Shown here one piece after another: positions 1 through 64,000 of a stretch of DNA of 64,000 bases. Source of the DNA: Tubulanus polymorphus (lineage: Eukaryota; Animalia; Nemertea); assembly GCF_964204645.1 (NCBI RefSeq), contig NC_134036.1, forward strand, positions 2,480,001 through 2,544,000, given 5' to 3'. The translations under genes and the position numbers were made by a program. The notes below the pieces were generated by a model. It was given only the letters and a program-made list of their open reading frames with translations. It made no database searches and was not told where the DNA came from. Numbering within the stretch: position 1 is the stretch's first letter; the number at the start of each line of letters is the position of its first letter.

Positions 1-678
1 CTCCGTATGATCGCGGCTAAACATTAGATAAAATGCCTAACTTTTGGGTGTTATAGGTTCGAACCCAGTTATTACTGAACCAGGTTTCTTTAACAGGACA
101 GAATATTTTTTTATCTTAAAATAAGAATTGACTCCGTTATCTATTTGATTGGTAAATTCCGTTTGATTTTCGATCTTGGTGTCCCTTACAAACCCACCAC
201 ACCTGCCGGTATCGGAACAGGGGGTTTGTTATCGGCCCCGAATGACCACACAAACTGTGAACTGAGAACTCTCGTATTCATGTGTGTGCTTTGTGTGAAA
301 GCGATACGCGATTATTTCAGTAAAATATTCCAGAAAGATTCACTTCTATACATACATGTATATGAATAGAGAATATTTAGGACCGAAGGCTTAACAAAAC
401 TTTATCTAATAAGATATGAGAATTAGATTGAATTCACTCCTCTCCGACCGATGTAGAACACATTTATTCAAATGTTCCACTATGGTCTATAAGCTGAACT
501 GCATTCAACAGAGATGAAATAATGATAACTTGGTGAAACTTGACTTGATTGGTCGGATATACTCGGCAGGAGTCTGATGTAACAAGGGGTCAATTTACTT
601 CAATTTATCATTTAACAGATCGTTCAACATGATTCGTACAATAGAACGCTAACCATAGACTTATTACAGCGGCCGAAA

Positions 679-1740
679 ATGTTCACTCCTAGTGACAATA
701 CGACAAGTCACCCGGTCCCACAGCTCAGCTGGTGTCAGAGAGTCCAAACTCATCCGATTAGATTTAAGTTCAGTTTCAACATTAAAATGTATTTGGGATG
801 TTATCTACCGGCGTCAGTACTAGGTATAACATTCAACGCATTCACGTTATTAGTTCTAAAACGGTTTAAATCTGATGTTTATTTTCTCATCAAAATTCTC
901 GCTATAAACGATCTGTTGTTTATGGTCGCTACATTCATTCTTTATCCGCTGAGAACTGCGTACATTTACGCCGTTTTGGGAGATATTTTGTTCCGCGCAG
1001 ATGATTGGAATCTCGGGTGGATTTTTATTTCAATATCTTTGCCGTTTTTCTATATATTTCAGACGACTCGTAACTGGTGCACTGTACTGCTCAGTCTAGA
1101 GCGGTTAATCGTCGTATTGTTTCCAATAAAATCTCGTAGAATTCCCAGAAAGCAGATCTCACAGGGCGCAATGTTATTTATTGCATTTTTGGGTTTTTGT
1201 GGTCATTTAGGTCAATTTATACCCCGCAGATATTTTGGATTCATGAACTGTCCAGACTATTGGCCTTATATCACATTACGGCGTGGACAGATCCGGTACA
1301 ATTTTAACATAGGATTCTGGATTTATTCAGTTTCTGAGCGGACTTTTTTCTTATATCTTACTGTCACGTTTCCTCTGTTCATTTTGGTTTTCATCAATGT
1401 TATTCTTATTTCGGCGACATTTTACCGTCGGGTTGCTCGACGTTCAGAGCTCGGTGTAACTGATGAATCGTCTAGAAGGGAAATGAGGGTTTTAAGGATG
1501 GTTTTATCAGTGGTTTTATTGTTTATTATTTGCGAAGGTTTGGGCTTTGTGGATCGTCAGCGAAAGTGGTTCCCCTTAGAAAATATCGGTTTTTCTTTTA
1601 GAATAATCGCATTGGCATTTTCTATTGTTGATTCGTCAGTAAATTTCATTATATATTGTGTGACAAATGAAAAATTCAGAAAATCGTCCGTTGACATTCT
1701 CAGTAAAGCTTGTTCTAGAAAAGGTTCTTGTTTTCGATGA
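679..1740 (+). CDS. Class A (rhodopsin-like) GPCR, FMRFamide/peptide-receptor-like (Srw-like), copy 1; single coding exon, 353 aa
   Basis: Seven hydrophobic segments; TM1 GxxxN (GITFN), TM2 LAxxD (LAINDLL), TM3 ERL (DRY variant), TM7 NFIIY (NPxxY variant), helix 8 NEKFR. Candidate splice acceptor tttaacag ending at 618 suggests a 5' UTR intron. Confidence 0.9.
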   Translation: MFTPSDNTTSHPVPQLSWCQRVQTHPIRFKFSFNIKMYLGCYLPASVLGITFNAFTLLVLKRFKSDVYFLIKILAINDLLFMVATFILYPLRTAYIYAVLGDILFRADDWNLGWIFISISLPFFYIFQTTRNWCTVLLSLERLIVVLFPIKSRRIPRKQISQGAMLFIAFLGFCGHLGQFIPRRYFGFMNCPDYWPYITLRRGQIRYNFNIGFWIYSVSERTFFLYLTVTFPLFILVFINVILISATFYRRVARRSELGVTDESSRREMRVLRMVLSVVLLFIICEGLGFVDRQRKWFPLENIGFSFRIIALAFSIVDSSVNFIIYCVTNEKFRKSSVDILSKACSRKGSCFR

Positions 1741-3319
1741 ACAGGTGGCGTGAGTTGAGATGAGACAATTCTACTGTGGAACTCGCTCCGGATTTTCGAA
1801 GAAAAACCCACAATTAAATTAAAAAAGAAAATCTCGAAGAGAATCTAATACAGAGGTATCAAAACTTTCCGAACATTTCTCAAACTGGAAAAGAAAGGAT
1901 AAAAAGGACGATGTTTTCACAACAGATGAATTCATAAAACTGACATCAAAACTGGGGTTAGTTTTTTTGCAAAATAGGTTAATCTGCATTCCTTCTCCGT
2001 TCGAATTGTCAGGTTGTAAAAATGCTACAGCAAATCACCCGCCCCAATAACAAAGCCTTGTAAGTTGATCAAGTGTTATCTTAATACATTAGGTCGGTAG
2101 TAAAATGTTACATCGACTCAACAACCTACATAGTCTAAGGCTGGACATATTCGTAAACGAGAAATCGGTATGCCGTAGGTCGTGGTCGATATGATGCTTA
2201 TATTATTGTTATAAGTTACCCTCCTGGTATGGAGGGCTTCAAAAATCAGTCCATAGACTCATTGGTTGTTCCTCTCCACGGAAATCTTTAGTCAAAGGCG
2301 AAAGATTTAAACGCGGTTGAAGAGAAACCTGAGTACCTGTACCCTGAGTCCTCGAGGTATTTATACCCCGAAACCATTGCCTTTACACCATGCCTTTTAC
2401 TTTCGACAAAATTCAGATTCTTTTCCGCCACAAAATCGCTCTTTTAGTCAGAAGGTTCCGCAGATTTCAGTCGGAATTTTATCCAAATTCATATTACATT
2501 TAATAAGATCAATCAACAAGCAATGATGCTTCAGTTACAAATATATGATTATATTCATAATAATGGTATCTCGTGTCCGTGAGTGCTCGGTAAATTCCGT
2601 CAATCTCCGACTAGGTGCACGACTCACACTCGGCACCCTCTAATTTGACTCGGACCAAATCGTCTCCGTATGATGGCGGCTAAACATTAGATAAACTGCT
2701 TAACTTTGGTGTGTCATAGATTCGAACCCAGTTATTACTGAACTAGGTTTCTTTAACAGCACAGAATATTTGTAATCTTAAAATAAGGATTGACCCCGTT
2801 ATTATATTTGATTGGTAGATTCCGTTTGATATTTCGATTGGGTGTCCGTTACAAACCCACCACACCTGCCGGTATCGGAACAGGGGGTTTGTTATCGGCC
2901 CTGAATGACCACACAAACTGTGAACTGAGAACTCTCTTATTCATGTGTGTGGTTTGTGTGAAAGCGATGCGCGATTATTTCAGTAAAATATTCCAGAAAG
3001 TTTCACCTATATCTACATAAATATGTATGAATAGAGAAAGAATTTAGGACCGAAGGCTTAAAATTAGATTCAATTCACTCCTCTCCGACCGATGTAGAAC
3101 ACTTCTATTCAAATGTCCCGCGATGGTTTATAAGCTGAACTGCATTCAACAGAGATAAAATAATGATAACTTGGTGAAACTTGACTTGATTGGTCGGATA
3201 TACTCGGCAGGAGTCTGATGTAACCAGGGTTCAATTTACTTCAATTTATCATTTAACAGATCGTTCAACATGATTCGTACAATAGAACGCTAACCAGAGA
3301 CTTATTACAGCGGCCGAAA

Positions 3320-4381
3320 ATGTTCACTCCTAGCGACAATACGACAAGTCACCCGGTCCTGCAGCTCAGCTGGTGTCAGAGAGTCCAAACTCATCCGATT
3401 AGATTTAAGTTCAGTTTCAACATTAAAATGTATTTGGGATGTTATCTACCGGCGTCAGTACTAGGTATAACATTCAACGCATTCACGTTATTAGTTCTAA
3501 AACGGTTTAAATCTGATGTTTATTTTCTCATCAAAATTCTCGCTATAAACGATCTGTTGTTTATGGTCGCTACATTCATTCTTTATCCGCTGAGAACTGC
3601 GTACATTTACGCCGTTTTGGGAGATATTTTGTTCCGCGCAGATGATTGGAATCTCGGGTGGATTTTTATTTCAATATCTTTGCCGTTTTTCTATATATTT
3701 CAGACGACTCGTAACTGGTGCACTGTACTGCTCAGTCTAGAGCGGTTAATCGTCGTATTGTTTCCAATAAAATCTCGTAGAATTCCCAGAAAGCAGATCT
3801 CACAGGGCGCAATGTTATTTATTGCATTTTTGGGTTTTTGTGGTCATTTAGGTCAATTTATACCCCGCAGATATTTTGGATTCATGAACTGTCCTGACTA
3901 TTGGCCTTATATCACATTACGGCGTGGACAGATCCGGTACAATTTTAACATAGGATTCTGGATTTATTCAGTTTCTGAGCGGACTTTTTTCTTATATCTT
4001 ACTGTCACGTTTCCTCTGTTCATTTTGGTTTTCATCAATGTTATTCTTATTTCGGCGACATTTTACCGTCGGGTTACTCGACGTTCACAGCTCGGTGTAA
4101 CTGATGAATCGTCTAGAAGGGAAATGAGGGTTTTAAGGATGGTTTTATCAGTTGTTTTATTGTTTATTATTTGCGAAGGTTTGGGCTTTGTGGATCGTCA
4201 GCGAAAGTGGTTCCCCTTAGAAAATATCGGTTTTTCTTTTAGAATAATCGCATTGGCATTTTCTATTGTTGATTCGTCAGTAAACTTCATCATATATTGT
4301 GTGACAAATGAAAAATTCAGAAAATCGTCCGTTGACATTCTCAGTAAAGCTTGTTCTAGAAAAGGTTCTTGTTTTCGATGA
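3320..4381 (+). CDS. Class A GPCR, copy 2 (tandem duplicate of 679-1740), 353 aa
   Basis: Same motifs as copy 1; only 3 aa differences (PVPQL/PVLQL, RVARRSEL/RVTRRSQL). Confidence 0.9.
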   Translation: MFTPSDNTTSHPVLQLSWCQRVQTHPIRFKFSFNIKMYLGCYLPASVLGITFNAFTLLVLKRFKSDVYFLIKILAINDLLFMVATFILYPLRTAYIYAVLGDILFRADDWNLGWIFISISLPFFYIFQTTRNWCTVLLSLERLIVVLFPIKSRRIPRKQISQGAMLFIAFLGFCGHLGQFIPRRYFGFMNCPDYWPYITLRRGQIRYNFNIGFWIYSVSERTFFLYLTVTFPLFILVFINVILISATFYRRVTRRSQLGVTDESSRREMRVLRMVLSVVLLFIICEGLGFVDRQRKWFPLENIGFSFRIIALAFSIVDSSVNFIIYCVTNEKFRKSSVDILSKACSRKGSCFR

Positions 4382-5074
4382 ACAGGTGGCGTGAGTTGAG
4401 ATGAGACAATTCTACTGTGGAACTCGCTCCGGATTTTCGAAGAAAAACCCACAATTAAATTAAAAAAGAAAATCTCGAAAGTCCTCGAGGTATTTATACC
4501 CCGAAACCATTGCCTTTAAACACGGTGTTTAACTGTCGAGTAATATAGATTTTTTTCTGCTACAAAATCGGTCTTTTAGCCAGAAGTTTCCACAGATTTC
4601 ACTCGAAATTTTATCCAAATTTGTATTACACTTAATTAGATCAATCAACAAGCAATGGTGCTCAAGTTACAAATATATGATTATATTTATGATGATGGTA
4701 TCTCGTTTTCCGTGAGCACTCGGTAAATTCCGTAAATCCCCGACTAGGTGGACGACTCACACTCGGCACACGTGAGTTGTGACACCTGCGACCCCCGCGT
4801 GAGCGCAACACTCCAGAGCGGCTTCTATCTTCAGGCGCGTTTTAAATCTATATTCTGTTTCAAAGGCCGACTTCGAGTATAAAAGGCTCATCATCTGTCA
4901 GACATGGCAGTATCTCTGAAGCCAGTCAAGAGCTCTAGCGATTGAAACTGGTATTTCTCTGATATCTCCGTCCGATTTGGACCCTCCATTTTGTCAGGGA
5001 TATGTGTAAACTAGTTATAGCACGAGAGGCCATGGACACTACCGCATTGAAATGCACGAATTATCTTGGTTGGC

Positions 5075-5495
5075 AAAATAGAAAAGGGCACTAAAAAAAT
5101 TTGACTTGTACAAGTCTCACAGGTCTACCTGGATCCCCCTCCCCCGAGCTCAAGGAAACATTTTCAGACTTTATGTCATTTTTCCGTTTTCATTGTGGGA
5201 TTCTCAACATATACATGTCCTGGTACAAAATTCTTATCACTGAAACACTCAGCCATGCCAACCTGTTACCTCGAGCCAATATTGTCTTTGTAGGTGAAAA
5301 TAGAAAAGGGCACAAAACAATTGACGGAATCCCCCTCGATCCGCCCCTGAGCCCAAGGAAACATTTTCAGATTGTTCATCATTTTTGCGTTATCATCTCG
5401 AGATTCTATCCTTTGACCTGGAACTAAACTCTATAAAACGCCCATCTCTTATTAGTAATACACTCAGCAGAGTCAACCTGTTACCTCGAGTCAGT
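5075..5495. repeat. Degenerate ~220-bp tandem duplicate containing a MITE end (aaaagggcac...gatccgcccctg)
   Basis: aaaatagaaaagggcac at ~5076 and ~5297; caaggaaacattttcaga and acactcagc..caacctgttacctcgag each occur twice. Confidence 0.55.
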
Positions 5496-6212
5496 TCGGT
5501 GATTACCACTGTACAACAACTGTGACAAGTCACAAAATTTATCTATTTTCTTCTATTCGTCTATCACCGCGCGCGTGTGCGCACCTTTTGTCTTTTGTCT
5601 TTTTTTCTGTTCTGAAACTATGAAGACGTGGCATGCCGTTTTGTCGCGCACCTGTCGGTCGTGTGTCTCTATATCAGTGTAGCGCTTGTGTGTGCCTAAT
5701 TCTACCTGGTACGAAATAGGTGAATTTTCTCGGATTAACACGGATTAAAGGATTAAAGGAATATTTCAGTGTCGATCTTGCGCGCGCCGGAGTGGGGAAT
5801 TATATCCGGAATTTACATTTACTCGCGTTCACTTCTTTTTTTATCGGAGAGAAAATAACGTCAGCGAATTGCGCGGTAAAAAAAAAATCGATAACCAAAT
5901 TTGAGATTTTGAGATTTTCGTCGATACATACCGACCCAATTTTGAGATTGGTGAACAACATACTTTGATAAGTTTTTTCTGTAAGCCAGAACTGTTTCAA
6001 TCCAACCCAATAAAAGCGTTGGTGATCTAAAAGATAACTTTTGGTGTCATAGGAATGAGGACAATTCAAATCTAATTTCGAAAGATTTTGAGATAATTGT
6101 TTATGATCATTGGGATCGACAACAATTTCGCTGCGAAAAGAGGTTTATTTTGACGGGAGCACAATTTTAACGAGTTTGATTTTTTCGTTGATATCATAAA
6201 CTCTGTCGCAAC

Positions 6213-7448
6213 ATGTTCGGTTTCTCGCGAGTAATCGCCTTGATGATTTTGTCGTCGTCTTGCTGTTCTCTGATTGGCTGCGTGCCGATAAAACCGGAAA
6301 ATATGGAAGATTATGAATACTATTATTACTACGGACCTGTGGACGAGTCGAAACCCGATACGACGGGGGACGCAGGTAATACAAGTGGCGCCACCACAGG
6401 AGCAACCGATCAACTTGATGTTGTCACCTTGAAATCGGACGATGCCAATGCCGGGGATAGCGGAGGACTCTTCGGTAAAATTTTCTCCTGGAACTCGGAC
6501 GAACAAGGCGCCGGAACCGGGGACGGACAACCGACGGATGCAGACAAGAGCACCGATACCGCAGCGCCACCTACAACTCAACCCGCAGTTGATTTAGCCG
6601 ATTCGAGCTTTGTACAACCACCTGTGGCAACGCAGGACACGAAGACGGTGCCAGGTGACGCTACTAAAGATGCGACGCGAGAGGGCGCTGCCGGTAAAGC
6701 AACAGATGGCGCCACTGGTGGCAGAAAACCATCTGAGTCAAAGACGATCGATAAAGATGGAAAAAAGATGAAAAAAGTAAAGAAACTGAGAAGAAAAGAC
6801 AAAGCTCCCCCTCGTGGTGGTGATCTGAAGTTCGGAGCGGTAGCACCCCCTGGTGGACAGCAACCACAAATGATGCAACCACCGAATCAAATGAACCAAG
6901 GTCAATTCGTACCCCAAAGTCAACCGGGAATACCTCCTCAAGGCCAGTTCGTGCCACAAGGGCAGCCGGGTCAAGGTCAGTTCATGCCACATCAAGGCGT
7001 ACCACAGACTGGTCCACAGGGACAAGGGCAATTTATGCCACAAGGTCATCCTGGGCAAGGTCACATGCAGCCGCCTGGCCAAGGTCAGTTCGGACAACAA
7101 CAGCATCCGGGTGCTCAACAAGGTCATGGTCAATTCGTGCCGAACCAAGGTCAATTCGCTCAACCACAAGGTCATCCTGGCCAAGGGGGTCAACCCGGAC
7201 ATATGCCAAACCCGCAACAGGATCAGCACGCAGAGGCGCCATCTACCGGATATGATACAGCACAGACGCACGACGATGACGATGATGCAGACGATGCGTC
7301 GACCTCTTCTTCGCCTCATTTTACTGATCACCCTCCACCTCCTCCACCTCCTCCTCATTATCAAAATCCACAATTCCACCAACAAAACATTCCACATCAG
7401 CCACCTCCACCACCACCTCATCATCAGCAGCAGCAGCAACAACACCAG

Positions 7449-7483
<35 letters not shown>

Positions 7484-10274
7484 CCAGCAGCAGCAACAGC
7501 ACTTTCAACAGAATCCACCTCAATATTTCCAACCTCCACATCCACCCATGTACTTCAACAATCCACCTTCGCCACAATACCCGAACTATCAACAGTACTT
7601 CTTCCCGGAGGGAGTATTCTACAACGCGCCACCTGTCGGCGAAAGACGGCCGTCACGTGAGGTGTACAGTCAACTGAAGAAGAGACGAAACCCGCGTAAA
7701 CAAGTCGTTTTCGAGGATCTGTTCATTCCGGATCGCTGTTACGTCAAAAGCAAACTCGGTGACGTATTACGCATACGATTCAATACGACTTTAGAGAACG
7801 GTACAGAAGTGGACAGTAGGTAAGTGTCAATCAAACGCTCGCCCCTCCCCTCACCATCCCCGTCCCCGCCCATTTCTTAAACATATACCTTAATATGCTG
7901 CTGGTTAAAAGCCGTCCATTTCTCAAACGAAATGCATCAACCTCAACTGGCATCTCCAGCCGTAGCAAAGTCAAAAACTAACCCCTTTTTTCGCTTCTAT
8001 TCGGTCTACAAAGGGTCGAAAATATGGTAGACATTGGGTTCCTAATACGCAGAGCATCTTGATTCAAATTATGCTCAAAAGGTGTCAGCAAAGTAGCAAG
8101 TTTAGGCAATGTTCTGCAGTTTCCCGTCCCCGCCACTATCCAACTCTCTTCCCAATGATATGACCTCCATTTTCAATTCAATCGGCATCCTCCAAATTCT
8201 GCTCCACTTCTTAAACATTTGACTCATCAGTGATGTCGGTTTTTCTATATTCTATCTTACAGATACGGCACCGACAGACCGCTGGAGTTGAGGACCGGGT
8301 ATCGGTTAGTTTTACCCGGCATGGAGAAAGGTGTGATGAACATGTGTCCAGGACAAACCCGAGCCGTGATCATTCCGCCATCACTAGCGTTCGGAAACGA
8401 GGAAGGACTAAGTACGTACTTTGAGAGCCTGAGAACTTTCCGGAGTTATCGTGAAAAAGTTTAAGCTTGAATCGCTTAAGTTTGGATTTGATCCCTCGTT
8501 GAAATAATAGAAGTTACCAATTGCTGGGCTTAACCTTTTCATGAAGCCGAGCCAAAATTACAGGATGCCTGGGTCTGGAAACCAGACAGATAAAATCTTT
8601 TCAACAAAGTGGAACAATGCTTAAGCGATTCAAAGTTATCTTTTATGTCGACCAATTTTTTTTCAAGCTTTCGTTCAAAATAAAATGCGAAAAATATTCG
8701 AAATCCTTTCAAGATAAAAGAACGTTAATCCTAGTGATCAATTTTGAAATCTCAATTTTATAATCTCAATTTCACGCGTGAAATATCAAATTGAATTTCC
8801 AACTCACGTGTGGATTAATTTTCGTCTGTCAATATTTAACTTTCCTGTGTTTGTCCTTCTTCGTCGCGTTTGGATTTTGTTATTAGAAGATTTAAAAAGT
8901 TCGTAATCGGAAAATTCCAAGAAATAGAAGACCACGAAAAAGTAAGATAAAATTATTTTGTTATCTTTTTTTGTTCCTGCAGACGGGAAAGTACCTCGCA
9001 ACTCAACTCTCGTCTTCATCGTCGAACTGTTGGAGATCGTTCCGCCAAAAGAGGGCGTTAGAAACGTTTTCAAGATGATCGACGCCAATAACGATAATAG
9101 GCTCACGTGGGCTGAGGTGAGTTTGACTTTTCAGGCGCGGATTCAGACGGTAGCACTGTAGGCGTGTGCTACCGTCGCGAAAATCTCGTGCTTTTTTCCA
9201 TTTTTTTACAAGACGAGGCAGATAATTTTAACCAAAAAAAAACACATGATTCTTCAAGATTTTGGCTTTATTACCTGGGGCCAGTTGCTCAAAGGTTGGT
9301 TAAAGATAACCGGCCGTTAAATACCATAGTAACAATGAAATTTCAATTGTCACCATATCAACTATCCACTGGTTAACTCTAACCAACCTTTGAGCAACTG
9401 GCCTCTGGAAACTACATCTCGATGCAGTTAATTTGCTAGAAAGCACTTCGCGTCAGGACTTTAATTGCTTGGAAATTGCAGCAAAGCAGATTTTTCACAA
9501 TACCCATTTTGTATCAAAATGCCCTTTTTATAAGTTGTGCTACAGTGGTCCCTGGACCCACCCCTGCTTCTGCCTCTTTCTCGGACCTTGTAAAATTCTA
9601 CCCACATTGGATCAGCTTCACCGAGAACCTTAGTGTCTGATGTACCACAATTTGGTTCACTGAGCGACGGAGATCTCTGTGGCGACAACCACTGCCAGGA
9701 CTAGGTGAAGGGTAACCGGCAGGGCCTGGTTAACCGTCAGTGTTGTCGGAACTTGGTCCAAAGCTCTTACCAGGAGGCCTGTCAAAATTCTACACTCCAG
9801 AAGAACAAATGGTTTTACATTCACTATAGTTCTTCGGATTGCCTGTGATAGTGAATCTCTATGGTTCCAGTTTTAGAAATATATGTCACTATTTCATTTT
9901 GATATCACTTTTGAATAGGACCTTCCATAAGAAAACATTGCACGCACTGATTTATAGAACCATAAAACTCTACATGCAGCTCTAGTTTATGGATTTGAAT
10001 TAAAGGTGTTTTGTGAAGATGACTTGGCCAAATGAGAGCAGTCTCGTACGTCCCTGAAGATCAAATTTTTATTCTTTGTTTCCCCATTTTTTAGGTGTCC
10101 GACTACTTCTTATTCGTGAAGCGAAGGCAAGGTTTGGACCACGTCGAGGGCGGCATCGACTACGACGAACACAGACACTTGGTTAACAGCGTGTTCGAAA
10201 ACGAAGACAGAAATCGTGATGGTTTAATTTCGTTTACCGAATTTCGCGGCCCGAAATGGCACGACGAACTGTGA
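6213..10274 (+). CDS. ER-resident FKBP-type peptidyl-prolyl isomerase (FKBP7/FKBP14-like) with long low-complexity N-terminal insert; 4 exons, ~689 aa
   Basis: Exons 6213-7819, 8263-8411, 8983-9116, 10095-10274 join in frame at GT-AG. Signal peptide (MFGFSRVIALMILSSSCCSLIGC); FKBP domain (GDVLRIRFNTTLENGTEVDS...MCPGQTRAVIIPPSLAFG...STLVFIVELL); EF-hands DANNDNRLTWAE and DRNRDGLISFTE; C-terminal HDEL. Confidence 0.9.
9278..9404. mobile_element. 127-bp PIF/Harbinger-like MITE (family A), FKBP intron 3
   Basis: TIR ggccagttgctcaaaggttggtta / taaccaacctttgagcaactggcc; CTG on both flanks; equal-length copies at 16493-16619 and 41386-41512. Confidence 0.8.
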
Positions 10275-10900
10275 AAAAGAAATAGAAGTGTTATCCTTCC
10301 GCGCGAACCTTTCCCGATCTCGAATAGTGACGAGCGGTTCTGCTGTAGTTACAGCTGGGCCCAGTTTTACAACTAAAACAAAAAAGAAACAAAGCTGTAA
10401 AGATTGTCAATGTTCCTAGACAAATAATCAAATCGTAAATGAAATGTTGAAATAGTCAGCTTGCCAAGAGAAAAATAGTTATTGCGTTCTTAGAGAAAAT
10501 TTCAATCAAAACTGAAAGGTTGAAGTACCGGTAGTCATCGCTGAGAGAAATGAAACGAAGGTTAAAAATTGGTGGAACACTATTCTCTCCTAACCAAGGC
10601 CTAATTGATTCGATCAATGTTAACATAGAAGAAGGTTGTCATCCACGAGTTAGTTTCGGGTCGTGAGAAAGTTGTCGAATATTTTGTGAGACTGGGCTTA
10701 GCTGAAAGCAGCATTTAAATCTAGGTGTAAATATAATAGGGCAGTTTTAAAAAGAAATAGTATTTCACTTAATTTTCTGTGTCTTTTTGTTTGTTTAATG
10801 AATAAATAAAAAGTCATGATTTTACATCCTGCGATTGTGTTTACAGTAATTTAATAAACTTCACCGAGTCCAACGGTGGACACTATTTTATATTTACAGT

Positions 10901-11193
10901 GGAGTAGTGTGACTTAGTGGTAGAGTGCTCGCCCCCCAATCGGGAGGTTGTGTGTTCGAACCCCGGCTGTGCTGTAGTGTCCTTAGGCAAGGCATTAATT
11001 CACAATTGCTACTGGCTGACGACGCCTAGATCGCTCTGCAGCCTATCGGTGTTGCATCTCCCCAGGGAGAGTAAGAATGTACTGGATTGGTAACAGAAGC
11101 TGGGTAATAATTGAGTGACAGCGCTTTGAGCATTCATTGGAAAGGCGCCATATAAGCACTAATTATTATCATTATTATTATTATTATTATTAA
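10901..11193 (+). mobile_element. tRNA-derived SINE with CORE-like body and L2-like tail
   Basis: A box TGACTTAGTGG, B box GTTCGAACCC, body gtgtccttaggcaaggcatt, tail agcgctttgag..aaaggcgccatataa, (TTA)n end, and 6-bp TSD tacagt (10895-10900 / 11194-11199). Confidence 0.8.
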
Positions 11194-12179
11194 TACAGTT
11201 CGTTGTTAATCCATTTTCTCCTAAGTGCTGGGAAAGCAGTATAAAAAGTCAATGGCACAATAACCAATACATCGAAATGCCCTCCTAACTCTAACTGTTT
11301 ATTGGGCGCAGAATGATCCTTCTGCTAACAAAGAAGAGATTGTAATTTTAGCACTAAAGTTTGTTGGCACAGATGCCTTCCACCATTTTACCCAATAATC
11401 TCTCTAAGTCTCGCCTAGAATCTACTCGTGAGTGTTCAGGACATTTTTAATTGAAGAAGATTTGAATTTTTTGTTTATTATCGTAATGCAAATGGGGAAA
11501 AATGACCAAAGATGATCAAGAAGTAATGGGTCCTTTGGTGGTGCATCCTCCCCTCCAGTAGTCAGTAACCAGTATGTGGTTTAGTTTCACGATCGGATAT
11601 TTTCACAAACCACATATATATTCACAAAACATATTGGTATGAGCCCATCCGATTATAAAAAGCTTACCACCAACGATTAGGTAACTATAACTACCACTCC
11701 AGCAATTCCACTGGTATACCCATCATAGTCTCGTGACTCCATCAGACACATTTTAGTTGTTTAGTTTTGTTACATGGTCCTTTATAAGCTTGTCGTCTCA
11801 AATGCTAAAAAACTCAGGCTTTCAAGAAGTTAAGGCCCGTTATAATCTTGCCATAATCTTGCGTTGCGGACACATCTCTAAAGGTGAGCTGTCCCACGAA
11901 GCGACTTCGGTCTCATTAATGGCGTATTGCATCTATATCACGAAAGATGGCGTCTCTGTCGCTGTGAGGCTGGCATGCTTTAGCATCTATTGCCCTGAAT
12001 TAGCGCATTCAAAGTTGAATAATAAAGAATAAACTAAATTGAAACAAATCCTATCGTTTTTCCGTAATGAACCAAAGTTTTGTCAAAATATTCTTGAAAC
12101 CGAGTATAATCATGAATTTAATATTCCAACACTGTAACGTCTTCTAAACCGGGCCGGTAGATGGCACCGCATATTCAAC

Positions 12180-15100
12180 ATGGCGGCTTTAGGCGATGTT
12201 GGTGCTTTTTGGCGAAATGGACCGCGTCCGGGCCAATTTTACAACTTTCCCGGCAATGAATCAACCTACGATCATCAACCAGCCAGACACACGATGTAAG
12301 TTAACGATTCAAACCGATTTTATCGTTTTCTGTCGAGTATTTCATCGTCAATTCGACGTTAACCGAGTGTGACTTGCAAAAAATACGACTGAAAATCTCT
12401 CGATTCGGGTCTTTTCATTCAGAATTTCGACCCTCCGTGTCAAGGCCTAGTGATTCAATCAATGTCGATAGATCTATCAAACCGAGATTTCGAATCTAAG
12501 ACCGATATTTAACCGATAATTTCAAGGATAGGGTATTGAAATCGCGATTTTATGTTTTCATATGCTCACTTCACCAAATTCAATTCAATAATCCAATAAA
12601 GCAAGTATCTTTGAATATGAATGATTTCAATTTTTAAAAAAAAGTAGAAACAAATTACGATCAAAGGCTACAAGTCAATACGCGGTTCCCTATAGGCCTA
12701 TTATCAAGTCTATTGATATAGGCACCACGCTAACTTCAAGGTTCAGATTCTGCAAGTTGAGAATATGAATGCAGATAGGCCTTGCTTTAGATAGGCCTAT
12801 ATATATATATTAGCCTTAAAACCAAAAAGTCTTAAGGCCTTTCTTAGTTTCAATTTCTGGTTTCTCACTCATTAAGAATTTTCACCTACAGGGGTAACAT
12901 CAATGCCTAGACAAAATCTACAGAGACTGGGCCCTGGTATTTTATAATTATTTCCAAAATCGTAATTTCTAAATGTCGGCCTAGACCTAGAGCCCTTAAA
13001 TCCCGTTCGAAAGATCTCATTTTTGGAGAATTAAGTAAATTCGCTGCGACAATATTTAGAACCTGTCCAAAATCGGCATTTGGCTGCGGCAATCAAAAAT
13101 TGCTTCCAACATCCCTGGAAATTAATCTCTCTGTGATCTTTCTCTGTGTTTTACAGGCAGCCTATAATGACCGGCACGTCTGTGTTAGGCGTTAAATTCG
13201 ACGGTGGTGTGATGCTCGCTGCCGACATGCTCGGTTCGTACGGATCTCTCGCCCGTTATCGCGACCTTCCGCGCATCGTCAAGGTCAACGATAAAACTCT
13301 GGTCGGCGCGTCGGGCGATTACGCAGATTTTCAATTCCTCACGCAAACGATCGAACAACAAGTGTAAGTATCGACTAGCACGCCCTCTAGTGAACGAATC
13401 TCCCATTTTCTTTCATAAATCCCCGGATGATATCATTAAAATTGATGCGGGGATAAAGAAACTTCCAGAAACTATGACATAACTCCCCGAATGATATCAA
13501 ATTGAAGCAGCGATGTTGACCCTCCTAGAAAAGATGGATGTCTTTATAAATCCCCCTATGACATCATCAAATTGATACGGCGATATATGAAACACTTCAA
13601 GAAAAGACGTAAAACATGAACGGATTAGAAAATTTATCAGATTTTTTTGGGATGGCCTTCGTTCAAAAATATTTTTATGAAATTGAATGTCATAGAGAAT
13701 TTATGGTTGCAGCGATCCGTCTTGAAGGGTTGATCGATTATCACTAAATCAATTTGATGACGTCGTGGATAAATTTATGGTAGAATTCATGAATTTTCAA
13801 GACCTTATCTTTTTCTGAATAATATACGTGTTTGTATTATTGTTTTCAGTATAGCGGAGCAGTGTCTGGACGACGGTTTCGGATATTCACCTAAATCGTT
13901 ACATTCGTGGGTTACCAGGGTGATGTACAACAGACGAACGAATTTCAATCCGTTGTGGAATACGTACATCGTCGCTGGACTGCAGGACGATCAACCGTAA
14001 GTTTGAGAATTAGAAATTTGGATTCTTTAACCCTTTCAGTGCGTCTACACCGCAGTGCGGTGTATAAATCAGTGATAGATTTTGCTAGTACACCGCATTG
14101 CGGTGTATTGATTCAATTAGTAATTAGAAATTATCTCTCTTGAAAAATGGCAGCACCTGTCAAACATAGTGAAATACTAGTAACTAACAATACACCGCAC
14201 TGCGGTGTAGACGCACTATAGTGGTATTCCCGTTATTCAACACACTTGGGTGGAATTTTTTAAAATTTTCAAATCATCTTTGGCACTATAGGGTATTAAT
14301 TAGTCAGCACTGAAAGGGTTAAACTATGTTTCCACTGTACCTTGGCAACCAGTTTGAAATTAGATTATTTCCAACGTTTCCACTGTTGTATCAAATATTG
14401 ACCAACATATGTGGAACCAGTTCCTCAGTGTTTTTGAAATTTACAAGCCACAGGTCCCTTTGAAAAAACAGGAGGGTCCCATAATATGTCACAGTCCCTG
14501 AAACAAAAGCTGGTTTAAAGAAAAACAGGCAGGGCCAGGTGCGGATCCAAGACAAAATTTTAGGGGTAGCACAAAATCAAAAGGGCATGCAATATTTTAA
14601 AAGCGCACTATCCCCTTCAGATGCAATTTCCAAGCACTTGGGATTCTTTCCACCCAATAAAAATATAGTAATAATTTTCTGGGGCACTTAGAAAATCTGA
14701 GGGTAGCACATGCCCTGTGTGCTACCCTAGATCCGCACATGGGGTCCTTTGCAAACAACAGACGGGTCTGGGACCTGGCTCTCATTGAAAACACTGGTTC
14801 CTGATGTCTTTTCAATGACTTTCCATGAAAGCTCGAGTCTAATTTTGCGATGTTGAATTTTATTTCAGATATTTAGGTTACGTTGATAAAATTGGTGTAG
14901 CGTTCCAAGCAGACCTCGTGGCTACTGGTTACGGCGCCTATATCGCCCTGGTAAGTGAGCACTGCAGTCCGTGTACATGTACTCAGAAAATCTAAATCCT
15001 GTTAAATGGTGGTATAAGTTATATCGTATTAGATGATATTATTTAGCCAGCTTGACTGTATTTCAGTTTAGTTGCTATTTTTGAGTCCCAGTTCAATTTA

Positions 15101-17220
15101 CTACTATTTGTATTAATCGCCATTTGGAGAGTCCTGAACAGCTACGGCATCTTAAAGCCAGTTTCGACCTACGTATTTTGCGTTGCTGCATCATCGCCTA
15201 ATTGCTCATTTCTCGGTATTTCAGCCATTGTTGCGTGAGAGAGTCGACGCTAAGCAATCGAAGAGTTTAACTCGAGAAGAAGCTCGCGAAATGTTGGACG
15301 AATGTATGAAAATATTGTGGTACCGAGACGCGCGATCTTTCAATAAGGTACAAGAGCGGAAATTCTGATATCCACAACGGAATTGTTTAAGTCCGGTTAA
15401 TGTAAAGTGTCCCGGGGTAAACCAGTAGATGTTTCACTTATAAATACCAATAGCAACAATGAACTTTTAATTGTCACTTTGTCAACTTTCCACTGATTAA
15501 CTATAACCAACTTTTGAGCAACTGCAGTGATCCTAGACTTCCAAATTTCAACAGATGGACCAGTTACCCAAGTTAGTTAGAATATCAAACCATCAAATAA
15601 ATGCTACAATCGTACCATGCCATTATTCACTTATAATTGTCACTATGTCAACTATCGACTGGTTAACTCTAACCAACTTTTGAGTAACTGCAGCCCCAGA
15701 TATCTACCATAGTAACAATGAAGTTTCCATTGTCACTATATCAACTATCCACTGGTTAACTCTAACCAACTTTAGAGCAACTGCAGCCCCAGATTATTCG
15801 CCACTGCTGCAATTATAACAATGAACTTGCATCTTTTGATTTGTATATAGTCAACGTTTATCTTATTATCTGTTCACCACATTTGAGTGTGGTTATTGTA
15901 CTATTATGAACTTAATTTTTGTAATCTGGAATCCTTAATTTTGGCGAATTATTCCATGGTTGACTCTAAACATTTCATTAATATTTTCAGTATCTCATCG
16001 GAACTTGCACAAAAGATGGCGTGACGATCGACGGGCCAAACGTTGCCAAGACGAACTGGGAAATCGCTAAACTTGTCAAGTAAGTATCTCAATTGTTGCA
16101 AATTTATGTTGTTTTAATGGTATGTTGAAGATTGTAAATCGTAGGTTGTAACTTGTAAATGGTGTGATATTTGTCCTAGCAAGTTTGTGATCAGTGTTTT
16201 TAAGTATTTCGGAAAAATTTTGGATTTGAAATTTTCAGGGACGATTGTGCCGATGACGCTTGATCGGTAATTTGAATAATATACAAGAATAAAAATAGTT
16301 TACCCCCAAAAAGCACATTATATCCAATAGATGTTAGTTTTTAGATGATGAAGCTTAGAGAAATTCCTGGCCTGCGGATGATAAATGGTGTCACCATACT
16401 ACAAATAATATGAATATATTACCTCTGAATATTTTTGGAAATTAGGGGTAGATTTTAGTATTTAGACAATAATTTATGCAGCTGACAACCTGGTGCCAGT
16501 TGCTCAATGGTTGGTTAAAGATAACCGGTGGATAGATACCATAGTAACTATGAACCTTCAATGGTCACAATGTCAACTATCCACTGGTTTACTCTAACCA
16601 ACATTTCAGCAACCGACCCCTGATGTCTGAACACACTCAGATGATCACCATTTGAATGGCGAAGTCTGGAGCTGGTTTCACAAGCATAATTAACTTTAAT
16701 TATAATTAGGACCTAAATCATGATTAAATTTCTTTAATTATGATTAGTGATTTAATCACAATTCATGGTTAATTAAGTTTTGTGAAACCGGCCCCTGGGG
16801 TATTGCCACAGGAGGTGGCGTCGCCTGGAAGAACATGTTTTGGGGAAATGGTGAATGTCTGGGTAACGTCTGAGATGTATGGCCGACAGATAGCTGGTTG
16901 ATAGCTGCAATAGAAGGTGTTTTGTATTGCTATGTTAGACCGTTGCTTGTAATGACAGGTTCATATAATATCCGATTTTAGGTTAGCAGTGGATCAGACT
17001 AAAATAGTTAGTTTGGTTATTGGTTAAAATTAGACTCCATACTTCATTGGATTTTGAGAACTTGAGCATTGAGTCAATAAAACCCACCCAGTGTAGAAGA
17101 ACTGGGTCCAGAGCCAAATATTTGACCCACATAATTGTATATCAGAATCCAGAGTCAAATAAAACCCACTAATGCAATATAAGTTGTAATATGTTTTTAT
17201 TTTTCAGGGGTTACGAATGA
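12180..17220 (+). CDS. PSMB4: Proteasome subunit beta type-4 (beta7); 7 exons, 258 aa
   Basis: Exons 12180-12295, 13157-13363, 13850-13996, 14869-14950, 15225-15347, 15991-16079, 17208-17220. Motifs [74 protein letters not shown], and C-terminal [12 protein letters not shown]. Confidence 0.95.
14031..14318. mobile_element. piggyBac-like MITE in PSMB4 intron 3
   Basis: TTAA on both flanks (14027-14030, 14319-14322); 12-bp TIR CCCTTTCAGTGC; ~27-bp subterminal inverted repeat gtgcgtctacaccgcagtgcggtgtat (14039-14065 / 14190-14216). Confidence 0.85.
14537..14721. mobile_element. MITE with CAGGTGCGGATCC-type termini
   Basis: caggtgcggatccaag..gggtagcac and gtgctaccctagatccgcacatg form inverted ends; a related element lies at 49057-49373. 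Confidence 0.6.
15420..15792. repeat. Tandem partial copies of family A MITE (ctgcagcccc-ended variant)
   Basis: Repeated tgtcactatgtcaactatc.actggttaactctaaccaacttttgagcaactgcag; similar arrays at 22246-22575, 45226-45538 and 62843-63055. Confidence 0.7.
16493..16619. mobile_element. Family A Harbinger-like MITE, PSMB4 intron 6
   Basis: Same 127-bp sequence as 9278-9404, with CTG on both flanks. Confidence 0.75.
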
Positions 17221-19892
17221 GAAGTACATCATTTGTAGAGACCTAAGAAAAGTTTATCACCAGACCAGGGATTTTCTACCACGGCACCAGTTGACACGAG
17301 TCTACGCTCAACGAAACATGAAAAAAAAGAAAACATTTAGTAATATCAACCATTCATTCTCTCGATTGTGGTGGAAAATCTTGTCGTTCTGGTTTCACAT
17401 TATGTAAATTAATTAAAATTATCAAAAAACGATAAATAAAAATATGTGAAAATAAATGATTCATCATTTTTTTGTACAGAAAAAGAACAGTTTGTATTCG
17501 CTTTGTCTAATTGCTTCGTCTTTCCTCCGAAAGAGGATCCGATTCTGTATTTTGAAGAGTCGATGGAAACTGCTGGATTTCTACAAGCTCTTTTTACCCT
17601 ATCTTTTTCCATTTTAACTTATGACCCCTTTTCTACGCTGAGGACGCTAGGGGCTGCATAGTACTGAGTGCCTCAAATCGGCGCCACTTTCCAGGACTGG
17701 TCGAACCCTTTTCCTGTGCTTTATTTATCTTAACACGGACTCTGATGCTTTTAGAAGCTTTCGGAATCGGTCTACTTATTACTCGCCAACTCCCGATAGA
17801 TGGCTCTGTGTGTGTCGGTCACTACCAAACTGAATAACTGGCCCATCGATCGAGGATAAGCGATTGGTTAAAAACAACAACTGTACCATACACTTTAAAA
17901 CCACTATAGGAACTGACCTTTTTTGAAGATCCTCTTGCGTTATTGACTCTGGGCTTCAGTGTGCCAACCGTGGCCCTTCCGTGGATGACTCCAGCAACTG
18001 GACCACGGTCAGTATCTGGCTTGTGTTGAGCCAGGTAATAATAATGATGATTTATTCAGCCTAAAATCCATATGAAATATACTCATTGGTTTACATCATA
18101 CATAAGCCAGAGAACAAGGAAAACTATAACAAGGTCAATTAAATGCTTTGACGAACAAATGGGTTTTGAGCTTAGATTTAAAAACATTGATTCAAAAAGC
18201 GGCCATCGACAATAAGGTTTATAGTCTTGAAACCAGTAACCTAAACGACTTAAAGCAAGATTTACAAAGAAAAGACAAGAGGACAGCAAAACCCGATATT
18301 ATCAGACTAATACCAGTAGAGATTTTAAAGTTGGCGCGCTTGCTGCCGTTGCAGTGTCGCATGAGACTCGGTTATCAGAGCGTCGTCTGTCAATGTCATC
18401 GTGCGCGATAGTGCTGTAGGACGTCGCGACGCGTTACAGAAATCGGAGAAACACAGCATAGTAAAACTGGGTGAGTAAAACTGTGGGTAAGTTTGACGTT
18501 GGGCTGGCATCATAGATAAGTGGCTTAAGAAGATAATTCGATTGGAGAAAAACTCATAATTACGAAGATACGTTAATTAACGGAGTAGTGAGGCAGACGT
18601 TTCGATTCAATTCCATCCTGAGTCGCCATGTCGACCTTCTCGTACATGTGTTTTCCATCATGGGATTTTCATCAAGTTTGACGTGTTTGACGAAATCGAT
18701 GCTTACTTCATTCAATTCACCATTTCCTCACACACGGAGGACACCTCTGTCTCTCTGGAGAAGGGAATTAGGCTACTGTGAGCAGGTCGTATCTAGCATT
18801 CGAAAGTGTGGGGGGGGGGGGCATTGAAACCTGAAAAAGGGCAGTTCAATAGGTAAAAACATTGATATTTGGGAAAAGGGCACTTTTGCAAAATTCCTGG
18901 GAGGCTACCCCTTGCTAAATACATCCCTGGTGTGGTCTAGTAAAGAAGTTGAAAAGGGTGATTTTGGGTATCCTGAACAAAAGGATCAAAATTCTTCGGA
19001 AATGGGCTAAACTTCTCTGAATTCACAGCATGAATTGATTGCGTGTTTCAAAGATTTGAATTCATCCAATTTAGAAAAATCACGAGGCCTTAGAAACTTA
19101 AAAAGCTATTCACAAAACAAGGGAAGCCTGATCCATACTTGACATGCTGCCCCGGATGGCCCACTAGGCGATCGGCCTTCAAACTCTGAGATCTGGCAGC
19201 CATTACGCCTGGCGTTTGGGCAAACTCTTAAAAAATCATGACCGCGCATTTATTCAATTCATGATTACGATCAGGCCTATAGACATATGTATGTAACTGT
19301 ACATGAAGGTCAAACAACAGAAAGGGTCAATATTGATAAGGAAGTTGAAATATGTTTATCCCCATATCAGTCTAATACGTACGGAGAGTAGGGCCTTATT
19401 AATGTAGCGTTCCAGTCATGTAGGTCTCACTTGAAATATTGAGGGTAGTAATGTTTGTGCCGATAAAAAACTTGTTTGATTCGTGTCTTCTTTTCAGGTG
19501 CTCAGTAAATAATATAGATTCATGGATTATTAAAGAAAGCGTTGTGTTTTCCACTGACTGGGACTAAGTCGCAGGTCCCCGATTTTTCTGAGGTCAAAGA
19601 ACAGCGAAGGAAGAAAAGAGCACCGTTTCAAGTTCCAGACGTGTCTCTGCTCAAGCTCGCGGTGTTACAGCTGAGGTTGAACACAGCAAAGTCAAGGAAG
19701 AAAGGACGACATCATCAATTCAGAGACGTATCTATGCTCCTCGTGCTCGTGGTGTTTCAAGGAAGAAAGGACCTCAGGGTACACAGACAAGAAGTTCATC
19801 TTTGATCTGTAACCCGCAGGCGTGCAGGAGATCATCCTCTGATTGGCTAAACGCGCGCTAACGGTGACCGCCCGTTACGGCTGGGAGGTTGA

Positions 19893-22800
19893 ATGGCTTT
19901 TGGAACTAATAATTGCGATGCTTCGTACAAAATACTGATCATAGGAGAAACTGGTGTCGGAAAATCCTCGCTGTTAAAGGCTATAATGGGAGAACAATTC
20001 AGTCCTTCACTGGTACCAACTATAGGTAGGTCTATAAGCCTTGCTCATCATGATAAACTTTTCTTAGGTGTCTATTGCTCCCTCCCACATATTTTGGTTG
20101 TCTACAAAAATCTTTTGTCCGATAGAAAATCTATTATGATAACTTATATAACGGAAGATGAAGTCTTTCATTGTATTTTTTATCTCTATCAATAGGCATC
20201 GATTTGATAAAACCGGTTTTCAACGTCGATGGGGCACGTGTTCAATTGGAAATCTGGGATACGGCCGGACAGGAACGCTTCCGTACGATTACCAGATTAC
20301 AGTACAGAGGAACCAAGGTGCGTAATGAGGGGTTCAATGTATTCCATTAAACAAGTCACATCGAATTTCTGTTAGGTGACAATTCTTTTTTTATGCCACC
20401 TACAAAACTGATGGGGAGGGGGGGGGGGGGTATGTTTTGCGAATCAGTTTCATATTGGTGACAATTTTTGATTCAGCTTTCTGAAAATATGGGCCACCCT
20501 AGTTATTGACTTATGTCAACTTATGTCAAATGTCGCGAAAAGTCATCGCAGAGCACTTGCATTTTTAACTTCTTATCTGGAAATTTCCTGAAACGTATCT
20601 ATTCATGTAAAGAAGTGTTGAATAAAGTGTTATCTCAAATCGATTGTGACGAACGCTTGGAATTTTTGAAAATTGGGAATACCCTTGAAAACAGATAATG
20701 AATAACACATACGGGGTCATCTTCATACATTCAGTTTGTTTTTCGTTAAGATTAGTTTCTTATTGAAAAAACAAAAGTACTTATTTTCTATCGATTAAGT
20801 CAAGATATAAGTACCGATTATATTTCAAACTGAAAATAGGTTTGATCGAAAATTTCAACACCTCGATGGGGACATCTTCATACTTTCCAAAGAATGTCTC
20901 GAGTACATAGAAAGTGATTCTTCCATTTCATAATACTCATTCATTTGCAGGGTATCCTTCTCGTCTATGACGTCACAAGTATGGAGTCCTTTCGCAAGCT
21001 GACTTATTGGCTGGACAGTATAGATAAGGTATAACACCACGAGAATCCTTGATTCTCAAAGACATATTGGTTGATCAGCGCTTTACTTTAATAAGCAAGG
21101 CGTGGTTTTGTTCACTGGTATAAAAGCTAAACAAAAATGGATACCTTGTTTCTCCAAATCGGGAGGGTCATTTTTGTAAACTGCAATAAAATTTGTTATC
21201 AGTTCATTTCTATAACTGCCGGGTCTGATATTGTTAGCTTGATCATGATACTAAAAAAAAGTAATGTGTAAGGTAGATAGGCGGTCGGCCGGGTCAAATT
21301 CTAAGCTGAGCAAAAATGAAAAAAAAGGTATCATTTTTCAGCTTTTACTTTATACACGTGATTATTCAAATGAATTTCATTCCGTTTTAATTTCAAGATA
21401 TTATCGTTTTTAAATTCTTGAAAAATGATTGGGTCTTTCGGGAACTGGATGAGCCAAGAACATTTTCCTTTTTAAGATGGCAGATATATAATGTTTTCTC
21501 CGTTTCACTTTTAAGGAATTAGTTACGGGCCAATCACCACCCATTGTTTTCATTATCGGTAACAAGTCGGATTTGCAGGACCAGAGATGCGTCACAGCCG
21601 AAATGGGATTCAAGGTACTATATTTACTAGCGGATGGGCGATTGATGTCACCTTTAAAACTTAAACTTGTTTTCGGTTACAATCCTCCCTCTGCAGGGAT
21701 TCGAACCTGATGGCATCGCTACACTCAGCAACGGCACGTAACCCTGCCAACCCACAGTATAGACCGAGTACATGACACCATGACGATGGATGTGGCGTCA
21801 ATCACCATCCTAAACCTGACCAGTTATGCCAAATATTCGTTCTAAGCCTGGCAATAGCAGGCTGTGCTCAAAGAGTTTAGATGAGCCGCGAACCTTCGTT
21901 CTCAAATAATAGAAAAGCTTCCTAAAGCAGTTTTCGTATGGTTCAAATTCTTTTACACTTTAAGTTTCTCAGACGGAGCCTATGGTGGGTTCGTCTCCCA
22001 GAGCTGTTAAGGTTGTTGACTCTTTCTCTCTCTCGATCTATTTTTCCCTTCAGCTAAAAGAAGAATATTACGAATACGCGTTCGAGGAAACCAGCGCTAA
22101 AGACAACACGAACGTGGAGGCAACTTTTCAACAACTAGCGACAGCCATGATCGAAACATTCCATGCCAAACTGGTATTTTATGAATTCGTACTTTTTTAT
22201 GCTTCAAACATCCAAACTAAACGAGCAATCTTCAGGAATACGATGCTCAAACGTTAGTTGGAGTTAACCAGTGGATAGTTGACAAAGTGACACTCAAAAA
22301 GTTCATTGTTACCATAGTATTTGTCAGGGGTGGCAGATGCTCAAAAGTTGGTTATAGATAACCAGTGGATAGTTGACATAGTGACTTATTAAAAGTTCAT
22401 TGTTCTTAAAATAGGGATTGTCCCTGTTATTTATTTGGCTGGTAAATTTCGTTTGATTTTTTGATTGAGTGTCCCTTATAGACCCACCACAAATTCCGGG
22501 AGCGAAACAGGGTGTTTGATTGTTACTATGGTATCCGCCGGATATCTTTAACAAACATTTCAGCAACTGCAGCCACCAGAGTCAAAACTGCCCTTAAGTT
22601 GGTAATAAAGATAACTGGCTAAATTAAAGATTGCCACCAGTTCAATCCTATAATTTATTTACGTTACTTGTTTACGTGTTAGATTATTGTGGGAACGAGT
22701 GTGTAATACGTCATCACTTTTTGTCGTTGTTTTCCAGTTGTCCGACATTCGGAATGGCGTGCGGAACAATCGGAACAGAGCTACGACGATCGGAACAGAA

Positions 22801-22899
22801 TCCAGTGCTGAACTTTACAGACGACAGAGCATCAAACTGACAACTAACGACCTTCACCCCACGACGTCCGGTTCATCTTCATCCAGTTGCTGTTCCTAA
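19893..22899 (+). CDS. Rab-family small GTPase (divergent, loosely Rab8/10/13-like); 6 coding exons, 237 aa
   Basis: Exons 19893-20025, 20196-20317, 20951-21028, 21516-21614, 22054-22173, 22738-22899. G1 GETGVGKS, G2 PTIG, G3 [17 protein letters not shown]4 GNKSDL, G5 ETSAK, and C-terminal CCS prenylation motif. Confidence 0.92.
21121..21345. mobile_element. Family B MITE (TIR ...gctaaacaaaaatgataccttgtttctc), Rab intron 3
   Basis: Shared body agttcatttctataactgccgggtctg.tattgttagcttgatcatga, also at 41318-41632, 43838-44430 and inverted at 54611-54826. Confidence 0.7.
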
Positions 22900-24801
22900 A
22901 TTGCATTTACCAAAGCTCTTATACCGGTTGTATAGTATTAATATAATATGATGATGAGAACTATACCTTATTCGCATATTGTACACACCCGGATGACGGG
23001 ATTCGTTTTAACGGGTACCAGGACATTTGTAATAAGTTGGTACAGAGTGCATTAAGTTACACAAAGAGAAGGCTTAGTTTTATGGCCAATCATAAAGTCC
23101 ACTGTTTGTTTCTATATCCAGCATAGGCCATTTTTGGTTTGAACTGATCTACCAACTTAGAAAATTAAGCCATAAAGTTCTAGACGACTGTAATATTGAG
23201 TCAGATCGTGCGAACCAAGCGCAGGAACAAAAAAAATGAGCATGGCAAAATTAAAAAATCCACCTACAACATATTCAGCGTTAGATACAGTATATTATCT
23301 AGTAATTGTGCGACCTGTTAAAACCGTTGTCGCCGGTGCCACGGGACACGATGAGTCCGAGTCATATATAATCAATGGTGCTATTATTAGTTGTATTCCT
23401 TTTGTTTTACTGTTCAAGCGGGATGGACCTGTCTAATTTTTAATTTGTGAAATATCGGTACATGTACGTCGCTGTACGCGTGTCTGATGTACAGTTTGTT
23501 ACAATATATATTAGATTAATCAATAAAATGATTACTTTGTACGTGTTGAACATTGTTGGTTGCTTAGAATCGAAGATAATTCATTACATTAATTCTTCAA
23601 GTTTTGAGTCGTCTGGAAGTGGTTCAGTATCCAGAGTGATCTCCGTCGCTCTACGATCCACGTGGAACATCGGACACTATCTTGGAGAACTTCTGACAAG
23701 ACCTCTAACCCTGCAGAGTAATCTTAAGGTACATCATCACTATTTGGAAACCATTTTTTGCCAAAATTATTGTATTTGATATTTTTTTATTAAATAGTAG
23801 TTTAATACGTATACTATTGGAATTCGAAATGTTGAGGGGCAAAAAAAACATCTAAAACTGAGAAAATGGTCTAGATAGTGGTGATGTACCTAAACGCGCG
23901 CTTGACACTCCTTCTAACTTCACCTGGTCGACTGGATGTACGTCGCTCTACCATCCTAATGTCAGTGGTATCAAACATCAGACCGTTGTGAACTTTAGTT
24001 TTGTGAAGATTACCATTACGTTGTGGTCTCCTGAACTCGATCGAAGATGCAAATACGACTCACTCACTATTGATCAGCTTTAGTTCAGCAGCAATTTGGG
24101 CCATCGTCTGATGGTGCCATAGTGGATTTTCATGAGGCCTTACGAGCAGTTAGGTAAAAGTGATTTATGATTATATCATCAACAATAAACCTTTTTACAA
24201 TTTCCAGGCACCGTATTTTTGGGTCCGCAAATATCTTAATGTATAGAAATCTAGTTTTATATACACACGTCCCTGGCTCAGGTCTACATATCTATCTAAG
24301 ACCTGTTTTTTTCGTATGGGGAAAAACCAATGGCTTATTTCATTTAACATGAAAGGGTGTCGAGTATATCGTCTTTAGTGAAAACACAAATGATTAATCC
24401 ATAGTTTGTTTGGTTTTGATAATTTTACTTTTCACTTTTCAAAAATGTGTTTTTTCTGTCATTCACAAGACTCCTAAATGTAAATGTGACCCTTGATGAT
24501 CTGTTCCGGCCACCTTCCCCACCCGCACGGAATGGAAAATTCTTGTTATTCTCAATTGTGTAAGTCATAACACATAAAACTTCTTTGAAAAAGATTTTTT
24601 TCGAAAAAGGAAGTTATTCATTCAGTTAATGACATGAATATAATTGAGTGAACATACGCCAGTGACATTATACTGCGTCATTCAAATCTGAACTTAGAAA
24701 GTTTAAACTTCCTCTAAAATGATTTATTTCAAAAATTCAAAGGGAGTTAATCACATGAATATAAGTGAGTGATATTATATTGCGTCATTCAGACGAACAA
24801 A

Positions 24802-34605
<9,804 letters not shown>

Positions 34606-34934
34606 AATTGTGAACTTTAAAGATGAAGAAAAGTGAACATTTTGGTAAATTTGAGAACGGCAACTAAAATACTACACCTGATAACCGGAACTGAAGTGGG
34701 CACGTTTCTAGCCATAAGGTGGCGACACCGGCCGAAAAAAATTAAGCAACGTAAATCACGTGATTCACGAGCAACCGTTCATTAGCACTTCAATTGTTTT
34801 TATACAAAATACGCGCAGATTTCTTGTACATAAAGAATAACGAAGTCTTCGTATACGGGACCCTAGGTCTATAAACCCACAAACTGCGGTTTCATATGTT
34901 TTAAGATGTGGGTTTCTTTATTGTGTGCAAACAT

Positions 34935-35166
34935 AGACAGCTTGAAATAAGAGAGACAGCTTATAGACATGTACAGACAACTTATAAAGAGACAGCTAAT
35001 AGACATGTACGGACAGCGTATAAAGAGACAGCTAATAGACATGTACAGACAGATAAAGAGACAGCTAATAGACATGTACGCACAGCTTATAAAGAGACAG
35101 CTTATAGACATGTCCAGACAGCTTATAAAGATACAGCTTACAGACATCTATAGACAGCTTATAAAG
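34935..35166. repeat. 36-bp minisatellite, ~6 copies
   Basis: Unit gagacagctaatagacatgtacagacagcttataaa; ORF track shows 12-aa periodicity. Confidence 0.85.
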
Positions 35167-35357
35167 TAGGGCCTAGAAACTGATTCTCTAGGCATATGTG
35201 ATATTCAATATTATAATCTAAAGAAGAAATTAAACATTCCATCTTCTCTTATGTGTATTATCTTTCAAAATAACAATAACCATTATTCAAAAATCTGTGA
35301 TACCTAAATAAATGTAGAGATAGTTTGTAAAACGGCGTGTGATCCAACTTTCTGAGC

Positions 35358-35763
35358 AGAAAGTTCTCAATAAGATAGCTTTTGTGTAAAATTACAATTT
35401 GTATTCCAATGTTTTAAGTGTTTTAATTGCATCCATTTGAAATAAAACACAAAAGACCATTTATAATATACATTAGAAAAACTATGAGGATATTTTCTGT
35501 AGGGTTAGTGTGACAAAAACTGAAAAGGGAATTTAGATAAATAATTAAAACAACATAATGTTCAAAAAGAGTAGAAAGTTCTCAATAAGATAGCTTTTGT
35601 GTAAAATTACAATTTGTATTCCAATGTTTTAAGTGTTTTAATTGCATCAATTTGAAATAAAACACAAAAGACCATTTATAATATACATTTTTAGAAAAAC
35701 TATGAGAATATTTTCTGTAGGGTTAGTGTAACAAAAACTGAATGGGAAATTTAGATAAATAAA
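35358..35763. repeat. Direct tandem duplication, period ~215 bp
   Basis: agaaagttctcaataagatagcttttgtgtaaaattac...aatttagataaataa begins at 35358 and 35573. Confidence 0.85.
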
Positions 35764-36887
35764 CTACAATGATAACAATGTGTAATTTAATTTATCCATA
35801 TTATGCTAGCGTGTACCCAAATGTTCGGAGTGAGGTTCATACTGAGTGTTGCAGCTGAAATCACCACCATCCACTTCCTCGCGACTGTTCGAATCCAAGC
35901 GCGTGCACCTGGAATTTGACACAACGCCAGCCATATTGAAAGCGATCAATAAAAGTAAACATAGACAGTGAAATGAAGTCATTACTCAATAAACGACTCG
36001 TGTGTGACGAGTGGATTGACGGATGTACACGACTGACACACCCGATCTATCAACACTGCTGCTGCTGCTGCTGCTGCTGAGTGTTCTGCTTTAAACAGGT
36101 GATAGATGAATAAATACGAGATGAAATATGATAAAATTTCGGGCCTAAATCTTTGTTCAAATTGGCCTGATTAATCTCACAAAACTTAAGTACCAAAATA
36201 CCGTCATCACTGATCCCATCTTCGCGACCGTAGTTAGGCCTCGTATGACATAGCACCAGGCCCAACAGCTATGAACATGTGGGACTTACGTGTATGCCCT
36301 TAATTTACTTTTCATTTGAGTTTTGTATATGGATTTAGAGGAGCCTACTCCTATGGGCCTAAAAGTTATGAGAGATATTGGAAAGAAAGATCGAAAGATC
36401 CCCATGTACATGTATTTTCAGAAAGTTACATTCAGAGAAGGATATAATTTTTAGAAAAATTACTGTCTATTTTTAGAGTTAGTGAATCTATTTTCAGAAA
36501 TATTTATTTAGAAAGAGACTATTTATAGAAACATGTTTGGAATACTTAATAAGATTGATCTCTGTTCTGGTATGGCCAGTTTTTGAACCAGAAATCCGGG
36601 GAGGACCTCGTTTTAAATTGTCGTTGTGCAAGGTCGTCACCGTCACGGTTTCAAATCGTAGCATCTGTTTTGATTTGAAAGTTCAATTTTTTAAAAGAAC
36701 ATGAAATAGCCTATTTCTTAATGATCATTTGGAAATTTGATTTGACGCCACTCCTAGGCGGCTGTCATGTAAGGACTGTTTTATATTGAAAATCAATTTC
36801 AACAATTCCCTGCGTTGTAGTTATCCGGTATTATTAGATCCTAGTTTAATAATTAAAACGACAGATGCTATTGTTAGGAGGCACGCG

Positions 36888-37103
<216 letters not shown>

Positions 37104-37516
37104 TTGTTCATTGTTCGCGTGGTTGCTACGAGATGAGCGTAAACTTTTATTGATGTAATTGGACGCTTTACCTTCACCCAGTCTTAGAAGTGGTCGTGTG
37201 TCCACCACACTCCGTGCTCAATCGCTCTACGAACCTAGTGTATCTGACACTATCTACCTATATCTGACACTATCTACCTCGAGCGTATCTGACACTTGTA
37301 GTTGGTGAACCGCTTACCGCTCAGAATCACGCACCACAATTGTTCATTACACATAGCCATTAGATATCACCACGATCAGGGATGGATCCATCGTTGGACC
37401 TATCAGCTGCAGGTTAGAACTTTTCCGGATTTAAGACATGTTGTAACGCGAATGAGACTTTTTCAAGGAAGCTGGCAGACGGACATCTCTGACTTTCTAC
37501 CGGGTTGGACGTGAGA

Positions 37517-38024
37517 CTAATGTCTACATGTATTTCAACTTGACTTGAGAGCATTCCAGGTGGCCTAGCTCAGTCAGTTTTGGAGGTACATAGGCTACCT
37601 GATAGAAGTCTTATTATGACGAGAAAGCACTGCCTAGTGGACCGTACACATTGATTTCCACATAATCCATTCTTTTTATTGAAGGATATCCAAAAAGTCT
37701 TCATTGAAAGGGGTTAATGAGAGAAAATAGACTCCATGATTTGTAAGTTTAACTATATGCCTATTAACTGAAATTTGGTGTGTAGGCATGGAAACATATT
37801 GTTAAGCTTTCAAATCATGGAGTCAAATTTCTTAATTTAACCCCTTTCAGTAAAGATTTATCGGATATCCTTCAATACAGTTTCAAATGGATTGAATAAT
37901 GATGTTTAAGGTCGACTGCCAATCATTTCTGGTCCTGATAAGACCTTTATCAGCTATGTACTACCAAAATTGACCGAGCTAGACCACCTGGAATGCTCTC
38001 AAGTCAGGTTGAAATAGACATTAG
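37517..38024. mobile_element. ~510-bp foldback (long inverted repeat) non-autonomous element
   Basis: Arms ctaatgtct..atttcaacttgacttgagagcattccaggtggcctagctc / gagctagaccacctggaatgctctcaagtcaggttgaaatagacattag stay complementary inward (gaaggatatcc/ggatatccttc, actccatgattt/aaatcatggagt). Confidence 0.8.
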
Positions 38025-39751
38025 GCTTGAACACTGTTGCGTCCCATCGGGATTACGTTCATTTACATTTTGTCGACAAGTTCGAAGAGGAGTGTTGTCT
38101 TGGGAACCTGCTCAGTGACTCTTGTTACCGGCAGTGACCGTATCAGTGTGAGTGACCTGTTACGAGCCCCAGGGTCAAACCTTTAATCCTAGCTCAATCG
38201 AAATATAGTCCTAAAGCAGACGGCTTTCGAAGACTCAGGTTTGCGCAGACGAAATTTTTCCGGGGTGTAACCGTTTCGTGGAGTGGGCTGCATCGCTTTC
38301 GTCGGAGGGACATCACCTGTCCTGTGCGCAATGTTAGGTATTTTCCATTCATTTCATTTCCAGGGCTGGTTTGATATCTGCATTTAGTACCTGAATCAAT
38401 ATAAATCATTTTCTTCACTTAGATTTTTTTAGATTCAGCTTTAAAGTTAACTTGATTGAGTTCAAATGAAAGTCTGACGTAGCCTACATCAGATCCTCGA
38501 AATTCGCGAAGATATGAATGCACTTTGGGATTGAAAACCGCCATGCGTCAAATTTCAAACTGATAGTTCTATTTGCCTTATGTTCAACTAAAAGCTTAGC
38601 TATATGATGATCTACAACATGTGGCGGAGATACTAAAAAGTATCGACCTTAAAAAAACTGTTTCCAACAGTTTGTTATTGAACGTTTTAATCGATAAATT
38701 TGAACATATTCGGTTGGCTACGAGGAACTATATACTATAATTCTAAGCTCATATGTCGGGTGCATGTCTACACAAAGATAGTGAAGCCGAAACTGGGTCT
38801 GGAAAACTTTTGAAAAATTTTGGTGCATTTCTAATCAAATTTTCAGGCACTTTTATGACACAAAGATAATTTCTAAATTGAGTCTTATGGGCATCGGAAC
38901 TGCTGCTCAATCATCAGATAATTGATGGAAAAATTTCCTTGAAAATGTAGCCGTCTGGGGTCCAGTTCCACGGTTCCCAGTTAAGATTTGAATCCGAGTT
39001 AACTCATTGAAAATGAACTGATTTTAACTCAAAGATAACTCTAACTCTGAACTGGGCCCAGAAGGAGAACGTTCTCGCATCTGCCCCCCTCCCCCTGATA
39101 GGCCTAGCGGAGTACCGTCGTGCGTATCATACAAATGTTAACACCCTTGAACGGTTAGTCTGTACCGGTAGTTAGGCCTATAGCATATGATGTATTAGCG
39201 TTTGTCGGTCGATACAGGCTCGAATGCTATTTAAGTTAAGATCAAATGTGGAAAGCATCTATTTTGAGTGTCATTGATCGAAGTGGTTCCGAACGCGACA
39301 CTAAGCTCGTAGTAGTAGTATCAGCTGGTGCGTACCGGTGCAATCGTCGTCTCTGTGTGTACATGCCGCATCTGCACGCACCGGTACTACAAGTCTGTCG
39401 GGCTGCGATAACTACGGGATTATTCCACCTGAACGCGTAGAATCCGCGGCCGTATTCCGACGACAGGATCTGGTCCGATATCTCAAAGGCTGCTCCTCAT
39501 CTTCAGACGAGCGAGTGGAGTTAATTGACAAGGTTTGAATTATCGTTTTAAATATTTATTGCAGTAGTTTCCAGGCTATAAAGTTTGTATGGATGACCTG
39601 AGCGTGTACTACTGCAATACATTTTCTAGAAAGCGCACTGTATCACGACCATATTCAATGTTTGGAAATTGCACCAAAAAGAAGTAGCGTTCGATATTTG
39701 GAAGGATGAGCTCGTTTAAAGTCTAAAGGAAGGTGGTTAATTTGAAAAATT

Positions 39752-40252
39752 ATATCTGGTGTTTGTAGTTCATTTTCAATTAAAAATGTCTCAGGTGAAG
39801 CACTGAACACATGTGATGTGTGGACGATCAGTTTTTGAAAGTGTGCTGATAAAATGTCTAATATCTGGTGGTTGTAGTTCATTTTCAATTAGAAATGTCT
39901 CAGATGAAGCACTGAACACATGTGAAGTGTGGACGATCAGATTATGGAAGTGTGCTGATAAAATGTCTAATATCCGGTGTTTGTAGTTCATTTTCAATTA
40001 GAAATGTCTCAGGTGAAGCACTGAACGCATGTGAAGTGTGGACCATCAGTTTTTGAAAGTGTGCTGATAAAATATCTAATGTCTGGTGTTTGTAGTTCAT
40101 TTTCAATTAGAAATGTCTCAGGTGAAGCACTGAACACGTGTGAAGTGTGGATGATCAGTTTTTGAAAGTTGCGCTGATAAAATGTCTAATGTCTGGTGTG
40201 TTTGTAGTTCAATTTCAATTAGAAATGTCTCCGATGAAGTTCTGAACACATG
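39752..40252. repeat. 109-bp tandem satellite, ~4.6 copies
   Basis: Unit atatctggtgtttgtagttcattttcaattagaaatgtctcaggtgaagcactgaacacatgtgaagtgtggacgatcag... starting at 39752, 39861, 39970, 40079, ~40189. Confidence 0.9.
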
Positions 40253-40465
40253 TTAACGCATTATACCATAGTACGGCTTTACACACGGCGCCACCAGTGG
40301 CACGTGAGGCTGGATCTGAATCGAACATATCGCAATGTTTATAATTCGTAATAAAATCAATTTTTGATTAAAGCGCAGCTGCAGAATCGATCAAAGGATT
40401 ATATGTTTAAGACCTATAACTGCTGGCCAGGTGCGCTTCAATCATCATTACCAAGCCATGACAAC

Positions 40466-40778
40466 CTAATGTCTATTTCAACTTGACTTATATTACATAT
40501 GTGTACATGCCTATGTGCCAAACTTCAGTTGGTAGGCATGGAAACATATTGTTAAACCTTCAAATCATGGAGTCAATTTTCTGTCATGAACCCCTTTCAA
40601 TTTGCAGACTTTTTGGATACCCTTCAATACAGTTTAAAATTGATTAGAAAAGGATGTTTTATGTCAACTGCCAGTCCTTCCTGGTCCTAATCATAAGACT
40701 TTTATCAGGTTATGTACCACCAAAAATGAGCGAGCTAGGCCACCTGATGTGCTCTCAAGTCAAGTTGCAATAGACAAT
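40466..40778. mobile_element. Internally deleted copy of the 37517-38024 foldback element
   Basis: Same left terminus ctaatgtctatttcaacttgactt, then jumps to the centre and keeps the full right arm. Confidence 0.7.
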
Positions 40779-41317
40779 CCAACATTAATACAATTAATCT
40801 ATGTTTATTGGCAGCAGTTCAGTCAGACTTGGATTACTCAAACTGATTGGACTCCAAGATGGCTTCATCCAAATGGCTTCATCGGGATGCGAAATCAAAA
40901 CAAATCAAACGAAATCTATACTAATCAAAACAAGAGTTAATCCTTATTTGAAGATTTAGAAAGTATTAACTTCTAGGAAGGCCCAAGAAAAAAATACTCT
41001 TTAGGGCCGAAATGTAATTTTTTGGCTACATTAGAGAATTAGGGCGAATTTCCTATCTAAATAACACGAAGGTCCTATATAGAATTGTATCGCGAAAGAA
41101 AAGCGGACACCGTTTTAAAATGTATTTTTTTTCGAGAGGTTTCTCCGCATAGATTCGCCCCTTACTCGATGGTGCTTGTAATATTTTATCGTGGATATAT
41201 TCATTCGCGTTACAAAGCATATGAAAATATAAATGTAACGCGCACCTCTCGAAACAGGCCTCATGAAGTGCTTTACTTTTTTAGTGAATTTAAATATGAA
41301 CAGGTCAGGTCATGCTA

Positions 41318-41632
41318 ACTATGATATACCTTGTTTCTCCAAACCGCTATAAAGATTCTTAACCAGTTCATTTCTATACCTGCCGGGGCCAGTTGCTCAA
41401 AAGTTGGTTAAAGATAACCGGCCGTTAAATACCATAGTAAGAATGAAATTTCAATTGTCACCATATCAACTATCCACTGGTTAACTCTAACTAACTTTTG
41501 AGCAACCGGCCCCGGGTCTGTTATTGTTAGCTTGATCATGATTTTAAACAATGTACAGGGTAGATAGGCGGCCGGGTCAACTTTTAAACTCAGCAGAAAT
41601 GAAACACAAGGTGAAAATTTTGTTTAGCCTTA
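41318..41632. mobile_element. Family B MITE interrupted by a nested family A MITE (41386-41512)
   Basis: The empty site tgccgggtctg seen in the B copies near 21217, 44015 and 54724 is split here by the 127-bp family A element. Confidence 0.8.
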
Positions 41633-43149
41633 CGTTTGAATATCACCGATCGGAAATCCAAAGCTGATCGAAAGAGTAAGGACTCAACTATAGCAGTTTG
41701 GGATATACCACAACTGGACTGACTTTGTGTTACGGCTAAAAACTATTTATACATGTTCGAAGAAGACGATTAGAAACTGCAGTAAATTGATGTATAAAAA
41801 CCAAGGTGAAGAGTTGATTAGTGACATGACAACGAGACATTGTTCGCCTCTTAATTAACACAAAACCACACCGATAAACTGTTTCCAAATACTCAAAGAG
41901 TCATTACAAAGAGACATAGAATCATTTAGGGAATCGATGAAATATGTAAAACAATTATCACAATGACCTTTAGCTTTGTTAAACTAAACGCGAATTTTTT
42001 TCAATCGCTTTTTGAAGAGCACTTTCATGAATATTTTAGAGGTTTCGTTCGCTACCCCGAAACCTCCTGTCCCTCTCGGCGCGAGCCTGAAATATAGTAA
42101 ACGGTATCGAATAGTACCGGTATAGTATAGGTTGAACGCCTCGTATGCCTTACACCGGGTTCAGGTCTTTCAATTGACAACTGTATTGCGCGCGCCGTTT
42201 TTAACGGACTCAAGCTCGTAATGGGTTCTGCCCGGGCGACAATTCTGATTGAAAACCGGTTTGTACACGGTATACGGCTTTGACACAAATCGCTACGCGC
42301 GCAATTGTTACATTTTATATGAAAGAATGTCCACTAACGTAACGTCTGTCTGTGCCAGCATATGCTCTGTTCTTATGTATATGGACTTGTTTGAGGTTTG
42401 ACCGCCGATAAATTCAGTCCAATTAATTCAATCGGCTCATGACCAAGTATACTCAAACTGCGGAGTAAAAGTTGAACAGTTTTTACTCGAGGATTTATAT
42501 CCGTGTATCAGCATAATTTGGGTATCGACGCCAAAACTATTAAACTAATTCGGAAATATCTGGAGTTGGATAGACCACCTAAAAAAAATTGGATTATCGC
42601 CACTTCCAGAGACTTGAGAGGCTTCTTCGTGTGACATATTCTTCTGGATTGTGGTTTTTTGGAAAGTTGTTGAATCACCGACGGATTTTCACATAAATTG
42701 CTGAATAGAAAATCAGTCAACTTAAACTTTTTCTCATTTTACGAGCTATGGTTAAAGCGGACAAAGGTGACTTCATCTCACTGGACTGGTCTTCGTAATG
42801 TGAGACTGCACTGGTCTAAAATATACATAAAACGCGAAATTCACAATCTTACAGTCAATGAACTAGATTTTGTGCACTCGATCTAATAAGCTAAACGTGA
42901 CCATTTTTTTAAGGTTTATAAGAAAAAATTAGGGGCATGTTGCCCAAAATTCGGTTATTCTATCGGATTGTGAATGACTTCATTTCTTCGTTAGGGTATC
43001 AACGGGTTGTTTTGAGCAAGCAACACTGACACCGCTGCTGCAAGGAAATTCTAAACAATATTCTGGTTACTAAAATCAAGACAGGATAAATATTGTCGGG
43101 TTAGAAAGGATAAAGTTTGAAGTAAAATTTCGTGCACGATAGTAACGGC

Positions 43150-43575
43150 ATTTTGCTTTAGAAATCATAGATTTGTTTACATTTTGCTTCAGAAAACATA
43201 GAATTGTTAACATTTCGCCTTAGAAAACATAGATTTGTTAATATTTTGCTCGAGAAAAAAATAAATTGGTTTTGTTAATATTTTGCTTTAGAAATCATAG
43301 TTTTGATAACATTTCGCTTTAGAATACATAGATTTGTTAATATTTTGCTTTAAAAAACGAAAAGAGATATAGTAACATTTTGACTTCTGCTTTTTGAAAT
43401 TTGGTATAGGAAATCTTATTTTGGAATTTACTAAGAAAACATATGGTAACAAGATGCTTTAGAAAATATAAGTTTGGGGATATTTCGTTTTAGAAAATAC
43501 CTCTAGAATACATTGATTTGGTAACATTTTGGCTTTTAGCAAAAATGTAGATTTAGTAACATTTTGCTTTATAAA
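43150..43575. repeat. Degenerate ~32-bp minisatellite
   Basis: Recurrent cattttgctttagaaa.catagatttgtta. Confidence 0.65.
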
Positions 43576-43669
43576 TTGTAGACGTGCCCATATATTGAGT
43601 ACTGCTGATTGGTTTTATTCAAATTTCAAAATTTCTAATTTTTCTTTCGCAGATAAATTATCGAATAAG

Positions 43670-46600
43670 ATGAGATTGACGACGTTACTATCGAGCAGCC
43701 GATTGTGGATGGTGCTGCTATCTGCCGGAATATCATTGTGTATCATCCACCTGTACACAACCCACAGATCTGTAAGTTATCACTCCTTGGGGGTATCATC
43801 AAACTAACTCTACATGATGTGGCGAACCTCGTCAAACTAAGGCTAAAAAATTGATACCTTGTTTCTCTCATTTCTGCTAATCGATTTGGAGAAACAAGGT
43901 ATCATTGTTTGTTTAGCCTAAGGCAAAGAAAAAATGATAACTTGTTTCTCCAAATCGGCTCGGTCATTTTTGTAAACTGCAATAAAATTTGTAAAACAGT
44001 TCATTTCTAATAACTGCCGGGTCTGTTATTGTTAGCTTGATCATGATTTTAAACAAAAAGTACAGTAGACGGTTGCCTATAGTGGTGCTGGTCTATTCGG
44101 TAATCTGTTCAAACTGGTTGAATTATAATAAAGTGTCCCTACTATTTGTCAACGTGAAAGAAACCGAAAACCTATACTGGTATTTGTTTGTATAACAATA
44201 ACGTTCTTTAGGTCATTGCACTATTTCTATAGGCGGAATCTACTGTAATGACGTGTCGTCCTACAGGGTTGAATAGCCTTTTATAAAATGCAATAAAATT
44301 TTTTAATCGGTTTATTTCTATCACCGAATCATGATTTCTTTTAAAATAATGTACAGGGTATATAGGCGGCTGGCTGTGTCAACTTTTATCCTCAGCAAAA
44401 TGAGGAGAAACAAGGTATCATTTGTTTAGACGACTTAGTATCGAATCCCCACCGTGCGATGTGGTCAACCTTTCAGACAAGATGACAGCCTCTATATATC
44501 CGCCTATGACGTCATCAAATTGATAAGGTGTCTAGACTCGATCTCCCTATGACGTCATCAAATTCACGCGTCGATTGCGTTTTTGTAAACCGTTTAGGTT
44601 TAAGTTGACCGCAATTAATCCCCTTATGACGTCATCAATCATACGTAGTCTATTTCTATACATTTCCTGTTTCCATAAATTTCCCTATGACGTCATCGAA
44701 ATGATGTTGTCTATTGAACCTTCCGTATAGTTCCCCATATGACGTCATCGGCTTGTTTTTTTTTTGCAGAAGCACCAAGGGCTACATTTCACGAACGAAG
44801 ATATAGAAACGATACGCACATTGGACGTGATCGAACCTGGGAAACCGGAACCGGTAAGCTAAAGTTAAAAATGAAAAAAAAACAGATTTGAAATAGTGAG
44901 ATTGATATCCAGCGTACCTGTACTTTGTGGACCGTTCCAAAGAAGCCTGCTCCATCAATCCCCCTAAGACATGACCGATATAGAGACTGGTATTAATCTT
45001 ACTATTTCAGAAACATGAAAAATAACGTCATACCAACGTTGTCATTTTTGATTCCCTGATCACGAACTTAACTTAAATCATCAACTGTGGATTTTGCTAA
45101 TTAAACTCTGATATTTTATCTCTTATATTTCGTACATTCTCAATGAATTTCAGGTTGGACAACAATTGATAGATGAAGAAAAAAGGCTTTTGGCTGAATA
45201 TTACAAGTAGGTTTAATTCCTGGATCTACAGTGGCTCAAATGTTGGTAACAGTAAACTGTTGGACAAGTATCATGGTTACAATGCAATTTCGATTTTCAC
45301 TACGTCAACTATCCTTTAGTTTACTCTAACCAACTTTACAGCAAATCTGCAGCCCCAGATTAATGCCATAGTGACAATTAAGTTTCAATTGTCACTATGT
45401 CAACTACCCACAAGTTAACTCCAACCAACTTTTGAGCGACTGCAACCCCAGATATCTACCATAGTAACGATGAAGTTTCAATTGGCAGCTATCCGCTGGT
45501 TTACTTATAACCAACTTTCGAGCAACTGCAGCACCAGATCGTAGAGTTTGAATATTGAGGATCAGTCAATTGGCCAAGGACCAACCATTGGCATTTCTTT
45601 TGGGAATTCAGAAACTTTTGGAATAAGATATTAAATCATAATTGTACGTATAATTCATTTCTAGTTTGACGCAGACGATCACGTACCAGTGCAAGAATCG
45701 AAAACGTTACGGTAACCAAAACGACGGCGGTTGGGAGATCTGTTTGGATGCGGGATTTCAAATACAAGCTCCGTGCCTTGTGTATTCCTTCGGGTAAGGA
45801 CGATAACCCGTCCCGAACTCTCTCTAAACTATGCCCTTATCTGTCATCATCAAATATACACTTCAAGAACAGATAGCTGCTTCTATAGTTCCTCCTATGA
45901 CGTCATCAAAATGATTTTGTGATTTTGAAATGCCACTTCTAAAGGATGACAATGTGTCTTTGCCATCATCGAATAAGGCACCTTCAGAAAACACGTCCGT
46001 TTCCATAAGTCCCACTATGCCATCAACGAATTAATTGACCTGGTGATATAGACGCTTCAAGAAAAGATGGCCGTCCTGATAAATCCCCTAATGACATCAT
46101 CAAATTGATGTTGTGATATAGACCCTTCTAGAAAAGATGACTGCTTCATGAATCCCACTATGAAATCATTGCAAACTTTATTTCGTTCTTTTTACAGCAT
46201 AAATAATGACTTCAGTTTTGATGACTCTATTGACAAGCAAATGGGATGTGAAATTCACGCGTATGATCCCAGGTATGATATTCTAAAACTTCATAATGTC
46301 ACTAGCCTTCTCATTTCATTGATTCTGTAGCTACTAATGAAGACTTCAGTGTCAATAACTCCAAGTTCAGTAAAATTATGATTAGTTACTAATGACGACC
46401 TTCTCATTCTCAATATCTTCAACCATTCAGTAAAATTATGATTAGTTACTAATGACGACCTTCTCATTCTCAATAACTTCAACGATTCAGTAAAATTATG
46501 ATTAGTTACTAATGACGACCTTCTCATTCTCAATATCTTCAACCATTCAGTAAAATTATGATTAGTTACTAATAACGACCTTCTCATTCTCGATAACTTC

Positions 46601-48011
46601 AACGATTCAGTAAAATTATGATTAGTTACTAATGACGACCTTCTCATTCTCAATATCTTCAACCATTCAGTAAAATTATGATTAGTTACTAATAACGACC
46701 TTCTCATTCTCGATAATTTCAACGATTCAGTAAAATGATGTTATATTTGTGTTTGGTAAGTTCCCAATGGCGACCTTTTCATTCTTTGTTTTCAGCATGG
46801 CTGTCAACGATCACAAACGTGGCAAGAACATAAACTTCCATAAAGTCGGAATTTCCAACGAAGATAGTCGACAAGTTTCGTGGATCATGCGCAAAGTTAG
46901 CTCGTTAATTCATGGACTCGGACACCAGAACGTAAGCATCAAACATTCAGAGGCATCACATGAGGTTTAAAACTGTGGATGCGGTCTTACAGTTGTCATG
47001 CTGAACCCAATTACACAGTTGTAATCCCTGGTGGTCATTGATCTGGACACCAGAAAATCAGAAATATCTAGAAAAAATCAGATTTACCAAAACCTGGAAA
47101 ACGCAGGGCCCGGTTTTATCGACCGGTATTACCTTTAATCCGGGGGCTTACTTAAATGAAAATGAATAATGTTAGCCCACGGGTTAAAGGTAACACCGCT
47201 CTATAAAACAGGGCCCTGGGAATTTGGATCATGCTATTGACCACGTGTTTCTTCATCAGTACATGATTAAATGAAATATGAATGAATTGTTAAGTACATG
47301 TACGCGTGTTAAGTACATGTACGTGATTCAATGTGAATTAATTGAAACATTTTCAACCTAGAAATTTCTCTGATTCACTCAGGGGGAATTTTATGTTATC
47401 ATCATCATCAGTTACATCAGCAAGCGCCGCTGCGCCAAGATGTCATGTACTTTATTTCTCCACTGCTCACGATCTGTAGTTATTTGTTTTAGGATTTCAA
47501 TATCTAAAGTCGGCCAAATTTTATAACATAAAATTTTACAACATGGTAAAATAAGAGAAAACTCACCGGATTTGGAATTCCCATCATCTTTGTCATTATA
47601 ATTATCATCATCATTATCAATATCAACTTGAATGTATCAATTTCTATTTTCCAGCGCATTATCGATTACATGAAAATGGACGTGGAATACTCCGAATGGA
47701 AAGCTATGGAGAAAATGTTGGAAGAAGACGTTTTCAAGAACATTCGTCAGTTCGCCGTCGAGATCCATCTGCCTAGTTTGGACATTCTCGGTTACGGGCA
47801 CGTGCGTTACGAACCTCTGAAGCGTCTGACCAGGATTCTGCGCAGTGTGAAACACGCCGGTTTCGAAGTGTACCACAATCACGCCAACCCGATGGGTTTG
47901 TCGTTTAATAAAGTGTTAGGCGTGAAGAAAACCTGTTGCGACGAGGTTTACTATATCAATAAGCGATTCTTACCGCAAGTCGCACAGACTGCAGCGAAAC
48001 CCGCGAAATAG
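43670..48011 (+). CDS. METTL24-like (Methyltransf_22/FkbM-related) methyltransferase with N-terminal signal anchor; 7 coding exons, 311 aa
   Basis: Exons 43670-43771, 44770-44853, 45154-45206, 45665-45793, 46198-46272, 46796-46931, 47655-48011 join in frame. Motifs YQCKNRKRYG..DGGWEICLD, CLVYSFGINNDFSFD, GCEIHAYDP, IDYMKMDVEYSEW, QFAVEIH. Confidence 0.88.
43838..44430. mobile_element. Cluster of family B MITE fragments in METTL24-like intron 1
   Basis: TIR taaggctaaaaaattgataccttgtttctc / gagaaacaaggtatcattgtttgtttagccta plus family B body segments. Confidence 0.65.
44500..44750. promoter_or_regulatory. Five ATGACGTCAT (CRE-like) palindromes within a degenerate tandem repeat
   Basis: TGACGTCA at 44507, 44550, 44627, 44688 and 44740, each in the context tatgacgtcatc. 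Confidence 0.45.
46366..46738. repeat. 60-bp minisatellite (~6 copies, 120-bp higher-order dimer), METTL24-like intron 5
   Basis: Unit ttcagtaaaattatgattagttactaatgacgaccttctcattctcaatatcttcaacca, with alternating variants. Confidence 0.92.
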
Positions 48012-49056
48012 ATCCGTGAACATGGATTTAGTGTCAGTTTATCAACGATTCAGGGTCAAATATTAAGCGTAGACATTAAAAAGGGTACAGAGCCAAATGA
48101 AACCCACAACTGTGGATTTAGGTATTAAGTCATTATTGTGGAACCATATCCACAGATACGAATGTGGAACTCGGTTCCTGTTTCTGAACTGTGGAACTGG
48201 GTGTAAGGTCACGACTGTGGAACTAGATCCTCGGATACAAATGTGGAACCGGGTTTCTGTTTCGGGTGGGACTGGGTCCACAGTGAGGATCGGGTCCGGT
48301 TATTTGTGAAACCGTCCATCATAAGTTCACTTTCAACCTTTTCCTAGATTCAAAATGATGCTGCAGGAACTCACGCATGTGTTCAACCGAAAGATTGTGC
48401 TGTGCGCTGATTGGCCGGCTGGCCGAATACTATACGCTAATTGGCTGGCTGATCGAATACTGCACGCTGATTGGCTGGCTCTAGTTTTCTTTAATATTTT
48501 TGTATATTTCCGTAATTTATTTATTTTCCTCTAAACTGGATACATTTTCTTTCTAATTCATTATAACTTGTTTTCTTGCCGTTTCGTAGATTGGGCCAGT
48601 TATTCTTAAGGTTTTTAGAGAGGATCTTGAAGCCCAGTCTACGAATCCAAATATCGCTGTTAATGAAATTGTCAACCTTGTAAATGCATATTCATAATAA
48701 TAAATACCAGCTATGCACACCAGATGGCGCTTATCTATGTCACTGCAACTTTGCTACTATGTATTACATTATATTTACCGTGTCAGGACGAAATAAAGTT
48801 GAAATGTATTTTATTTTTACTACTTTTAAATTTTGTGACTCTCGGTCATTCATTCCCTCTGTTCCAGTCGTTTGACGGTTGTTTTTTGGTGCTGTGTTTA
48901 GATACAACAATAATGGCATCTGTTGTTCGTTGCTATGAGAGATCAGTTGCTAACAGATACAGAAAGTTAATGTCGACCTTGGTACATATGAGTCCCGTTT
49001 CTGAAATAATATCAACTATCTTTAATTTACTGAAAGGTTGTTTTATTATGTCCTTG

Positions 49057-49373
49057 CAGGTGCGGATCCAGACCGTATTATCCGTATTGCCCAATACGTG
49101 CTAGAATTTTTAAGTGCCCTTCGAAATTTCACCGGCAATATTTTTGACGGCATTATTTCAACAACCGCTAATTCCGGAATTCTTTTATTCTGGATTGCTC
49201 TGCTAGTCTCTAGAAGCCCTCTAAAAGCCTTCAAATGGTACCATATTTTCAAAATTTTATGGGGAGGGCCCTCAGACCGCGCTCGCATTGACCTGGATAC
49301 TGGGTGTGCCCTAAGATCAGAAAGGTGCCCTTAAATTTCCTTCCTGTCTACCCATCCCCCTGGATCGCCCCTG
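49057..49373. mobile_element. MITE with CAGG(T/G)GCGGATCC termini
   Basis: caggtgcggatccag ... ctggatcgcccctg ends with internal gtgccc motifs. Confidence 0.55.
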
Positions 49374-50032
49374 CCTTGGTACATGGGTCAGTTACTGAAA
49401 AGGTTGCTCGATGCTAACTATAGTCCAGGGATCAGTTACTAAAAGTTTGTTTAACGATGCCCTAGGCACAGGGTACTGAAAGGTTGTTCGTGAAAGAGAC
49501 TCTTGATTTACGAGTTCGATCGAAATCCATAACTGAAGCATCAACCGAAGGATTCTCTTTCTTATGGTAATACCCTTTGGGTGTATTCTTCGTTGTTCAT
49601 CACAGTGACAACAACACTTATGTATATTTATATTTAGATTCTTTCTCGGAAAGGTTGATCTGTCTAGATCTATCGATACCCGCGATAGCTGCAGATTAAC
49701 AGAAATACGTGAATCCATCGCAAATCCATCACAAATCGTGACGGAAAAGAGTTTGCCCTTTAAAACGGTGTACCTTGGCAGACGGCTTTGTGAAGTCGGG
49801 CGTGTTGCTGTTGCATTGTGTACTGAGGGCTTTGACGCTAGTGAAGCTGATACCTAGTACTCTTAAGTTAAGCTGGCTTTTTGCTCCTGCTTTTTTGGAA
49901 TGAATATATATTGTATTGGATGATCGCTAGACTCTTTTATGGTACCGTGCTTCCGTCTGGTGGCTTAGCGTTATCAATATATGTGGATTGCTCGAATGGC
50001 CTTCAAGTAACTGCAAATCGTCTAACATCTGC

Positions 50033-50192
50033 AAGTGCCCGTGTAGGAGAGCAAGTGCCCATTAAGGAGAACAAGTTCCCTTAAAGAAGAGCAAGTGCCC
50101 ATTTAGGAGAGCAAGTGCCCGTGAAGGAGAACAAGTTCCCTTGAAGAAGAGCAAGTGCCCGTTCAGGAGAGCAACTGCCCGTTTAGGAGAGC
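50033..50192. repeat. ~20-bp minisatellite (aggagagcaagtgccc)
   Basis: About 8 degenerate units. Confidence 0.75.
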
Positions 50193-50934
50193 CCAGGAAT
50201 TTTCCATATTTGGTGCTCTGCCTCCGAACGGTCGTGATTGTTGAGAAAGCACACCATAGCAACTCTCGCTTAGTCCTCGTTGGCGTGACGTCATCATTCA
50301 TAGAGGGAAATCCTCAATTTTAATTATCAACTAAGAATAAAAGACGCAACAATGTTTTTACGTGAAAGAAATGATTTAATTTTTTTCGTAGACTAGAAAA
50401 GTTTACAGCAACGAATCGGAGAAAAATCAATATTGAAATCGGACAGTAAAAAGTCGATAGGTTTCAGAATATATTTCAACGGTTGAAATAAAACTGGCGC
50501 CGTTCCAGAAAAACTATGTCGTATCCTAAAACTGTTTTTTTAACATTTTTACCAATTTGTAATCCACACCGCCAGATGGCGCTAGTCGCATTAAGCGTTA
50601 ACGTAACTTTTAACATCAATTTTATCGTCATCTTCTAGGAATAATTTTTCCGAGGATTTTCCGAAAGAAAAAAATAGATAGTTTTCGTGGTTGTCTTATT
50701 TTCGTCAATCGTTATATTTACAACACGCACCACCACTGCCACGCCACCTGTCGGTCGGTCGGATGGAAACTCGACGTTCCTCATCGCCACCAGGTGGCGT
50801 TAGATGTATCCTACCACTCTCCGAAGAATTTATCGTTTTCATATTCGTCTCCCTGTGGATTTTCTTGTTGAGTCGGACCGGCCTTCGTTGCTCGAACTAA
50901 AAATAATTAAAAAGAATCCTTCGTTGAGTGTTAA

Positions 50935-51140
50935 ATTAATCATAATTTTACTGGATATTTAAAAAAAGGTCACCATTAGTAATTAATCATAATTTCGTTG
51001 AATCGTTGAAGTTATCGAGAATGAGAATGTCGTCATTAGTAACTAATCATAATTTTACTGAATCGTTGAAGTTATCGGGAATGAGAAGGTCGTCATTAGT
51101 AATAAATCATAATTTTACTGAATTTTTGAAGTTATTGAAA
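50935..51140. repeat. 60-bp minisatellite, reverse orientation relative to 46366-46738
   Basis: Repeats of aatcataattttactgaatcgttgaagttatcgagaatgagaaggtcgtcattagt. Confidence 0.8.
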
Positions 51141-51314
51141 ATATATGTTCATCGTCTCATTTGCATATCAAATTCAAGTAAAAGTTTATTTTATGGTAAG
51201 CAAAAACGGGAGATTAGAAAAACAGAAGAAACATGAAATGAGATATCTAGATGATCTATAATAATTTAAGATGAAAAGATGAGGTATATGATATTGATTT
51301 GAAAGTGGCGCCAC

Positions 51315-51460
51315 CTAGCGGTACGTACGGAACTGTTCAGCGCTAGTCGTCTGCTCTCGTCGTCTGAACGGCCGTTGTTCGTCTACTGCAAACTGCTGAT
51401 ATCGAGGCGCACGTTTCTGCCACTGGTAATAAGACACGCGTCGTCGTCTTAACGAACCAC
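51315..51460 (-). CDS. Possible terminal coding exon of an unidentified minus-strand gene (basic-site-rich peptide)
   Basis: Strong acceptor tttgttggttctattttcag (minus strand, 51480-51461); GC-rich open frame GSLRRRRVSYYQWQKRAPRYQQF...FRTYR-TAG; minus-strand AATAAA at 51190-51185. No upstream exon found. Confidence 0.35.
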
Positions 51461-54292
51461 CTGAAAATAGAACCAACAAATTATCAAAAATCAAAATACA
51501 ACATGGCGGCGGAAACGGTTTCAAAATGGCCGCTAATTATGTTCATTTGTGTGTGTGCGTCGGTGCTTTTGAAGTTTGTAAAAAGAGTTGAGTTTTTGAA
51601 GCTGAGTTTTTGAATGGAGGCTGCAGTCATCTTTCTGGACAGTTCTAAGCCACGCCGTCATAATATGTGGGGGTGGGGACGGGGGATTTATGAAGGCTGC
51701 TATCTTTTCTGTAAGTGTCCGCGTCAGCATAAATCGCTTCCATCGAATCTAGAAACCCACTACAGATTGGACCCCTGCTAGAGAAGTGTTTGTTTTCCTA
51801 ATTCAAATCAATTGCAATTCCATGCAATTTCAAATCATCTTATATGGCGGGGGTGAAGATGGGGGTCTTAAAGAAAGCCAAAAACAGTTCCAAAAAGTCA
51901 GAGGGTTGTGTAAATTATTTCTTATTCCTTCATTTTTTCTGTTAGGTATCTGTCAAAGATCAAATTAGAAGAGTGGGCGTAGAAGTTACGTATGACTTTT
52001 ATTTCTAGATGAAATGAATCATAAACATTGATGACGACATTTTTCAAGCACCGATGAGTCACGGAAACGTCCGAAAATAGCCGACATATTCCGCGGTTTG
52101 ATTGATCGTCCCAATCAACAATAATGAATAACGCTTCGAGTGAATTTACGTTTTACGCGTTGACGATTGTTCGGCGTCTTTCCAACGTTTTTTTTTTCTA
52201 CGTTTTTACGTGTCGAACGTCGTATTATAAATAACGTTCGATTGTTGTAACGTTGACAGGTACAAGCGTCGGAGAAATGGAAAACTGTCGCGTGTCTCAA
52301 AACGAAACGACGTGAAACGACGAAAATGGCCGCCATTACCGGAAGTAGATTCGCCTACGCGCAGAATTATAGAAACGACTCGGCAAAAAAAAAAATGATA
52401 AAGGTCGTCTGAAGATAATTTCATACAGGGTTTTAATAAGCTAATTTCTCTAATTTTCGGGATATTTAAGAAACTCCAGTAATTGGTGAATCTTCGAAAT
52501 ATGAAAGTTCAATTTAAATGAGGGCTATTACGAATTAGTTCAGAAATTTTTGAGAATGTTTTTTTTCCAACATCTGCATTCGTCATAAAAGAATTAAGTT
52601 TTTTTTGTTAAAAGGTTTTAAAAAGGTTTTTAAAGTTATAAAAAAAACAATTTTGAGAGTCTATTATCCAACAAAGTTCAGATAAAACCTAACAAAGCAA
52701 TATACAGCATCCCAAGTAGGCAGAATTTCATTTTCATGATATTCTCGGATAGATGATAATGACTATAATCGGATAGATGAAATAGTGCATGAAGGAGACT
52801 TCGAATCACTATTTGCTTGATCGGTTTAGATAGTTCAATTCATTTTGCGAATGGTCAGATAGCATGGAGGTATGAATAAGACTTCATACGGTGCCATGAA
52901 GACATGTAATCCTTTGGTTCCTATTGGGGTCAAAATCGACCGATGCCTATATTCTTTGAAAGTCTAGGCGTTCATATACAAGAATTGAGAACTTCACTAC
53001 AACGTGTGTTACACAGAATTAAAAAATAAAACAGAAACGTAGGAAAATAGAGAAACTTTGAGTCCTTGTTTGATTGGTTGGTTGGTGAGTTAAAAATTTG
53101 TTTTGTAAATTTTCTGATTTACATACTAATATATTTTCTGGTAAATGTATATATACATATGCCTATATATGTTTAAGTCTAGGCATGTTTATGCAAGAAT
53201 TGAGAACGTTAACAAAAAAAGACAAAAAGGAAAAAAGGAAACGATGACTCCCTGTTTGATTGGTTGGTGAGTTTTGCAAATTTTCAGATATATCAATTTC
53301 GTTGGTTCATTTCGTATTTGGTGTCAAAATCAAATGCATGGGTGTGTTCTATGTATGAAGAATTTCTTATGCAAAAACTTCACCCTATATAGATAATTAT
53401 ATTTGATAGAACTTATACTCCTTAATGATGAAAACAATGATATTAATAATTATGATAATAATAATGATAGATAATTATTTTTGATATTTGATATTTGATA
53501 GAGCTACGTAGGTTATACTCCTTATAATAACAACAATAAAAATAATGATAAAAATAATAATAATAATGATAAAGATAATGATAATAATAAGAAAATCGAC
53601 CCTGAAATAATTAATCTCGTCATGGAAACCCGGTTTGAAATTGGTCAGTCAGTCGCGGTCAAAACTGTGGAACTGGGATTTGTTGATGAAATTTCGAGAT
53701 CTAGCAATCTCATTTGATAATATTTATTTACAGTCCGTTACATAACACATTTCAAACAGACTTTAAAGAATTACAAATGTAAACGTTCCGGTCGTTCTTG
53801 TTGCTGCATTCGTTTGGTTCTAGTCTCCATAGTTGCATAATATGTAAAACCTGTAATCGATTTTACACTTCGGAAGGACTACCTTTTTTTAAAATTCAAA
53901 TTAACCGTCATTTAACCGTCTAAACTTGCTCGGAAGCGAGTTCAAAGATTTCCGTTCTATCCGTCATCATCATCACCATCATTATGGAGTTTCTTTTTAC
54001 AATTTTTTTTTCGCTGAAAAATTCGTTCCAGTCTCGCTTTAATTAATCAACGGATTTATATCCGAATCAGCGTCAGTGACGTCAGTAGCCGAAGTAAGTT
54101 TGCTCAGACCAGTCATCCGTTACACGGGAATAGTAACGCGCACTATTAATTAAATATTCCTGCTGCCAATGGAAGTGGAGTCTAGTTTTCTCGTCTGCAA
54201 GTGCTTCTAACAATTCAATTTAAATCTATTATATTGCTATGGAATGAGGTCGGGTCTGAATGACATTACGATAACAAAACCATTCATTCAGC

Positions 54293-54307
54293 CCACTAGA
54301 GGGCGCT
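54293..54307 (+). promoter_or_regulatory. CTCF-like motif
   Basis: CCACTAGAGGGCGCT is an essentially canonical CTCF core. Confidence 0.4.
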
Positions 54308-54610
54308 AATCAATTAGGAACGATTTAATGCCATTTGTTTTGACGATAACTAAACCATTCATTCGCAGTTAAAATAACTAGCAAATACCCAGCCAAAATA
54401 TGGGTAGAAATTGCTAGAATGCAAAAACGTGCACAAAAATACTAATTATTAGGTTTTTCCAACAAAATGTTGACCACCTCAGGACGTTCTGTCCATATCA
54501 GTGGTTGTACATGTATTGCTGAAATCGACGGCTGTAGGTGCCGCGGCTTAAGAGGAGTAACATGACAAACATTTCCTAACCACCGTCAATAATTTTTTTA
54601 GCCTAATTAT

Positions 54611-54826
54611 TAGGCTAAAAAAATTGATATCTTGTTTCCCGCTCTGCTGAGTTTAAAAGTTTACCCGGCCTGCCGCCGATCTGTTCATTACTTTTTAAAG
54701 AATCATGATAAGCTAACAATAACAGACCCGGCAGCTATAGCAATGAACTGATTACAAATTTTATTATATTTTACAAAAATGGCCCGGCCGCTGCGGAGAA
54801 ACAAGGTATCATTTTTGTTTACCCTT
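54611..54826. mobile_element. Family B MITE, inverted, apparently full length
   Basis: taggctaaaaaaattgatatcttgtttc ... gagaaacaaggtatcatttttgtttaccctta with the family B body on the minus strand. Confidence 0.7.
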
Positions 54827-55130
54827 ATAGTATGATTATGAATGCGATGATAGCCTTGATATAGAAATGTGAGGGGAACAGAGAACACAGAGGCTCTAAA
54901 TCAAAACTGAACTTTATTATTCCCAGTCCGTCCATTTTTCCTTCCACTGGTTCTGGTCTTTGAGACCGAACGTCGTGGCGCATACGCGATCGTGATTTTC
55001 CGCGGTCGATTCGGAAGCAATCGGAAATGAGTGGAAGTCGTTCGATGCGCATTTTATGACCGACCATATCCGACAAAAATAAGTCGGCAGATCGGGAGCA
55101 GAGCGTGCGTAAAATCGGAAAAAAGTTTGC

Positions 55131-55364
55131 ACCAACAGCAACAGCAACAGCTACCAGTACCAGCAGCACCAACAGCAGCAGCAGTAACAGAAAAAGTAAC
55201 AGCAGCAGCACCAGCAGCAGCAGTAACAGTTACAACAGCAGCATCAGCAGTAGCCGCGGCAGAAACAACGGCACCAGCAGCAGCAGCATCAGCAGTAGCC
55301 GCAGCAGAAACAACGGCACCAGCAGTAGCAACATCAGCAGTAGCCGCAGCAGAAACAACGGCAA

Positions 55365-55397
<33 letters not shown>

Positions 55398-55405
55398 TAA
55401 CAACT
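55131..55405. repeat. CAG/CAA-rich compound microsatellite
   Basis: Degenerate (CAG)n with three larger units catcagcagtagccgc.gcagaaacaacggca. Confidence 0.85.
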
Positions 55406-57411
55406 ACTCAAGACTCATCTATTTTATTTCTCATAAAGTCTACTTACTCCATTTAGAGTTAGATTAGTACTTCGAAAGGTTTCCTTATTATTTGTGTCAA
55501 TTGACTTCTAGTCCTCTAGCAAGTTTTACGTAGTTTTTTGCATTTTTGGAAACCTCTTTATCACCTTTATCGATTTGCTGATGTCATTGCTTTCAGGAAG
55601 CCATTGATCACCAATTTCATTACATAGATAAATCGTACCATATCACCACATTTTTGATGATGTCATAGGGGGATTTCTGATCATCGTTTGTCAGTTTAGT
55701 TTATCAGGTGTTTGATGATAAATATGAATCATAGGCCATCAATCTGTTGATATATCGCATTCGGAATTATTGAGATATCAAACATTGTCAGTGTCTGGAA
55801 CAATAACCCCTTTATTTTTATCATGTTTTGTGGTTTATGTAGCCTCGCGGACGCCAGATTTCCGAAAATCTTTTGAAGTACTTTTAATCAAAGAAAGTGC
55901 TCCTTATTTTTCCTCACGCGCCATTACAACCCGACCAGTAGGCATAACGCACAATGCGCGTGCACTGAGGCCGGCTTTATCCTGAACGCGATGACCTTTC
56001 ATCCCACCACATTGTCGCCTCCTCCGCAGGCAGTTTTACCGTTAACATAAAACGTTAGCAGCCTTTGGCAGGCGAGTGTCGTGGAAAATTTTAATAGATT
56101 TATTCTCGAAGAGAAGGACTTTGTCATATGATATCTGAATTCTGTGTATATTTCGTCGTCGCTGTCTCAAAGATTAGACAGCGACGGGTGATTTTTTCAT
56201 TATTAAGGTATGTCTCATGTTTGAAGTAACGGCGGCATCGCGCGCGCGCACGCTCACCGACTACAAGTTACAACCCGGAACTAGATTCGCGACATCTTTG
56301 ATGTCGTCGATGATTTTCGAATATTTGAATAATCTTCTTCTCTAACAGTCAGAGTCAACGGTGGATATTATTGGAAACCGAACTGTTGCTTAGATACACA
56401 TTAAAAGTAGGCCCATCTTTTACGTGATAGATCTGAATGAACTTGTGTAATCCAAGATGGCTTCCTTCAATATCTCCCAAATTGTTCATCATATTGATGT
56501 GAAAATTAAGACCGTCCTCCCTCCTGCTTTCCTTCATGTGCCTCCCTCCCTCCTAAAACATCATTGAATATGTTTTGACTTCTAGAAGACTGGCGGCCCG
56601 GTGGATTCCCTGTGACATCAAGAACTTGTGACGTCGTGATGTAGATAGAGCATTCCTGCAAATCCTCAGAAATTTTGGAAAAGTGCCCTATGCAAATACA
56701 TTGAACTGCCCTGTTTCGTTTTTCTGCGCTGGTACCCCTTTCCCCTCCCAAAAAATATTTGTAAATGCTAGGCGTGGCTCTGTCCTATGACGTCATCAGT
56801 TCTATGAATTATGACCGCCCTCGTTAACCCCCATAATATGGCATTATCAAATTTACCTTTCGGGTAAATGCTGTTGAACTTTTAAGAATATCAAAATATC
56901 ATCCGCACGAATAAGAATTTAATTCTGCTAATAACGTTCGTGATTACGTTTTACATTTTCTTCGGCGTGTCACGTGCAAACGGCGAGAAACGGCGAGAGA
57001 TTACGCGAACACGCGATATTTCACCACTCGTGCGCTCAGCTGGTAGGCCATGTTGTTAATGCAACGCATTTCGATTTCAACCGCGGCGACTGTTGCCGTG
57101 TCTAACGACACAACAACAATTTGAATTTTGAATTTTATCTCGTCGAAAAACGGTTTTCGTGAACGAAATTCTAATCCGTCGTCTCGCGGGAGAGAGATTT
57201 GAAAAAAAGTTTCGAATCCCAACCTACTCGAGTTGAAGATGAGCTCGGACTGCTTTGATCGTCTGCTATTCAAATATTCAGTTCGTATCGTTTGAGAAGG
57301 ATTTGATGCTCTGTTGGTATCGCTTACAGACAGCATAGCAAATTCGCACATCTTCGTTGCATGAACAAATCTAAAAAATGACGTGACTTGTTTCAAAAGA
57401 TTTTTACCAAG

Positions 57412-57661
57412 GTTGTCATTAGTAATTTATCATGATTGTATCGAATGATAGTTTTACTGAATCATTGAAGTTATCGAGAATCAGAAGGTCGTTATTAGTT
57501 AGAAATCATAATTTTACTGAATCGTTGAAGTTATCGAGAATTAGAAGGTCGTCATTAGTAACTAATCATAATTTTACTGAATCGTTGAAGTTATTGAGAA
57601 TGAGAATGTCGCCATTAGTAACTAATCATAATTTCACTGAATCGTTGAAGTTATTGAGAAT
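57412..57661. repeat. 60-bp minisatellite, third array
   Basis: Same unit and orientation as 50935-51140. Confidence 0.85.
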
Positions 57662-58884
57662 AAAAAGTTTCGCAGTAGATGTAACAGATTAAGTATTTGG
57701 CAGTTTGCCCGCGGGGGTGGCAGAAGGGCAGCGGCAAATACGGCATGCTACTAAAACCTCGTGCTCGCTGTGCTATTCCATTAAGTCATTAGGCTGCTAA
57801 ATAAATCCGACTTGAGAACTTTAAATCTCTTAGTCAATAAATCGAATTAGGGCGAGAGAGCGAGAGAGAGACAGACGCAGGGTGAATGCAAGACTCCACC
57901 GTGGTGAGTAAAACTGCGGGGTCTGTTTGCTTGTCTAGTGAGAGAGGGGAGAGAGGTACCTGGAAAGAGGGGTTTGGTTGCTGGCCTGCTGATGGGGAGG
58001 AAGTGAGAGGTGAAGAAGATGGTAATTGAAGAAGGGGTCTGTTCGCTTCTCTCGGGAAAGAGGGGGAGGGGAATTGGAGAGGTGAATATGCGCTGAAAGA
58101 AGGGGTCAGTTTGCTTGTCTAGAGAAAGGGGGAAGGGAAGTAACCTCTCTCGAGAGGGGTTTGGTTCTGGTCTGCTGACTTCCAATTGCATTCTGAACGT
58201 CTTTAGTCACTGTGTTTCTCCCATATATTTTAAATGTACTTTATACAATCAGATGTAGCGTCGGAAAACTGAATATAATGGTATTAAAGAAATTTTCCAA
58301 GGATGGGAAGGGCTCTAGCACCTTCCCATGGATGAGGAAAACTTTTTTTTCGCACTGCACTTTCATACTTGTAGACGTCATCTACGCGTAGGAAGAACGT
58401 GATTGGATTATATATTCAGTGACGTCATAAATCAATGATATTTCTATTACACCAATTAGTGAGATAAAGATAAAGAGGACAATGATAGAGATCGTGGTGG
58501 TGCGGGAGACTCAATCAGCAATTCATTATACTATCAAATAGCCGTTACCCGATGTTGATTATACCCGGCCAGACGTGACTGCTATTGCCGTTTCGATATT
58601 TCTATACAAAACATTCCATCATCTTTGATGTCTGAGCCGATGTAAGTAAAGATCACAAACAGAAAATTGCTTTGGTTTTCGAATAAGGCGCCCCCTCAAA
58701 ACTAAATCCAGTGCGCAACAGCAAAACTGCATTTGGTTTGTCTCTATCTAATTGGCATTCCAACTACAATTTACATCAACGATTAAACATTGAAATATAA
58801 ATAGGCATTGATGCTGATTTGTTATGTTCTAAAATTGTCAAGCTATTTGTGTCGAACCAACCTGTAAAAAATGACCCACACTTC

Positions 58885-59106
58885 TAAAAAGCTCATCGCA
58901 AGTTCAAATAAAGCAAAAAAGCTCATTGCAAATAGATGACCCAAAGCTTTAAAAAAGCTCATTGCAAATATATGACCCGTAACTTAAAAAAAAGCTCATT
59001 GCACGTTTAAATAAAGTAGAAATAAAGCTCATTGCAAATAGATGACCCATAGCTTTAGAAAAGCCCATTGCAAATATATGACCCATAACTTAAAAAAGCT
59101 CATTGC
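58885..59106. repeat. Degenerate tandem repeat aaagctcattgcaaata.atgaccc
   Basis: About 7 recurrences of aagctcattgc. Confidence 0.7.
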
Positions 59107-62100
59107 TACCTTGCAAGTTCGCATTAACAATACTTAAAAAAATTTGCCAAATACTTTTAAAAAGAATCAAGTTCTTTCTAGTAATATAATCTAATTCAGT
59201 CGTATGTGGGAGAAATGAAACATATTTGTTGAAGAAAGAATCGAAGCGCAGTCAATCTCATCATAGAACAGCGTATTGACTTTTGCAGCGGAGAACGAGA
59301 GGCCGTGAACGCTTTATTGGTAAAACTAGCACGTGTGTAACAACAAATATATATCTGGTACAAATACCTAGTAACACGTCTCTCTACTAAATATCTGTGA
59401 TTAGATTCTAAATGACGCCCCGACCTCAGCAACTCGGCGGCGCCTCTCTCGGTGTGTCAGGCGCCATTTCGATAAGCTATTCTGCTGTTTTCGGTGGAGC
59501 GCGCCTTCTAGGAGAAATTATCTCAATTCGCGATACCAAAATCTTCATCATATATTGTTACGTGTGGTTTGAGCAACCAGTAAATGGTGATTTTATTGCA
59601 AGTTTCGCGAAATTTTTAGAAAAAAAATTCATATTTCTTTTAATTTGGAATACAATAAATTTCAGGGCTGCCAACATCCGAAAAGGGCTATCAGAAACAA
59701 ATTGAGATTTTTCCAGTTACATTTCTATGAAATATGTAAGAAAATGTTCAAAATAATCGGTTATCGACAGGAAGATCTTCAATATCATCTTTCACATTTC
59801 TGTACAAATTAATCAGAAATCAACTTTAAGTTCATCAGTAACATCTTTCAAATGTCTGTATGCGTCAAACAAATCGAATCAAATCAGTAGTTCTTGTTAT
59901 AAAATAGTAACAGATATTGAAAATCAGGAACAGTTGACAGCTCTATATTGTAATCTCAACTAGGAAGGATGGATTTAGCCATACGGTGGTCGATATCGGT
60001 CATACGATAAGCGGATACATTTAATTTAGAAAGGCGTTAACAACACAACAGAACAGAACGTTAGAAATAAAATAATCGCATAGCGACAAAAAGATAAGAA
60101 TTTAAGATTTGTCAACGCGTCACAATGAAACCGTTAATTTCCGCACCCGGCAACACGCTAGACTGCATTCCCATTTCTTAATCTGCCCACAAACTCCTCC
60201 GTCGTTTTCGTCCGTTTTTTTCGCCGTAAAATGTGATAAATAATAAATATTTCGTAAATTGTTTTCGGCGACGACGAGGATTTTGATGGACGGGTGCGTG
60301 GTTTTTTCTTCTCGCGGTCGAGAGGGAGATGTGACGAATGTTGGGAAATGAAAAATTAATCCTTATACATCACCGGCATTTATCTCAAATAGCGCCGTGG
60401 CGAGGTGATTTATATGCATTTACTGAAATCATCTGTAAAACTAAACACATCAGAAAAAATGGCCGTTTTCATAAATTCATCGTGACGTGGATATATAGCT
60501 CGCTACTTCCGGTAAAGATGGCTACCTTCATTTTTATTCCTTGACGTCATCGAATTGATGTGGTCACGTTTTACATTAATATCCACTGCCTCTTTTTGAA
60601 AAAAGTGCCCGTCTTTGAGGTGAGGCGGTCAAAATTTGACCCTGTGTCTGACCCTATGTTCTTGACGTTGGGGCCTGTTTTAAAGACTGGTTTTATCTTT
60701 AACCTGGAGATTAAATTGATTAATTTTCAATTCAGTTAACCCCCGGATTAAAGATAATACCAATCTATTAACCTGGGCCACGATTTCTGACATTTTTCCA
60801 TCGAGATTTTAGTTACACCTGGTACGCTGTTTGCTCGCATGCCGCAGGTGGTAGCGATGAAAGAGCCGGCACGCAGTCACGTGGTACGTGTGTGCGTTTA
60901 GCTGGCTGGGTAAACTTTTTCGGGAGGAAAATTCAGGATGAAAGATAAATTTATAATTCTCGAAATATGAATTCGTAACCGGCGGGTAAAATTTCGAATT
61001 GTGCGGCGCTTGGAATCGGCGAGGTGAAAATCGTTCTTACAGTCCCGCTGTTCCTATTAAAGTTTGAAGCGATCTGTTGTTTTTCCGATTGGGCGCGAAA
61101 TCATCGGCGGATTTTTCATTCCGATTTTTCGAACATCGATTATGAATATTATAACTGTTTGAATTTGCTTTGTGAGATTCCGGCCGAAACTATCATATTT
61201 TCTGATCCGATTATCTCAAAATATCATCGTGGTTGTGGTATATATCATAGAGTATTGATATAAAGATGGCGATGCAGAGATGTTTGATTTAAAACTCATT
61301 TTGCAGACGACACGATTTATAGCCCTAGACCTACGATAAATCTTTGACCCGGCAAAATCGACGGACGAAAATTCGATTTATTCGTGAATTATTTCAAGAC
61401 TTCGCTTCGAAGTTTATAGCGATCGCCATTCATTAATTTCGCCATCAAAATCTAATGAATGTGTTTGTTTACCGGAGGTAGCTACGCAGTGAATATACAA
61501 ATCAGAATATTTTCTCGTCATATCCTGAAGTTTATGCGTAATCACGTTTAGCCGTTAATTTTGAAATTTGCAGTTTTGTAAGATTTTTAGAAATCTAGAA
61601 TTATAGGCTGTTCCGAGAACTTTTAACAGATTCAGATAGTCGCTGAGATACTCCGGAATTTTAAATTAATGCAAATTCACGTTTGACCGTTAATTTAAAA
61701 TTATTTGATTTGAATATTCGCCGCGCGCCGACCGGAAGGTCGTCGATCGAGCGAAGAAACAAATGACTTTCCGTTTCCGGGTCGCGCGCTGTGGTCAAGG
61801 TCGGCGGAAATGATGTCGATGACGAATTTCAAACGCTCGCTCACGAACCGTCGAAACTGTTGAATTCATCTTTACACATTTTTATTGATTTTTTTTTTAA
61901 CATGCACGGGTTCATCTTGGCACGAATTGTAAGCGAAAACGGTTTCTCACTGAACGGCTGTTTCGGCGGCATTTCGAGTCGCTTTATCACGAAACGTTTT
62001 CGTTTCAATTACGGTTAAAGAAGTTCTTGTTTTCATCGAAATTCGATAAAAACAGAAATAAAACTTGAAAATAATTTTCGACGCGCGAAGCCCTCGGAAC

Positions 62101-64000
62101 TTCCCACAATCCGCTCTGAGAGAGGTTGCCGTGCGATACGTACGTAATTGTTGAGATTCAAAATCACTCAACAATGGTGTTCCGTTTTTTAACACCCTCT
62201 CGACACATTACGGGAATGTTGAGCGTAGGAACGGATCCATGTTCTAACTTTGACTACCTCGCAAAAGGGGACTTTTTCAAAAAAGGTACATTAGGAATCT
62301 ACCCGATAAGCCATATTCAATTTGTCTCATATGTTCATGATTGCTTCTTAAGTTTTCGAAAATACTCGGAATTTGTCCTGCCTTTCTTCAAAAAGGGCAT
62401 TTTAAATTTTTGAGGCATCCTGGATTTACCCTGCAGAAAGAACATTGCAGTAACTTTTCTGCAAGTTTTTCTGTGACCTCGTAGATTTAGATTTATATGT
62501 AGATGCAGCGGGACTAAATACAATCTGATCGATCTAAATTTTTCGTGCTTTATCGTATTCAAATTTATGAATCATCTTGTTATGATTTTATCGATTTCGT
62601 AACGGACGGTTATTTTTGTTACGATGCGATTTGTTGGATCTAGATTCAAATCGCTCTATGAACGTCCCCGAGAGTCTAATTACACGATTTAGATCACACG
62701 AGACCGAATCATTTTGTGATCACGATCGCGGGATTATTTCCGGATTATCGGTGTCAGATTTCATTGATAAATCGTCAACTAATTTCACTCGGGGGGCACG
62801 AAACTTTTAAATTTTATGGAATAATCTACTTCATAATCTTCAGGGGGTACAGTTGCTCAAAAGTTGGTTAAATAGTGATAACATAGATAACCAGTGGATA
62901 GTTAACATGGTGACAATCAAAACTTAATTGTTATGCTATCTATCTGGCTGGGGCTGTAGTTGCTCAAAATAATGCTGGTTAGAGTTAACCAGTGGATGTT
63001 GAAATAGTGGCGTTTGAAACCTAATTGTTGCTATGGTATTTATCTGGGGGCTGCAGTATTTTCCACACGGAAGCAACCATATTTTCCGGACAAGCCTTAA
63101 TGGTCACGTCTATTTTGTCATTTTTGGAAATGCCTATATCCCCAATTGAATTGATGATATAATTGTTGGAATAAGGAGTTTGTCATAGTCATTGAAGTGC
63201 CTATGTTGCAAAATACTCTGTAAATTTGAGCCAATAGAATAATGATGTCTTCTGAGGATTTCATGGATTTTGCCATCTTTTGCCAAATGAAATAATGATG
63301 TCATTTGGGCATTTGTGAAGTTTGCCTTTTTTTAATTGCTTATGTTGCTCAAACAGTTGATGATATCAAAGAAGCATTGACCGATGTTGCCATCTTATCC
63401 AAAGCGTATCTGTCAATCAAGGGGTTAAGGCTCTCAGGAACACCTTTCATATTTTTGAACGAATCAGTAATCAACAGTAAGGCCTTCAGTAACATCTTTC
63501 ACATTTCTGTTCAAATCACTCAGTAATCAAGAATGGTACAGTCATTGGGGAATTTATGGAGTTTGCCTGCATTTTGTAAGTGCCTGATGTCAACAAATTA
63601 ATCGGTGATGTCTTTTGGAGATTTATGAAGGTATCATTTGAGTGGCCATCTTGTCTGGATTGTTTTCATTGTTTTTTATTTGATATATCACTGATACGTA
63701 AATGAAGATACTGGTACAATGATGATATTATCTTTCACTGCTAGATCGGACCGTCGAGAGAAGGTCAACGAACTAAATCTCCAGCAGACAAGAGAAATGT
63801 CGTTTTAAACTCCGGCTGTATCCAATCGTCCGAGAACAACAAAGAGATAACATGCGGTCTAACCGTTTAGTGAGCGATAGCGGAAACGTGTCCTGGCGGT
63901 AAATAGTACGCGCAATTAATGCGTAGTTTCCGATGTGTGATAGGGATAGCGATAAATGAGCAATGGGACTAATCCCTACTCGCGAGTGCACCTTTTATCT

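Follow-up and report, generated by a model that had tools for sequence, protein, structure and literature searches.

On the forward strand of the window (the whole stretch of 64,000 nucleotides that was analysed), positions 6213 to 10274 hold a real-looking gene of Tubulanus polymorphus, composed by exon arithmetic of four exons and 689 codons. Within an overall interpretation to which we attach moderate confidence, it is probably an intact protein-coding paralogue of an ER-resident chaperone of the FKBP14/FKBP22 type. The encoded order is a signal peptide, a low-complexity stretch of about 471 residues, an FKBP domain, two EF-hands and a C-terminal HDEL. All searches were made exon by exon rather than with the joined, spliced protein, and they yielded the following features:

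6213-7819, forward strand: exon 1, 1607 nt of coding sequence ending in phase 2, with signal peptide, disordered insert and the first 41 or so FKBP residues
6213-6284, forward strand: putative signal peptide (residues 1-24), Arg6 and then a hydrophobic core of 17 residues, recognized from its sequence
6285-6347, forward strand: tyrosine/acidic cluster with the motif EDYEYYYYYG, net charge -5
6348-6737, forward strand: acidic block rich in T, D, G and A with one NTS sequon, net charge -11
6738-6827, forward strand: lysine-rich basic block, net charge +9
6828-7217, forward strand: Q/G/P block of 130 residues, one of them charged, with seven degenerate QGQF units (6897-7162)
7218-7328, forward strand: acidic block with poly-D, net charge -11
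7329-7622, forward strand: P/H/Q block of 98 residues, one of them charged, with two poly-P runs, poly-Q/H (7419-7507) and a Y/F/N/P/Q block
7623-7697, forward strand: basic linker by sequence composition, with a KKRR dibasic site just 5' of the FKBP domain
7698-7819, forward strand: N-terminal strands of the FKBP domain (human FKBP2, 4nnr, E 0.0024; 38% identity to the paralogue)
8263-8411, forward strand: exon 2, FKBP core with Met at the usual Trp59 position (Pfam FKBP_C, E 1.7e-8)
8983-9116, forward strand: exon 3, final FKBP strand and EF-hand loop 1 (DANNDNRLTWAE), from Pfam, paralogue and splice sites
10095-10274, forward strand: exon 4, EF-hand loop 2 (DRNRDGLISFTE) with HDEL and TGA stop, from Pfam, PDB and paralogue

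The open reading frame that carries exon 1 (6213-7823, forward strand) comprises 536 open codons and is preceded by an in-frame stop seven codons 5' of the ATG at 6213; the hydrophobic core of the signal peptide spans residues 7-23 and has a mean Kyte-Doolittle hydropathy of 2.16. Both the exon 1 donor (TAG/GTAAGT at 7819/7820) and the exon 2 acceptor (CAG/A at 8262/8263) are canonical, in keeping with the predicted splicing of exon 1 to position 8263. Exon 2 passes the Pfam cut-off for FKBP_C (PF00254) as a single exon, has PDB matches that include FKBP14 (4dip/4msp) and FKBP11, and is 45% identical to the paralogue. The EF-hand matches of exon 3 (E 1e-3) and exon 4 (E 2.4e-5) stay under the curated Pfam cut-off in such single-exon queries; both 12-residue loops carry D1, N3, D5 and E12, and exon 4 also matches FKBP14 chains. 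The reading frame ends in CAC GAC GAA CTG TGA (10260-10274), so that the HDEL foreseen in the original prediction lies at 10260-10271 directly ahead of the TGA. With signal peptide, FKBP_C, two EF-hands and HDEL all detected, the proposed identity as an ER FKBP appears sound.

Human FKBP14 and FKBP7 are about 210-220 residues long, and their FKBP domain begins immediately past the signal peptide. The chain in the structure 4msp has 200 amino acids. Human FKBP14 (FKBP22) and FKBP7 (FKBP23) share with the T. polymorphus protein a signal peptide, one FKBP domain, two EF-hands and HDEL (PMC10607241), and the human FKBP14 structures 4DIP and 4MSP are matched by exons 2 and 4. In contrast to this compact layout, in which the FKBP domain follows right after the signal peptide, 471 disordered residues (25-495) intervene here, and the family assignment as FKBP14/FKBP7-type goes no finer.

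The FKBP pocket of the T. polymorphus protein has diverged at four ligand-contact positions: in the sequence alignment (FKBP12 numbering), F, V, M and F stand where FKBP2 and FKBP14 have Y26, F36, W59 and Y82. This divergence is no proof of inactivity, because FKBP11 likewise has Leu at the W59 position.

The same genome contains a paralogue (XP_074661063.1, "FKBP14-like [Tubulanus polymorphus]", 291 aa, C1:24.48 Mb) that also has four exons, with all three intron positions and phases identical, 36-48% identity over the FKBP and EF-hand parts, and an HDEL; Trp59 is absent from it as well, and Leu takes its place. It carries an acidic, aromatic linker 3' of the signal peptide, but this linker measures about 65 residues as compared with about 471 at the locus studied here. 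The equal intron positions together with the short linker of the paralogue indicate that the insert is, as judged from the two gene structures, a lineage-specific expansion within exon 1. No significant similarity was detected between the linker of the paralogue and the insert (best E 0.5); a (F/Y)SW.S..D motif common to both was considered as a sign of homology and was discarded as not significant (E 2.2). Both this paralogue with its linker of about 65 residues and the divergence of the pocket had been overlooked in the original prediction.

The insert had been estimated at about 480 amino acids, close to the 471 residues counted, and was said to contain seven GQF-containing repeats as well as poly-D, poly-P/H, poly-Q and Y/F/N/P/Q stretches, all of which could be located in the blocks of exon 1. 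The GQF units number exactly seven (starts at 6897, 6939, 6972, 7023, 7080, 7125 and 7146), are all in frame, and follow each other at spacings of 42, 33, 51, 57, 45 and 21 nt. These units are degenerate and irregularly spaced, and TRF reports no tandem array for them; it does report a CAG array of 25.7 copies at 7425-7501. Glutamine (29%), glycine (22%) and proline (19%) dominate the Q/G/P block (6828-7217), and the segment from residue 206 to 470 contains 75 Q, 24 F+Y and 54 Pro among its 265 residues. The insert contains 21 His, and its charge pattern is blocky: an acidic and a basic block precede the neutral Q/G/P block, which is followed by a second acidic block, a neutral P/H/Q/aromatic block and a final basic one.

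The insert is predicted to be intrinsically disordered: AF2, run on the exon 1 product with no alignment, assigned a pLDDT below 50 to 427 of 535 residues and placed a helix at residues 402-433 only, while the mean scaled hydropathy (0.346) lies below the boundary value of 0.422. The Q/N-rich composition, the few charges and the spaced aromatic residues would fit its description as prion-like. Proline, however, disfavours amyloid-type prion domains, and its share of about 20% (residues 206-470) makes the label doubtful; "prolamin-like in composition" is fairer. The suggested likeness to glutenin holds for composition but not for homology, since an exhaustive HMMER search of 1.84e9 (1.84 billion) protein representatives returned no homologue of the insert at E <= 0.001. 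Cereal prolamins such as HMW glutenin resemble the insert in their Q/G/P-rich repeats, spaced aromatics and ER-lumenal synthesis, and they self-assemble in the ER lumen into protein bodies. Unlike in prolamins, the units of the insert are irregular (7-19 residues apart), charged blocks separate the neutral ones, and the region as a whole forms part of a retained chaperone.

Word-indexed searches of a 15-billion-protein collection gave no match to the whole exon 1 open reading frame or to residues 470-536 alone, the ESM Atlas held no homologue of the insert, and within its own genome the insert matches only itself. On these searches, the insert would be an orphan region with no detectable relative and so far confined to one species. 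The RefSeq model of the paralogue is present in the 15-billion-protein collection but a protein with any part of exon 1 is absent from it, and public annotation may therefore lack the exon or the whole gene; neighbouring single-exon open reading frames are likewise absent. A literature search found no paper on an FKBP14 with a disordered insert, nor one joining the terms FKBP, HDEL and glutamine-rich. The long orphan disordered insert appears to be new in a real-looking gene whose FKBP14-type ER chaperone architecture is known.

Several lines of evidence bear on whether the insert is coding. Exon 1 is free of stops in its own frame, whereas the two remaining forward frames contain 16 and 20. 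All seven QGQF units lie in frame 0 at spacings that are multiples of three, and the 12-nt core of the unit varies only at positions 3, 6, 9 and 12, all of them third codon positions; four randomly placed variable sites would fall in this way with a chance of 1 in 495. On a contig from another individual, a second haplotype differs by 8 substitutions and no indel over 1113 nt of the open reading frame, as against 4 substitutions and 1 indel in the 202 nt upstream, so that, small as these counts are, the density of differences in the insert is about one third of that in the upstream DNA. The frame is unbroken in at least two further samples. As for an internal intron that would excise the insert, exon 1 contains no acceptor with a T-rich tract like those of the three real ones; an in-frame GTAAAG donor at 6777 can be paired with AG acceptors where the CAG run begins, and splicing from 6777 to 7428, with a loss of 217 residues, is a formal possibility, but this sole in-frame pair is weak, the candidate acceptor being C-rich with 3 T in 15 positions as compared with 8-10 T in real acceptors. 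The in-frame units, the variation confined to third positions, the few differences between haplotypes and the lack of a convincing internal intron make the insert look translated.

We consider it moderately probable that a linker has grown into a disordered insert on a functional FKBP14-type ER chaperone, an explanation that covers the anatomy, the expansion and the proposed role of the protein. The linker, about 65 residues long in the other copy, would have expanded within exon 1 to about 471 residues after gene duplication, through duplication of QGQF units and triplet slippage in CAG, CCN and GAY runs. The whole protein would enter the ER lumen and be retrieved by its HDEL, with the FKBP/EF-hand module acting as a Ca2+-binding chaperone of proline peptides. 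The disordered arm might hold or recruit Pro/Gly/Gln-rich secretory clients beside the FKBP domain through many weak aromatic, Gln, Pro and His contacts, and the poly-Asp blocks might contribute low-affinity Ca2+ binding.

To our knowledge, ER-lumenal chaperones are nearly all compact and folded, and we know of few long Gln/Pro-rich disordered regions, and especially of few poly-Gln tracts, in the secretory pathway. If translated, the gene would provide a natural example of an ER folding enzyme that carries a long low-complexity arm, as well as a clean example of a disordered domain born from an existing linker after gene duplication; with a range of one species so far, the insert would be a curiosity that carries a testable idea.

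A possible, though rather unlikely, alternative is that the gene is real and translated and that replication slippage and unit duplication produced the insert as a neutral by-product, in a linker for which any length will do, so that it would be a spacer without a specific role. The CAG, CCN and GAY runs are nearly pure, the paralogue functions with a linker of about 65 residues, and a homologue is absent everywhere searched, hence there is no demonstrable long-term conservation. In the small polymorphism counts, exon 1 has a pN/pS of about 0.58, as against three synonymous changes out of three in the folded exons 2-3; this ratio and the nearly pure CAG tract fit weak constraint and recent slippage, and the exact content of the insert may not matter. 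The neutral by-product is, however, difficult to reconcile with the QGQF peptide, which is kept in seven old copies whose divergence is confined to synonymous sites and thereby points to selection on the peptide, with the lower density of differences relative to the upstream DNA, and with neutral blocks so nearly free of charge as would not be expected from slippage alone.

Less probable still is the reading given in the original prediction, namely that the insert makes the protein phase-separate in the ER lumen, in a condensate where the FKBP domain would be brought together with Pro-rich cargo such as collagen, mucus or tube proteins. It is encouraged by the aromatics spaced by Q/G/P, the blocky charge pattern and the 21 His residues, and by the condensates of the ER lumen first reported in 2025-2026: PDIA6 forms multichaperone condensates there (PMC12431857, PMC12611771), and procollagen I, with 26.7% Gly and 19% Pro (the Q/G/P block has 22% and 19%), forms chaperone-enriched ones (PMC13255678). 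In addition, human FKBP22 acts as a chaperone for collagen (PMC10607241). These condensates offer a functional analogy, as they are ER-lumenal, Ca2+-linked and concentrate folding helpers, but they have no sequence or domain relation to the protein described here, and they do not depend on a chaperone that bears a long Q/P/G-rich disordered domain. PDIA6 condenses through folded-domain contacts and Ca2+ and not through a long disordered region, the design envisioned here is without precedent, and composition is only suggestive of such behaviour.

A quite improbable reading is that the insert serves as a client-like partitioning arm, whose Gly/Pro/Gln-rich, nearly uncharged blocks would allow the FKBP module to enter ER-lumenal condensates formed by collagen-like or tube/mucus precursors. 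Through the His-rich and poly-Asp blocks, the association would become switchable by the drop in pH and Ca2+ from the ER to the cis-Golgi; the cargo would then be released and the chaperone retrieved by its HDEL. Such a protein would amount to an HSP47-like escort cycle made from a disordered domain.

Equally improbable is that the insert stays outside the main product, with the locus silent or decaying, or with the low-complexity region removed as an exitron to leave an FKBP14-like protein of ordinary size: the lack of an annotated exon 1 protein in the collection, the in-frame donor at 6777 and one further sequencing run, guessed to be RNA and the single possible one of its kind, that gave no contig at the locus would fit this, but a frame of 1.6 kb has stayed open in the further samples, splicing would use canonical sites, every change in exons 2-3 is synonymous, the candidate acceptor is poor in T, and an intron would keep neither a reading frame nor variation confined to third positions. 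The three runs found in one run search to contain the locus cover its introns and hence represent DNA.

The gene under study is an intact FKBP gene on the forward strand, opening with a reading frame at 6213-7823 (+) that continues for 536 codons without a stop. Every donor is GT, a pyrimidine tract is present at every acceptor, and the summed exon lengths give 689 codons:

6213-7819, + strand: exon 1, donor TAG/GTAAGT
8263-8411, + strand: exon 2, FKBP_C by Pfam (E 1.7e-8)
8983-9116, + strand: exon 3, EF-hand motif by Pfam
10095-10274, + strand: exon 4, EF-hand motif by Pfam, HDEL end

In searches of solved structures conducted one exon at a time, the end of exon 1 resembled FKBP2, exon 2 resembled FKBP11, FKBP14 and FKBP2, and exon 4 resembled EF-hand proteins and the C-terminus of FKBP14; HDEL forms the C-terminal end of the predicted product. 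The predicted folded part fits the ER-type FKBP14/FKBP7 (FKBP22/FKBP23) proteins. When aligned with FKBP2 and FKBP14, the pocket residues Y26, F36, W59 and Y82 of FKBP12 are replaced by Phe, Val, Met and Phe, respectively. The W59 position lacks Trp elsewhere too: it is Leu in FKBP11, in the T. polymorphus paralogue XP_074661063.1 and in FKBP domain 3 of wheat FKBP73, the top PDB match of exon 2. Judged from the alignment, the folded part has diverged, not the insert alone, and since the pocket is still hydrophobic, this suggests that isomerase activity and FK506 binding are altered or weak, not that the fold is dead.

The N-terminus encoded by exon 1 is signal-peptide-like and is followed by eight segments:

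Segment 1: Tyr/acidic cluster
Segment 2: acidic T/D/G/A-rich block, net charge -11
Segment 3: Lys-rich block, net charge +9
Segment 4: Q/G/P block containing the QGQF units, exactly seven in number, at 6897-7162
Segment 5: poly-Asp block, net charge -11
Segment 6: P/H/Q block comprising two runs of poly-Pro, 30 residues of poly-Gln/His and a tail rich in Tyr and Phe
Segment 7: basic linker with a KKRR site
Segment 8: FKBP domain

The original prediction's account of the insert was borne out in detail. Each of the two neutral blocks carries a single charged residue (among 130 and 98 residues), and every one of the insert's 21 His lies in them. AlphaFold2, run with no alignment, assigned a pLDDT <50 to 427 of the 535 exon 1 residues and predicted structure only as a poly-Q/H helix and the initial strands of the FKBP domain; the charge-hydropathy measure likewise places the insert on the disordered side. 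The observation of an ER-type FKBP gene with an insert predicted to be disordered is confirmed, and the interpretation originally put on it has partial support. "Prion-like" is a poor label for a sequence with ~20% proline.

Directly after the signal peptide lies an EDYEYYYYYG cluster (6285-6347); acidic tyrosine-sulfation clusters have this appearance. The dibasic KKRR site directly N-terminal to the FKBP domain (7677-7697, residues 489-495) is accompanied by an RRK within the Lys-rich block (6738-6827). As speculation only, should the protein reach a convertase compartment, cleavage there would part an HDEL-less insert from the retained FKBP module.

Given an intact ER-type FKBP/EF-hand/HDEL gene whose insert is predicted to be disordered, is an orphan and is in frame, we consider it slightly better than an even chance that the product is an ER-retained FKBP/EF-hand module with a client-holding arm and weakly Ca2+-binding poly-Asp. 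The protein would be translocated into the ER and kept there, and its folded module would bind Ca2+ as well as peptides that contain proline, in the way FKBP22 acts on collagens (PMC10607241). Many weak contacts of the disordered arm may keep Pro/Gly/Gln-rich unfolded clients close, and the poly-Asp blocks may bind Ca2+ weakly.

So far only one species is known to carry the insert. An exhaustive HMMER search against 1.84 billion representatives gave no match to it at E <= 0.001, neither word-indexed protein searches nor the ESM Atlas yielded a relative, and within the T. polymorphus genome it matches its own locus only. The insert is an orphan. This absence cuts both ways, since the protein collection that contains the paralogue's RefSeq model includes no annotated protein in which exon 1 is represented, even in part. 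The genome (268 Mb, 77 contigs) contains at least 14 FKBP_C matches, and one further locus, on contig C1, matches the EF-hand/HDEL exon; its exon 1 leads to XP_074661063.1 (291 aa), a RefSeq FKBP14-like protein of T. polymorphus, which is a palaeonemertean ribbon worm. This paralogue shares 36-48% identity in the folded part and three introns at the same positions and phases; it too carries a linker separating signal peptide from FKBP domain, though one of only ~65 residues and with no detectable similarity to that of the gene studied. On the simplest account, a gene was duplicated and the linker then grew within exon 1 as units were duplicated and triplets slipped; the CAG array still has a purity of 87%. 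That the insert is a functionless, tolerated expansion is unlikely in our view. Elsewhere in the genome, 2 kb of one strand (C11:4879663-4881494) contains three FKBP_C matches, which probably belong to a single FKBP9/10-like gene with several FKBP domains.

The condensate scaffold that the original prediction saw in the insert gains plausibility in principle because condensates of chaperones that depend on Ca2+ are formed by PDIA6 within the ER lumen (PMC12431857, PMC12611771) and procollagen I (26.7% Gly, 19% Pro) forms chaperone-enriched ER condensates (PMC13255678). The likeness to the Q/G/P block (22% Gly, 19% Pro) is a compositional analogy only, and we rate such a scaffold as rather improbable.

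Four arguments from the sequence support translation of the insert. The exon 1 frame links signal peptide to FKBP domain over 1.6 kb with no stop, while the remaining two forward frames contain 16 and 20. All seven QGQF units lie in frame 0 at spacings that are multiples of three, and copies of their 12-nt core vary at positions 3, 6, 9 and 12 only (three silent changes, one Gln to His), a third-position-only pattern whose probability would be 1 in 495 were four variable sites placed randomly among twelve. A second individual's contig (spanning 6011-7325) differs by eight substitutions and no indels over 1113 nt of the ORF versus four substitutions and one indel in the 202 nt upstream, and none of the seven indels listed across the stretch falls in a coding exon. 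Three of nine exon 1 polymorphisms are synonymous (pN/pS ~0.58), as are all three in exons 2-3. A consensus scan found no acceptor inside exon 1 resembling the real ones; the sole in-frame internal splice pair sparing the signal peptide (6777 to 7428) has a C-rich acceptor with three T in 15 nt, versus 8-10 at the real acceptors. The three sequencing runs with the locus are DNA, because introns are covered, and the single run that may be RNA yielded no contig at the locus. A silent locus, or an insert that is spliced out, is the least probable reading, and a quite improbable one.

Intron 3 of the FKBP gene holds a very high-copy element (~9197-9824), with a summed contig depth of 1,000-45,000 in the DNA runs versus ~35 elsewhere, many joints and loose ends, and 66-nt inverted arms (9271-9336 and 9346-9411); its appearance is that of a MITE or a foldback repeat. 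Directly upstream of the gene lie two near-identical single-exon ORFs of 353 residues (679-1740 and 3320-4381, +), whose exact products were not found in the protein collection; they have a seven-transmembrane, GPCR-like look and are tandem duplicates at a spacing of ~2.6 kb.
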